Shown: piece after piece, positions 1-64,000 of the stretch
How positions within the stretch are numbered: the first letter of the stretch is position 1
How the letters are laid out: every line of letters starts with the position of its first letter
Source of the DNA: Spizellomyces punctatus DAOM BR117
Lineage: Eukaryota
NCBI GenBank assembly: GCA_000182565.2
Contig: KQ257451.1
Direction: 5' to 3' (one strand)
Length of the DNA: 64,000 nucleotides
Translations under genes and position numbers: made by a program
Notes under the pieces: generated by a model
What the model saw: the letters and a program-made list of their open reading frames with translations, nothing else
Told to the model about the DNA's origin: nothing
The model's database searches: none

Positions 1-3000
1 CTTCTCTGGAGTAGATTTACCAAAAGAAAACTCAACTCGAGCACATTCTTATTCGGCCGGATACGTACATTGGATCCGTGGAAAGTCAAACGGTCCCTAT
101 GTGGGTATTTGAAGACGATAAGATGGTATGGCGGAATGTCACATTCGTTCCTGGTCTCTACAAAATCTTCGACGAAATCATTGTCAACGGTAATCTAGTA
201 TGTACTTGATTCGCACTAGAAACTCAGTGATATTCATGATCTGCTTGCATTTTAGCGGCCGACAACAAGGTATCAACATTTCGGATCTGGTATCTTGGTA
301 GCCTCACGCACTTATCTTTGTTTGCAGGTTCGAGATCTCTCTATGGATGTCATCAAAGTAAACATTGACAAGGAGAACAATATGATATCCGTATATAACA
401 ACGGTCGAGGAATTCCGATAGAAATGCACTCGAAGGAACAAGTCTATGTTCCGGAATTGATCTTTGGACACCTACTTACATCGTCGAACTACGATGACAA
501 TCAAAAGAAGATAACGGGTGGAAGGAACGGTTATGGAGCTAAATTATGTAACATATTCAGTACTGAATTCATAGTGGAAACGGCGGATTCCGTAACAGGA
601 CGGAAATTTACTCAAGTGAGCTAGCAAAACAAGCAAACAAGCTGTTGCACAAGAGGTTCTGACTTTTTATTTTCAGATATTTTCAGAAAACATGAGCAAG
701 AAGGGCGTGCCCAAGACTACGAGTAATCCCCGGGGAGAGAATTACACTAAAATTACTTTCAAGCCCGACCTCGCCAAATTTGGCATGTCCACCATCGATA
801 ACGATTTCGAAGCCTTGGTTAAGAAGCGCGTCTATGATTTGGCCGGTTGCATTCGCGGCGTTAAGGTCTTCTTGAATGACGCCCGCCTGAAAGTCAAAGA
901 CTTCAAGGAGTATGCAGAATTGTACGTTAATAGTGCTACACCCGCTGGCGCGGTTGGCAAACCGACTATCATTTACGAACGCCCCAATGAACGGTGGGAA
1001 GTGGCTTTCACCATCAGCGATGGTCAATTTCAGCAAGTTAGTTTTGTCAACTCCATCTGTACGATGAAAGGTGGAACACACGTGAACCACGTCGCCGATC
1101 AACTTGTTGCGAGTTTAATAGAAGCAGTAAAGAAGAAAGACAAGAAAGGTGTGCCGCTCAAGCCATTTCAGGCGAAAAACCATTTGTGGCTATTTGTCAA
1201 CTGTTATATCGAAAATCCGGCGTTTGATTCGCAAACCAAGGAAAACATGACCTTGCGTCAAAGCAGCTTCGGTTCCAAATGCAATATCTCAGAAGACTTC
1301 ATGAAAAAAGGTTTGATCAGAGAACACAAGATTGCCATTTCCCTATTGTTATTCCTGACCGCTTTCCGATAGTTCTCAAGTCCGGTGTGGTGGACAACAT
1401 CTTGAGTTTCGCCAGATTTAAGCAGGACCAGCTCCTTAAGAAAACTGATGGAGTCAAGAAGACCCGTATTACGGGAATGGCTAAACTTGACGATGCAAAT
1501 AATGCGGGAACTCGCAACGCACACAAGTGTACGCTAATTCTCACGGAAGGAGATTCAGCCAAGTCACTCGCTGTCAGCGGTCTTTCTGTTGTCGGTCGTG
1601 ATAACTTTGGGGTTTTCCCCTTACGAGGCAAATTGCTGAATGTTCGCGAGGCATCCCATTCGCAAATTACTCAAAATACCGAAATCAACGCCATCAAACA
1701 GATTTTGGGTCTACAGCATGGAAAAGTGTACACCAGTACCGACAGTTTAAGATATGGGCATCTTATGATTATGACTGATCAAGTGTGTATCCATCTAGTG
1801 TGGCATCATTTCTTCATGACTAATGATATCCCTTTTCGTCAATGCTTAGGACCATGATGGTTCTCATATTAAGGGACTGATTATCAACCTACTGGACCAC
1901 TTCTGGCCTAGCTTGTTAAAAGTGCCTGGTTTTCTTCTCGAATTTATTACACCCATTGTGAAAGTGAGCTATTCATTTAGCGCCGCATTACCACTACAAC
2001 TCTCCTGATACAGTATATATAGGTGACAAAGGGCAGCGGGTCGCAGAAGAGGGAGCAATCTTTTTTCACCATCCCAGAGTATGAGGAATGGAAGCGGGCT
2101 CATGATGATGGGAAAGGTTGGACCATAAAGTACTACAAGGTAAGGCTGGTCGATGCTTTTGTTATTATTGTAGGAAGTTTGACCGATTGTTCTGAGTAGG
2201 GTCTGGGTACAAGCACTACTGAAGATGCCAAAAAATATTTTTCTGCGATGAACCGCCATTTAAAGCCGTTTAGTGCGGCGCAAGACGGAGAACGTGAGCT
2301 GATTGACATGGCCTTCAGTAAAAAGAAAGCTGACGATCGCAAGGAGTGGCTGCGGCAATTCCAAGTAAGTGTCTCCGGTCACTTTCGAATCTCTGCGATG
2401 ACGATCCTGATCTGCAAGTACCTTTCAGCCGGGAACATATATGGATCATTCCCAAAACCGCATTGCGATTTCAGACTTCATCAATAAGGAGCTCATTTTA
2501 TTTTCAATGGCTGACAATGCCCGATCGATTCCTTCCGCTGTGGATGGTCTAAAACCAGGTCAGCGGAAAATTCTGTTCTCTTGCTTTAAAAGAAATTTGA
2601 AGCAAGAAATCAAGGTGGGATGTCCTATCTTTCGTATTGTCGGACATCTACTGAGCCTTGCACAGGTGGCCCAGCTCGCTGGTTATGTGTCAGAACACTC
2701 TGCATACCACCATGGAGAGCAAAGCTTGTGCTCTACCATCGTCGGTATGGCTCAGAACTTTGTCGGGAGTAATAATATGCAATTACTTGAACCTCGAGGA
2801 CAGTTTGGAACCAGACTGCAGGTGCGCCTTCGACATTTGTTTTGTAAGATTGTTGTCAGCAGTTACCAATCCATGTGTTCTAGGGTGGGAAAGACGCCGC
2901 CAGTCCTCGTTACATCTTCACAACGCTGTCCCCACTGGCACGAGCATTATATCACCCAGCGGATGATGCTTTGCTGGCTTATCAAAATGAAGATGGACAA

Positions 3001-5548
3001 AGTATTGAACCTGAATGGTGCTGCCTACTTCTACTTCGTTGAAGCTGCCGCAATGTTGAAAGTAATTATTGTACCTCTCCGGCATTAGGTACTTACCGAT
3101 ACTGCCAGTGCTACTCATCAATGGGGGTGAGGGCATCGGAACGGGATGGTCATCCTCCATTCCGAATTACAAGTAGGTGCCTGCTTTTCAACATTATGTG
3201 CCTTCATTAATAGTTTTCAATGTGACATATCAGTCCCCGTGACGTAGTTGAGAACATCTTTCGAATTATGGATGGGGATGATCTTGTACCTATGCATCCC
3301 TGGTACCGTGGATACAAAGTAGGTTATAAAGCGTAACATGTTGATATCTGCTTGATTTTTTGACACGATTTTCTAGGGCACAATCGAATTAGTTGGCAAG
3401 GACAAGTACAGGGTGACGGGAGTAATCAAAAAGATTGACGAAACGACCGTCGAAATAACTGAATTACCAATTCGCACATGGACCCAAAACTATAAAGAAG
3501 ATTTAGAATCATGGCTTACAGGCACGGAAAAGCAGGCAGCTTGGATCAAGGATTATAAGGAATACCACACCGACTCATCCGTGCACTTTATTGTGACATT
3601 AACGGAGGAACAAATGGCCTTGGCCGAGAAGGAAGGTCTCGAGAAACGTTTCAAACTTGTTAGCTCGATTTCCACATCGAATCTGGTTTGCTTCGACCAA
3701 GAGGGTCGAATCAGGAAATACGAATCTGTTGAGGACATTTTTACCGAATTTTGCGACCTTAGGCGAAAGTATTACCAGAAGCGAAAGGCAAGAATTGGAT
3801 CTAAGCAAATATTGCCTCATACCCATTTCGGATTGCTTACCCGTTTTGTCAACAGGAATATCTTCTCAATCAACTCAACTCGGACTTGACCAAACTGGAC
3901 AACAAGGTGCGATTTGTGACGGAAATCATCCAAGGCGAGCTTGTAGTCCAAAATAAGAAAAGGGACGCTTTACTACAAGAATTGCGTCACCGAAAGTACG
4001 TTCCGATACACAACAAGAAAGAAAAGCCGGATGTGGATGAAGAAGCAGAAGACGAGGAAGAGTCAACTAAGGAGTCAAAGGGCCACGGATACGACTATCT
4101 ACTGTCCATGCCTATTTGGAATCTCACAATGGAGAAGGTGCAGCAATTAATGAAGCAACGAGATCAGAAGGCCGAGGAAGTTGTCATTTTGACCGGCCAG
4201 TCCATTAATCAGCTGTGGCGTACAGACTTGGACGCCTTTTTGGCGCAGTGGGATGTAAGGCCATTTGATCAATACGGAACTAGTTCAGAATCGTGAACGA
4301 AAGCTAATGATTGTCGATCCATTGCCCGGAATCAGCATTTTGAAAGGATGATGGAAGAAAACGATTCTCAAAAACCCGCTAATGGCACTACCGCGTTGGG
4401 AGCCGCGAAGACTGCACCCAAGAAAAATGGGGTGTCGGCCATTGCCAAGACCAAGCAAGCAGCAAAGAAGGTGATAGATGAGAAGTTAGATAAGAAGGCG
4501 TTCGATGTCAGCGATGATGAGGACGATGATGACGACTTCACACCTAAAGAAAAGGGTATAGCAAATAGGCATGCTGGTGCAGGATATTGATCTGACATGA
4601 TGAAATTACAATAACAGTTAGCCAACATCGCGCCACCAGCGCGAAACCTCGAACAGGGGATGGAAGCGCTAAAAGACTTACCAAAAATACGAAGGAGGAG
4701 CAAAAAGTAGAAGACGTGATGGTAGGGTTCCCTGGATTATCAGAGGTGCTTGTGCCTTACTATAACATGAAATGCAGGATGTTGAGATTAAAGCAGAGCC
4801 ATCGGCGCGCAAGACAGTCGCCACTCCATCTGTAGAGGAGTTGGCAGAAACCATGTCCAATATCAGCATTACCAAGAGACCAGAAGCCGGAAAGAAGCGC
4901 ATATTGGGCGGGAAACGAGCGGCAGCACCCGGACAGGCCAGAACCACGACCAAAAAAGCCACCGCAATGTCGGAGCAACTCGAGCCAGCCAAAGTCGGTG
5001 GCTTGATTGGTATGGAGTCCCCGGTAGAGGATGTAGTTCCTGTCAAGACACGTCAAACAGCCAAGGCAAAGATGCCTGCGAAGTCTCGCGCACCGAAAGC
5101 AACCAAGGTGCCCGCGGTTGTGGTGGACGAGTCTGAAGACGACGTGGATGATGAGATGGATATCAACGTGCTGGCAACGTCAGCCAAGTCCTCCAAGTCA
5201 ACATCTCCTGCGACCACCGCGGAAAAGAAGATAGCTCCAAGCAAAACGAAGATAGCGCGCAACAAGAAGGCTATTGTTGACTCGGACTCGGATGATGTGG
5301 AACATGTACCCGCCGTGATGAAGAAACCTGTATCGGCAGCACGTGCGACCAAAAAGAAACCGGTGGTGGATTCTGATGAGGACGACGAAATTGTTGCAAT
5401 TCCAGTGGTCGCTACTGGGGGACGAGGTAGATCAACTCGCGGCAAACAACCTATAAAATACTTCGACCCCGGGAGCGAAGAGGATCAGAAAGAAGAGGAG
5501 AATGAGAATGAATCTGAGAGTGACTTTAATGATGATGATGATTATTAG
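1..5548 (+). CDS. TOP2: DNA topoisomerase II (5' end lies upstream of window; multi-exon)
   Basis: Exon translations contain YQKKTQLEHILIRPDTYIGS, GGRNGYGAKLCNIFS, LILTEGDSAK, PLRGKLLNVR, YYKGLGTS, DGLKPGQRK, YHHGEQSL and ASPRYIFT, then an acidic/basic C-tail ending at TAG 5546-5548. Confidence 0.97.
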
Positions 5549-6000
5549 TTGTTTAGGTTGTAGTGGTGGACATGTATGTAGTTGTATTTGTCGATTGCAT
5601 TTCGTTGTAATGGATACGACTTAGGGATGTCAATCTCCACTATCTATATTTTGAATAGTGGATAACATTGTCTGTAGAATTTGCAACCAGCGACAGCAAC
5701 GTCGGGTGGTCGCGCCCACTATTCAGGTCAATCCTTGGTGTATAAGCTGCCTAATGCATGACCTTGGTCGGTGTTTCCAGTCAAATATCTTTCTATACCA
5801 CCTTCAAGAAAACTTTAGAGGTCAAAAAAACTAAGATTTTTGATAGTTTAAATGCCACAGTGTAGATCTTGTAGCCACGTGAATCAATTGGGTGTGTCAG
5901 CGCAATGTCCTCCAAACGCTGGTATCCGCGATTCAATCTGTCCATACGTGGTTAGCTCTGCCGATTTATTGTGAAACCTTAGAGACGGTGAGAATATCGG

Positions 6001-7498
6001 ATGGACTCGGCAGAGCTTGAGGCTTCATCACACGGTGGGGCTTCCAGAGAGCAGGCACCATTGTCTCCCAGAACTGCTTTGAGCCAAGATGCGACAAAGA
6101 AAGGACGTGTCGTCTATGTCGGACACGATAAGTTTGGCACCCGTGTCCCTTTGGATGAGCTCAGGAAGCTGTACCTAAACGAGCTCCCCGGTCGTGTCAC
6201 CGACCATGAAAGGCGAACCATCACCTACGATGGAAGTTTGAAAAAGTATCCTCCAGTCCGTCTTCTCCGGAATTGCGATCGGAAACGAATATTGGTCACT
6301 GGAGGAGCTGGGTTTGTGGGATCGCATCTGGTGGATAGATTGATGATTATGGGCAATGAGGTTGTCGTGCTGGATAACTTTTTTACTGGGAGAAAGAATA
6401 ACATTGAACATTGGTTGGGACATCCAAATTTCGAACTCGTGCGACACGATGTTGTAGGTGGGTACGTATGCACCTTTTGGTCTGATCAACAGCGGTCATT
6501 AGCTAAGGCAGCACTATGGCCACGCAGACCCGTTTATGATTGAAGTGGATGAAATCTACCATCTGGCTTGTCCTGCCTCACCACCTCATTACCAATACAA
6601 CCCGATCAAAACCGTCAAGACAAGTGTGATGGGAACAATCAACATGCTCGGGCTAGCCAAGCGCACAAAAGCGAAATTCCTCCTCACATCAACCTCTGGT
6701 GAGTCCGATTGTAATTGGTAGTTTTGGTGGGTGTCAAATTTGATGACCATTGAAACCTTTGACCATGATTAGAGATTTATGGAGATCCAAAGGAACATCC
6801 ACAGAAGGAGACATATTGGGGTGAGCTCCTCTCCGTTGGTGCCATCTGCGAAGCTTCACGTTGTGTCATGAACTAATGAGTATTTTCGTTAGGACATGTC
6901 AACCCTGTAAGCACAAATACCAATCATGCAAATGGTCAGCTCTCCGCTCACACGGTATACTTTGCATCGCTAGATTGGACCAAGGGCGTGCTACGATGAA
7001 GGCAAACGGGTAGCAGAAACCTTGACGTTTGCCTACGCCAAACAAGAAAAGCTTGACGTCAGAGTAGCGCGTATCTTCAACACCTTTGGACCCCGCATGA
7101 ACGAGAATGACGGTCGCGTCGTTTCAAATTTCATCATACAGGCCTTGAGAGGGGAGGATTTGACGGTCTACGGCGAAGGGGATCAGACGCGATCGTTTCA
7201 ATATATCCATGACCTGGTGGACGGGTTGATTCAACTCATGCATTCCAAGGCACATGAACCGGTCAACCTTGGCAATCCAGATGAATACACAATCATGGAG
7301 TTTGCTGAAATCATTCGAGATACAGTTAACAAAGAAGTCAGAATCGTGAATCTGCCTTCGACCACGGATGATCCTCAACGTAGGCGCCCGGACATTACCC
7401 GCGCCAAGACCTTCCTCGACTGGTCACCAAAGTTTTCAGTGATGCAAGGAATAGAGGAAACAGTAGAATATTTTTCAAAGCTTGCCAATGATCTGTAA
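6001..7498 (+). CDS. UXS1: UDP-glucuronic acid decarboxylase (UDP-xylose synthase), multi-exon
   Basis: [43 protein letters not shown] and [10 protein letters not shown] motifs, joined by GT-AG introns including a 14-nt micro-exon (6893-6906). Confidence 0.95.
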
Positions 7499-7663
7499 AA
7501 AAAAAAGAATGGCGGGAAGGAGCACTTGTACATGAAATAGACGCATACTGAACGGCATTTTATCAAAGATCATTTGCATCTCCAGGTATACAGGGGCCAG
7601 AATAGTCCCTTCCCTCTCCCCTCTCTATGGCTACACCTTCCATTGGAGGCTCAATGTCCGGAT

Positions 7664-9679
7664 CTAATGATCAAGGATGCGGAGGTTGCCAGATACGACC
7701 TTGTCATTCAGAATGGCGCCTGATGGGATATCTATTCTCTCGCCGTGGTTAGCGACGATAATGACAGTCCCTAAATTAAATTGTAAGGAACCCACTACAA
7801 CGTTTAAGTCGATGCGCGCATCCAGGTGTTACCTTGAAGAACTACAGAATGTCCAAAGGTCACGTCTCCCGTGACCGTTAGGTGATCCAAGTCCAATATT
7901 TGGGGAGGCCCCTGGAACCGGGACAAAAAGTGGGAAACCTGTAATAACAAGGAAGGAAGGAATTAGGAGAATGCCATGATAATTAGCTACTCGAGGAAGA
8001 CTTGAGGACCTTTTTAAAGTGGTCGCCAAGCTTAACAAGAGGAACTGTCGTGAACTGCCTCTTTGCATTCATTGTGAGATTTCCATGCTCCAATCGATAC
8101 AAGTCCGATGTGATCAAAAACAGATCGGATGTGCTCTTGACAGGCAAGAATCGACTACGAGGGACATTGATACCGTGGGCTCCGTTGAAATGCTTGATAG
8201 CAGCACCGACGGCGGTCTCAAGTTGAATGACCTTTTCCCCGTTTTCCGCGGTCTTATTGTTTACGATAATCTCCATATTCAGCTCGCTGTTGTCGACGAG
8301 GCGTCTGATGGCCTTCAAGGATATCCACAAGTTATTCGTGTTGAAGATCTTGAACTTCTTGATAGATTTGAAATCGTCCACATGTGCAGAGGGTACTTGG
8401 GCGATTTCTAGCAATCGAATGCTGTCCTCGTATTCAATCAGTGTTCCTCCCTTGATGTCAGCCTTTGTCTTGTCGGTCACTTCCATGAGGAATTCTGATC
8501 CCGAGGCAACCATATGCCGAAGGATGTCTATACAGTTTGGAGCCATCAATACTCAGCTTGTGAACCATGAGACCCTAATGTAGTCATCATACGCAATACG
8601 TACTGACATCAACCGTTGCGCCAAGATTGTCAACGTTCGAAACAAATAGATATTCTTTTCCTTGCGCAAGCAGCTCGTCCAATGTCCCACTGTTTGCCAG
8701 TGCTTCAAACAGATCACCGTGTCCTGGTGGGTACCAGTTGCTCACGGCAGCGTCGGGAGAAGTAGGAACGGGAAGGAGGGTATCTTTGGAAACACGGGGG
8801 AACCGCGATTGATTAAATGTCAAGAGCTGAATCTGGTGGCCAGCATATTTCTGAATGATGCGTTTTGTTTCGGTGTCCGTGTTGAAAGAGTTCATTAAGA
8901 CTAGCGGGACGTTCACGTTGTTCTGACGGTTCAGATACTTTTGCCATGCGAATCGGTGTCAATTGAGGTTCACAGGTCATTATACCGTGCGATTTCAAAG
9001 CAGCCTACCTCTATCTGGCGCACTGTGAGATCCAAGAACGTCATTCCCTCTCGAACTTCTATTGCACTGTGACGCAGGCACCGGGCAGTCATGTAAGAGT
9101 TACGAAGTCCATTGATCCTCATTTGTAATGAACATACCTCTTCGGGCCGACACATCCCATTGTCGTGCCAAGTCCACCATTCAGCTTCAGCACGGCTAAT
9201 TTACTTAGGAAATTTGGGACTTCCGCGTCTGGCGTCGCAGGTAGGTCTTTATAGGCGACAATCTACCAGGAGAGTCAGTTGTCTTCGACAGACAAAGGAT
9301 GTGTAGGCATATTTGTGTATGACATACTTTCTCCGGACCTGGTGAGTTGACTGCGTTCCAATTTCTGTACCAAAGATGTTACTGAAAGCGATAGTCTCCT
9401 CGTCACAGTGCTGACCTACAATTTTGTGCCCTTTGCCTTTTCAGACAAGTATCGAGTAAAAAGGGAGTAGAAATTGTCCATTTCCAAAGTGAATGCTGCT
9501 CTCTCGGGGCCCTCTGGCACCATTTCGCACAGCTTGTTGAGCTCGTTCCTCATGCCAGCCGCGGCGACGGCATGCGACTGTTCATGAAAGCCGGCGACGG
9601 ATATCGCTCTGTTATGGTCCAAGGCAGTCATACCTGCCGCGTCTTTTTGAAAACCATCAGCAATGCTTGTAAAGCTCAT
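7664..9679 (-). CDS. UGP1: UTP-glucose-1-phosphate uridylyltransferase (UDP-glucose pyrophosphorylase)
   Basis: [38 protein letters not shown] and [10 protein letters not shown] motifs; C-terminus [11 protein letters not shown] ends at 7664. Confidence 0.95.
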
Positions 9680-10075
9680 GTCGTTTGAGTTTCTTGTTTA
9701 GTTTCTGCTCGAGTGTAAGATGTGATGTATAACGAAGGGAAGGTGGGGAGAAGGACTAGCGGGGAGGAACGTGGGTAATGACGTACATGGATATGCTAAG
9801 CCATTAGAATGGCACAGTTTTACGATGAGGTTGATGGCACAGCCAACGGCACGGTGACTGAATACGAGCCCTGTCGTGGCCGGTGCGGCCTCCATTGTTA
9901 CTCGAGCAACGCTGCGTTTTGTAGGTCGATTTTCCACCAAACTGTCGTAGGCTGAGGTCCTCCACACGTTGCAAGTGGTTGCCGAAATCAACAGCTTGAA
10001 CAAGCAGGGGGGGCATCTTGCTGAATTTTGGAAGAATTCACGTAAGCCTGCGTCTGTCATCTCGTCACGTCCACG

Positions 10076-13260
<3,185 letters not shown>

Positions 13261-13477
13261 CGGTGATGTACTACTAATATTCCGGAAATATATCACACTT
13301 GCTTTGATTTCTTGAGTGTGCATCCTTTTACTGGTGTGGACTTTTCATGTGATCAAAGCCTTGCACAGGCACGCTCGGTAAAATCCTCACCAGAAATCAA
13401 AGGATATTGGCAAGAGGGCCTCCACGGCGAAATGATTATAATGTAATGTACAACGGAAAATTGAAGCCCGTCCATCA

Positions 13478-13796
13478 TCATGCGGACTTGTCGGCAGAGG
13501 ATGGTGGAGGCATTGGAATGTTATCAAAATCGTCACGGCCCGTCTTGTACATTGAATAACCAACTAGATTTGAGCGTTCCAGAGTGTGAGTCCAGGACAT
13601 CCCAACCATAAACTCCAAGGTCATGAGCAACAGCCAACTTACATATAGCCAGCGTTCCTCCCAAAAGAATTCCTCCCACTATCATATTCCTCTTACGGTA
13701 CGGCCGCATAATCTCCATTTTGGCGGCCATGAGCTGCTCGGGCGTCATGCTACGTTGGTAGGCGTTCAAATGTCTGTACGCTTCCTGAACTGGCAT
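13478..13796 (-). CDS. Small mitochondrial membrane protein, COA3-like (cytochrome c oxidase assembly factor 3), 2 exons
   Basis: M...MRPYRKRNMIVGGILLGGTLAI, then an intron, then ...MYKTGRDDFDNIPMPPPSSADKSA*. This resembles the fungal Coa3 pattern (RPY..N, one TM helix, DDF.D). Confidence 0.6.
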
Positions 13797-13950
13797 CTAT
13801 ACTCAACCATGTTAGTGATTGCATTAATTGCAAGTGTCAATGCGCGGTATATGCGATTAACTCACGTTATGGAAATCAAAAGGGTGAGCAGGCTGTTGAG
13901 GTGCTGTCGGAAGGGGCGGAGGATGAGCCATTTTGGTGATTTCCAAAGCG

Positions 13951-15753
13951 TTAACTTGCAAGCGAACTAGTTGCTTGTTCACTGTGCGCGTTGCCAGGAC
14001 ACCCAGAGATGCTAGTGACGTGGTCATATAGTGTGCCCCGTTTGTGGACTTTTTCAACCTTGCCTTCTCGTCGTCGATAAGGTCTTGAATGAGGTCGTTC
14101 TTTGAATTTTTTCTCCACAAACTCAGATGAGGAACAGCGAGGGCAAACAGATGAGGTCTTGTACTCGTCGAGAAGGAAACAATCAATGCGGTTGCGCTTA
14201 AAGAGGGTGCTCCAGCCTTTCGTCTTTGATGAGGTCTGAAATCTCGCAGTTCGACCAGCGTCGCTCCAATCACCCATCACAATGGTAAAGTTCCCAAACT
14301 TGTTGCGCAAGTTGGATATGAGGTTCGATTCGCTTCGCTGCCGATTGATGAAGGAGTGCCATTTCCATCGCATGTGGGCAGGGTGGGAGTAGAATTCCTT
14401 GCGACGATCCCAATCAGCGCGGCGAACGAGAAGGTAGCGAGTGAAGTCCATGAGGTTCATTGTTTTGTGGGATGGTATTCGTGATTCTATGAGATCAACT
14501 CCAGCTTCTTCCTTCATTGCTTCTCGTCTCTTTGCAAATCGCCGGCTACCTGTCTCCACGGCTCGCTGGTTGGCGGTGTAGCGAAATGTCGTACCACTGT
14601 TGTCTTGGCAGTAGAGAAGATCGCGCTTGTTTGGGTCGATAACGATGACATTTTCTGCTGCTCGACAAGCAGGCAAGTTTTTCTCCACATATTGCGCTTT
14701 AACGTCGTCCTCTAAACTCTTTGCTGACTTTCTCGCTCCGCGCTTTCCACACTTGTCTGCTTCTGGGTGCTTTAGGTATACAGACACCGAGGTTCCGTCC
14801 GTCGTGATCGAGCCTTCAAAACACATTCCATGACGAGATCTAAAAGCCTTGTTCTGCAGATTACAGATGCGCAACCATAAATCGACCTTCTCTACGGCTT
14901 CTGCTTCTCGTCGCGTGATGCAGAGGATGTGGGCGTAGAGAATGAGCGTGTCGATGCGAATATGGGACTGAATCAGAGACCGATGAAGAGGGATTGCACT
15001 GAACCGACGGAAGCCATGTCGTTCATACAGCCCAGAGAGTTTGCAGTATGCAGGAAAGAAAGCGAGAGGGTCTACAGCAACCGAATATGCGAACGGCTGG
15101 TCAGAAAGGGGAATGAAGGACCACATCTCTTCTAGAAGTTCACTCTCTTTAGCAGTCAAGTCATCAAGTGACTCGGGCACAATATCAAAAAGGAAAATTG
15201 ACTTCAAGTAGCGTAGCCGAGCAAAGAAAGCTTTCCGCGCTTCACTCTTTGGAGGCCCTTTCCGTCCCTTCACGTCGAGCCGCAGATTGATATACCGAAG
15301 GAGCATCTGCATGAAATGCTCTTGAACGTTGACTTTCAGGTTCGTCATCATACTCACTGTCAGGTAATTGACTGATTGCTGCTCGCCTCGTAGATTTGGG
15401 TGAACAAAGCCGACGATTTGGCAGTACCGTTGAACATATGGCAGCAAACAATCCCGCCATGCCTTCTTTGCTTCCTTTCTTGGATGCCAAGCCTCCCCCT
15501 TGTTGAGAAGATAGAGAATCGCTTCGATTGTATCTTCATTTACCGTGGGAAAGGTTGGTGCAGATAGGATGTAGAATTTGAGAGCGTGGGAAGCGTGGTC
15601 GGCGAGTTGATGGATGATGGCGATGTAATCTAAAAGCCGTTGGCAGTAGATGTCGTTTGGCAGGAAAGCTTTTGCAAAGGAAGTCTTGTTGCAGGTATGT
15701 AAGCAAGTAGGTTTGTCGAGTTTTTCGAGCCTTTGCTTTTTCTTTGGTGGCAT
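13951..15753 (-). CDS. Fanzor1 (TnpB/Cas12-like RuvC RNA-guided endonuclease), C-terminally truncated: 570 Fanzor codons plus a 30-aa foreign tail
   Basis: Starts MPPKKKQR (NLS-like, ATG 15753). Has SITTDGTSVS, RuvC-I VIVIDPNKRD (Asp codon 14635-14637), VMGDWS, RuvC-II LLDEYKTSSVCPRC (Glu 14164-14166; CxxC 14134-14145). Very similar to recalled SpuFz1 up to ...EKVH, then diverges; no second Cys pair and no NRD RuvC-III. Confidence 0.92.
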   Translation of the reverse strand: MPPKKKQRLEKLDKPTCLHTCNKTSFAKAFLPNDIYCQRLLDYIAIIHQLADHASHALKFYILSAPTFPTVNEDTIEAILYLLNKGEAWHPRKEAKKAWRDCLLPYVQRYCQIVGFVHPNLRGEQQSVNYLTVSMMTNLKVNVQEHFMQMLLRYINLRLDVKGRKGPPKSEARKAFFARLRYLKSIFLFDIVPESLDDLTAKESELLEEMWSFIPLSDQPFAYSVAVDPLAFFPAYCKLSGLYERHGFRRFSAIPLHRSLIQSHIRIDTLILYAHILCITRREAEAVEKVDLWLRICNLQNKAFRSRHGMCFEGSITTDGTSVSVYLKHPEADKCGKRGARKSAKSLEDDVKAQYVEKNLPACRAAENVIVIDPNKRDLLYCQDNSGTTFRYTANQRAVETGSRRFAKRREAMKEEAGVDLIESRIPSHKTMNLMDFTRYLLVRRADWDRRKEFYSHPAHMRWKWHSFINRQRSESNLISNLRNKFGNFTIVMGDWSDAGRTARFQTSSKTKGWSTLFKRNRIDCFLLDEYKTSSVCPRCSSSEFVEKKFKERPHSRPYRRREGKVEKVHKRGTLYDHVTSISGCPGNAHSEQATSSLAS

Positions 15754-15906
15754 GATGATATCTGTAGAAAAGCCTGGGAAAATGGGCGACGACTTATATA
15801 GGATTTTTTGGATCAAACCATAATTCATGAGTCTAAATCGAGTAAAATTATGATTAAATTGGTTGGAATCTCTGTACTAGTACCAATACCAATCGGCTCC
15901 GCACTA
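14029..15906 (-). mobile_element. Spu-1-like Fanzor1-carrying TIR element, internally/3'-deleted, putative TA target-site duplication
   Basis: Left end on the minus strand reads CA-TA|GTGCGGAGCCGATTGGTATTGGTACTAGTAC (15908->15874). The other end keeps only ...CAC|TA (14033->14029) after a 10-nt non-Fanzor junction segment. It contains one long intronless ORF, unlike nearly all host genes. Confidence 0.8.
15874..15906 (-). repeat. Left terminal inverted repeat of the Fanzor element plus TA
   Basis: Plus strand GTACTAGTACCAATACCAATCGGCTCCGCACTA closely matches the recalled 3' end of the SpuFz1 omegaRNA/right TIR (...GUGCUAGUGCCAAUACCCACCGGCUCCGCACUA), as expected for an inverted repeat. Includes the 10-bp palindrome GTACTAGTAC. 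Confidence 0.8.
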
Positions 15907-16175
15907 TGTATTCCGTTCACACGGATGGCATATCTGTTTTTCCTCGTAGACATATATATATCGGCGGCGCCTCAGATACTTGTCACCTTCAACTGCTATA
16001 GAATTATCTTTTTATTGAATTTGCTCCCAAGTCCTTTCGTTATAATTGGTGTGCAGTATAAGGTCCGGATAACTTGGCAGCTAAAGATTTTCTGCATACC
16101 ATGGACAAATTGTGGACAATAAAGTCTAGTCTTGCAGAGGGTAGAATACTCACATGGTCTGCAAGAAATAAAGTC

Positions 16176-17142
16176 CTATATCTCAATCATTCTCTTTAAA
16201 AACTCAGGGGCGCGGAGAAGCCTTCGTCCTTCAGAGATCTCCATTCTCGGATAGACATCATCGAGAAAATAGTATACATGCCCCACAGCCAGCCCCATGA
16301 GGTCGCCTGCCGGCCATTGGTTGTTCAGGAGGATGGTAAACCCGAGTAGCACCCATGGCAGGTACGGAGCAGTAAAAGTGAAGATCCCCAGAAAGTTCAT
16401 TCGAATGAATGCATTTCGTCGTGACCAGACGTAAACGAGCATGAAAGTTAGAGGAGAAGAGAGGAACGGGATGGAGGTACGAGCAGGGAGTAGAGGCGAC
16501 ATGCCCTGAGAAGAAAAGGTTGGTTACTATTACATGACTTTTTGACGTATATCACGTCAAACTTTTCCGACGTAAGCTTACGATTGTTGCCAGCATTCCA
16601 AATAATAGAAACCATAGGAAGTCAGCCGTCCTCCCACGGAAAGAGCCTTCCTCCAACATACGGCTATATCGGACGCTGGAAAAACAACATTTGAGCATTT
16701 GCTTGTCCGCTTCACCAGACTAACACTAGCCATACGTACAGGAAGAACATGTGGAAGAGGAAGTCGAGCGAAAAGTTTCCAAAGTACAGGAAGCTTGTGA
16801 TAAGTCGCCACCACTGTGATGCACCAACCAAATCAGTCACACACCAACAATCATTAATGGTGGACCAACAGGGACGCAGAAAGCTGCCTCAAAGCCTCAT
16901 GTACTTACTTGTCTGGATCGCCATATCAGCGTCCAGTTGAAGTAAAGGTGAAAGGGCGACACGAGATCCAGTTGCTACATGAATGCAATTGTGATAGATC
17001 CGTCGGTGATCGATTCCATTGTGCCAAGGGAAACCCCACATACTGAACTTACGCAGGCAAGGGTGGTCAACACCACAGCGGTAACATATGTCCGTGTGAT
17101 GACCGGTACTTCATAGTACCACTCTTCTATAGGAAATGGCAT
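16176..17142 (-). CDS. Derlin (Derlin-2/Der1 family ERAD membrane protein)
   Basis: [62 protein letters not shown] and [12 protein letters not shown]. Confidence 0.92.
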
Positions 17143-17879
17143 GCCGAACTATCTTTGCCCAGGCTTGGAGTCGGGTCGCGGATCTGTGTTATCCACCACC
17201 ATGACGTGTTCCTTGTGCTTGGTACTCACGTGTCAAGCAAGCGAGAACTACAAACTGCATCTACTCCACACAGCGATAATGCCCAGCTCTTTCCAAAACA
17301 TCTTTTTTAAACCAAGAGATATGCTCCAGGTAGATGATGTGATGATGATGGATTTGAGTGCATTGCTGTCATCGGCGGATGAATCATTTCACATCTATGC
17401 AAACCAATGCACGCTTGCAAATTTCCAATAGTCTTTTGACATGAGTATCCAACCCATATCTTAACATTTGCAGTTTGAGCAGTTTTGCATGACAAAAGCG
17501 CCCGTTGAATGAAGCCTTGTTTACATGCCGCAGTCATCATGGCCGTGGCACAGGCATCGGAATGTGTATGACTGTGCCATTATGGCTATTGGGTCACAAG
17601 CGGGCGGCAAGAGGTCAGCAATTGTGGTCTCAGAACGGCTTCAGGGCTTTCAACAACATCTTACGTGCTCGTCCTAGATTCCGCCACGTCTGAGAACGAG
17701 CGTTCTGCCAACGCATCTCGTGTCGAATACTTTTAAACAGCATACTCTCTGTTTTCTTACACTCTTGGCTGTCAGTCTCGGAGTGAGCGTTACGTGACCC
17801 TGCTCGATCCCGCCTCCTGCGCATCTCGCGTTTGTGACCTTTCCCTCAAAACAACGTTACCCTTTCTTTTCTGGCAACA

Positions 17880-19019
<1,140 letters not shown>

Positions 19020-19516
19020 GAGCTGGATTGGGTGGTGAGGGACGAGTTTGTTGCACATTTGTCGCATTATAATGACGGTGATTAAGCGTGGTGATAGAAA
19101 AATGGCCGTCTGCGTGTGGTTGAGGTTCTCTTATGCTGTTAACTGTTCAAATACCAGAATATTGTCTTCTTTTTATATTCGCCCTATTGATCATTTTGCC
19201 ATCTGTTGCCTCTGCTCGTGCCAATCGAGCGCTCTTCCCGCGGGCCAAATTTCAGATCCGCTTTTTGAACCCTTTTTCGCGCCCACCTTTCAAACTCTGG
19301 GACAAAACTCACGTGCCTCGCCTAGCAACAAAGGCAAAGCTTTAAAGCGTCGATTCAATTCATGACTTGCAAAGCGGAGTTTTTGGGGGTTAGGGGGCAT
19401 GGCATGGGGCAACAGTTTGCGACCTTGCACTGCCAGAACACTGCCTCACCCCGTCTTTTCCCATTCATCATTAAGCATTTTCCTTTCCTTGAGTTGTGTA
19501 CTTGTGTTTACCCATC

Positions 19517-20552
19517 ATGTCTACCGAGGCCGCGAATGTAAAGAACAGCACGGTAAAGGAGCCTGGCTCACCCGAAAAGCCATTTGACTCAACAGGAAGT
19601 GAAACAAGTGATGGAAGACCCTCTCTTATCACTCGGTTCCACTCGTCGGTTCTGGATCCAGAGAGAAGTTCATCTCCTTACCGCGTAGCGGAGGCAATCG
19701 ACCGTGAGGGTGGCTTGCTCTGGCCATCAAAGGGCACCAAATTGCGCAAAGACGAGTCACCCGAAGAGAGGAAAGAGCGCCTCGAGCGGATGGCGGGTGC
19801 TATAAAAACAGTTATTGAATGTGTGGGGGAAGACCCGGACCGTGAAGGGGTTATGAAGACACCCATGCGCTACGCCCAAGCTCTCATGTTCTTCACTCAG
19901 GGATATGAGCAGAATATGAAAGACATTATCAATCAGGCTGTCTTTGAGGAGGATCATGACGAAATGGTCATTGTCAAGAACATAGACATCTTCTCTTTGT
20001 GCGAGCACCATATGGTCCCCTTTGTGGGAAAGGTGAGCTGGGCATCGCACATTGAAAGTGTGTCTCATCCTCTAACTCTAACACACTTTTTCAGGTCAGC
20101 ATCGGATATATACCGGATAAGCGCGTGCTCGGTTTGAGCAAACTGGCTCGGATAGCCGAAATGTTCAGCCGCCGTTTACAGGTACAGGAGCGACTTACAA
20201 AGCAGATCGCCATGTCGCTTCAGGAGATCTTAAAACCGCAAGGCGTTGCTGTCACAATGGAAGCATCGTGAGTGCCGATGCTTTGCACTGTGTGCTACAA
20301 AGTTGTGAGATGTGCGAGATCTTTAATGCGGCGAATATTGCAGGCACATGTGTATGGTCATGCGTGGTGTGCAGAAACCGGGCAGTAGCACTGTCACAAG
20401 TTGCATGCTTGGTGTCTTTAGAGAGGACCCGAAAACCAGGGAAGAGTTCTTAAGAGTGAGTATACCTGTCCCTCACTTGCCATTGCAGCCATGCGAACAA
20501 TCACTGATGCATCTTTTTGCGACCATAGCTCATCCGATCCCAGGGGCTGTAG
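19517..20552 (+). CDS. FOL2: GTP cyclohydrolase I
   Basis: [63 protein letters not shown] and TREEFL. Confidence 0.95.
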
Positions 20553-21066
20553 AAAGGATGTAGAACATATACCCATATACGGCGAATGCTCTTGAGCATT
20601 TTACCGTGACCATAGTCTTCATAAGTGGTTCATGTGGTCCCGTAACTGATTGGTTGCAAAGACTCTTTTGTTCAAATGTACAAGTGTTAAAGTGCTAAAT
20701 AACGTCATAAAAAATATAAAACAGGCTCAAACGTCCTTCCGATCAGTCACTAATGATTGAGTGGCTCAACGACCTTTCCTTCCGATCGTGGTCCATTCAT
20801 TGAAAATCTCAAGGAAAACAAACGGACAAAGGAGGATATTTACCCTCGGCAATCGACGTGATGACGAACGAAATACGTGATCGCACTAATAGACCCTTTG
20901 TTTGGATTGCTTTCAGTTGGGTCGTCTCTCCATGACTGTGCATCTAAGATCACGTGGTACATTTCTTTTTGCGCCCGCATTTCGTCCCCCGTTGAGGTTT
21001 TCCTTCCTTTTGCAGCCCGCTATTGACAATCCCCAACCTTCAGTTTGTCAACGCTAAACAGTAGCC

Positions 21067-21469
21067 ATGGAAAACGAGAAGGGCCAGGTACGGTCCTGAT
21101 TCTGAATGGCATTTGTCGTATCACCAGCCAGTCACTAATGATTGATTGCCTCAACGACCTTTCATTGCAGATCGTTGACCTTTACATTCCCCGCAAGTGC
21201 TCTGCCACTGGACGCCTCATCACCGCCAAGGACCACGCCTCCGTCCAAATCAACGTTGGCGATGTTGACGCTTCTGGCCGTCTCACAGGTACCTTCCAGA
21301 CCTATGCTCTGTCCGGATTTGTGCGTTCCATGGGAGAGTCCGACGACTCTGTCAACAGACTCGCTACTGCTGATGGATACCTTAAGGGGTGGGTTCTTTT
21401 CAAAGGATAAAAGGTGTTTTTAAGACTTACTCATTCTCTACGTGCAGTGTCTGGAGCTACCAGCAGTAA
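21067..21469 (+). CDS. RPS21: 40S ribosomal protein S21 (eS21), 3 exons
   Basis: [37 protein letters not shown]...[11 protein letters not shown]...GVWSYQQ*. Confidence 0.96.
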
Positions 21470-21906
21470 ATGTTGACTCGTCACGTAAACCCGGCACACG
21501 CACGTTCGTGGGAGTTGTTGGAGGGTGGGAATCTGTAGATATGCCTAATGTACTGATGGTATCCTCAGTGAATACACGACTGTCCTTTGTCGAACTTGCT
21601 TCTAGTGTTGAATTGCAACGGAACAATATGAAGGGGCCGCAACATTTTTTGGATGCGTACAGGACTGGGAGAAATACGACATCATCAAATGGAAGTGGAA
21701 AGTTGGGATTGGCCAAGACAATCTAATCTCATATAATGATCCTCAAGGGGATAAGGGGGTATAATTGCAAGGAGACTAATACTGGAAGTAGTTCACTTTG
21801 ATAAAGGTTGGCGTATTGGCAACACATTAGATATGTACCCTAGGCCGGTCGATAGTCTCCCTCCAAGTAAACCACAGTGCCGGACTTGTGACGCGGTGAA
21901 TCTTCG

Positions 21907-24900
21907 CTATTTCGTTGGTGACGATGATTGCTGGGTTTTGATACCCTTTAGAACTGTATCAATGCTCTTCCTCTTGGCTTTCTCTGCCGGAGTCGATTTT
22001 GCAAATACAGAGGTATCGCCCTTCATTCTTGAAGGATAGCATATCGTGATTAATAGAATAATCAACAGTCAAATGCGCATCTCACTCACTTTTCAAGCAC
22101 AACAGCGAGGTTGTTGAATTTGATACGCGAATATCTCTTGTCCCTAATCGCCGGATTCAGAATGTCCTCGTAGTTGGATGACTTTAGTAGAAGAATAGTC
22201 TGGTTTTCATAATGATAAATAATCCAAGATATGTCATTCGCACGCTAGTATCACCTATAGATCGTACCTGTCTCAGTTCTGCGAAAGCATCAGTGACACT
22301 GGCTTCTCCCACACCCGCCGCAAACTTTTCCAAGAATGCGACATCGTTATCGAATATGTCGATTATTCCAGGGCTGAGGCGTTTAATATCAGGATCTAAT
22401 AGGAGACCCTGACGTCAAATGTTATTAGTAAGAAGCAAGATTGCATTTGAAAACAGAACCTCACATAAATTGCGGATGCTAGGTGCTTAAATGCGCCTAG
22501 GTAGATTTGGCTGCGCATGTTAGAGGGAAGGTTGATCAATGTTGACGTGATAATGGCGTTCATGAAGGTGACCAGGTCTAAGCAGGATCTAGGGTCAATA
22601 TATCACCATACATCACAAATCGAATTTGGTAGGTCTAGACATTCACCATCCAAGTATGCGCTGTGACCATCTTGGCTTTTGGCTGGGAGCGGGTTGTTCC
22701 TATAGTAATATTCAGAAACTGCAAAGTATCAGCCCAAACAGATCCATACCAATCGTAATCCGCAAGTTCCAAGAATTCGTCCATTTTCATGTTTAGCAGC
22801 TCAAACAGGCGTTTCTCTGCCAAAATTCGGGATTCTTTAAATACTTGGGTCGCGGATAGCCGAATGATACCCGCTTTATGTGCTGTCCTAAGGACACAAC
22901 ATAATTATGAGCATCAAATGGTATGGGAACACCAGTGCCTCAGATACCTGTTTTCCATCAGAAGCTGCTCAAACTCCGCGCATGCCATCTCGAAGTACTC
23001 GAGATTGATCATTATTTGAACGACTTGAGACATGTTATTCACCATTATCTTCCTCATTAAGGTGCCATTGAGCGTCTGCACCAAAAGATTCTCCAAAGAT
23101 TTTTTGAGCAAATCGTCCATTTCGTTGTACTGTTGCTCGAAGCCCTCTGCAAATCTGTAGAAACCGGTAATGAATTGCTTGATGCGGTCGCAGCATTGTG
23201 GAAAGCCTTTGGAGAAGGGTAAAGTTTTCGGAAATCTGGGGTCCGACATGATTTCGGTGAGACCAGCTGGATGACATAAACGGAGCAGAAGAAAAACTAA
23301 CCGGATGCTAGACGCCCATTCTTTGGACACATATTTGAGATTTCTCGTCTTGGAATCGTCTTTGAGTTTGAAAGCGACGGTAACTTTGTCATATTCTTGT
23401 TGGTCATTGACAATCATGGGGGCGTACTCGTCCTCTTCTACAGTCTGCGTGATCGTTGAGCCAATGCTCCAACGCTCCATTTCGGCATTACCGCAGGAAA
23501 TGAGAAATGACACTCACCTCAACTAAGCTCTCGCTACACTTTGATTTCATCAGTTCACCGTAGCGATCAAGTAGAGATAGCATCAAATCCATGAGGCTAG
23601 TCACTGCAAAGCCGTACGACTAGTATGGTGACATTATCGGCATTTAGTCCCCGTGAACTCAAGTGCTTGGCATACGTTATCTTCCCTAAACAAAACATAC
23701 CTCCATAGTGTCAATGAAGTTCACAACTCGGAGCTTAATGGCCAGGAACAGGTCAGGGTCTCGGCAGTCCTGCAAACTATCCGTAATAACCTCGTTCATT
23801 TTATCGGTTGCATTGGACCACAGACTTTCTACCTATTATAAAGCAGTAAGGACGAAGCACAAATGCAAATGAGTGAACATCTGCTTACGCCGCTTCGCGA
23901 ACGAAAGTTCTGGGTAGAATTCATGACGATTGCCTCAATGATAAAGAAGCCGACAACGTCGTGAAGGTATCTATCAAATCCGGAAAGGTCGCCAGTCTCA
24001 AAAGAGAATCGTTGTCCCACCAGCAAGCGCGCTTGCATCTGTGATAGGCTGCGTTAAACGACTATTCCCCGTTTCCTCGCGCAATCGGACTCCAACATGT
24101 ATTTACTCTTCTCTTCTCTTCATAGAGGCTTCGGAAATCATTTCTTTTGTCCAGTACTTCATGGATATGCAAACATTGATACAAGGGTCTGAAATCAATC
24201 CTCGTTTCGTCGTTTTCGTGGTCGTCACCTATAAAGAGTTATCGTAAGATTATGTTGAATGAGATCATATAAAGGCGGCTTTATACCATGATCAGCGAGC
24301 AGCTCCAGTGATTGGCCGAGATTAAGGCTACTAGCAGAAACGGACATTCCCCGCGCAAGCTTTCCGGCTTTATCCTTTGCTTTGTCTTGCTTTGCAGCTA
24401 TGTGCTCCAATGCCATTTTCCCTATTCCTCGGGTGTTTTCCCGTATACTGTTGTGCATTATTAATTGTTTGTTTCGGCCTGTTAGGATCTCCGGTAGACG
24501 ACATGCAGATGATGCTCACTTGACTAGCCATTCTTGCATTTCCTCCAATACAGCCTCGCGGATGTTTTCCTGCATAATGGGAATGTACTCCTCTATTGAT
24601 GCTGCTAGTGAACTTTTTGTCCAAAGTGGTTCACCTGTATTCTCTTACTCACGCATGTGTTTGGCAAAACTGTATTGTGTCACCGGCCGCAAATGTGTTG
24701 CCTGCAGCTCCTCCAACATCTGCCACGGAGACCATCAGATCACGCCAGGCACTCCAGCAGGACGCTAATGTACCTTCAGCGCGGAATAATACTTGCGGCT
24801 TTCGATGCTTGCATTCACTTTGTTGGCAATATCCAGTACAAATAAGCATGACTGTAGGGATTCGACAGCAAGCTCGATATTCAACAACGTCTGCCGACTT

Positions 24901-25472
24901 TCTATGATTTCCTTTTTCTATCGCCATGAAGAAAAGCAGATATCAGGAAATGGGAATTCAAAAACTTTTGCCACAGGTATATTTCTCTGTTTATGCCGAC
25001 AGAATAAGCAAATGATGACCTTGGCAATAGTCTTACTGCCAGATGATTGCATCTGTTCATTGAGATCTTTTATTTTATCCTTTAACGTAACCGTCCCTTG
25101 CCTCACTTTCAGGAGCTGATCAACGGATTGTACGAATTCCTGCGAATTCGGACGAAGGGTATTAACAAATTGCTAGTTCCTGACCGTACCGCTTCCTAAA
25201 GCACAACTATAATTCACCTGATAATGGAAGACGCACATCTTCTCGATCTCTGCCTCCTTCCTATGAATAAACCCCGTCAGCTGGTCGGCAAAGACATCTT
25301 CTTTTCCAGTTTGCAGGATTTGTTTGATGACGTATGATATTTGATCAAAATTCTCAGTTCCATCAGAACCCACTCCGCCGTCGGATATTGCTAGCTCACG
25401 GAGGAGTTGTTGGAAGTGAGCCGCTTCTTCTTTTGGGGTTAGTTCTATCGGCTGTTTTGACGCATCCGCCAT
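21907..25472 (-). CDS. SEC15: Exocyst complex component Sec15 (EXOC6), multi-exon
   Basis: KEAEIEKMCVFHYQ|EFVQSVDQLLKVR, IKEWLVNIRENTRGIG, VVGFFIIEAIV, QIMINLEYFEMAC and KMDEFLELADYDW are typical of Sec15. Confidence 0.88.
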
Positions 25473-25988
25473 TCTGTAACCACGAGGGAAGCGTACTAGC
25501 AAGAAGGTTCTATATTAACCCTCGCGATGACTGCGTCTTGAAGACCCATCCAATTCCTCAGCGCATTTCAAGTTGACAGTCGGATTGCTGGAGCTCAACG
25601 CGCAGTAACTCGGTGTGGCGCAGTCCCTGGTTATGCTGACGTTGTTGGCCTCTCGTGCACTGAGCTGAAGATAAATATAGAAAACCTTTCACCGTAAACT
25701 TGTGTTGAAAGTGATGCAAGTTCTCCCCCAGTGCTGAGATACATCCTTGACTAGCTTTCTAATTTCTATACATCTTTAAGCGAGCAGTCCATATACTCTT
25801 AGCTTCTAAATATTGATAAAAATCTCCCAATGTCCTTCTTGAGGCGATTATGGGACATGTAGGGAGCAAAAGCCACTATTATTGCCGCTGAGATGGAACT
25901 GGACCTAAAAAAGGGAGACGACAGTTCCAAAGAAAGCAACTGTCAACATGAAGGGCACTCGCTAAGACCATAAAACCAGCAGGGTAGA

Positions 25989-26444
25989 TTAAGAAAGTTG
26001 ATGTGCTTCTAGGAAGCCTCGGAACTCCAGTCGAGGCGTCATGTTCCACCTCATTCCATATCCCAGCTCATTCCGAATCTCGTAGACCACAACGTGTTTA
26101 TTCAAACGATGAATGTTCCTCCACACTGTTCTTCTTAGCATATCGTCCAGTTGCCTTCTCGCGTCTTCAGACTTTTGCACCTCGGAGCCTCGAGGGGCAA
26201 GCCAAAACGGATGTGTTTCCATGATGGGTCCTTTCCGTGCAAAATGTTTGCATAATGCCTTTGCACCCACGCTCAGATTTGTTCCTTTGTGGGTTCTGCA
26301 AAAGGTTTCATGCAGATCGGCAGCAGAGGGTTCTTCCCAAAATTCTGTGGCGATAGTCTTGACCAAGCCTTTGGCCCGATACAGAGCTTCCTGTGAAGAC
26401 ATTTGTTCGCTCCACGGAATTAGGAACTTGCGCAGGTCATTCAT
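25989..26444 (-). CDS. Intronless hypothetical protein with a GAKALCKH...EIRN..GYGMRW...FRGFLE domain (toxin-like / plant ASCH-protein C-terminal-like)
   Basis: Open 151-codon ORF with the recognisable motif string LSVGAKALCKH, HPFW, WRNIH, VYEIRNELGYGMRW, FRGFLE. Confidence 0.7.
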   Translation of the reverse strand: MNDLRKFLIPWSEQMSSQEALYRAKGLVKTIATEFWEEPSAADLHETFCRTHKGTNLSVGAKALCKHFARKGPIMETHPFWLAPRGSEVQKSEDARRQLDDMLRRTVWRNIHRLNKHVVVYEIRNELGYGMRWNMTPRLEFRGFLEAHQLS

Positions 26445-26755
26445 ATGGCTTTCCCTTTACATCCTTTTGTTAACCAGTAGCTTTTGTGATGACCGAGAGC
26501 ATCGTCTGGGTTGGACTATTGCGCATTCAAAGGTGGTTTGAGCCTCATGAGAAATATTAACAGACCAGCCACCCAGTAATGAATTTCAAGTTTGGCCTTC
26601 GAAGTCAACGAAATTCTACACAAAAGTCGTCTGCAGGTTCCCAAACACTAGCATTTCAGTATAACACTATTCACAAGAAGAAAGACCGCATTCGCAATCA
26701 GACTATCTTACTTGACACGAAAGATTCCTTGATTTTCTGTCATATTCATTTCACA

Positions 26756-28021
26756 ATGGCAAAGCCGAAGAAGCCGGCGCCAACCGCTAAAGGGGACGAG
26801 GGTAATGCTTTTAGGCATGCGCTTTTTTTTCATCATAATCAGAGTATGGTGCTAAAGCTTGTCTGATTTGATATAAAGCCAACGATGTTATCCTTAAATA
26901 TTTGAAAAAGCAAAATAGGTACCGGCTTGATATAGAGAGTTTCTCCAACGCCTGATAGGAAGCCCTCGAATCCTCTATCCTACTATGCTGCAGGCCGTAC
27001 AGCGCAGTGGATGTGTTCAATAACCTCGGCGGTCAAGTGGGCAAATCAAATGTGTTGAAAGCATTGACAGCCTTGGCCGAAGAGAGTATGTTAGTCGCTT
27101 GTTCCGCTCTGGCCAGCAATCGTTTTAATTTCTGATTGTCATAACGCAAACAAAACAGAGCAGATACACGCAAAACTCAATGGTAATTGGACGATCTCTA
27201 TCTCAGCTACGATCCAATAATAACTCGAATGTATATAGGAAAGCAATGGGTGTATGTGGCCAAACAGGATGATTTGCAAGTCCCATCCAAAGAGGATCTG
27301 GATGCGATGGACTCAAAAATTGCCAAGCTGAAGGATGAACTTGCGGCGCTTAAGGAGGAGGTAAGAAGCATAATGGCCATCTGTATTCTATATGAAATGG
27401 ACTCATCCTGTTGTCGGTCAATCACAGACCAGAGAGGCACAAGCGGGTCAGTGCAACCACACAGGGGAAAGGGATGCTTCCACATCAAGACCTATTCTAA
27501 TTTTCTGGTTTTCGGGCGGCTATGGTCAGTGCTAAATGGGCTCACAAACTCGTTGACGAATGAGCAGATCGAGCAACGACTTCGCGAGCTCAAAGAAGAG
27601 GTACGTTGAAATCTCCACCACTAAAGACTCAATAGGTCTCCTCGCGCCAGATTGTTGTAAATCCCAATTCTGCTGTAAAATAGAATTCCAAACTCGAGGA
27701 ACGGCTTTCATCCCTCCGTTCGCGATCGACACGGCAGCAACTGAGCGCAGAAGATCGTAAGCGAATAGATAAGAATTTGGAAGCTATGCAAAAAGAGTGG
27801 AGGAAACGTAAACGTATGTTTAACGACATGTGGGCCGCAGTTACGGAGAATATTCAAGGAAGTCTAGCCGAATTCAGAGTAAGTACACTGCCACTGCTAT
27901 TTGCGTTAGAAGACTGCATCATCGACTAATATTGCAACCGGAACAGGAGACGGTTGGAGTAGAGACTGATGAAGCTGCTGGTTTAGATATAAATGCGGAC
28001 CTGTTGAAAGGACTTGTTTGA
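26756..28021 (+). CDS. HOP2: Meiotic homologous-pairing protein Hop2 (TBPIP/PSMC3IP)
   Basis: Winged-helix ILKYLKKQNRPYSAVDVFNNL and GKQWVYVAKQ, a coiled coil, EWRKRKRMFNDMW and ETVGVETDE. Confidence 0.9.
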
Positions 28022-28322
28022 ATTGACTTCAATCATACTCATAATCTAACGGTCCCATCCGCAGCAATTCCCATTGAACCATGTAAAGGGATGCACGAAG
28101 GCGGTGCCTCTTACATAATTCTTGCCAAATACAGAGAAGCAACAACGAGAAACAGAATCTCTATAATTCTACCACATGAAAAGCCTTCCCAACGCAAAGA
28201 CGACATGGGCGTGACACGTGAGGATATTCTACAGGAAAAATGTACAAAACAGAAGCATCAACCATCTACAACCCACAGATTCTGCATCTGCATCAAAGCG
28301 TCTTCGTCCCAGTCTTGTTTGT

Positions 28323-31237
28323 CTATGTTCCCGCACCATCCCGTTTTCTCCGCCGTTTCCATTTGTCCAACGGTAAGTCGTCTTCGCTGTCAGAGTCCTC
28401 AACCACGAGGATTCGTTTTTTGCTTCTCTTGCCTCGCGGTGGTGCAGCTCCTGAGCTCGTTGAATCTGCTGAAGTGGACCGTTTTGGCGCTGTGCGTCGT
28501 GGACTTCCTAGGTGTCCATTAACAGCTGATGCGACATCGTTCGGGTCCTGCGATTCAGGTCCTGCTCTCATTCGAAGCTTGATCTTCAGAGGCCGCGGAT
28601 GTGCTACTGACGTGGAGGATGATGTGGATGTGGATAACGCGGGTGACGATGATGAGTTTACTTCCGGGTCCTCAATGTGGCCGTTACCTGTAGGTATGCG
28701 CATTGACCCAACGCCTTCTTCATCATCGGGTTCAACTTCCAGTTCCACTTCCCCGTCTACACTTTTCCTTCGCACGTAAAAGAGCATATAGGCAGACTGC
28801 TGTGCGAGGACGTCTGGTGTAACAGGTCTGACATGTGTGTCGTTGACTTCGAACCATGTGTCGTTATCTGGACTCCATACAAAGGCAATATAGTGCCCAG
28901 ACCCCGAAGAGCCATGATGTACGATGGCAGAGTATAGGTCATAAATTGCTGGTGTCCCGCGTTGTCGCCGGTTTGTATATGGACGCATGTTGAGGCCCTC
29001 GATGGGAAATTGCACATAGGTATCAATTTTGGAACGTGCTGCGCGTCGGTTTGTGTAGCGAAAGCGCTTAAGATGGAGGCACATAACCTTGGTTTTGCAG
29101 AAGTCTGAGTAATCGGCATCCGAAAGCTGCGGGGTTGAAGAATAATTCAAGAATTACCTCTGGCAGCTCATCAATCGACAGCCGCTTCGTGCAGGGCTGA
29201 GGTCCGCGGTTCAGGACGAGGCAATGGGGACAGTCGTATCGCTCTGAGTCCGCGAGCTGCTCTACTTCAGTGAACGCTCTCAAGCAGTCTGTGAGGCGAC
29301 GGCATTAATCAGTTAGGAGACTCTATATGTTTGCGACAAACAGATATTGGCCGCCCACCATCTATTGTACAAGGATGGACCTACAAGATGAAGCACATTA
29401 GAGCAATTCTTTTTATTACGATGATCATGCCCGTCAGGAAAACTAACCATTTGCTCCACTTTGTTTTGCCGATTGACAAACCGTTCGGGAATAGGAAGCG
29501 AAAGGTCGAGGAAGGGATCGGTTTTCAATGAGGACTGGCCGCAATTGAGGCATTTGACCTTCGTGGTAGTGCATATCAACGACATGGCCATGAATTCTCG
29601 CTACATATGAAAGCAACCCACCTCATTGTGCAATGTACCCTGAGGAAGCACCAAATGGCAGAATGTATTGAGTATCCGGAGAATATGCGGGACACAAGCG
29701 CGGCAGAAAACGGCAGCCTACCTGAAATGTTCGGGTGATTGGTGTGGGGTTGATCTGTGTCGCTAGTTCGGTATGGATCCTGGGGTCACAATAAGATGTC
29801 ATGAAATTATCGTATCGGGGCAGGGGGACTCTCCACTCACCGATCAAGTAGATATCGAATGAATTCCTGCGCATCTTGCTGCTGGTAGCCTCTGAACTGG
29901 CAAGTTCACAATAAGCGCCCAATGTTGCATGACAGAAAAGGGTGAGCTTCGCGCAATCTCTTACCATTGGCACATTCTTCCATATGGCGTCCAAGAAGGT
30001 TCCTGGACTTACTGCCAATGCCTCATCTGTCCACATTTCGCGCAGTAAGGCTCGTGTTTCCGCCCATACGGAGCTGAGCAAAACAATCCACTACGTGTGA
30101 GCTGAGCATGGACGTCACCATTTTCCATGCGACCAATGCACGTACATGTCCTTGTTGGCGGACATTCGACGTGTTATCCGCGGCGGTGATATTTGCGGGG
30201 TAGTTGGATGAGAGTCAGCCGAATTTGGAGTTCGTGGAGTGCGCGGAGTTGAGGGCCATATATCCAGGTAATATTGTTGAAACGTTACAGTGTGACTTTA
30301 TAAACAAAGTCACATCAGCGAAGGTACAGAAGAGGAAGCAAAGATTATGTGTGGACCATACCAGAGGGTTTGCATAACGACATTCATGAAACAGGTGTTG
30401 CCTGAGAGGTCATTGGCATTGGCATACTCAAAAGACTAAGGACAACAAATGGTATGGGAATACCTAGGTTACTCAACCCAGTTACGTGATTGTACTTCCT
30501 TTGCGGGGTCGCTGCCCTTTTTCGCCCTTTCCCTCGTCGGGGTGGTGATGGACCTGTCCTAAGAGAGAGCAAAGCAGCACGCAACATGACTATGAGCGGG
30601 TCATTATCCTGAGCGCGTTCTGCGCAAACAGCTCAGGTGGACGTCCGCGCAGCCGAACCTACCCTCGCTGAATCTGTATCGACTCGTCGCATTCTAATTC
30701 AGGTGGCGAGAGAACCCTCTCAACCGCTCTACGCAACGTTTCCAACACATTGTCTTGACCACTTCCGTGCGCATAGTCGTCACATGCGTAACTAAATCAT
30801 AGAGTGCTAGAAATTAGATCGAACTCGACTGGTGCGTCCCGCATATTTAATTCTACCAATAGCATGCCGTAGAGTCCAAGTCAATCGCACATGGATGTTT
30901 CGTCGTGTGAAAATGTGCCAAAGCGTGTCCCTCAACAAATCTATCAATAATGCAGTACAGAGAGTTGTTAGTTTTACACGTATCGACTTACTAAAAACGA
31001 AGCACATATCGCTCGCAGTAGCTAGTATCAAGCACTACCCACTCACCGGCTACAGTTTACTTCGGCGCATGTCAAGCAAACCCAACGACCCTCTCTCGAC
31101 CCACATCCAGTGCACCCCAATTCAGCGACTGCAGAACAATTGCTGGTGCCACTACTCGCACTGCTGCATTTCGAACGTTCTTCCAAAGCTTCTAGAACCT
31201 TATCGGGACGACTTTCCGTGAGGTGTGGACAGTTCAT
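28323..31237 (-). CDS. Ubiquitin-specific protease with N-terminal ZnF-UBP (USP3/USP44-like)
   Basis: MNCPHL, WVCLTCAEVNCSR, Cys box TGLSNLGNTCFMNVVMQ, QQQDAQEF, LHLKRF and His box YDLYSAIVHHGSSGSGHYIA...NDT. Confidence 0.9.
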
Positions 31238-31850
31238 GCGAATTCAGTGACAGATGCCAATGAGGACCAGGAAGTGACAAGCGCCGCTCGTTTACGTGAA
31301 ATACACAGCAGAGATATGATATATTATTATTCTTTTGTACAGTCCTCCTGCGTTGGAATTCAGAAAACTATGATATGGGCCACGGGAAGGGTTCAAGCCG
31401 GAAGGAGGGGTCAAAGGAGCTGGGGGATGACCGCGTCTTTTTAAATGACTCCAAAAACCAAACCGGGAATTTGGACAAGACGACTCTACGTTTTCTTTTT
31501 TTTTTGTTTTTGAAACTACAGACTGCTGAACACTTTCGACAAGGTCAAATAGAGTGCATGTCGTTGATGGCGGCCAAAGTGCAAAGTGTAGTGCTGGCGC
31601 GCCTTGAAGGTCGACACGACTGTCGGCGTTATCCACATCACAGCAGACGTAAATAGCACTGGTTCATGAACAGGAGCAAATAGTTGACTTGGTTACCCAT
31701 GCCCAGGGTAAAAAGCATCTGTTCAAATGAAGACAAAAGTGCCTTCGTGAAATAGTCTATTTGAACGGGCGTTGCAGTCAAGTCCCACATTGTTGCTACC
31801 TTCTACGCTACACTTGTAAAAGTCGAGATGGACTACCTACTTAGCATCAT

Positions 31851-32449
31851 CTAATCACCTAGTATCCCGTTGGTGAATCCTTCTGTACCAGTTCCATCAT
31901 TTCCATTTTCTTGATTCCTAGGTTCGGCTGCAACGGTTCCTCCTTCACTTACGTCCCCCTCTGGAATTGCAACGTCGTCCTCTTTATCTATTAGATCTGC
32001 GAATGTGTCTGGTGGAGCTTCGTTGGTAGTTTGAGAGAAAATTGGTTGACGCTTCGCCTGTTCAAACCCACCAAATACATGTCAGCATGCAGCCTTAACC
32101 CTTCGTCGTACAAGGCTACAATGCTCTCCATTACCTTTCCAGCACCTTCAGGTCTAGCCCGTTTCTGTTCAGTACCGCTCTTGGTGTCAATCGGCGGCAA
32201 TACGGTGCTTTCCTCCTTGCTCTTGGCTTTGTATTTGCGTACCACCTGCGTGGACCGGAATGCACATGAATGCGTTGTATGCGGCTGACTAGGCAGATGG
32301 GATGATACGCTCCGATTATGCAATGTTTTCTGTGTTGCGCTAGCCTTCTTTTTCGGCGGCGATGGTAGTGATGTGGATGTGTCGGCCCGTTTCTTGACTT
32401 GCGTTTTCTGTTGAGATATCAAATGCCCCATCAGTCGAGTCACCGCCAT
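31851..32449 (-). CDS. Hypothetical basic low-complexity protein (probably 2 exons)
   Basis: 152-aa ORF with a plausible spliced second exon ending ...GFTNGILGD*; no recognised family. Confidence 0.4.
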
Positions 32450-32637
32450 GCGAGAAAATCAAGACAAAATGAAAAGACTCACGCAGTCAGGACAAACAAA
32501 TCCCTTTTCACATTCTTCGTATGGAGGATCCGACGCAAAGCGGAGGGCATTGGCTATTAACCTTGGCGTCGTCGCTGTTTTGGCATCTTTTATGTCATAG
32601 GAGAAGCGAGTGGATTGGATCAAAGTATCAGACAGCG

Positions 32638-33629
32638 TTACCTCACGACGTACTCACCCCAGAAGTCAACCCACTGGCCCCCTTTCCTCAACTTGTCCAC
32701 AGGCATTACATTCACCCATACAACCCTTCCTTTGAGTGTATTGTCCAGCACGGTCACAAGCGGCACAGAATTCGCCCAACGCATGACGACTCGCCCCTTT
32801 GCTACGCCCACTGCATATGTTGCCCATTCCGCCCCGCCAACCTCTTCCACTCCTTCCAGCAATGGATGCATATCCTCTTTATCGACCGACAGGAATGGCT
32901 CGTGCTTGATTCGGCCTGGAACAAACGGTGCAACTTTGGGGGATAGGATGCTGTGTGTATGCGGATGCAACGTAGTGACGATCCCTCCATTGGTGCTCTC
33001 GAGGTACACGTTAAGGAGGGGAGTCAGCGTACTGGGTGGTGGAGGTCCGGGATACGGTATTATTAGGATCGCACTGTATTGCTGTAGCCCTTCCAATGTG
33101 ATATGAATTTCGTGAGGATTGTATATATCTACCTCAAACGCATTGGATCGTAAATGGTTTACAAGGACGGAGAGCGTAGCATGTGCTAGTACGGTTAGGA
33201 TGAGTGTTTTGCGTATTTTGCTTGTGAGAGGGCGCAGAGGAAGACAGGTTGGATGGTAACGTCGAAGGCATTCTTGACATGGATGTGGAAGCGGCGGTAA
33301 AATTTTGGTGTCGCAGATTGTGCAGCTTGGCTGTGGTATCAACTATGTGGGAATTAACATCGGATATCCGAGACGTTTGGAACAGCAACATCTCACTCAC
33401 CCATCCGTTCTGCAGACCCATCTTCTTGATTCCCTTCCTTCCAAACCACTCCCTCAGCGCAGGATCTCGAAGAGGATCATAATTGAAAGGCGGACTCGTG
33501 GTCTTGGAAAGCAAGAGTCGTTTGTGCCTAGAAAATCGTAAAGATCAACGCCTTGCTTTTGCTGCATTGTGTGCGGTGGGATACCTACGGTATGGAAGGA
33601 AGCACTATAGTCTCGATGTCTGGTGCCAT
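32638..33629 (-). CDS. Hypothetical protein (N-terminal YDPLRDPAL..F motif, Cys-rich C/H segment)
   Basis: ORFs 33134-33514 and 32638-33342 can be joined by GT-AG introns from ATG 33629; contains CTIC...CQEC...H..C. Confidence 0.45.
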
Positions 33630-33889
33630 GTCTTCTCACTATCTCTCTAGCAGAGATGCGCTGAAGTTTGATCAAGGCCATGACAATTACATGGTTAAGC
33701 CATTCAAGCCGTACCCTCAGTAACCCCGATCGCTGATGTAAGCAAAGTTTGAGTTTGTTCACTTTTTATGGTACGTTTGTTTGCGCACTTTGATAGCCAT
33801 TTGCAACGGATGGGATTCTGTATGCCTTGTGTGTTTCGTGGTCCAACATATAAGCGACTCTATCATGACATATCCGGCTTCACTTCTAT

Positions 33890-35193
33890 TTAAATATCCG
33901 TTGCCCGACACACTGCCTTTGGATTCTCCAACCACACTCTGGCTTGGACAATAGCCAGTTCGTGGCATCTCAAAAAAGTTGCCTTATCAGAAGATTCGCC
34001 TAACCCCATCCTCCTCGCCTTCTCTTCATTTCGCTCAACCGTCTTCTTCAACACCCCTTGCATACACGCCACTGCTCGTTCGCAGGCTCGCTTAAGATAC
34101 GCTGTTTCGTCTGTATTTTGAGGTACGTCTGCAAGGTGAGCTAGTATTAACGCTGCAAAGAGGTCGCCTGTTCCAGTGAAAACCCCGCTGATTTTTTGGA
34201 ATGGAATGACAAAGCGTGCTGACGAGGGCCGATGGGAGGCGATGAGATGGAGGACGTCCGAGGTTCCTTGATCGTTTCGGTCCTGTAACTCGGCGGAGGT
34301 GATGATGACGGTGGGAACTCCTATCTCATGAAGCTTCTCGCACGCGTCGATGGCGGTTTGCGTCGATGTCACATTTACGCCAGTAAGAAGGCTACACGTT
34401 GTGAGCAATATGCAGATGTTACTTGGCGAAGAGGTCGTCACTTACCTCGTCTCAAACCCATTGGGAGTTATGACATCTGCTAATGGACATAACACGTCCC
34501 GGTAAATCGGTACGACCTCCGCAGATACATACAACCTGCCATCATCACCCATTACAGGATCCAAAACTATATATTGCAACATTTAGTATCACTCGCGCCC
34601 GCCAATACATCGCTAACCAGGACGTACCAAACTTTAACGCTGGATTTGCTGCCCGTAGCTTCTTCACCAAATCTGAGACAACTTCCAAGGTTGAGGCTCG
34701 GCCAATATAGCCTGTGACAAGAACGCATGAGCCTCGGCGAGAATGGTATTTACCTCATCGCTCAGCAAGATGCAAACCTGTCAGCAGATGCGAGTATTCT
34801 TGTAGAATCCCATTAGCCTCTAATCCTTGGACAATCTTGGCCACTTGCGCTCCCTCAAGCCGCTCCCCCGTCACTGTTGGATAACCTATCCAGAAAGTGA
34901 GAAAGTGTACCACACTCAAACGACCACGAGAACCCACCGCCATGGTTTGAAAAATGAACTGAATTCAGAGGATCCACATCAAAGCCCAAAATTTGAAGGG
35001 GAAACGTTGCTGCCTTGTTGCCTTGTGTTTAAGGACGCAGAGAGCCTTGTATCGGTAAGTCAGAAGGACCAAGGCGGCATTCACGCACCAACTCCACCGT
35101 ATACTGACCCACGTAGCCGTACACAACATGTGATTGGATGGATAGCACCCGTCGGTTCTGCGAAACAGGAGCGGGTGCCGACACGTCTGCCAT
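33890..35193 (-). CDS. Pyridoxal kinase (PdxK/Bud16 family)
   Basis: [49 protein letters not shown] and [11 protein letters not shown]. Confidence 0.93.
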
Positions 35194-35490
35194 GATGAAG
35201 AATCGTTTGCACGATGGTGGGAGCATCTGCCATGGCTCTAACTTAGGTCAGGCGGCACAGTCATGGCAAACTCGTAAGCGGCAAACCCTGAATAGCGAAT
35301 GGGGCTTGGTCCTTTGGATGATCCGCCGCTCCGCCGCCACTATTTTTGGCTCTTGAGCGTTTTTCCGCAGGCTTTTTGGGACGGAAAACGCAGTCGCAAA
35401 AGCAGATCCATATTTCAAACGGAGGGAGAGCTCTACCAACCGGCTTATAAACATTCACCTCTATCGACCCAAGCTCATAAAGCCCTCCAG

Positions 35491-36404
35491 ATGGTGTTCG
35501 CTGAAGCGTCCTGCTCTCAGACAGGTTGGCTCTACGCTCTCACCTCTGCCACGAGTTTCTACCTTCTTCGCACCCTCCTTGTTCCCGCGATATTCGCCCG
35601 GGTTTGGCCAGAATGGACTCTAAAGCGACGGAATATGTTTGCCAATCATTTCGTGTCCTGCTTGCACGCGATGACATGCAGTATTTTGGTGGTTGGCACC
35701 TTTTTCTCTTATCCTGCCTTACTGAGCGACTTGCAGGGACTCCATGTTGATGCATATGCAATGGAATTTGCGAGAGGTGTTTTGGCCTTTTCGTCGGGGT
35801 ATTTTATCGGAGATTGTCTTGATATGGCGATAAATCGAGTTTATGCAGGAAATTTTGGAGTTTGGGCACATCACATTGTGGTAAGTCGAGAGATTGCATT
35901 TTGTTCTACCATCATTCCAAATTTCATAACTATCTGCTTTAGACAATTTTCTGCTACACCTCGGCGCTTCACAACTGCCTCCTGTACCCATATCTCATCT
36001 TCACCCTCCTCGTCGAGCTCAACAGCATCTTCATCCACCAACGCAAACTCCTACTCTTGTATTTCGTGTCAGTACCTCAAATGCCCTCCTTCTACCGCAC
36101 AATATACAAGCATGCGACTACTCTCCTCTTACTGAGCTTTCCTCCAACCCGCATTGTGGCGAACTTTTATCTGACATATCGTTTATTTGCTGATCGGGGG
36201 ACATGGGTGGCGCCTGCATGGACATGGTGGGTTGCCACATGCGGCATGATACTGGTCGACTATTATAATATAGTCTTGTGGGGACAGGTGAAGAAGAGTG
36301 TAACGAGAGATAATAGAGCGAAAGCAGAAGAAGGAGACCATAAGAATACTAAGCAAGATAAAGGGGATTGGAAGGGGCAACAAGGGAGCGAGTTTTTGGA
36401 TTAG
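35491..36404 (+). CDS. TLC (TRAM/LAG1/CLN8) domain membrane protein
   Basis: VSCLHA, FSSGYFIGD, VWAHHIV, LLVELNSIFIHQR and F..TR pattern across hydrophobic helices; one intron. Confidence 0.8.
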
Positions 36405-36778
36405 ACGATTTTATTCAAAGGTTTTTGACTGTAACAGACATTGGTTATTGGGGAAATTTGGATCGCCGGGACAAATTGTGCAGGATCTTCGTAGATGTAC
36501 TCTGTTGTTTTTCACTATTGAAATTAGAGCTAGCCTCTGTGTATTTATAGATATTATTATATGAATGAAATGATAGCCGTGGACGCTTGCTGGATGGTCG
36601 CTGTCGAAGGAAAACCCTGCAGGAAAGGACCGATCCCAATGCAAATAACCGGTGACATCCATTACGTAAGTGGGTGCCCTGCATTCGGCCCTTAATTGTG
36701 ACGGGTCCCTCCCAAGTTCCCACGTCGTTGCTCGGATTGCCAGAAGGCTCGTTCTCGTGCGGAATCCTTCAAGTTACA

Positions 36779-38381
36779 ATGGCGAACATCCTACTCGCAG
36801 TTGCATATGTTCTGGGCTCGACACTTGCCTGTGTTTTGGGAGCGGCAACAATATTCATCAACAGAATACCTTTCACCCAAACCAAGCTCATAGAGTCGAG
36901 AGCTTTCATGGCTCTGGCAATGAGTATCAGTGCGGGAACACTCTTGTATACGAGTCTGGTGGATCTCATTCCAGAAGCCCAAGAGAACCTCCGAGAGAGC
37001 AAAACTTTCAAAAAGAGCGCCGACTTCATTTTACTTGGGCTATTTATCCTCGGTGTTGGAATGACCATGGGCTTGAACAGTAACGTGTCCTTGCCACTCT
37101 GCGCGCAGTGAAGTTATCTATGTGTTCTCACCAAGCTCAATTTTACTAGAACTGCTTCTCTGGTTTAATCCTTCTGGCCACGGTTGCGCATGTCACGTCG
37201 ACATAAAACCAACCGCAATTGACGACACTTCTTCCGCAGATGACTATGATTATGACAAATCGGATGACGCTATAGGGAACGACAGGCGCTCAAGCACCTA
37301 TACTGTAGATGTACGATCACTTTCTTCACGACTACCCGAATTTGCCGATAGCTGGGAAGAGGATCAATGGATACGTGAAATTGAGGCGCGGAGGAATTAT
37401 GGGGCCATTCGACCATTCCCGCCATCTTCAACAACGAAAGGGAAGCAGTCACAACCTCCTGTATCAACTCAGGATGCGGAATTGGAATATGGCAATGCGC
37501 CGCTGATCGGAGAAGATGTTGCTCATTGCAAATCTAATGGTGGCTGCGATATGGCCGGAAATTGCGCTCAACCTCCAGTGGGCGAGCTATCGCGCTCAGT
37601 TAACGTCGTCCCGACAAAACCGAACGGAGGGCACTGCCATCATCCCAATTCACATCACCAGCACCATCATCACCATCATCATCATGATCAAAACAATCAC
37701 CACCACCACCACCACGCCCATCACCATCACCACCATTCGGATGACTATGAGGAAGAATCGTCCTCTACGCAATATGCGGCCCTGCTTGCCCCTCGTCCCA
37801 GCGCACCCACCCGAAACCCGTCCTCCAGAATGTACAGTGTCGGCCTTGCAACAGCTGTAACAATTTCCCTCCACAAACTTCCAGAGGGCTTTGTTATTTT
37901 CACAACGACAGCATTTTACTCTAATAAAACGACTGGGGCTCTCATATTCCTAGCGTTATCCTTGCACAACCTAACAGAAGGACTTGCGATTGCGCTGCCC
38001 ATATTTCTTGGGACATCGAATCGGAAACGGGCATTTGGGTATGCGGCAGCATTGGGCGGTTTGACACAGCCTCTGGGAGCTATTTTGGGATGGTTTCTGG
38101 TGTGCGTAGGGAATCCGGCGAGAACCGCCCATTGCGCCGCGGCTCATCATGATTTGCATGGAGGAAAGGCATTACCAGGATGGGAAGCAGCCTTTGGGTG
38201 CCTATTTTCCTTTGTCTCGGGAATGATGTTTTGGGTTGCGGCCGATGGGTTATTGCCCGCTGCATGGAGTGTGGCGGGCCGTCATGAAGAAGGCGATCGG
38301 CATGCTGGCAAAAAGTATGTGAGCATTGGGTTGGTGGTGGGTGTCGTTTTGATGATATTCTGCGAGGCGCTTATGGCGTAG
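36779..38381 (+). CDS. ZIP-family (ZupT/Zrt3-like) zinc/metal transporter with a very His-rich loop
   Basis: AGTLLYTSLVDLIPEA, ISLHKLPEG, LSLHNLTEGLAIALP, GGLTQPLGA and DGLLPAA. Confidence 0.88.
37632..37736 (+). repeat. CAY trinucleotide-rich poly-histidine tract
   Basis: Encodes HCHHPNSHHQ-H8-DQNN-H6-A-H6. Confidence 0.9.
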
Positions 38382-38670
38382 CAGCTTTGTATGCGTTTCA
38401 GTTTGTAAAATATTGGATCACAACTTTGGGCCTCTGGAATTCACTGATACAGATCGTGGCTATTTTTATTAATTCCAAAAATTGTACAAAACACACCTTC
38501 CACGCAGCTTTCTCCCTTAAAAAGAAGTAGGATGCGCAGAAAACAGGTGTCCCAGCACGTGCTCAAATAATGTCGCTAATTATATTATGGATATCGTTAA
38601 TGTGCATTTTTGGCTGCAATTTCTTCCTTTTCTTGATTAGTTGAGGTATGGATATCTGATGGACGAGGTA

Positions 38671-40467
38671 TTATTTAAACAAGTTTTTGAGCTGCAGAAA
38701 AGTGACATCAGTGAACCATCACACGAAGCACAACTGAACGGTGTCAATGTCTTGCCTTTTTCAGGAAGCCACCTTTCTTCTTGCCGACCGATCCAGATGT
38801 AGCGGTAGTGGGTTTCGCCTCGGGCTTTGTGAAAACGAATATACGCATCTGAGTACTATGCAAAACTAAAGATGCCTGTGCACAGAAATACCTTCTCTGC
38901 CGGAGTCTCAGTAGGAGTCGCCGTTTCCTTAGCAGCTTCCTTGGTGGTGGCAGGGGTTTCCTTGACGGGGACAGCGGGTGTAGGTGGTTCTGTTGGCACA
39001 ATACTCTCCGAGGGCGGGGGAACAGCCGCGGTCTCCGGCACACTGGTAGGAGCGGGCGCAGCCGACTCCGTCGTTTTGGGTTCTTCGGCTTCATTGCTTG
39101 CTGATGCAGCACTCGCTCTGAGGCTGTTCAAAGCAGCCTCTGTAACATTATCCGATTTTGCGGGGCTCTCTTCTTTCGCGACGGCGGTACCTTCCAGCGG
39201 AGGTGTTGCGATGGGAATCGCTTCCAACGCCAAAGGTGCTTCAGACGTAATGGCAACAGCTGCAGCGGACACAGGAGCAATTTCCGCTGCGGCAGATTTC
39301 TCCACGATAGGTTCCTCCACAGCCCCCAGTTCCTCCACGACAGGGGTGGTGGCTTCGGTAATGGGTGCAGGGGTCGCTTCCACTTTAACCGATTCGGCCG
39401 GTTCGACAATGTCTTTGATCTCCGGTACAGTAATCTCGGTGGGCCCGGGCACTTCGACAGAGGCTGGCGCAGCTTCAACTTCGACGACCTCCTCAGCGGA
39501 AGGTGTGTCAACCTTGTCCTCCACCTTGGGCTCAACGACTTGGGTTTCGACAGGTGCAGCACTAACTTCCGGAACAGGAGCTGCCAAAACTTCAGACGGT
39601 GTATCCTCCACCTTGGGCTCTTGCACGCTAATGGCTGCGACCGGCGCAACCTCAGCCTGTGTCTCTTCGGCAGCTTCAAGAGGTTCGGGGACGACAACCT
39701 CTGCGGGTGTTTCCTCTTTGGCTTCCTCCACAGGCGCTCCACCCGTAGCAGGTTGTGTCTCTACTTCTACAGTATCTTCAGCATGTACTGGAGTGGCTTC
39801 GCTCGCTGCAGGTACTTCAGCGGGAACCTCAACAGGAGCAGACTCTGCGAGAACTTGGGGTTCTTTGGCAGTCACCTCTTCAGCCTTTTCAACAGGAGCG
39901 GGCACCGTAGTGGATTGCGGAGCGGGACCCGAGGCCGGCTCGGCAGATTCCTCAGGAAATGTGAAAACGTTGTTCTGATTGCCCTGTTCGGATGGATATT
40001 CCGGTCAGCAGCCGTGAAGAAGAGCAGATCAGGCGACATTGCAGCACTCACACTTTCATCGGTTTCAATTTCATAGTTGTCAGCATTCTTCCAATCGTCA
40101 TCGACAACGAACTTGAATGCAATCTTGGTGTTTGCGGGCAGGTCGAGCTTCGCGCGATGGATGCCGTCTTCACCCTGATAAACAACATCAATCACGTTAA
40201 CGCGATTCTCGGCAAAATAGACATATCCCCAACTCCTCTCACCTTCACCGCTACATTCTCTTGTTTCCAGTCATCAAAATCGCCAGTGAGAATGACCTAG
40301 ATTGACAAAAGACCTTCACTCAGCAACGATCACTAGTATCGTGTGATAGGACACCCCTTCTGCGACATTCAGGACAACGTCGGTGGAGAGCGACCGAAAC
40401 TCTCTTACGCGCCCGTAATGCGTACCTTTTCACCGCCTTGTTTCCATTCAAATATCTGAAGAACCAT
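38671..40467 (-). CDS. AMPK-beta-type CBM48 glycogen-binding domain protein with a long Glu/Ala/Pro/Val-rich tail (Crp1/Mdg1-like architecture)
   Basis: Spliced N-terminus MVLQIFEWKQGGEK|VILTGDFDDWK...IAFKFVVDDDWK...GNQNN, a ~350-aa low-complexity exon, and the end KKKGGFLKK|LKNLFK*. Confidence 0.75.
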
Positions 40468-41358
40468 ATTGGTCAAACACTATTGTACTCGTTCAAAATG
40501 GACGCTGGAAAGTACGCAAGACGTTGAGATGAAATCTTCTGGGGCAGCGCGCGAAGAGACTCTTCGTGGCGATAACCTACCAGTGATGAGAAGAGCGATA
40601 AAACCCGGCAATCGGTGCAAAATGGAAGCGGGAAGAAACGATAAACAGTCGTCGGACTTGCGCTCGATAATTTTTGGCGGGACGGGCGGTTCAACTGAGC
40701 CACAGGCTACTGTGGCTGATGCGCATGTTAAAGAAGCCGCTTCTGGAAAACGCACGAGGGCTAAGAGCTCACAAGCTGTTGATTTTGTTTTGAAAGATGA
40801 ACGGATTGGCATGACTTGTCCATGGAGTGGGTTTTCGTTGGGAAACCGATGATGGGTTTATTGTTATAGGTTCATACGGGCATATAGTAGTCAATACCTG
40901 TTTTTGTCGTTTACAGGCTACCGAGTTGCAAAAGCGCGCTCAGCATGTGTGTTTCCTTTCGGCACATTGTCAGCATGAGATCCTCTGATGGTTAATAGCT
41001 TGAGTGTCAGTCTGAAAGGGCATGTCAAAGCATCAATGTTGTAAATGTATAATGTGTCTCCGAGTGTAGTTCCTGTGCTAAGAGATATTACGAACCTATG
41101 AGTCAGACCACTTCCCATCACTCTGGGTGATCGTATTCATCTGCAGTCGGGCAAGAAGGATCCATTTTATCCATGATCATAGTCTGCCTCGAAAAACAAG
41201 ATTGCATTTCATACTTTATCTTGCTTCAGAACCCGGTATAGGCCAGGTTCCATCTTCGAAGGAAAAAGTGCGTGAGATAGTCGGCGCGGGTAGACCAAGA
41301 AGCCAAATTAGGAGTTGCGATAGTTGTCCCATCAAGAGGAGTGGCGAGAGGAAGTAGC

Positions 41359-44300
41359 ATGAGCACACGCCTTCGAAACTCTGGTGAGAATCTTTGACGT
41401 TATCTGCCACAAGCCCTCTCCTGGTAAGCATTCTGACGCATTCTGGGGCGGTTCCCTGTTATTTGCAGATACTAAAAAGAGGAAAACAACCGACACCCAG
41501 TTGCCAATATCGCATTTTCAGCAGTCTACACTTGACCATTTTGCCAACCGTGCTGTTGCTGACGGGTCGTCGTCACTGACCGGCGCGAAGAAGCCGAGGC
41601 TGGAGATGCAGTCAAAAGTGAACAGCGGACCAGCACGAAACGGCGTTTATCTTGATCTGACCAGCTTGTCGCCTTCGGCAATGGAAGATTCAAAGTATGG
41701 TTGTGGCTTTGGTGGGGATGCAAAAGGCAAGGGAAAGGCTCCTGCTGGTAGGCCTGATAGCCCCATTGCTGTGACTGCACCACTAGCGCGGGGCAGAAGA
41801 GAACCTGGACAAAAGCTGGTCATTAAAAGTTTTAAAGGTAGCTTGAGGTGGAGTATTCTGTTTTGAGTATGCTAGGCGCACTTCTGACACCATGCGCAGT
41901 AAAGCCAAAGTTACCGGAAAATTTTGTCACCGACACATGGAAAAAGCTGGAGCAGGCTGTCCATGCTGTTCATGAGAGTAGGCCCGTTGCAGATAGTCTG
42001 GAAGAACTGTACAAGGTGCGGTTAACAGCATCGGTCGTATAAGTACGTCGACGGACTCTGAGCTAAGAAGTGCGGTGGTAGGCGTGCGAAAATCTTTGTC
42101 ATCACAAGAAAGCGGATGAATTATACTCAAAATTACGGGACGTCTGTGATCAGCACATTCAAAAGGAATTAGGAAAGATTAAAAGGTAAGATTTAGGCAT
42201 GCATTGGGATAGAGACTGACTTGATACTAATTTTTGCGAAAGTACCCATGATATTTCTATATTGAAGATCGTTCACGAATGTTGGAGCAACCATTGCAGA
42301 CAGATGGTATGTGATTAACAGCCGGTTAAGCTTCTAGATGATAAAACTGATCCCATCTGCAATGAAAGATCTTAATCAGGAGTATCTTCCTGTACTTAGA
42401 CCGCACCTACGTCCTGCAAACATCTGGATTGCGGTCACTATGGGACATGGGCTTGGATCTTTTTCGCGAGAGGATAATGGATGACATGCAGCCGGTAAAA
42501 CTGAAAACCGTCAAAGCCCTACTGGACGAGATAGAGCGAGAAAGGTATCTAATAGCTGCCGCAACCCATACATATCTGGTCCGAATCATTGATGGCTATG
42601 GCCTCCAGAAACGGAGAACAAGTAGAGCGCGAGCTTCTCCGATCACTGCTTCGTATGTTTCTCGAGCTGTCAATATACTTTTCAGGCTTCGATGCCGCTT
42701 TTCGTGAGCGGACGGAATCGTATTATAGAGAGGAAAGTGATAGACGGATAAATGCTCTGGACAATGAGGGATCGGGGGGAGGAAACGTAGCACGGTATTT
42801 GGAACATGTAGAGATTCGGCTTCAGCAAGAAGTTGAGCGCTGCTCCGCTGGTCTGGGATATCTTGATGCTGGCAGCAAGAAGGGACTTGTTACTGTCGTA
42901 GAGACACAACTCCTCAAAAGACATGTCAAGACCTTGCTTGATAAGGGTAAGCACCGGCATCTTCACCTTGTAATTTCCATACGGCATACTCTAACTTCTT
43001 TCAAGGATTACATGAGCTCATGGAGGACACTCGCACCACGGATCTGGCAAGAATGTATACATTGTTCAACCGCGTAGGAGCTACAGAGGACCTTCGAAAA
43101 GCCTTTTCACAGTACATACGGGTAAGCTTTATAAAGAAATGGAGATTAGGACTCCCTGTGTGGCAATTCAGACTCCGTTTTTCCATGTAGAAAACGGGAT
43201 TGACCCTCGTCAGCAGCGAAGCTCGAGATCCGACCATGGTCGATGATCTTCTCAAATTCAAAACGCGAGTAGACCATCTGTGGGAAAAATCGTTTGCCAA
43301 AAATGAAAGCTTTGGCAACGCGTTGAGAGAAGCGTTCGAATTCTTCATCAACCAACGTCAAAACAAACCTGCGGAGTTGATCGCAAAGTATGTCGATGTC
43401 AAGCTCCGAAGTGGCAAGGGGGTGACGGAAGAAGAACTTGAGGTTGCACTGGATCAGTGTCTGGTCTTGTTCAGATTTATTCACGGTAGGGGACATAAGT
43501 GCTGGTCGAACCTTTGGCCGGAACCTGGCTAATATTGCAACAGGAAAGGACGTCTTTGAAGCTTTCTATAAGAAGGATCTGGCAAAGCGACTGCTACTCC
43601 AGCGCAGTACCAGCGTAGACGCTGAGAAGAGCATGTTGAGTAAACTGAAAACTGGTAGGTGTGGTTAACGGCCGTACTAGCGCTTGACATGACCGGTTGA
43701 CCTGAATGATTTATAGAATGTGGGCCTAATTTCACATCGAAATTGGAGGGAATGTTCAAGGATGTGGAAATCTCTCGAGACTACATGACAAGTTTCCGTG
43801 AGGTGCGTTTGGCTCGTTTTCCTTTGCATGAACCCACGTGATCCCAACTGTTGGCGGTTTAGTCTCCACGATACACCAACCAGCTTGGAGCAATCGAGCT
43901 TTGTGTCAACGTGTTGACGCAAGGGTACTGGCCGACGTATCCGCCAATTAACGTCAACTTGCCAGATGAGGTTGGGATCAGATACATTGTTGATGAATTT
44001 CATTCAGAAACGGTTTTAACATGCGCATCATTCTAGTTATCACATTGCCAAGATGTATTCAAGGACTTCTACATGCATAAGCACAGCGGTAGGAAGTTGA
44101 CGTGGCAGAATTCCCTTGGCACTTGCATCCTCAAGAGCAATTTCAACAAGGTAAGTGAGCGATGGAGTTCCGACAGCTTGATTTGTCCTTAACTGTCAAC
44201 GTATGACTGTAGGGCAAGAAGGAGCTCTCGGTATCGCTGTTCCAAGCGATTGTCCTCCTCTTGTTCAATGACGAGACACATCACACGTACACAGAAATTC

Positions 44301-44797
44301 GAGAAGCTACAGGGTTAGAGGACAAGGAGTTAGAGCGAACTTTGCAGTCTCTAGCATGTGGCAAAGTTCGTGTCCTAAACAAAACCCCCAAAAGCAAGGA
44401 CGTCTCTCATTCCGATTCGTTCGAATTCAACGCGAGCTTCGAATATGCGTTGTATCGAGTCAAGATCAATCAAATCCAGATGAAGGAGACATCCGAGGAA
44501 CAAAAGGATACTGAGGAGCGGGTTTTCCAAGACCGGCAGTACCAGGTCGATGCAGCAATTGTTCGCATCATGAAGATGCGCAAGACATTGAGTCATTCAT
44601 TACTCATGACGGAACTGTTTGATCAACTAAAGTTCCCTATTAAGGTGGGCAATGTATCTGAGGGTTGAATCAGCACTGCTTACTGAATCCCATCATATCA
44701 GGCTGCCGATCTGAAGAAAAGGATCGAGTCCCTTATTGACCGTGATTATCTCGAGAGGGATGCCAAAGACCCGACTGTATACAACTATTTGGCCTGA
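41359..44797 (+). CDS. CUL4: Cullin-4
   Basis: [80 protein letters not shown] and YNYLA*. Confidence 0.93.
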
Positions 44798-45113
44798 TCC
44801 GCGGCCTCTGGCGCTCTCAATGTAATTATGCATATATCAAATAGCCCGTTTCTTCTTGATCTGGGTTCTGGCCATTTGAAACATGGCCTTTTACATATCT
44901 CGTTGAATATATTGTGTATTGAATTCGTTCTTTGGCGCCAATCGCCAGTGGCCGTGCAAGCCACATCCGCGCCACACCGGTTGTCGCCGTGCATGGAGAT
45001 TTGGGTCGGCTCGCAAGTTGGCTTGGAAAGCTGGTCCGTGGTGGAAGGTGCGCGAATATTGGGGCCCCCCAACCAGCTAGACACTCCTGAACTTGTATCT
45101 TTCCTCTTAAAAT

Positions 45114-46874
45114 ATGTTGAGGTCTTATGCTGTGCTGCCCCGCAAGACGGGAACGACCATCTTGGTGCTATCGGTACGGCCATACTCTGCCCATTTACCC
45201 AATCCTGCGAAGATGGCGGGCAACAGTACTAACCTTGCGAGATCCGGCGTTATTTTCTATTTTACAGCGACAAGTTCACGACATTGTGAAACGTCCCGCC
45301 ACCAACGAAGTCGTTGTCCAAAAGGGCCCGGGAGGTCGTTCCTCGGTCTCTGGTCACATTGCGACCGTTTTGGGATGTACGGGATTCCTAGGCCGTTATG
45401 TTGTGAATAACCTTGGTTCGTCCCATTTGTCTTTGGCCCTGTGCATGCACATGTCTGGTACTGGCGTAGGGTTGGCGCTTGCTGATGACCGTTTCACTGT
45501 GGCCGCCATGCAGGAAAATCAGGCACGCAAGTGGTTACTCCCTACCGAGGCACCGACGATGACCGGAGACATTTGAGGCTTATGGGCGATCTGGGACAGA
45601 TTGTGCCACTGGTGAGGAAAGATGAGGGATTGTAAAGACTTTACTGGGACGACGTGTTCAAAAATTACCTGCAGAGATTCGACATTCGTAACGAGGACTC
45701 CATCCGAGAAAGTGTTCGCCATTCCGATGTGGTGTACAATCTGATTGGGAAAGACTTCAAAACAAAGTATGGAGTTGGGGAATCGGTTTCCGTTATGTGA
45801 ATTCTTATTGACATTTTCCAATAGGAACTTTACGTTCGAGCAAGTCCATGTAGAAGGTGCCGCGCGAATTGCGCGCATTTGCAAAGAGGAAGGTGTATCC
45901 AAACTTATCCACGTCTCGGCACTGAATGCCGATGAAAACTCGAATTCTCACTTTCTGCGGACCAAGGTATATTTATTGTGATGATCACTAAGGATGTTGT
46001 GAAGTATTGCCAATTAAACAAACTCGCAACTCTGTGATCAAGGCCTTAGGAGAGAAGGCTGTCAAGGAAGAGTTCCCTGATGCTACGATCGTTCGCCCTG
46101 GAACGATGTATGGTCACGAAGACAGATTCTGGAACCGGTTGGGATGTGAGTATGGTCCTGAAGGTACTCTAGTTTGTGTTCAATGTTCTCAAACGTCTTT
46201 GTAGGGTTTGTCAAATGGCTTCCTGGCGGCATCCCCATCTTGAACGGAGGGAAAACTCGCATAAGGCCCACATACGTAAGTACTAAATTCTTGATTCACT
46301 TTGTGGTCTATTAAATGAAGAATACCCTTTGCTGCAGGTCGGTGACGTAGCACACGTGCTTGCTAAGCTGGAAAAGGATGATCGAGCTGTTGGAAAAGTG
46401 GTGGAACTCTATGGGTGAGTTACAAAGGACATTCTTTGAATCAGATGGTGCGCTGACGCACTTGTCAGACCAAAAGAGTACTACTATGCCTCACTAGTGG
46501 AGTTCTTCTTGGATGTTACCCGTCGTGACCTTGCCGCCGTTTACGTGCCAAAGTTCTTCGCCAAGACGGCCGCAGCTATCCTGGATAAGGGTATGGCTAC
46601 CCCCATCATCGCCCCGGATGAAGTTGAGCGAGTGAGTACTTTCTGATTTTGAGGCCATGGGGACGACGCATAGCTGACATTGCGTGTATCAAAGCTTTAC
46701 GTCGATGATAAGCCCACCTCTGGTGCCCTGACCTTTGCGGACTTCAACGTGAAGCCGCACACAGTAGAAGAGCAGATTGTCCGATTTGCTGGCTTGTACA
46801 GGGCACATGAATATCAACGGGCACCATACGAGACGATTGTTCGCAAATACACGACGGAGGACGTTAAGCTTTGA
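45114..46874 (+). CDS. NDUFA9: NADH:ubiquinone oxidoreductase 39-kDa subunit
   Basis: Basic presequence, [54 protein letters not shown] and [14 protein letters not shown]. Confidence 0.93.
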
Positions 46875-47135
46875 GTTAAAGGGCTACGTGACAGATTACA
46901 TGACTTTTTAAGACATATTCATACCCTCATATGGTGGTTTTCAACATTTGTATGTCGCATCAGCGTTAAGTGCATCGAGCTGACAGTCAATTACAAAAAG
47001 CACATACGCACCGTAACCAGATGACAATGCCTTAGCTACGTTAAAGATACGCAAAAACAATGAAGGGGTAGGTTCTCCGCCCTCACATCCATCTCATCCC
47101 TCCGAGCAACAGGAAAGGCACGTTGGCCATCAAAA

Positions 47136-47980
47136 CTATCTATCATCCAATTTCGTCGTACGTAAATACGGCAATACCGTCTTAAACCCCGGGAACAACC
47201 GTGCAGCCTCCTCATTGCTGACTCCATTATGTATAATCACTTCGTCTCCCTTCCCTGTCCAGTCTGCCGGTGTCGCGACCTTTCTCCTATCTCCCAATTG
47301 CAAAGAATCAATCGTTCGCAAAATCTCGTTAAAGTTTCTTCCAGTGACAGCAGGATAAGTCATAATAAGGCGGATTTTGTTGGCAGGATCGATGATGAAG
47401 ACGGAGCGAACTGTTAGAGGTAGCCCGCTTTTGTCGACATTGGACGGATCTTGATAGTCCAACATGTCGTAGAGTGTGGCAACTTTCCGATCGGCATCGG
47501 CTATAATTGGGAAGTCGACTTGACAGCCCTGTAAATTGGATGAAAAGAGAACCTGTTGAATGTTCCTCCATCTTTCTTTATGAATACCTCAAGGGAAAAG
47601 CACATACCTGTGTTGTGTTGATATCACTGATCCATTGTCCATGACTACTAAGATCGTTGCAAGACAATCCAATCACTTTTACATTCCGCGTTTGCCATTC
47701 TGTTCGTAGTCTTGCTACAGCACCGAGTTCGGTTGTGCACACTGGGGCTTTTTGTAACCAACATGAGTGGTGAGGGGGAACGGATTAGTTGATAACTGTT
47801 GTACTAAACTACCACAACAAGTAAAGTGTCTCCACGTAGCCAACTGCTTTACTTACTGAAATCCTCCGGATGGGAAAATAGGATGGCCCACGCTCCTTCT
47901 TTCCAAGTATGGAATTCGACCTCGCCTTGTGTTGTCTCCGCCTTGAAATTCGGCGCTTCATCACCGAGGCGGAGGCCCAT
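47136..47980 (-). CDS. 1-Cys peroxiredoxin (Prx6/PRX1 family)
   Basis: MGLRLGDEAPNF, FSHPEDFT|PVCTTELG, FPIIAD, TVRSVFIIDP, YPAVTGRNFNEILR and VATPADW. Confidence 0.93.
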
Positions 47981-48298
47981 TCTTGCAATGACTTTCAAGT
48001 GTGTGGAGGATGGGCAGTGCAGCCACCTTGAGTTCGCCCGTCGAGGCGGCGATGGAAATGGGCGGGAGGGATGTCTTGCAGCAGCGTGGGAAACACTTTT
48101 TTTTGTGTGTGCAGTGGTGAGAACATTCCCCCCTACAGCCCAGCTATCGCGCAGTTAGTCATGGATATTCGCCATTTCTCACACGACCAAAGCGGTAGGT
48201 TCGATACTCGGTTGGTGCAAATTGACAATCGACATGGCAGCCTTTTTTTTTCAAGTAAAACTGGTAGAAACGATATTAGACTATGTACAATTATATTT

Positions 48299-50329
48299 TT
48301 ACATCGCTGGCAGTACGCTATTTCTTTCGGCATCCTCAACAAATGTATTGATCATTTGCCTAACCTGTTTTTTCTGGTCTTGCGGGGCAAAGTGTCCTGC
48401 TAATAAGATCTCCACCCTTTTGAGCTGCTGGTACTTTGTAACATATCCCGCAACGTGGCCGTCAACTTTCCAAATCTGCCTATCCGCTTTAATGTACCCT
48501 TCTCGATCCTCCCAATCCAGATTCTCGATCCATTCCGTCTGTCCCAGAACTCCATCACGGAAATCAAACTGCGCCTGATACAACAAAACGTGATAGCCGC
48601 TATTAAGCAATTCTGCAACTTGTGGGGCGGCGCTGCGCATGATATCATGTGCAAGATGGAATGCGACCGCTGGGTCGCTGTGATAAAAGCCAGGGTCGCG
48701 CCTTGGATCACCATCGCAAGATTTTCTTTGCAGATGGCCACCGCAGACATTGATAGCTTTGCGGACATCGGTACGGGAGAGAAAGGCGTCCAGGCCTTGA
48801 TGACTTTTCGGTACATCGCCCTGTCTTACATCGTACACATTGATTCCGCCGGTCACATTCGCAAAGTATTCAAACATTGCTTTCCGAGCCTCTCCGGCTT
48901 CAGTCCATTCCTGACGTCCCACATGGTCAATTGCTGCATCAGCATATTGAGTTATCCTCGTTGCTTGTAATTTGTTCACAAGTCCAACAGCAAGGGCTAG
49001 CGGTGCATGGTACTTTATCTGTGTTACCGGATCCGTGAGGCCATCGCCGATTGCAATGCCCTTCAAAGGAATTTTTGTCGGGTGCTCTGATAGTCGGTTA
49101 AAGGTGTGAATCGCTGATGCAAAATGAGGAACATATTTTCCAGCATAAGATTCGCCTGTGAGGAACAGAGAGCTTTCAAGTTGTTCAGGGAAAATTTCGT
49201 AGAACTTCAGAAGAAAAGTGCAAAGGTCCCTGCTGACCGCGGCTTCATTGGCCGCATAGCCATTCACGTAAAGCGGACTATTTTCGTCACTTTTATCCCT
49301 TGGTTCTTCTGAGGCGCGGTCCTTATGTGCAAAGTTCTCGTCCCTGGGTGTCACATAGCTGAATCCCGTTCCAACGGGGTTGTCGATGAATAGAATAGAA
49401 TAGTCCTTATTCCATGTCTGCGTGTTTCTTTCTAATTTTCCTTTTTTCACTCTCATGGGTCCCAGTTCGTCGAACAAGCCTATCATGGAGCTTGACCCAG
49501 GACCACCTTGCAACCAAATGAGAAGCGGTGGCCTGGACGTGGAAGGAGATTGAGCCGGGAAAAACCAAAAGAAAGTACTTGCGCGACCCGATGCCGTGGG
49601 GGCTGAGACGGAACTGGGCCATCCATCAGGAAAGGTTCTGATATTGTCAGAGCGCCCATTAGATACAGTGATCTGCATAAGAGAACTCACAACGTTTAAT
49701 CCTCTACCAACCTGACATCAATAAATCCAGCATAGCTTCGTGTCACCGGCTTTTCTCCCTTGCTCCACGGCAACGGACCGACGGCATACTTTTCCTTAGC
49801 GGCATTCTTCAGCTTGCGAAGCTTCCCGTTGCCATATATTTCCACGTCTTGGTGCCGAATATGATTCGGGAGCAGCGCGCACAGCAGGAATATGGTGAAG
49901 ACGGCAATCAAAACCGTCTTGCCACGACTGTCCGTGGCAGGAGTTCGAGTTTAGGGATTGTACAGCAGCTCATGCTTGGAGCATCAACTATATATACCTA
50001 TGCTGCACACCCTCTCTGAGCTTCCGAAGGCGGATGCCGACTGCATTAGTCGCGGTTGTCCACGGCTCCCGTTTGCCAGGTGCCCGTGCAGTATGGAGGA
50101 CAGGTGGTGACAGGGACATAAATGCAGGGAACTTTGTGTCGTCCATGTCGACGGCTTCTGTGATCATGTTGGTGAAAATCACAGGCGTCCTTTTCACGGC
50201 ATCCAGTTGACGAGAGGAGTTCTTGGGCTCACAAGCTACCGTAGCAACCTGACGCGACGCGTCCACCACGCGGGAGGGCAGGACGTTTATCTTGAAAGGT
50301 GTCGCCAACAAGCTCCCTATCGTCGTCAC
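48299..50329 (-). CDS. Serine carboxypeptidase, family S10 (CPVL-like); exact start uncertain
   Basis: WLQGGPGSSS, IDNPVGTGFSY, TGESYAGKYVP, IGDGLTDP and AGHFAPQDQ; upstream exons encode a TM/signal segment. Confidence 0.9.
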
Positions 50330-50530
50330 TTGCCACCTAATGTTTGCAAGTACTTGTAGAGGATGTCAAACGTTTCATAGTGCAGAAACAGAAGGGAGTA
50401 TGGGACCTCTTGCCACGATGATAAATCGCACCTTTGTTACTCGTTAATATGGCCCACATCATTCGACAATTATGATAAATATGATGTGGAGGAGTCTCCT
50501 AAAGAGAACCGTGCCCACATTGTCCGGAAG

Positions 50531-51569
50531 TCAGTATGCAAGGTGTAGATAATGAAAGGGAGGGTGACCCGCTATTGCATGTTTGAGAAGCTTCTTCGGC
50601 TGTTGAATATGGAAATTCACGCATTTGTGCAGCTTCGTTGCGGAGATAACGTTCGGCATATGGCATGCGCTTTCCTCCCTGCGACTACGTACAATGGAAA
50701 AGTGGAAGGGCAATTCATGTAATTCAAAGTCTGTACAATATCTATTGGCCATCCCATGATCAGAGCTTCTATTAGTATAGTTGACGGAGCTTAACCTAAC
50801 CTCCGGGTACGCGGCAATCTTCTGATCCGTGCCATCTTGCGGAGCGGCGACGTAAGACCGTCCTTACGTCCACGCTGCCAACCATACTGACGCATTCTAG
50901 TTATCGAATTGAGCAATTTGCCAGTTCAGGAATTTCTAGGGCGCTTGTTGGCATGTGCCTCCTCATGTGGTGCATCTGCCGCCTTGTTTATGGATAGATG
51001 AGAAAACTCTCGATAGATTCGGGGGAAGGATGATGGAAGACAGGAGAGGTATCGTGTAATCTCACTGCGGAGTTGTGTAGGTGTCTGATGATAAACGATG
51101 TTTAGATATTGCTATCGTTAGTTCTTTGGACCGTACCCACCATGTCAGTAAAGTCCAGATACAGGGCAAGGACGCCCGACGTTTGAAGGGCATCAATAGC
51201 TGCTTGTCGCACTTTTACATCTTCGAGTGTTCTTTCCTGAGGTCCTCTACATGCCCTCTTTACTGCTATTGCAGCGTTTGCTCCAACCAACAAAGTCTGG
51301 TGCGCCTGTGCGCCTTCCGGTAGCTTTGGGAAGTATGCAGTTATCTTAGTTGGGGCTTCAAGCGCTGATACATTGGACAGAGCAAGAGGGTAAGGGAGTG
51401 GATGCTGCGCCGGAAAGAAAGAAGAGGGCGGCCGGTGAATGGAGGTATGCTTGGATGCTGTCGAAATTGCTGCGGTCGTGCCAGAGCTCTCTTTCTCTTG
51501 AGGTATCCAGGCGGCGGTAGAGGAGCGAAGGGATTGTAGAGAGGAATTGTGAGGATTCCCAAAGGACAT
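50531..51569 (-). CDS. Possible multi-exon hypothetical protein
   Basis: ORFs 51102-51569 and 50531-50752, plus a GTTAGG...AATAG intron-like segment near 50742-50800; no recognised family. Confidence 0.3.
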
Positions 51570-52290
51570 TCTTTGCCGTTGCCGTTATGAGGGCGTCAGC
51601 CGGTTATTTGGGCTACTGGTGTGCCATGTCAATCTAGTGAACAAGATCTTTTGCAAACGCGCAGATCCATTAGCAGTCCCGCTTAGTCGTTGAGCAAGCT
51701 CCAAGTAGTTTTAACACTAGGCTTTTGTCGGATCTTTATGCCAAAATCCCAATCCTGCCAAGCGTTGTTTAAAGTAATTGTTGAAAACAAAAAACATATT
51801 GTCCTCTTGTGTTTGATAAGAGTCCGTTGTTGTTGAGCACCTCCGAAGGGGGATCATTGTCCTAAAATGCCATAACTCCCTTCCTGAGCGAGAATTGGAA
51901 TTGGACCATGCGGCCGCTACGATCTGGAATGCCATCATCCAAACGTCCTGCTCCATCCAAGCGTTGCCCCTGCAGGTGGGTTCCGTTCACCAGGCGGACG
52001 GAGGGGCGGACAACATCGACGAACAAACGCGTTCCAGGAGCATCTGAGCTTAGCCGCCCCGCTGTGCGCAGGTTGGCTTTTCTCGCGCTGGCAACCCGGG
52101 TCGCAGTCCAGAGGAGTCGACGTGGGTTGTTTACCAACTCCAGCGGCAACCAGTCCTACCTTACTCAGGCTCACGGAATTCCCACAACGAACAAGAAAGA
52201 AGCAAGTGAAACAACGCACCATTGTCGCGACTTGAAGTACCCCAAAGTAACCACTACATCAACAGGTGTCGAATTCCGCATCCGTTGAAA

Positions 52291-54501
52291 ATGCCCCTAG
52301 TCCTGAACGAACTCCATCCTCCCGTCTTCTCAGATGGGACACCAGATTTTTACCCAACAGTCTATAAATCCCCTCGTGCACCTGCTGGTGGTTATGTTGA
52401 ATGCGATCCTTCACGCGTGCAGAAATATTTGGACAAGCTCTCTATTGCTTTGAAAGACGCCTACATACAAAGCCCAGAAAAGATACCAGGCGTGGATATG
52501 GCCGAGGTTATAAGACATGGTGGAGTAGCCTTCAAGAACAATGTATTCTTGAGGCGCTTTCCCGACCATTACAGAATGTTTGAGAGTCGAAAGCCGGAAC
52601 ATATGCCTGGAAGTACTCCAAGTACACCTGCTGCCTCCTCGGCTCCATCTCCCGCTGTAGGCTCTTCAACTGGCGCGAACGGTGGAACTACTATTGACGT
52701 GGAAAGTGAAGGGTCCTTGGCGGCAGCTGCGAAAACGGAGGCGGTATCTACAGAGGAGGACCCTAGTAAATCACGACTGCCAAAAAGCGAAAAGTTTCGG
52801 GCGGATGCTTTCATTTTTGGTCACCCCAGGTGAAAACGGACACATCTGCAGTAATTGGTGAAAATACTTAATATCCTTTTGCATCTACCCATAGCGGATC
52901 AAAGTATCGATCTACAAATGAGTTTACACCACATTTGCTGTGGTTAGTGAATGACGATTCACATGACCATCGCAATTGCCCATGCAAGCTCTGTTCCAAT
53001 TTCCTCAAGTCTGGCGGGTAAATGCTTTTGAAGTTGTTTACCGCTTCTCGATCACATCTTCAACCTCATCAGCCCATCGAACAGGAAATGCTTCCCGAAA
53101 GGAAAAGGCACATCACTAGGTCCCGTCACACCTTCCACTTCTCTTAAATCCCGTTCTCAATCCGTCAAACACGATATCGAACCCAGTCCCCTTACAATCG
53201 CTTCTGTCTCGCGCACTGCATCCCCGCTAGTGCTACCCGAAGCAAAGAAACAGACGCCAAGAATAGATGACGTGTGGGAGATGGATTACAAAGTTGGTGG
53301 CAGCTTTTTGAGGAGGAGTCGTACTGGTCTGTTGGCTAATACTGCAGTTTTTTCCTTAAGAGTTCTGCACGGACATCACCAAATCCTGCTTCTCGCGACG
53401 GGACAGATTCAGACGACGAGGGGGCTAGCATCAAAGCTCGTAAAACGAAACATAAAAGGTCAAAAGAGAGCGGCGTATACTCTGACGCAAAGTATAAAAA
53501 AAAGTATCGTGAGTTGAAGAGAAAGATTCATGAAATTGAGGAGGTAAGGATTTGGATTCCCTGTACGTTTCATTCTTTTCTATTACCTTCTGTTCTTATG
53601 GTTGGTGACTTGTGTCGGTAATAGGAAAACTCAAAAATGATAGAAGAGTACGATGTTACGAAAAAGCGTCTTTCGCGATTGCGGTTTGAGCGGGGGTGTG
53701 TACAATGCTTGCATCACCATATTTGCGACGAGGGATATCACGCAAACTTACATTTTAATCAGTCTCTTATACGAGCGACTGCAATTCGTACATCAAGGTA
53801 GCATACCTAAGGAACCTTTATCGAAAGAAGTGAGTGCCAGCAGGCAAGACAATAGGAAACTAACTTTATTAATGTCTCGCAGTCCTCACCTCCAAGTAGT
53901 CCATCCTCCGACACCGAACAAGAACCGATCCCACCTCCATCTACTATCAAAAAACCAGTGAAGCGAAAAGAAAAGAAGCCAATCGATCCAAACGCGCCGC
54001 GACGGCCCGCAAATGCCTTTATGCTATTTTGTGACTTGAGTCGTGAGCAGTTAAAAAAGGAGCGTGAAGGGTTAGAGGAGGCCGAAATTGAGGAAAAAGG
54101 ATTGACAAATCTCACAAAGGCCCTGGGTGCAAGATGGAAAGGCTTGGGCGAGGAGGAGAAAGGACGTGAGTGCCAGATTGGCTTTCCTACGAAGCTTGCT
54201 ATACTTTTGTTGATATCAGTTGTCTCTGGAAACTACAGGATGGCGAGCGTTGTTCTTGGAACAGGTACAGCGTTATGATCGCGAGATGCTCGAATATCAA
54301 GGTGGGGGAAGCGGACGGGACGATACGACGCTTGGGGTGGATCGGATGGGTGTAGGTGTTCCATCTTCTCCCGCCCTTGTACCAAATGAGGGGGCAAGGG
54401 AAGGCGAGGACGAGGTGCTAGATGAGGAACCATTAGGAAGTGAGCTTGAAAGTGCAGCGGAGAAGGAGGATCTGATGGAAGGGGTGGAGGTTGTGAGCTG
54501 A
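52291..54501 (+). CDS. Chromatin protein: Clr2 N-terminal-like domain + INO80E-like coiled coil + HMG box (Nhp10-like), probably one fused gene
   Basis: FRADAFIFGHP|SGSKYRSTNEFTPHLLWL...CPCKLC (Clr2-like); YKKKYRELKRKIHEIEE|ENSK...RLRFER.LLYERL; DPNAPRRPANAFMLFC...LGARWK (HMG). In-frame GT-AG intron 53018-53084 links the halves. Confidence 0.72.
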
Positions 54502-55159
54502 TGCGATAGAGACGGAGGTGCTTTGTATAGTTGAGATCTCGTCCTTTTAGTGGGTATTTTGCCGTGTAATTTTTTGACCACCTCTTTTTTTTGTACAAAC
54601 ATGTTTGTAAAGACCTTGAGGTAGCAAGCAGCAATTTTGTAATTTTGTAAAGCACGAGTTGGCCTCTACACTAACAGAGCAAGAAGCTGGATCTACATCA
54701 AGGGCCTGTCCATAGGACACCGCGGAGAAATGATTTGGATTGGAGGCAGCTGGATACTGTCTTTTACACTATCTGTCAGATTTCGTACAGCTCTGCTCAT
54801 CCCAAAAGCCCCTCCTGAAAATACGCACCAAATGCCATTACGATCGTGGCTCAGTTATGCGACATCGAGATCCCTTCAAACCGCCTGTGTCTGAGCTGCT
54901 TACAGCACGCAGGGTCTACGTATCGGTTTGCGAAACAAAGGAATCCGGAGTTGAAGGGCGAAGAGCGGCACGATCGGCAAAGCGAGGTGTGAAAAGGGTA
55001 TGGTAGTGGCTGTGAAGCGGACACCATCCAAATCACCCACTCCCCTCTCGTATTGTCTTACCGTCTCTTCGACTGTACTTTCGAACCTTTTGATGGCAAT
55101 ACATATGCATTCCTGTCCTGGAAGCATCTGCCAGTTCTTAATATGTCATTCGGTCTTTC

Positions 55160-55489
55160 TTACGTCGTATTGGCGTTATCACCAACAGTTTCCCCTGTCC
55201 GACGTCCCAGCCCTAGTTCATCCGCCTTTGCCAGAGCCCTCAAAACCTCCAAATCATGTCTACCCATCTCTATTAAATGTTCCACCTTTTTTGGATCAGA
55301 TTCTTCCCGGTAGAGCTCATACAGTTGTCGAAGGTTCGACGCTAGTTTTCGCCGGTGTGGATCGTTTCTCGCCAGTACTCTGCCTACTGTGGAGGTGGGT
55401 ATGCCAAAGCCTCTTTGCAGCCGTATAACTCTCAGAGCTTCACGGAAGAGACGGAGGGAAGGAATGTGAGGTCTGTTGATGGCCGACAT
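55160..55489 (-). CDS. LYR-motif (complex 1 LYR family) small protein
   Basis: SLRLFREALR...LRQLYELYREESDPKKVEHLIEMG fits the LYRM helical pattern. Confidence 0.65.
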   Translation of the reverse strand: MSAINRPHIPSLRLFREALRVIRLQRGFGIPTSTVGRVLARNDPHRRKLASNLRQLYELYREESDPKKVEHLIEMGRHDLEVLRALAKADELGLGRRTGETVGDNANTT

Positions 55490-55661
55490 GATGGTGGGGA
55501 GACAGAGACCCTTCCAATGAGGCCTTTGCATTTGAACGATGTTGCTATGGTTACTTCCCTGGGACAGGTCAAGCGCTTGCGTCGAGATCGCCAACTTCCA
55601 ACCCCACCCTTGCAGACAACACCCATCTCCCAACAGCCTCTTTGGATAGTCGTTAGCCAGA

Positions 55662-56569
55662 ATGACCTCAATACCACCAAATCAAACTCTTTACATTCGG
55701 AATCTCAACGAAAAGGTTCAGAAAGAAGGTACGATGTTGCCAAAACTTGACTCAGTGGCGGGGCATGAATCTGACTTCATCCCAGACATACGCAGGAATC
55801 TTTACTACCTTTTCTCACAGCATGGACACGTTCTGGACGTCGTAGCACTGAAAACTATAAAAATGCGTGGTCAGGCCTTTGTTGTGTTTAGAGATATCTC
55901 AAGCGCGACGACCGCCATGCGAGCTTTACAGGAATTCCCATTTTTCGATAAAAACATGGTATGTTGGATGGTCGTGCAAGTTGACCTCTCGGGTTGCTTT
56001 GGCTACATCGGGGACGGGCACTCACATGGGAACCTTCCATGTTAGAAAATCAGCTTTGCGAAAACAAAGTCAAATGCCGTGAGATTCCATGAGGGAGTGT
56101 ACACTGCGCCAGCCAAAGAAACTGCTCCATCGACTACTCCCGCAGCACAGAAGCGACCGCGTGAGGATGAAGAAGAAAGCGAAGCAAAAAGGACACGGTC
56201 TGATCAACAGACTAGCCAAGAGGAGGAGGCCGAATCTGCTAATGGTAGGTTGCCAATATTGTCAAGGGCTCTGCAGAAGATAATCGTTGACTTGTGTCTT
56301 AAGCACAAGCATCGGATCAAACACAAGTCAACCCTCCGAACCGGATTCTTTTCCTCACCAATTTACCCACATCCGTATCCGAAGATATGCTTGCAATGTT
56401 GTTCCAACAATATCCCGGATTCAAAGAGATTCGACTTGTTCCGGGCAAATCAGGCATTGCATTTGTCGAGTATGAGAGTGACGCCCAGGCTGAAACGGCC
56501 AAAGGCGTATTAAATGGATTCAAGCTAACCCCGACACATCCGATGACCGTTGAGTATGCCAAACGATAG
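55662..56569 (+). CDS. U1 snRNP A / U2 snRNP B'' two-RRM protein
   Basis: PPNQTLYIRNLNEK, LKTIKMRGQAFVVF, FPFFDKNM, PPNRILFLTNLP and LFQQYPGFKEIRLVPG..GIAFVEY. Confidence 0.93.
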
Positions 56570-57465
56570 GGAGGTTCGTGGTTGTGTTAGAAATAGTTAG
56601 TGTACAGCGGGTGATTTGTATTATAGGGACTGGTTTGTGCTTGATGAGCGTGTTTGTTCAAATAGAATGAACCGTATATGGTACGCATCTGCACATGTGT
56701 GGAAAGACTGCGCTCTGGTCGGCTCTCTGCACCAGTGAATTTGGTCACTGTGGTTATCTTGGGACTATCTTCCTCACCACAAACGAGCCTCAACATATGA
56801 AGGCTTTTCTTATAAGCTTTTCCAGTAAAGTCCTGACATTTTGTCTCATCAACTGGCATCATGTCGCCCATATTTCGACAAGAAGCACACTCCCGTCTAA
56901 CGTGGCGACACCAGCAGAATCTCTGAATCGCCATTCGGATGTGAGCGGGTTTTCAGTTAGACGTCATGTTGGGACTCCACCACTCGTTTGACTTGTGAGA
57001 GCCAAGGAGTGCAGAAGAAACTGGCATGCCATCCAAATTGAGCTTTAGAGAGCGGGATCCGTAAACTAGTATTCGCTCACTCCATGTTACGTTCATGTAA
57101 CAGCACCCTTACCATGGAGAGCTCTTCTGTTCAAGCTGCAGCTTATTCCAAGTTTTAAAATAATCACATTGTACGCTTTTTAACTCATGTAGAACACATG
57201 TCTTAAAACACCTGTGGTCAGCTATTGACTGTTCTGTCCATGGTATCGAATATCCTATGCAACGCTATATTCGGGAACATCACGATCAGAAAATGAGGAT
57301 ATGTGCCGGAGGGAACAATCAACCGTTTGCTTAACGAAGCCCCACGAGGGCATACCTCTATCGGTACCCTTTTTTTAGCGCATTATATGACAGGATGCTA
57401 CGACTTCCTATTTGGATCTTTACTCTAAACTTTTGACCTTTCAATTGTTACAAGAATATACGGCA

Positions 57466-58751
57466 ATGTCGGATGCGGCTGATCCACCTCCGGCCACCGA
57501 GCAGGTACCTGCTATTGAGCAACAGGATGAAGCAGCATTACCAGCAGAACCTCCAAAAGATCTCGATACGGCAATGTCCGTCACCCCAGCCCAAGCTATG
57601 GAGCTCAACCGTCGTGCCCAGGAAATCAAGCATGGATATGCCCTGTTGGCGATGAAGCGGATCGAGAACGCTTTTGCAGGACTGGATGACGAGAATAATA
57701 TGGACCAAGGAACGGAAGTGGTAGATTTAGGTGACGAGGAAAAGAAACTGAAGTAGGTTGCCAGCATCTTTCTCTTAAATGCACAAAGCATGACTTAGTG
57801 TTCGAACATCTCATCGGCATCTATCTGCACATGTAAAGCGAAGCTATGGCTGCCTATGCCTCGGAACTGCAATCATATGGCTTCCAGCCGGGGACAAACG
57901 ACTTTGAAACCGCCATGGCGGATCTCACTCAACCAATGGATGTGCCCAAGGAAACGGTCCAGGAACCCACTGTGCCAGTCATGCCGCCAAAAGCGGTGGA
58001 CCCATTGCCATATCATAATGTGTGGAAATCAGGTGTGATGGAATTGGGCAAGGACGAGATCAACGTGGAGGAGAAGGCTGAGGAAGAGCTAGTGCCAGAG
58101 CCACCCGTTGAGGTAGAACCTACTCCAATACCCGTTCCGCCGGAAGAAGAGAAGATAGATGAAGTCCCCGTAAAAGAGCCGGAACCCGTTTCACTCCCTC
58201 CGCCAGTACAACCACCCGTCACGGTTTCAACGTCGAAACCTCATACTCAGAAGCGCCTACCGCCGATTTTACCACGTCCAACGCTCAAAAAGCCCACCCC
58301 TGTTGTCAAACAGAGTGTTCAGGCCAGACCTCTTACACTATCGTTTACAAACTTCTCGGCCGCCTTCCCAACAGACCATTCTAATCAACCTACGCATCAT
58401 CCACCCCCCTCACAGCACCATTACCATCAGCCATCTCAGATCTCCCTTCTCCCACCGGACGCAACACCGCTCCGCGTCCTAGCTCCACAGAGAATGCAAA
58501 CGAGTTACCCAGGTATTACCTCGCCGTTCATTGCTGGGCCGGTACGACCAATGCAGGCGGGTGGCGGCATGGTGCAAGCTGGTATGCAGCAAAACAAGAA
58601 AGCGAATCCAAAGTGGGCTAAACAAGCGCAAGAGCAGCCGCCACCTTTGACCATAATGGAAGCAGTACATGGTCCATTGCCGCCTATCAAACATGCATCA
58701 CAAAGAGTTTTGCAGATGAGCAGCGACAGCAGAAAGGGCCCCCGCGGTTGA
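57466..58751 (+). CDS. Hypothetical Pro/Glu-rich protein (at least 2 exons)
   Basis: Consecutive long + strand ORFs 57412-57756 and 57846-58751 with coding-like composition; no recognised family. Confidence 0.55.
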
Positions 58752-59211
58752 TAGTAACAGATCGGATGAGCGTTCGCATAGCGTGCTGACATAGTATAGT
58801 ATGCTTATGTAGCTCCTATTCTAGGTACGACTGGATGTGTATCACGTTCTGTAGCATGTTCTGAAAGCAGATACATATCTATAGAGGGGCGTGTCTATCC
58901 GACGATTGTGAAATACGTAGTTTTCTTCAGCTCAACTGTCAGATTCTCCCTACCATATCTAAAAATTACCTCTAAAGTTGACAATGAGTCCGTTTCTACC
59001 AGCTGAAGTTGCTCCAAGCTCTTTCACATCGCGCTCAATTGTAAAGCAGAAGTCACTTTAGAAGTGGATTACCCCATTCAACGCCTTAAATTACATGAGT
59101 GCCGCTAATTTCCTGAGGACATATCAAAGAACTTGTCGATGCTTCAGTTTCGCAAGAATCCGCCTCGAAGATTATCCCACAGGTCGCCTCCCTGAGAAGC
59201 AGGAAAGTGAT

Positions 59212-60082
59212 TTAAGGTTCGCTGTAAAGTATTACAACAGCATCGTCGTTTCCGTGAAAATGTTGCAACGTCCTTGCTTGCATCTGCTTTGAATTAATAG
59301 GTATACTGTGGGTGCCGGTATGCCTTCGAAGAGTAAACTCAGAGGCGATATCGTCTATTTCATTCTTGATCTGAGTAACGGTATCTGATAGCGTGCTGGA
59401 TGAAGGTACAAAAATGGCCCCAAGGAGATTCGATTCGTCTCGAGTGGATCGGTAGACCAGCAATTCTTTCTCTGTTTCTGAGATCTTTGCTGTTTTCAAG
59501 GATAAACAAAATGCGTGTTCAACAGATGTTCAATCAACATCTCAATTACCTTGAACAGGTGCTTGATCTACAGGTGGCGGTGGTCTATTGGATACTGGCG
59601 ACGATTGCACGGGAGTGGCAGCGGAGGATGCGAATGATGGTTGTTGATCCAATGGAACAGAGTAAAGGGTATCAAAGGCAGGTGCGGCGAGATAACTAGG
59701 GACGAATTTCGGTGTGTTGGATTCTTCCACAGATTCCTCTTCCGGAGAGACATTGAGAAGCTGCCGTACTTCCGCTCCCTTTGCAATATCTGCAGCCTTC
59801 TGGCCTTTTGTGTTTTGTAGATCAGTGTCCGCTCCATGGTCCAGCAGTATTCGAACAATATCTGGGTGACTCCTTTGAGCAGCCCAGTGAAGGGCCGTCC
59901 ACTTATTGACCCGGTTTTGTGCATCTACATTCACCCCAGCCGTAAGGTAGTGTTGGACAACCTTGGCATTCCCGACAGCAGCTGCTTCTCGAAGCGCCTA
60001 AGATGTTGGGATGAGAAATCTGCCGTTCGGTGAGTGAATCTCGCGGGACACTTGCCTCTTCACGAGCGTCTTCTTGCCGCAT
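59212..60082 (-). CDS. Ankyrin-repeat protein, ANKRD40-like
   Basis: MRQEDAREE|ALREAAAVGN...GVNVDAQNRVNKWTALHWAA...GADTDLQN and the FVPSYLAAPAF motif; first intron is GC-AG. Confidence 0.8.
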
Positions 60083-60402
60083 ACTTTTTGCGTCAGCTCG
60101 GCTGCTAGACTGCTGGACCAAAACCTGACAAGTTAATCTCTTTGTACAATTGCAAGCGTTTGGAGGGCTCAGTCACGGGACTTCCCAAAGATCACTTTCA
60201 AAGAACGAGGGCCATGCAAAGATAACAGCACTGCAGGCACCAACACCTTTTATAATTCTTTATTACAATGCGTATCTATCTATCTATATATGATCCATCG
60301 CCGTTGCAGAGAAGAAACTGAAGACGGACCAGGGTTCGGGAATTTGAGTTGGCTGATATCTCCTCCGCGCAGGATGCAAAAATGCAACCACAGCTCTTAT
60401 GA

Positions 60403-60490
60403 CTCCCAAACGGGGAATCGAACCCCGGTCTTCCGCGCTCTGGTCTTTTGGACTGACAGGCGGAGGTACTAGCCACTATACTATTTGGGA
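60403..60490 (-). tRNA. tRNA-Asp(GTC) with a 16-nt intron (60438-60453)
   Basis: Acceptor stem TCCCAAA/TTTGGGA+G, D-arm TAGTATAGTGGCTAGTA, anticodon stem TCCGC/GCGGA with loop CT-GTC-A^C, T-loop GGTTCGATTCC, and a downstream T5 terminator near 60378-60382. Confidence 0.93.
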
Positions 60491-61651
60491 CTTGTTATCT
60501 CCGTCGCATGGATAATATCTGTTTGAAATGTAAGAGGCTCAGATCTGAGATGTCCATTAATAGCCTTTCATTTGGACACATTGACAGTGAGATATCTGCA
60601 AAAGTGGCTAGCTTCCGTGCGTCGTGGCCTATATGCTGCTCTAGTGCGATCGTTGGGCGTTTCTTATTGTCAATAGTTGATAAAATCATACAGAATAGTC
60701 ATCATTTTCGGACCTGGGGCTTGTTAATGTCGTCAAACGATTGGGTAGTCGCATCAATATCGTGTGGGATCTACCCAAGACTTGCTTGCAAAGAAGACAT
60801 TGACTCCAGCAAAACGTATGTGCACGGTCGAAGGATACACGCGGCCTCTAGCTAGTCTTTTGTATGGCAACCGCCTTTCCAGAATGCAAGATACTCCGGC
60901 ATTATCCAAATTCACATGTGAGTTGATGCATTCGTGACAGGATGAAAGCAGGCTGCACATGGACAAGTTTGGGCCATCGTTCCATTTACAGATGTCGCCT
61001 CCCTGGTGAATAATCTGCATGTCACCTCCTTGATCGTCTGATTGGCTAAGAAGGCTGCGTCTGACTGCGTCTGGCTAACAAATTCCCACCACTGAAGAAA
61101 GTGGCACAAAGGTTGGTTCTCTTTTGCATGCCGCATCATGCTCCCTCCTCACTGCTCTAGGACGCAATATTCATCCCGCTAGGTGAAAGGCTTTTGAGCG
61201 GCCGCGGGCATTTTGAAGCACAAACTGAAAGAGTCATAGATTTAATCAAGGAATGGACATGCTTCCATATGCAGAGTTATGCGGATGCTCAATTTATTGT
61301 CCACGTATGCCTCGTTTCATTCTCCTGAATAAACTGAACAGTGGCATTATGGGAGACGGATGCGATGGGATTACGGAGAGGAGTCGATTTCTTTAGGGAT
61401 CTGAATTCTGTATAGGCAGCACTGGCAGCTGTTGATGCTGAATCCTCGCTCACCCATCAGAGTTGAAAACGTTTGCAGACAAGAAGATTGTTGAAAATCG
61501 ACGATTTCCATCCCAAAAATCCTCATTTGGACTGAGCGCGTTGAAATGTCGTCAGCCGAGCATGACGCGCATTTGCTCTTCGAGTCTGCGCATATAATTC
61601 CTTTCCTAACACAACTGTTCTCTACCATCCTACCTTGTAAAAAAGAACCCA

Positions 61652-62264
61652 ATGCCACGCATCATTCCAGCAGCAATTGATATTCTACTCGTTGCCACAT
61701 TATTGGCAGGCCTACGACGATCTGGGGATTTTGGTATGTCAAATGTGTTCTTCACCAAATTGGATGTGCATATCTACAGGAATTGACACAACTAGTGTTG
61801 GGCCGCACTTTACTCTCAATATAGAATTTGCTACAGAACATATTGGCTCCCCAGCACTCCGGTGGTTAGCCATGCAATTCCTTTTTCTGGGCGAACGTGT
61901 CCTAGATATTCTCCTAGTCCTGACGAGAAGATATCCAACGTATTTCCGTCCTCGTATCGCAACGCATCATCCCCTACCACTTCCACATGATTTGACAGCA
62001 TATCCAGCGCATGTCGCGCAATCCTATGATCTCCCACTACCCCCGCACCCTATGTATATGCAGCAGGCTCAGGCACGAATCGCAGCAGCCGTGGTACGTA
62101 GGAGACAGAGTGTGCAAACTTGGGCTGCTGGTGGTTATCACGGCGTAAAGGGACAAATCGGACAGATGGTGCCTGTGGGACCTATGGGGGCGGGAATAAA
62201 TGGGCACGGGGCTGTACCTGGAATGCCCGCAGGAAACGTGCAAAGGAAGGCGGCAGAACGATGA
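61652..62264 (+). CDS. DUF1748-like small fungal protein with a C-terminal extension (2 exons)
   Basis: MPRIIPAAIDILLVATLLAGLRRSGDF|GID...FLFLGERVLD...YF matches the recalled D.vL.s..LAG.rR / lGE.v.D pattern. Confidence 0.6.
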
Positions 62265-62458
62265 CGGGAGGCTTGGCTGTAGTTTGGGTATTTTTTGGGG
62301 GGTAGATGTTTTCAGTTTTTCTTTGTTTGCGGAATCGCATCCGCTACTTGATTAAAGATGTGTTTACGATTCATGTACAATAATCTGATTATAAAATTCT
62401 GCATGGCGGTGGGCGGACGAGCGTAGATTTCAACAGTTCGATGGCCCATTGCATGCAA

Positions 62459-64000
62459 TCAATATTCTTTCCCACTCTTTGCTTTCCGGTAATATTCTCG
62501 CAGCTTTCCAAACAGCTTCTGTCTCTCTGACGCGTACCTAGAAAACCTGTCCATTACTATTTGCTTCCGCACATAGATAGTCAAAGCAGCCTTAACTTAC
62601 ATTAGAGCGGACGTCACAAAAGCGCATGCCCCACCGAGGAGAATATGCAAAATCTTGCTCTTCCAGGTATCCCATCCGTATAACAAAGGAAATATATACG
62701 TCACAATCCACGACACAACCAGGGTCGCATATACTTTGCCATCACCCGGAATCATTTCCTTCACCGACAGTGATCGTTTCATGTCCGAGGGCTGTTCCCA
62801 CTTCCTTGACTGCAAGTAAAACTCTCGTATGAAGTGCCAGCAGAAATATATCCGCATAATCATATTGGCGATATTCGCCACAACGAGTCCTCCAGGACCC
62901 ATCGTGAAAAGGTTCATCGTGACGTAAGCCACGAGTGCGAATACCGCGGAGCACACCACAAGCCAGTAGCTTTGCTTTTTTATCGTATGGGAATCACCCA
63001 CACCTTGGAGGAAGGCTTCTGTAATACCGTTTATGCCCATTACTGGGACATAAAGGCAGTAGATGGACAGGGCAAGAACGATATCTGGTGTGGAGGCTTT
63101 GGTGTTGCCGTACAAGATACTGATCAAGGTTCCACTGTAATTGGTAGCGAAAAAGACGAAGTAGGTGCCGAGACACAAGTGAAAGCGTATCAACGTTGAT
63201 AAGAGATCTAAGGAAGTTGCGAGAGACTCTTTTCGGACGCCTATTTGTTGTTCAAGGGTTCGACAATTTGGGCTGATTCGCGCGCAATGAGAGACATCAC
63301 TAACCAGTGGGATTGCTCAGTGTCCTAGAGAAAAACGCTCGAGCGGTTTCTTCCAATGGCTGGAAGACTATTCGTGCAATCAACGAGCCTGAAATTCCGA
63401 AGCCGCTTTCTTAGATGCGTCAATAGTATGCATCCCGCGCATAACGAAACTTACCCAGGTCGGACACCATCTTATACGCGCCCTTCTCGTCATTATTGCG
63501 ACCCATCCACATGAGTAGGATCCTGTCCCCTTCTGTAAGGATATACTTGAGGGCTGATTGTGCAGTAAAGCTTCCTGCTACTGACAAAAGATACGGGTCC
63601 AAGTAGAATGATTCCGTTTTCCTAAACGTGATTTCAAGGCTCTAGCTCCGGCCTTTGGATACGTTCGAGGATGCACTGTGCGCCAGATTACCCATGCCCA
63701 GTTATTTCTCTGATTTTGCAGGGACGCAATAAATGCGATAGGCTAGCGGAGCTGGATTCAGTGCTATATGACAATCGTGACATCACGGATTGACGCTTTA
63801 AGGCGCGGACGTAACCAAGGATCAGAAAAGCTGCGTACGCCAATTGGCCCCATGCGTAGGCTTCGGCACCGCCCATTTTCAACCCAAAAATCGATGCAGA
63901 CTTGAGCGACGTAATGGTCATGGTCAAAGCGAATGTCGTAACACAGCGCACTAACAGGGCCGTGCCTTCCACTTTTGCTCGAACATCATACAAGAATCTG
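62459..64000 (-). CDS. RFT1: Man5GlcNAc2-PP-dolichol translocation protein Rft1 (5' end beyond window)
   Basis: RAKVEGTAL, QSALKYILTEGD, GSLIARIVFQPLEE, YCLYVPVMGINGITEAF and GLVVANIANMIMRI. Confidence 0.92.

Follow-up and report, generated by a model that had tools for sequence, protein, structure and literature searches.

A locus in a 64,000-nucleotide stretch (the window) of Spizellomyces punctatus DAOM BR117 contig KQ257451.1 is a partial, inactive copy of SPu-1, a family already in print (Bao and Jurka, 2013; PMC3627910), and thus an ordinary transposon relic. We hold with high confidence that it is a 3′-truncated, one-ended copy of this element, which encodes SpuFz1 when full, and that it is young, dead and immobile. 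SPu-1/SpuFz1 is the founding and best-characterized Fanzor, studied by cryo-EM, biochemically and as a genome editor and with its full, partial and ghost loci in S. punctatus already inventoried, and the literature establishes intact family members as omegaRNA-guided, CATA-TAM-dependent dsDNA endonucleases. The copy keeps its left inverted repeat (IR) with the CA/CATA signature, its 5′ leader and the first 570 codons of the family reading frame, which cover WED, REC, the first two RuvC motifs and the first Cys pair. Nothing of the element remains 3′ of His595. The missing part comprises ~57 codons, among them those for the RuvC-III Asp and the second Cys pair, as well as the 75-nt scaffold of the omegaRNA and the right IR; its loss would most simply be due to a deletion or to copying that was left incomplete. 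The frame now continues for 30 codons into unrelated host sequence, and its openness would reflect youth (~1% private change), not selection. Judged from its sequence, the truncated copy is predicted to have neither catalytic activity nor its own guide RNA, and to be unable to move.

Table 1. Positions of the truncated element, its motifs and the flanking host genes in the window.
Feature	Position	Strand	Remarks
Fanzor1 ORF, 3′-cut	13951..15828	minus	uninterrupted; 625 codons counted from first ATG
PPKKKQR, basic NLS-like N-terminal motif (putative function)	15730..15750	minus	residues 27-33
RuvC-I motif IDPN	14629..14640	minus	residues 397-400; D398/N400 = SpuFz1 D383/N385
RuvC-II motif DEYKTS	14152..14169	minus	residues 554-559; E555 = SpuFz1 E541
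CPRC, first zinc-finger Cys pair	14134..14145	minus	residues 562-565; = SpuFz1 C548/C551
His595, last family-homologous codon	14044..14046	minus	breakpoint between 14044 and 14043
Non-family tail, 30 codons + stop	13951..14043	minus	frame reading through into host DNA
Left (5′) terminal IR of SPu-1, 32 nt	15875..15906	minus	read from sequence
Conserved CA upstream of 5′ IR	15907..15908	minus	with first TA of IR reads CATA, the SpuFz1 TAM
Small host gene downstream, three exons	13478..13931	minus	ATG at 13931; introns 13797-13865, 13564-13642
Der1-like (derlin) gene upstream, last coding exon	16176..16502	minus	Pfam PF04511, E=2.5e-27

A Fanzor1 reading frame close to SpuFz1

The original prediction of a Fanzor1 gene, an intronless ORF of ~600 codons among intron-rich host genes, named no strand; the uninterrupted ORF is confirmed and lies on the minus strand. 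Initiation at the family start MPPKKKQR (ATG at 15751-15753) gives a product of 600 aa, and ORF residues 26-625 are identical to database protein P0002 (600 aa) from the same contig. Codons 1-25 (15754-15828) form an upstream extension that is missing in the paralogues aligned with it. All of the motifs named in the prediction (PPKKKQR, IDPN, DEYKTS and CPRC) were located in the ORF. The intron-rich setting was likewise borne out, as both introns of the downstream host gene are backed by spliced contigs and reads.

A phmmer search of the PDB returned SpuFz1 (8gkh_P; E=0, 1123 bits), aligned from query residue 26 to 595 against chain residues 395-975, and PpFz1 at 1e-35. This significant similarity, which spans WED, REC and RuvC, establishes the Fanzor1 assignment. 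Identity to SpuFz1 (PDB 8GKH, 9CEU-9CEZ), which is probably the 638-aa S. punctatus protein P0004, is ~87% over residues 26-595 (569 aligned columns with P0004), and the locus is indeed a distinct copy, a paralogue of SpuFz1. In total, 56 homologues were recovered at E<=1e-5, with 16 named Spizellomyces punctatus paralogues at 81-88% identity to the ORF protein, and homologues carry the precomputed label PF26935. The survey covered other copies of the family as proteins and as contigs and reads of sequencing runs. A local Pfam scan of the ORF protein gave 0 families and is uninformative, because full-length P0004 and P0003 likewise score 0. A protein-pattern scan of metagenome contigs matched 4 loci; the one inspected (L001) has 53% identity and a gene split into two ORFs, keeps the C-terminal WNRD block and yielded no convincing IR, and an IR pattern with its two private positions set to N had 0 matches across the metagenome.

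Common to SpuFz1 and the truncated copy are the N-terminal basic motif, the WED, REC, RuvC-I and RuvC-II regions, the first Cys pair, the TAM contacts and the left IR with its CA. The TAM-contact residues R96, Q129, Q130, N133 and R291 (SpuFz1 numbering) are all kept, as are R387 and R414 of the RNA/TAM-contact set, and the retained 570 residues are as conserved as in intact copies. RNA and DNA binding may therefore persist. Two SpuFz1 residues are replaced, Y345 by Cys and W570 by Tyr.

Private divergence of the copy is ~1%. Only 6 of 568 residues occur in no other of the 16 S. punctatus copies (the other copies have 4-37 such residues; rows P0012, P0015 and P0019 were dropped from this count as non-S. 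punctatus), and just 2 private changes hit sites that are otherwise invariant. Among the 40 of 393 nucleotide-difference rows listed, those resembling changes private to the window comprise 9 non-synonymous and 3 synonymous differences (n=12), and those shared within the family 11 and 13, respectively (n=24). With so little private change, the open frame needs no selection as its explanation.

The missing 3′ end of the element

In a tblastn comparison with the C-termini of 6 paralogues, the match to the family ends precisely at 14044, with His595 as its last residue. Gone with the following ~57 conserved residues are the second Cys pair (C586/C591 in SpuFz1), which leaves the zinc finger incomplete with CPRC as its one pair, and the RuvC-III Asp (D606 in SpuFz1). 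In an alignment of 9 proteins, the block GLLGC.NP.C...RYWNRD...GRP is missing solely in the ORF protein; across the 19 closest homologues, 12 carry WNRD and 7 are without the C-terminal block. No frame of 13301-14300 encodes this C-terminal block (tblastn; best chance matches E>=0.08), nor was it found by tblastn in any frame of the whole 64-kb window. The best candidate for a displaced C-terminal exon, at 5097-5180 (E=0.011), proved on inspection to be a W-rich chance match. SpuFz1 ends in the segment containing C586, C591 and D606, whereas the truncated copy has 30 unrelated residues instead. This tail resembles paralogue C-termini at chance level (in 2000 shuffles, 213-1651 score at least as high as the real tail), and its interpretation as the second zinc knuckle of the family, hinted at by MAFFT, or as the first was rejected because shuffles put both at chance level.

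A contig of run X10 aligns at 14044-14582 and then runs into 30 letters unlike the window; reverse-complemented and translated by hand, these read GLLGCTNPNC, as in the family. The 3′ truncation rests on the assembly and on this paralogue contig diverging at 14044, and no listed record bridges 14043/14044. Runs X2 and X10, both labelled 'DNA?', were left out as DNA evidence because both contain spliced contigs.

The catalytic triad of SpuFz1 is given as D383/E541/D606 (PMC11423790), and D383 and N385 of RuvC-I are among the metal ligands listed in PMC10432273. By alignment, the RuvC-I Asp (D398) and RuvC-II Glu (E555) are present in the ORF, so that D383, N385 and E541 have a counterpart and D606 has none. 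The position equivalent to D606 is Asn in GtFz1, and the D606N variant of SpuFz1 is reportedly active (PMC11423790), which indicates that the third catalytic position tolerates change. D606N, however, substitutes one residue, whereas in the S. punctatus copy the whole segment is gone.

At the other end of the element, the upstream terminal repeat, predicted as ~31 bp, is real: it comprises 32 nt plus CA and is present in other loci. A CA motif beside the IR and a CATA TAM have been described for SPu-1/SpuFz1 (PMC10432273), and a TA target-site duplication for SPu-1 (PMC3627910). The TA at 15909-15910 may be such a duplication, whose partner is missing with the right end. Within the window, the left IR is single copy (at <=3 mismatches and also at <=10/32). 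Position 15882 is crossed by 10 contigs from run X2 and 9 from run X1, with a summed depth of 2373 vs ~70-90 in the flank, and RNA reads belonging to other loci part from the window sequence just past 15907 (76 reads) and 15910 (31 reads). The left IR is thus multi-copy in the organism and shared by many copies. Additionally, record 8 of X1 (724 nt, 0 mismatches) joins the flank to the element over 15842-16565.

The prediction of a complete TIR element did not hold, as no inverted partner of the left IR exists in the whole 64 kb, even with <=10 mismatches in 32. Near the ORF, candidate partners, inverted or direct, were chance-level pairs only, and a blastn-short comparison of the two flanks with the window gave nothing >=16 nt. 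Family homology extends over ~1865 bp (14044-15908) with one end, compared with ~2100 bp for a full SPu-1; going by published figures, the loss should amount to ~171 nt of coding sequence and ~80 nt more. No transposase is encoded, as originally stated, but the accompanying proposal of mobilization in trans is inapplicable to a copy with one end, which cannot be mobilized by its IRs. Nor does the anticipated omegaRNA at the 3′ end find a place: there is no right IR, and the ATG of the host gene lies 20 nt past the ORF stop, leaving no room for it. On the basis of these two observations, the omegaRNA scaffold is taken to be missing; Rfam gave no match at the locus. The IR letters have 0 occurrences in the main text of the Fanzor papers, whose supplements probably hold the IR and omegaRNA sequences.

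Alternative explanations and related systems

That the locus is a TIR element encoding an active RNA-guided endonuclease and its own omegaRNA, as originally predicted, is extremely improbable. An ORF open over 600-625 codons, the presence of RuvC-I, RuvC-II, CPRC and the left IR, and conserved TAM contacts would suit a working nuclease, but the D606 equivalent in RuvC-III, half of the zinc finger (the second Cys pair), the right IR and space for an omegaRNA are all missing, the DNA-unwinding residue Y345 of SpuFz1 is Cys, and sense RNA is near zero. SpuFz1 itself has Y345, W570, the omegaRNA scaffold and the right IR. It is also highly improbable that the protein has been exapted as a nuclease-dead, RNA-guided DNA binder or competitor that uses omegaRNAs which ghost or full elements supply in trans, in the manner of the bacterial TldRs. 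Like these TnpB-family proteins, it is without a complete RuvC triad, and bacteria are known to have domesticated TnpB in this way; the S. punctatus genome is reported to hold 134 ghost loci (Saito et al., 2023; PMC10432273), which provide omegaRNAs without protein, and the retained core, including all seven contact residues listed above, has stayed intact and shows very few private changes. That same low divergence, however, makes retention of the ORF uninformative, and the private changes listed are mostly non-synonymous (9 vs 3, in a small partial sample). Moreover, the sense strand is barely transcribed (one run), the 30 codons of the tail come from host DNA by accident, and the NUC lobe, which, following the structure description in PMC10432273, also contacts the omegaRNA, is probably destabilized by losing the final RuvC segment together with half of the zinc finger. 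TldRs are described as expressed and conserved proteins coupled to a guide RNA and to target promoters; the truncated Fanzor, in contrast, has no cis guide RNA and almost no sense transcript, and no sign of selection was seen in the small samples. If exaptation were true, the dead Fanzor would bind CATA-flanked targets without cutting, as a repressor or a competitor of active Fanzors, and would be the eukaryotic counterpart of bacterial TldR.

A collapse or mis-join within a repeated element could make a full copy look truncated, and SPu-1 is a multi-copy family whose junction at 14043/14044 no independent record among those listed spans. Such an assembly artefact is nevertheless very unlikely, since the join lies in unique context, continuous into an expressed and correctly spliced host gene. 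The database protein of the contig is the same 600-aa product, although, being derived from the assembly, it offers no independent check. Partial copies are also common, as seen in the 7 of 19 closest homologues without the block, and partial loci have been reported in the S. punctatus genome (PMC10432273), where 42 full or partial Fz loci are counted, 19 of them full-length and 23 partial (Saito et al., 2023). A 3′-truncated SPu-1 relic fits the 'partial Fz loci' class of that inventory, and it shares with SPu-1 as described in PMC3627910 a single intronless ORF, a 30-33 bp terminal repeat, the lack of a transposase and many genomic copies. For mining and annotation, a long ORF that has RuvC-I, RuvC-II and a single CxxC can mimic an intact editor even when RuvC-III, half of the zinc finger and the guide RNA are missing, and the C-terminus and 3′ end need checking before any Fanzor locus is called functional.

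Transcripts over the element and its host genes

The element occupies the 2.2-kb gap between the derlin gene and the small spliced gene. The derlin transcript stays at gene-level depth to ~15900, the left end of the element, with an X22 minus-strand depth of 25-37 from 16266 down to 15904. Low sense expression of the truncated ORF is weakly established: in one stranded run, of which ~6% was read at 80% likeness and in which depth is not locus-specific, sense depth is 0-5 over 13968-15782 vs 25-52 for the neighbouring genes. Toward the downstream gene, minus-strand depth, 4.8 in bin 13968-14088, climbs to 47.9 in bin 13847-13967, and the tail region is probably the promoter or 5′ UTR of that gene. 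The locus shows how a truncated element can come to provide the stretch directly upstream of a host gene start. Splice joints of this small gene are seen in X2, X10 and X22. A Pfam scan of its exon-2 ORF found no family; the gene may be COA3/CCDC56-like.

Abundant plus-strand RNA, antisense to the ORF, covers the left ~480 nt of the element (15420..15903) as a family-wide signal. Depth per bin in this interval is 26/105/116/167 on the plus strand vs 4.1/1.6/3.6/121 in sense. An omegaRNA-like fold of this antisense left end (plus 15818-15922) was considered and rejected, its stability not exceeding that of shuffles (z=+0.83). The RNA could be an undescribed transcript of SPu-1 copies, either element-encoded or silencing-related; beyond 15904, plus-strand depth is 1.5.

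A Fanzor1 open reading frame related to SpuFz1

The minus strand from 13951 to 15828 forms a single unbroken frame of 625 codons counted from the first ATG. The window's own database protein (P0002, 600 aa) equals ORF residues 26–625 exactly, starting at MPPKKKQR (ATG 15751–15753), and the MPP start is common to all six S. punctatus paralogues in a nine-protein alignment. Because P0002 and the paralogues all start at MPP, the first 25 codons of the ORF are an accidental upstream extension. The uninterrupted frame of ~600 codons in the original prediction is borne out, and the motifs PPKKKQR, IDPN, DEYKTS and CPRC named there were each found in the ORF.

Coordinates of the ORF motifs and of the tRNA gene
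Feature	Position	Strand	Basis
PPKKKQR motif	15730-15750	-	ORF translation
IDPN motif	14629-14640	-	ORF translation
DEYKTS motif	14152-14169	-	ORF translation
CPRC motif	14134-14145	-	ORF translation
tRNA gene	60403-60490	-	sole Rfam match in window

A phmmer search of all PDB chain sequences returned 8gkh_P as the best match (E = 0, 1123 bits), an MBP fusion of Spizellomyces punctatus Fanzor1 in which residues 395–975 of 1032 align with query residues 26–595; the second match was Parasitella Fanzor1 (1.1e-35). A large protein search (7439 candidates) gave 56 homologues at E ≤ 1e-5, including 16 named S. punctatus DAOM BR117 proteins with 81–88% identity to the window ORF and more distant proteins from other chytrids. 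These matches support both the predicted Fanzor1/SpuFz1 family and a distinct copy close to SpuFz1. The paralogue P0004 is probably SpuFz1 itself: its length of 638 aa is that published for SpuFz1, and its D383, N385, E541 and D606 coincide with metal ligand positions described there (PMC10432273, PMC11423790). A local Pfam scan found no family for the window's protein, but none for P0004 either, and is therefore uninformative.

Loss of the 3′ end and the adjoining host gene

The window protein tracks its family as far as ...EGKVEKVH (His595) in the nine-protein alignment and then departs; the C-terminal block GLLGC.NP.C...RYWNRD...GRP..F.R closes eight of the nine proteins, the window protein being the sole exception. 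In tblastn searches against 13301–14300, six paralogue C-termini all stop aligning at 14044, and downstream the family C-terminus was not found in any frame, with only chance matches at E ≥ 0.08. Among the public sequencing runs aligned to the window at 80% likeness, a 565-nt contig from run X10 covers 14044–14582 with 56 differences and continues into 30 letters unlike the window; their reverse complement, translated by hand, gives GLLGCTNPNC, the family's next ten codons. Because the tblastn alignments end at 14044, the tail is non-homologous and the X10 contig diverges there, the breakpoint of the copy falls between 14044 and 14043. Past the break lie 30 unrelated codons and a stop (13951–13953). 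As a family C-terminus this tail is equalled by 213 to 1651 of 2000 shuffles, and as a copy of the ORF's first zinc knuckle by 352 of 2000. A possible displaced C-terminal segment at 5097–5180, the best whole-window tblastn match (E = 0.011), was recognized on inspection as a W-rich chance match.

In SpuFz1 numbering, the copy retains the equivalents of D383, N385, E541, C548 and C551, lacks C586, C591 and D606, and carries Cys for Y345 and Tyr for W570. The catalytic triad of SpuFz1 is described as D383, E541 and D606 (PMC11423790; PMC10432273). A complete Fanzor1 locus, as originally predicted, is not what the window holds, since the third catalytic residue, the second Cys pair and the right terminal inverted repeat (IR) are missing. 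Partial copies of the family are common: the C-terminal block is missing in 7 of the 19 closest homologues too, and full-length genes are reported for 19 of 42 Fz loci (PMC10432273).

The ATG of a small host gene (13931) follows close behind the stop and leaves no space for an omegaRNA 3′ of the ORF, so the omegaRNA predicted from the element's 3′ end is absent here. Introns 13797–13865 and 13564–13642 of this gene (CT..AC on the plus strand) are both spliced out in a 2977-nt contig of run X2, the latter is also absent from an X10 contig, and their splice joints are spanned by 5 and 18 reads, respectively, of the stranded RNA run X22; the claim of intron-rich neighbours holds for this gene. 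Runs X2 and X10 are labelled 'DNA?' yet, containing contigs without these introns, behave as RNA-derived. The gene presumably resembles COA3; its exon-2 ORF matched no family in Pfam. As X22 minus-strand depth jumps from 4.8 in bin 13968–14088 to 47.9 in bin 13847–13967, its transcripts probably begin within or beside the Fanzor ORF tail. With such a start at the non-homologous tail, the Fanzor remnant would sit in the gene's promoter region (13930–14043). Convergent with this gene is a Sec23-like host gene (12088–13108, plus strand) with a Sec23 helical domain just under the Pfam cut-off and a gelsolin repeat; an intron boundary at 13033 is visible as loose ends.

The left end and antisense RNA

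The left end has the minus-strand sequence TA-CA-TAGTGCGG..., in which the repeat occupies 15875–15906. SPu-1, the element encoding SpuFz1, is described as having a 30-nt IR preceded by a conserved CA, with CATA as the SpuFz1 TAM (PMC10432273), and Bao & Jurka described a 33-bp TIR with TA duplication (PMC3627910); judged by its letters, the left end fits these descriptions. The repeat is single in the window and multi-copy in the organism: position 15882 is crossed by 10 X2 contigs (summed depth 2373, versus ~70–90 in the flank) and by 9 contigs of run X1 (flank depth 3–5), and 76 and 31 X22 reads lose their match just past 15907 and 15910, respectively, and continue with differing sequences. 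The predicted upstream terminal repeat is thus genuine. A 724-nt X1 contig (record 8, 0 differences) spans 15842–16565 and confirms the element–flank junction, provided that X1 is not itself the assembly's source. The reverse complement of the repeat has no other occurrence in the 64 kb at ≤3 mismatches, nor at ≤10 of 32 (20 shuffles gave 0 matches 19 times and 1 match once), and no ghost element was found within the window.

The upstream neighbour is a Der1-like gene, whose last exon (PF04511, E = 2.5e-27) faces the element and whose transcript holds gene-level depth to ~15900, close to the left IR. An expressed host gene thereby adjoins the relic on each side (derlin side 15842–16176, small-gene side 13930–14043).

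X22 reads over the element's left ~480 nt (15420–15903) are overwhelmingly antisense to the ORF (plus strand), with mean depths of 26, 105, 116 and 167 antisense and 4.1, 1.6, 3.6 and 121 sense; antisense depth drops to 1.5 just beyond the element. Most antisense reads bear the letters of other copies, several loci contributing, and a minority carry the window copy's own (32 of 110 at 15633). The cDNA-like run X2 likewise peaks at 15178–15661. The fold of plus strand 15818–15922 is no better than shuffles, and the word 'antisense' is absent from the main text of PMC10432273.

Status and age of the copy

The family is already known: the SPu-1 element has been described (PMC3627910), its protein, RNA and structure have been published along with an inventory of the genome (PMC10432273, PMC11423790), and intact copies are published as omegaRNA-guided, CATA-dependent dsDNA endonucleases. 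We infer that the window copy is an inactive relic, because it has no third catalytic residue, half a zinc finger, no guide RNA and one IR. The same missing parts contradict a working nuclease, which is barely conceivable, and with only one IR the copy cannot be mobilised, so the predicted mobilisation in trans does not apply. The core and the RNA- and TAM-contact residues are intact, as an exapted dead Fanzor working with omegaRNAs supplied in trans would have them; we consider such a role very improbable. Among the records listed none spans 14043/14044, which would suit a misassembly at that point; we consider such a misassembly very improbable. For the relic, the 3′ end may have been lost by a deletion that also took flanking DNA, or by an incomplete copying or repair event.

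Private residues of the copy, absent from the other 16 S. punctatus copies, number 6 of 568 (those copies' own range is 4–37; P0012, P0015 and P0019, from other sources, were left out), and at sites where all 19 other sequences agree its only changes are L246F and Y360C. For a copy with this small number of lineage-specific changes, chance alone would leave the frame open. Codon 14749–14751 (Y360C) is the equivalent of SpuFz1 Y345, the residue at which DNA unwinding is described to begin (PMC10432273), and is Tyr in 8 of 8 other aligned proteins. Among 40 listed of 393 nucleotide differences, 36 lie in the ORF; 12 look window-private (9 non-synonymous, 3 synonymous) and the other 24 comprise 11 non-synonymous and 13 synonymous. 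In this small partial sample the pattern points towards drift after insertion over constraint. X22 is forward-stranded, as three host genes agree, and in ~6% of its reads mean sense depth over 13968–15782 is 0–5 despite paralogue cross-mapping, versus 25–52 for neighbouring genes.

A 3.4-kb metagenome contig (L001), in which no convincing inverted repeat was found, carries a Fanzor1 relative at 1451–3228 (53% identity); its gene lies in two ORFs (1451–2431, 2467–3228) and keeps the C-terminal GLLGC...WNRD block. In the window's composition profile, 39001–40000 and 4001–5000 stand out by a local GC peak (0.574 versus ~0.47) and strong AT skew (0.305).

Follow-up and report, generated by a model that had tools for sequence, protein, structure and literature searches.

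By its sequence, the Fanzor locus described here is a defective, 3′-truncated copy of the catalogued SPu-1/Fanzor transposon family. It lies in a window of 64,000 nt, the whole stretch of DNA that was analysed, from contig KQ257451.1 of the chytrid fungus Spizellomyces punctatus DAOM BR117. Very probably it is an immobile SPu-1 remnant undergoing ordinary decay.

Identity and extent of the Fanzor1 remnant

The minus-strand ORF at 13951..15828 has 625 codons, and its conserved start is codon 26. In an alignment of 20 sequences (A1), all relatives begin with MPPKKK at the position of this codon, and the in-frame upstream ATG at 15828, located in the 5′ leader of the element (15754..15876, minus strand; A1), is non-conserved and extends the ORF by 25 codons that are missing in every relative. 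The database protein for this same copy, P0002, has 600 aa.

A phmmer search against the PDB aligned residues 26-595 of the query with positions 395-975 of the 1032-residue chain 8gkh_P (MBP-SpuFz1), with E=0 and 1123 bits. As P0004 (638 aa) has all 48 published SpuFz1 residues at their stated numbers, the remnant (codons 26-595; 14044..15753, minus strand; phmmer, A1 and residue mapping) was equated with SpuFz1 residues 1-581. Over these residues its protein identity to SpuFz1 (Fanzor1; PDB 8GKH) is ~87%, and it is 82-90% identical to 16 S. punctatus paralog proteins. WED, REC and most of RuvC are kept, and the likeness to SPu-1/SpuFz1 extends to the start motif, D383/N385/E541, the first CxxC of the zinc finger and the TAM-reading residues. 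The RuvC-I Asp had earlier been placed in MGDWSD, which was corrected, as the published numbering puts D383 in VIDPN. Of the 48 residues published as contacts or as catalytic, 35 are the same in the remnant and three are substituted (W570Y, K483R and Y345C). The first of these changes is common to other copies, whereas Y345C, at codon 360 (Cys; 14749..14751, minus strand), is private to the window copy, the residue being Tyr in 19/19 other aligned sequences. A Pfam search of the ORF returned 0 families from a set that apparently did not include PF26935, the family listed for relatives in the protein database, and an AlphaFold2 model built from a 20-row alignment (mean pLDDT 49.8, pTM 0.42) was not good enough for the fold to be assessed.

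In agreement with the original prediction, homology was found by phmmer, A1 and tblastn to stop after ...GKVEKVH, at His595 (codon 14046-14044), where the second Cys pair and WNRD follow in every intact relative in A1. Together with local alignment, these methods set the breakpoint at 14043..14044, with Fanzor-derived sequence from 14044 upwards and unrelated sequence from 14043 downwards. The window copy is thus unlike SpuFz1 in having no residues 582-638, no omegaRNA scaffold and no right inverted repeat, and in carrying the private Y345C and an unrelated tail. As D606 and WNRD are missing, the RuvC catalytic set (D383, E541, D606) is incomplete, and the CCCC zinc finger (NUC/TNB domain) is halved, with the first CxxC (codons 562 and 565) present and the GCxNxxC pair gone. 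The loss of the second Cys pair, of the catalytic Asp and of the omegaRNA region had also been foreseen, and A1, tblastn and a search for inverted repeats bore it out.

Past the breakpoint, the frame runs on through 30 non-homologous codons (14043-13954) to a TAA stop (13953-13951), as had been proposed. This tail (13951..14043, minus strand) had been taken as host-derived, which is reasonable, and it can now be added that these ~93 nt lie directly upstream of the transcript of the next host gene. When the C-terminal 75 aa of seven intact relatives were compared by tblastn with the whole 64 kb, the matches ended at 14044 (E 2e-9 to 3e-6) and the next best had E >= 0.38, so no C-terminal exon lies downstream in the window from which splicing could restore the NRD. 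Likewise, the 444 nt past the breakpoint, compared in three frames with the C-termini of eight relatives, gave scores of 17-26, with a shuffled median of 25-26. A faint likeness between the tail and the lost zinc-finger segment, brought up by its MAFFT placement, was ascribed to chance, since its local alignment score of 22 falls below the shuffled median of 26.

The right side of the element was sought in several ways. Across the 64 kb, the only reverse-complement matches to the left repeat were chance 8-10-mers. Neither ghost elements nor a displaced right end were found in the window, which also contains no second Fanzor copy. Between the Fanzor stop and the ATG of the next gene there are 19 nt, and the omegaRNA scaffold (75 nt) and the right repeat were not found at the locus. 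Rfam gave no match on 12500-17500, which is weak evidence because a Fanzor omegaRNA family may be absent from Rfam.

On the other side, a putative left end of SPu-1 is still in place at 15877..15908 (minus strand), as suggested by sequence reading, depth and a paralog contig. It consists of the dinucleotide CA (15908-15907) and then an inverted repeat of 30 nt (15906-15877), and CATA is read across the candidate boundary, in line with the published SPu-1 description, in which the IRs are 30 nt long, CA stands before the 5′ IR and the TAM is CATA. The paralog contig agrees with the locus (>=96%) as far as 15911, beyond which it has another 255 unlike letters, and in run X1 the depth falls from 35.9 (multi-copy, bin 15768-15874) to 3.4 (single copy, bin 15875-15981); the exact left boundary is presumably at this place.

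These data fit with the loss of ~250 bp of the element, probably by deletion and not by incomplete copying. The deleted part would comprise the last 57 codons, with the second Cys pair, the RuvC strand with D606 and the C-terminal helix, along with the omegaRNA scaffold (~80 nt) and the inverted repeat on the right, so that the frame would now read 30 codons into the flank directly upstream of the transcript of the neighbour. With no guide RNA of its own, no capacity for DNA cleavage and a single transposon end, the copy would be immobile.

RNA over the locus and the neighbouring genes

A Der1-like gene flanks the remnant on one side and a small host gene on the other, all three in the same orientation. 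The first exon of the small gene (13866..13948, minus strand) was defined from spliced contigs and reads, except that its start near 13948 was taken only from binned depth. Its in-frame ATG (13931-13929) is found 19 nt past the Fanzor stop codon, and spliced contigs and reads show introns at 13797-13865 and 13564-13642.

In raw stranded reads (X22), the sense depth along the ORF was 0-1.1 compared to 49-73 in the adjacent gene (~1%), figures that come from one stranded run, read at ~6%, apparently 3′-biased and in one condition. Across the tail the minus-strand depth was 0.61 (bin 13949-14055), against 49.5 in the next bin (13842-13948), and the RNA contigs of X3 left 13949-14043 uncovered. 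Contigs of X3 identical to the locus do occur within the ORF, for example at 14069-14161 with a depth of 33.6, although they are unstranded and such short RNA contigs are not assignable to one paralog. Run X10 covered only the host genes and 15019-15660 and does not bear on the junction.

The RNA present was antisense. Plus-strand reads began in bin 14056-14162 (depth 2.67 compared to 0.07 in the preceding bin) and reached a depth of 20-104 over 15447-15874, with mixed paralog letters. An ATTAAA polyadenylation signal in antisense orientation (15853-15858) is followed by poly(A) addition sites at 15868 and 15871, identified from 22 and 25 reads, respectively, that have loose poly(A) ends (whole feature 15853..15871, plus strand).

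Such signals could mean that the remnant matters as DNA, be it as the promoter context of the small host gene, as the source of an antisense transcript or as the 3′ end of the Der1-like mRNA. The strongly covered host transcript starts ~95 nt from the breakpoint; a possible divergent antisense transcript would end at the ATTAAA site in the leader of the element, where reads pile up before the two addition sites; and the minus-strand coverage of the Der1-like gene runs past the left boundary into 15768-15874 with a depth of 47. However, most of the plus-strand reads may come from other copies, because paralog letters are mixed and 97/130 of these reads differ from the locus at 15823. Nor was there any sign of the host gene relying on sequence from the element, and a transposon remnant nearby is the default in compact genomes. 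A role of this kind is therefore regarded as unlikely. It would be compatible with neutral decay of the ORF.

Preservation of the open frame

As noted from the start, codons 26-595 (570 codons) contain neither a stop nor a frameshift. Across 553 alignment columns, only six residues are private to the window copy, and its terminal branch is shorter than that of any other of the 20 sequences in the tree, which fits with the proposal that a copy intact in other respects recently suffered a deletion. When the neutral probability of finding no stop was calculated from the six private residues (~8.5 substitutions), a value of 0.70 was obtained, and the terminal branch of 0.055 (~31 residue changes) gave 0.15. 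Therefore, an open frame is expected by chance under neutrality, as there has been little private change.

The positions of the private changes point in the same direction. Two of the six fall on columns that are invariant elsewhere, a class that makes up 31% of the columns; this is the neutral expectation, so there is no avoidance of conserved sites. One of the two is Y345C. According to the published structure, Y345 of SpuFz1 is a residue of the WED loop that touches the TAM base dT1, where unwinding starts. At universally conserved columns the window copy has two private changes, intact copies have 0-3 and visibly degraded copies 4-10. Over the retained 570 codons, preservation is on a par with that of intact copies, a pattern that purifying selection would also give.

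Overall, these protein-level proxies are compatible with neutrality, and the remnant is probably neutral and drifting. The frame would still be open because little time has passed, or little private change has accumulated, since the copy last shared sequence with the other copies.

Partial copies are frequent in this family. In the published catalogues, the genome has 42 Fz loci, including 19 full-length ones (Saito et al. 2023), or 17 full-length copies, nine with intact ORFs (Bao and Jurka 2013). WNRD is missing in 8/17 S. punctatus paralog proteins, the window copy included, with a comparable C-terminal loss in the seven others. Like the partial Fz loci described in the same genome (Saito et al. 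2023), the window copy is partial and of the same family, but it shows a clean 3′ truncation with a long open frame instead of frameshifts or internal loss. The truncated form itself appears once: its 90% cluster has one member on one contig, and among the 56 database matches no other one covers the tail or shows this form.

Comparison with nuclease-dead TnpB relatives

The original prediction had also raised a functional option for the truncated protein, which might persist as an RNA-guided DNA binder devoid of nuclease activity, loaded in trans by omegaRNAs from other loci in analogy with TldRs, or might soak up omegaRNA. The other loci would be full or ghost SPu-1 copies. The open frame and the few private changes would agree with this, as would the loss of D606 while the named TAM-reading residues (R96, Q129, Q130, N133 and R291) are all intact, along with most of the heteroduplex contacts. 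A supply in trans would be available too, since 134 ghost loci are reported in the genome and their omegaRNAs work with SpuFz1. Moreover, the TldRs of bacteria tolerate C-terminal truncation, and those that remove ZnF/RuvC parts can spare RNA-guided binding, according to published reports (Wiegand et al.; bioRxiv 10.1101/2023.11.30.569447).

The proposal nevertheless gained no support from the analysis. The RuvC site is inactivated, but the RNA-binding interface is not kept either: 9/14 published contacts with stem-loop 1 are deleted (L583, W596, S598, R601, Y602, W603, N604, M607 and C611), together with the D606-G20 link and half of the zinc finger. The private Y345C affects the tyrosine of TAM recognition and unwinding, invariant in the 19 other sequences. 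The open frame is what neutrality predicts, the sense RNA in the single stranded run is ~1% of that of the neighbours, the truncated form has no second occurrence among the 56 matches, and a comparable C-terminal loss is seen in seven other paralog proteins of the species.

The comparison with TldRs leads to the same assessment. The window copy resembles them in being a TnpB-family protein whose RuvC is broken by C-terminal truncation of ZnF/RuvC parts. In contrast, the TldRs of bacteria and phages, as described in those reports, carry a guide RNA next to the gene, no longer have either transposon end, stand in conserved association with target genes and have been shown to bind DNA, whereas the window copy has no adjacent guide RNA, keeps its candidate left end, occurs once and showed almost no sense expression in one stranded run. 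No natural nuclease-dead or domesticated Fanzor was found in a literature search, and the TldR preprint, in the part consulted, merely predicts that such cases may exist. Retention of the truncated protein as a binder or sink is thus very improbable, and its fully specified form, a natural nuclease-dead Fanzor translated at a low level that uses trans omegaRNAs to occupy CATA-flanked targets without cutting them or to titrate omegaRNA, is a shade less probable again.

Least credible of all, to the point of being almost negligible, is an assembly artefact in which an unrelated flank has been attached to a Fanzor copy that is in fact complete: mis-joins are frequent at multi-copy repeats and paralog contigs assembled from short reads end precisely at 14043/14044 (from_end 15 at 14058), but the single-copy genes on either side of the remnant are contiguous and expressed, and a 462-nt unspliced contig from a separate run (X1; 13627-14088, 44 nt of it on the Fanzor side) crosses the junction with 0 differences, as one contig at a depth of 2.9 from a run perhaps not independent of the source of the assembly.

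If the truncated protein did work as a dead binder, it would be the first eukaryotic counterpart of TldRs, or else a dominant-negative regulator, encoded by a transposon, that acts on Fanzor homing; it would mean that eukaryotes, like bacteria, convert OMEGA nucleases into RNA-guided regulators, and it could serve as the natural scaffold on which a compact dFanzor is built. For the preferred reading, that of an immobile SPu-1 remnant in decay, the published structure predicts that most of the interface with stem-loop 1 of the omegaRNA is lost through this truncation, and the practical value of the locus is that of a worked example. Variation in SPu-1 is common to the copies, and therefore, when a truncated copy has kept a long open frame, this does not count as evidence of selection.

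Truncation of a SpuFz1-like copy

The window contained a single Fanzor-like ORF of 625 codons on the minus strand (13951..15828), and no second Fanzor copy was found within the 64 kb. When the ORF was compared by phmmer with all PDB chains, the MBP-SpuFz1 chain of 8GKH ranked first (1123 bits, E=0), with ORF residues 26-595 aligned to chain residues 395-975 of 1032, ahead of the Fanzor1 of Parasitella parasitica (1.1e-35). All 48 residues named by Saito et al. (2023) were present with identical numbering in the database protein P0004 (SPPG_07727, 638 aa). P0004 is therefore SpuFz1, of which the window copy represents residues 1-581.

A large protein collection yielded 56 matches to the window protein, among them 16 proteins of S. 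punctatus DAOM BR117 (392-638 aa; 81-88% identity by BLASTP, 82-90% over shared columns), relatives at 60-75% identity and more distant chytrid proteins. The window's own database protein (600 aa) forms a cluster of one member from one contig. A Pfam-A profile search of the window protein returned no family; PF26935.1, listed by the protein database for this protein and its relatives, appears to be newer than the library searched, judging from its absence there. A partial Fanzor1-like protein (P0044; 466 aa, 37% identity) carries the label of a Bacteroidota metagenome-assembled genome (MAG); its 3.3-kb contig may have come from a eukaryote and been placed in the bacterial MAG by binning.

Exactly at the predicted coordinates, homology ended at His595 (14046-14044, minus strand) and was followed by 30 unrelated codons (14043-13954) and a TAA stop (13953-13951). 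In the 20-sequence alignment, intact relatives carry a second Cys pair and the WNRD motif after GKVEKVH, both absent from the window copy. No downstream C-terminal exon was found: in tblastn searches of the whole window, the 75 C-terminal residues of seven intact relatives matched only up to 14044, every other match having E >= 0.38, and three-frame scores of 17-26 against a shuffled median of 25-26 revealed no residual C-terminal homology in the 444 nt past the breakpoint. The predicted loss of the second Cys pair and the NRD aspartate is thus borne out. RuvC residues D383, N385 and E541 were present, and D606 was gone.

Four public sequencing runs were compared with 13200-16400 at 96% likeness. 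At the other end of the element, a paralog-derived contig agreed up to 15911, followed by 255 unlike letters, and in run X1 a multi-copy depth of 35.9 gave way at ~15911 to a single-copy depth of 3.4. The inferred boundary provides a candidate left end (15908-15877, minus strand; CA plus a 30-nt stretch, with CATA across the boundary) that agrees with the published SPu-1 left end and TAM. The omegaRNA region was missing, as predicted: the candidate left repeat had no reverse-complement partner in the whole window, an Rfam search gave no match, and 19 nt separated the Fanzor stop from the next gene's in-frame ATG. As ~1.86 kb is retained of a full element of ~2.1 kb, ~250 bp are missing. The truncation is confirmed as described, apart from a detail on RuvC-I, where the VIDPN motif supplies the aspartate (D383).

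Earlier work has already described the SPu-1 family, partial copies included. Bao and Jurka (2013) report an element of ~2,100 bp whose TIRs measure 33 bp, with TA duplications, in 17 full-length copies, nine with intact ORFs; Saito et al. (2023) count 42 Fz loci, 19 of them full-length, plus 134 ghost loci. Among the S. punctatus proteins compared here, 8 of 17 had no WNRD motif.

Contacts, reading frame and sense RNA

The locus is very probably a 3'-truncated, immobile SPu-1 remnant, decaying neutrally or too young to tell. The original prediction raised the possibility that the truncated protein acts as a nuclease-dead RNA-guided DNA binder; this is highly improbable, and neither contacts nor frame statistics nor sense RNA supported it.

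According to Saito et al. (2023), omegaRNA stem-loop 1 is held by 14 named SpuFz1 residues, D606 contacts G20 via a water molecule, and Tyr345 contacts the TAM base dT1, where unwinding starts. Nine of these 14 residues (L583, W596, S598, R601, Y602, W603, N604, M607 and C611) were deleted in the window copy, D606 lay within the same deleted segment and half of the CCCC zinc finger was gone, which argues against a dead binder. Among the 48 named residues 35 were unchanged, all TAM-reading residues included; W570 was replaced by Tyr, likewise in several intact copies, and K483 by Arg. Tyr345 was changed to Cys in the window copy alone, being Tyr in 19/19 other sequences. An AlphaFold2 model from a shallow alignment (mean pLDDT 49.8) was too poor for use.

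The window copy carried six private residues in 553 columns (L246F, V/I295L, Y360C, E375D, T486M and R540S), among the lowest counts of the 17 S. punctatus proteins, and in a maximum-likelihood tree of 20 rows its terminal branch (0.055) was the shortest, with P0009 as sister (support 98). In its actual codons, 4.2% of substitutions would make a stop and 70.6% would alter a residue. For substitutions only, without indels, the six private changes correspond to ~8.5 substitutions and a probability of no stop of 0.70, and the ~31 changes of the tree to one of 0.15. Therefore, the open frame is what neutrality predicts, a further point against the binder. Two of the six changes fell on columns invariant in all other sequences, which make up 31% of columns, and this is the uniform expectation.

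S. punctatus copies were 82-90% identical in pairs, yet each intact one had only ~1-3% private residues. Such identity alongside a private share of only ~1% means that the copies hold their variation in common, as a mosaic, so that the relevant clock is the terminal branch and not pairwise distance. This mosaic points to recombination or gene conversion between copies of SPu-1, or to deep subfamily structure.

Sense RNA was followed in stranded raw reads of run X22 (~6% of the run; one library, one condition), in which three host genes show the first mate to have the same strand as the RNA. Sense (minus-strand) depth was 0-1.1 along the Fanzor ORF and 0.61 over the tail, compared with 49-73 in the adjacent gene; this single library and condition, ~6% read, gave no support for a sense mRNA of the window copy, although absence is not proven thereby.

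TldRs (bioRxiv 10.1101/2023.11.30.569447) share C-terminal truncation with the window copy. In contrast, they keep an adjacent guide RNA, have lost both transposon ends and sit in conserved gene associations, whereas the window copy has no adjacent guide RNA, retains a candidate left end and occurs once among the 56 matches. A literature search found no published natural nuclease-dead or domesticated Fanzor.

Junction, neighbouring genes and antisense RNA

An assembly mis-join at 14043/14044, named in the original prediction as a possible refutation, is very unlikely, since one X1 contig (462 nt, depth 2.9) bridges the junction over 13627-14088 with zero differences and 44 nt on the Fanzor side. 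This contig runs unspliced through the two introns of the neighbouring gene. As X1 showed no depth at the positions of peak coverage in the RNA runs, it was read as low-coverage DNA; X1 and the source of the assembly may not be independent of each other. Paralog contigs stopped exactly at the breakpoint, as expected at a branch of a repeat graph.

Spliced contigs and depth placed the introns of the small downstream gene (minus strand) at 13797-13865 and 13564-13642 and extended its first exon to ~13948; the 30-codon tail is therefore the ~93 nt directly upstream of its transcript. The frame of this gene, whose in-frame ATG (13931-13929, exon 1) lies 19 nt past the Fanzor stop, differs from that of the Fanzor ORF. 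The gene was well expressed although its transcript starts within ~95 nt of the breakpoint. Beyond it, a plus-strand ORF contains a gelsolin repeat (PF00626, 8.1e-9) and is presumably the terminal part of a Sec23/24-type gene. Runs X3 and X10 were labelled possible DNA, but their contigs (region 13421-13866) skip both introns, and both are therefore RNA or cDNA. No X3 contigs covered 13949-14043; short ones identical to the locus occurred inside the ORF and were not assignable to strand or copy.

Upstream of the Fanzor ORF lies a Der1-like gene (PF04511, 2.5e-27; last exon 16176-16523, minus strand). Its minus-strand RNA (15768-16400) passes the inferred left end (~15906-15911) and stops at ~15770-15830, so that this host mRNA appears to have its 3' end within the leader of the transposon.

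Antisense depth in X22 was 0-3.4 in the ORF body, compared with 20-104 between 15447 and 15874. Poly(A) tails are added at 15868 and 15871 (plus strand), 10-13 nt past ATTAAA (15853-15858); a polyadenylated antisense RNA thus covers the Fanzor 5' region and terminates in the element leader. Its letters were mixed, 97 of 130 reads deviating at 15823, and many antisense reads are therefore paralog-derived. Judged from these mixed letters, several SPu-1 copies yield the antisense RNA, and the whole family may share such transcription.

Follow-up and report, generated by a model that had tools for sequence, protein, structure and literature searches.

The left border of a truncated SPu-1 copy in Spizellomyces punctatus and the CATA motif beside it

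The Fanzor1 fragment and its neighbours

The window, the whole stretch of 64 kb of Spizellomyces punctatus DNA analysed here, carried a Fanzor1 coding part on the minus strand at 14044-15753, which was open throughout its 570 codons from Met to His. The Met (MPPKKKQR...) was at 15753, within a stop-to-stop frame of 641 codons (13951-15876, minus strand) that lay inward of a terminal inverted repeat (IR). A phmmer search against solved structures revealed a match to 8gkh_P (SpuFz1 fusion, Spizellomyces punctatus) with E=0 and 1122.9 bits, in which residues 42-611 of the query were aligned to residues 395-975 of the chain, and the second match was the Parasitella Fanzor1 at 1.3e-35. Pfam assigned no family to the frame at E<=0.1, which was consistent with the presence of only half of the zinc ribbon. 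The residues were mapped by hand from the phmmer alignment onto the residue numbers of Saito 2023. On this mapping, the catalytic residues D383 and N385 of RuvC-I (IDPNKRD, 14640-14620) and E541 of RuvC-II (LLDEYKTS, 14175-14152) were retained, as were the first CPRC (CxxC) of the zinc ribbon and five of the six residues that contact the TAM (R96, Q129, Q130, N133, and R291). Two hand-mapped positions differed from SpuFz1, with Y345 replaced by C and W570 by Y. The C stood at P0001 residue 376 (about 14751-14749 of the window), in the place of a tyrosine credited with initiating DNA unwinding at the TAM, and the Y stood at P0001 residue 600 (about 14079-14077), in the place of a tryptophan that stacks on the omegaRNA.

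The similarity to intact copies ended at a break point between 14043 and 14044, and the alignment with SpuFz1 stopped at the residues EKVH (14055-14044). Beyond the break, 30 unrelated codons and a stop (13951-14043, minus strand) replaced the last ~56 residues of the nuclease; this stretch was unique host DNA, and its depth in the DNA reads (X22) was at the unique level. A contig from another copy (X10) went loose "before 14044", and hand translation of its 30 loose letters gave ten open codons in frame with two cysteines, which, judged by eye, may fit the form expected for the zinc ribbon's second half. The region of D606 (RuvC-III), the second Cys pair, the stop, the omegaRNA scaffold, and the right IR were missing from this copy, a loss of ~250 bp. 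The 1861 bp retained and the about 250 bp missing gave about 2.1 kb, which fits the published length of the element. No other Fanzor copy, ghost element, or IR piece was found elsewhere in the 64-kb window, so the copy was shortened by a deletion and was not split by an inserted element. Two 14-mer matches with 3 mismatches, at 39054 and 61376, looked like chance. Rfam gave no match in 12000-18000.

The copy did not have the complete RuvC triad and zinc ribbon of an active nuclease. Neither a matching right IR nor a 75-nt omegaRNA scaffold was present, the homology ending at 14044, and this absence is a loss by deletion and not the mark of a different family. The left TA was present (15905-15906), and the right end of the element was deleted. 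The OMEGA system at this locus is defunct, being without the omegaRNA, the right IR, RuvC-III, and half of the zinc ribbon. Beyond what is in print, this analysis adds that only a dead fragment remains of this copy, ending at the 14043/14044 break, together with the results on the palindrome and the hairpin given below.

A Der1-like gene (PF04511, 2.5e-27) lay upstream on the same strand at 16176-16523 (minus). A contig of RNA reads (X1) ended near 15991, about 85 nt before the transposon border, and the element therefore sits just past the 3' end of the Der1-like gene. On the other side, a small spliced gene (13470-13941, minus strand; MAHPPPLP...) started about 100 nt downstream of the Fanzor break, and the Fanzor fragment is now in its upstream region. 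The two introns of this gene (13564-13642 and 13797-13865) were confirmed by joints in the X1 and X21 RNA reads, with CT..AC on the plus strand, and Pfam found nothing in its exon 2. The orientation of the X21 reads (first mate = sense) was calibrated on two neighbouring minus-strand genes. X21 reads antisense to the 5' part of Fanzor (15440-15867, plus strand) reached a depth of 30-190 and mostly carried the letters of other copies (for example, 192 of 226 at 15823). At the IR, minus-strand reads of this run dominated (240 vs 56 at 15882) and did not continue inward (17 at 15823).

The left terminal repeat and the CATA junction

Read directly from the window, the minus strand at 15914..15874 was GGAATA CATA GTGCGGAGCCGATTGGTATTGGTACTAGTAC. 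The plus strand carried GTACTAGTAC at 15874-15883, CAATACCAATCGGCTCCGCAC at 15884-15904, and TATG at 15905-15908, with TTGGTTGG at 15859-15866. The left terminal inverted repeat of the SPu-1 element, 31 nt as drawn, occupied 15874-15904 (minus strand), and the subterminal left region together with the 5' untranslated stretch occupied 15754-15873 (minus strand), up to the ATG at 15753; several small indels of other copies fell within this region, at 15765-15804. The TA adjoining the repeat (15905-15906, minus strand) was the presumed left copy of the TA target-site duplication and provided the last two bases of the TAM. Together with it, the CA of the flank (15907-15908, minus strand) spelled 5'-CATA, the published TAM of SpuFz1. 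The earlier note had set CATA directly against the left IR, and the letters of the minus strand from 15908 to 15874 were exactly as written there. With up to 3 mismatches allowed, the 31-mer of the repeat had a single occurrence in the 64-kb window, and none of 100 shuffles gave a match; no second copy of the IR appeared in the window even when 11 of the 31 positions were allowed to differ. When an inverted-repeat partner was sought in 8000-24000, none of the 10 pairs listed touched 15874-15904.

In the available text of Bao & Jurka 2013 (PMC3627910), SPu-1 measures about 2,100 bp, is present in 17 full-length copies, and ends in 33-bp TIRs with a TA directly outside them that is given as a putative target site duplication; the TA that the earlier note had taken for a duplication agrees with this description. 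In the parts of Saito 2023 (PMC10432273) that were available, the locus measures ~2.1 kb, 42 Fz loci (19 full-length) and 134 ghost loci are counted, and the IRs are 30 nt long with CA conserved upstream of the left (5') IR only, at both Fz and ghost loci, the sequence past the 3' conserved region being variable. The same parts report that the TAM 5'-CATA was obtained from an unbiased 8N cleavage screen and that each base was required, and "TAM regions" are mentioned in the legend to the locus drawing (Extended Data Fig. 3a). The identification of CATA as the SpuFz1 TAM in the earlier note accords with this TAM and with the CA upstream of the 5' IR. CA|TA-GTGCGG fits the description only if the published 30-nt IR is taken to begin with TA, and with the IR taken in this way, CA was present directly upstream of the left IR here. 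The omegaRNA is given there as a 75-nt scaffold spanning the 3' IR, followed by a variable guide of 14-15 nt. It follows from this span, and not from the letters, that the IR matches the 3' end of the omegaRNA scaffold as had been claimed in the earlier note; printed letters of the scaffold or the IR were not found in Saito 2023 or Xu 2024. A review of 2026 (PMC13565253, available in part) likewise counts the 5' TSD as part of the TAM and places the 3' TSD in the scaffold. The TAM, the conservation of CA, and the omegaRNA over the 3' IR are established in print. The reading of CATA as flank is correct, yet it was already published. The first section of the Results in a Cell 2024 paper (PMC11423790) gives CATA to GtFz1 and TTAA to SpuFz1, the opposite of Saito 2023, and this reversed order is probably a slip in the sentence.

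The depth of the DNA reads showed where the repeat begins and ends. In X22, the depth per strand was about 70 at 13407-13941 and 47-65 at 13942-14048, rose to about 700 at 14049-14155, and was 400-1160 over 14049-14797, 321-329 at 14798-14904, and 110-240 over 14905-15867. Toward the left border it was 220-240 at 15761-15867, 73-78 at 15868-15974, and 8 at 15975-16081, staying at 8-20 past 15975. From this profile, a multi-copy repeat spans about 14044-15906 and ends at the CATA border. Among the groups of loose ends listed at the border for the X21 RNA reads, one was found behind 15907 (76 reads, agreement 0.58) and a second behind 15910 (31 reads, agreement 0.54), and no listed group fell inside the terminal repeat. 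Because the listed loose ends lay only behind these two positions, no listed group retained less than TAT beyond the IR, which on the element strand corresponds to ATA in front of it. The border at the left IR is real, as seen in both the drop in depth and the loose ends at 15907 and 15910.

The two groups of loose ends also bear on a different placement of the border, in which CATA is part of the element. The terminus would then be 5'-CATAGTGCGG..., the duplicated TA would be at 15909-15910, and the motif would be carried by the transposon and not by the target. The window does read TA-CATA-GTGCGG, and the 31-read group was alike through 15910, retaining TATGTA. However, the larger group already diverged at 15908, the base corresponding to the C of CATA; the available text of Saito 2023 has CA upstream of the 5' IR only, with a variable 3' side; and that of Bao & Jurka puts TA directly outside the 33-bp TIRs. 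This placement is very unlikely. As for the 76 reads themselves, CATA is not universal if they came from left ends, and their divergence is expected if they came from right ends, where the IR is followed by TA and a variable guide.

Within the repeat, the 3' part of the Fanzor gene (14049-14904) was mostly 3-8 times deeper in X22 than the 5' part (14905-15867), which would be explained by 5' truncation of many copies or by a better conserved 3' part. Another recurrent break was suggested by a loose end common to 29 reads at 14178.

The junction was also compared with the composition of the window, in which CATA made up 0.36% of the 4-mers and TA and CA made up 4.7% and 7.2% of the dinucleotides, respectively. 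With TA granted as an obligatory target, CA adds a coincidence of about 1 in 14, and a single junction is therefore weak evidence alone; the CATA junction gains its weight from the published conservation of CA across the loci of the family. The CA beside the TA could otherwise be a target taste of a TA-inserting transposase, or chance, without a functional tie to the nuclease. At the frequency of CA in the window, one copy proves little, and TA-targeting transposases have wider preferences, which counts for this explanation. In favor of it, SPu-1 is without a known transposase: none was found within the Spu-1 IRs according to the available text of Saito 2023 (PMC10432273), where a TnpB-like role is offered as a possibility. 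No DDE transposase was found in the element here, and Pfam searches of 10 ORFs, comprising 3 shorter stretches and 7 of the 20 in the window that reach 200 aa, gave host families only. On the other hand, the available text of Saito 2023 reports that the unbiased 8N screen of cleavage gave the same four bases, each of them required, and that CA is conserved at Fz and ghost loci. A symmetric preference also predicts a conserved TG after the right TA, and such a TG is not reported in that text. A transposase taste or chance is thus quite unlikely to account for the CA.

The earlier note had further pointed to a perfect GTACTAGTAC palindrome in the repeat and to flanking arms that could form a hairpin bound by a transposase. 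The terminal repeat of this copy departed from the majority of reads at two positions, 15882 and 15891. At 15882, A>G was found in 200 of 207 and 215 of 220 X22 DNA reads (415 of 427 in total) and in 45 of 56 and 233 of 240 X21 RNA reads; at 15891, A>C was found in 92 of 124 and 91 of 129 X22 reads. With G at 15882 in nearly all DNA reads, the perfect palindrome is private to this copy. On both strands the arms gave a fold of only -4 kcal/mol, with z of -0.75 and -0.52, and 38 and 56 of 200 shuffles, respectively, folded equally well, whereas the IR alone folded at -0.2 kcal/mol. The hairpin was rejected since its folding energy was no better than that of the 200 shuffles.

The proposed homing logic and the fate of this copy

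The locus is very probably the left border of a 3'-truncated, non-functional SPu-1 copy, with the CA and TA of its flank being the motif read by its nuclease SpuFz1. The observations made at the locus itself are the letters of the junction, the protein's identity, the repeat border, and the truncation. SPu-1, the non-autonomous TIR transposon of the soil chytrid Spizellomyces punctatus, encodes the Fanzor1 nuclease SpuFz1. The TA is its putative duplicated target, and CA and TA together form the 4-bp motif beside the target that is read by the nuclease. When the element is intact, transcription of the omegaRNA crosses the right IR and continues about 15 nt into the right flank. In the proposed mechanism, which follows the TnpB logic as described in PMC13565253, a filled site would have the form ..CA-TA-[IR-L...IR-R]-TA-flank. 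A vacant site would have the form ..CA-TA-flank, in which the TAM is followed by a match to the guide, so that the nuclease-RNA complex could cut it and the filled copy could serve as the template for repair. At its left, the filled copy would be spared, since CATA is followed there by the IR and not by a guide match. It would also be spared at its right, where ..ACTA would stand before the guide match, provided that the right IR is a mirror of the left; any change of the TAM abolishes cutting in the available text of Saito 2023, and for this reason the filled right junction should escape.

For the homing step, and for whether CA was chosen at insertion or kept afterwards, we can only infer; a retention after insertion that depends on the nuclease was raised for IS607 in the available text of Yoon et al. 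2023. Homing has been shown for TnpB and not for Fanzor, for which the hypothesis is in print (PMC13565253 and Saito 2023, each as available in part). The TnpB/Fanzor logic that the earlier note had applied to this junction is in line with the literature, where homing by Fanzor has this same standing.

The fragment might also be viewed as a gene with a new function, in which the truncated protein could be a nuclease-dead DNA binder that reads CATA and borrows omegaRNAs in trans from ghost loci. This view arises from the open frame of 570 codons, in which RuvC-I, RuvC-II, and five of the six TAM readers were kept, the loss being confined to RuvC-III and the last part of the zinc ribbon. Bacterial TnpB-derived repressors are the family to which such a protein would be the eukaryotic counterpart. 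Against it, sense RNA over the gene body was near zero, at most 8 deep in X21 with all paralogues pooled, compared with a depth of 20-80 over the neighbouring gene in this one RNA run. A recent deletion would by itself also leave the frame open, and a DNA-binding role is extremely unlikely.

Taken as the border of a dead SPu-1 copy, the locus is one more example of a coupling between TAM and insertion site, in which the duplicated TA supplies two of the four TAM bases. This coupling was already in print for the SPu-1 family, and the locus matters little beyond annotation. It is a clean fossil, dated by its deletion, of an SPu-1 insertion between the Der1-like gene and the small spliced gene. 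With the TAM present and the guide absent, it could be used as a control for tests of SpuFz1 homing in S. punctatus.

Comparison with known systems

Relatives of the element were sought outside the genome. The IR pattern (a 22-mer with one N) had 0 matches in metagenome contigs and 0 in viral contigs, and of 147 stretches in metagenome contigs that matched the peptide pattern of the protein, 0 were confirmed by tblastn. In contigs of prokaryote genomes, the IR pattern had 1 match, with 23-nt identity at 1416-1438 of L001, a G+C-rich contig of a Bryobacteraceae MAG; about 0.27 matches were expected by chance, assuming uniform composition. This match was considered to be chance, the contig having no other similarity to the window or the protein.

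The closest known system is SPu-1 with SpuFz1 (PDB 8GKH). The protein matched at E=0 over 570 residues, the terminal repeat had the published size, compared by length and not by letters, and was followed outward by TA and then CA, and the left border was likewise the end of a multi-copy repeat. Unlike an intact SPu-1, this copy was cut at 14043/14044 and was without the right IR, the omegaRNA, D606, and the second Cys pair. It also differed from the majority of SPu-1 reads at two positions of the IR, and from SpuFz1 by the substitutions of Y345 with C and W570 with Y.

The TnpB elements of the IS200/IS605 group, as described in the available text of PMC13565253, likewise have the motif immediately 5' of the left end (for example, TTGAT of ISDra2), and their guide is the right flank and their target is the vacant site, as in the logic of SPu-1. 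Unlike these elements, which have hairpin ends and insert without duplication, SPu-1 is bounded by TIRs and a putatively duplicated TA, this duplication makes up half of its TAM, and it encodes no transposase. The Fanzor1 element of the insect virus SfAV, in the available text of Yoon et al. 2023 (bioRxiv), is likewise a non-autonomous TIR element that carries only Fanzor1. Its fixed target motif TTTAN overlaps the duplication TTAN, and its TIR and TSD are built into the scaffold of the guide RNA, whereas its motif, the length of its duplication, and its host are different from those of SPu-1.
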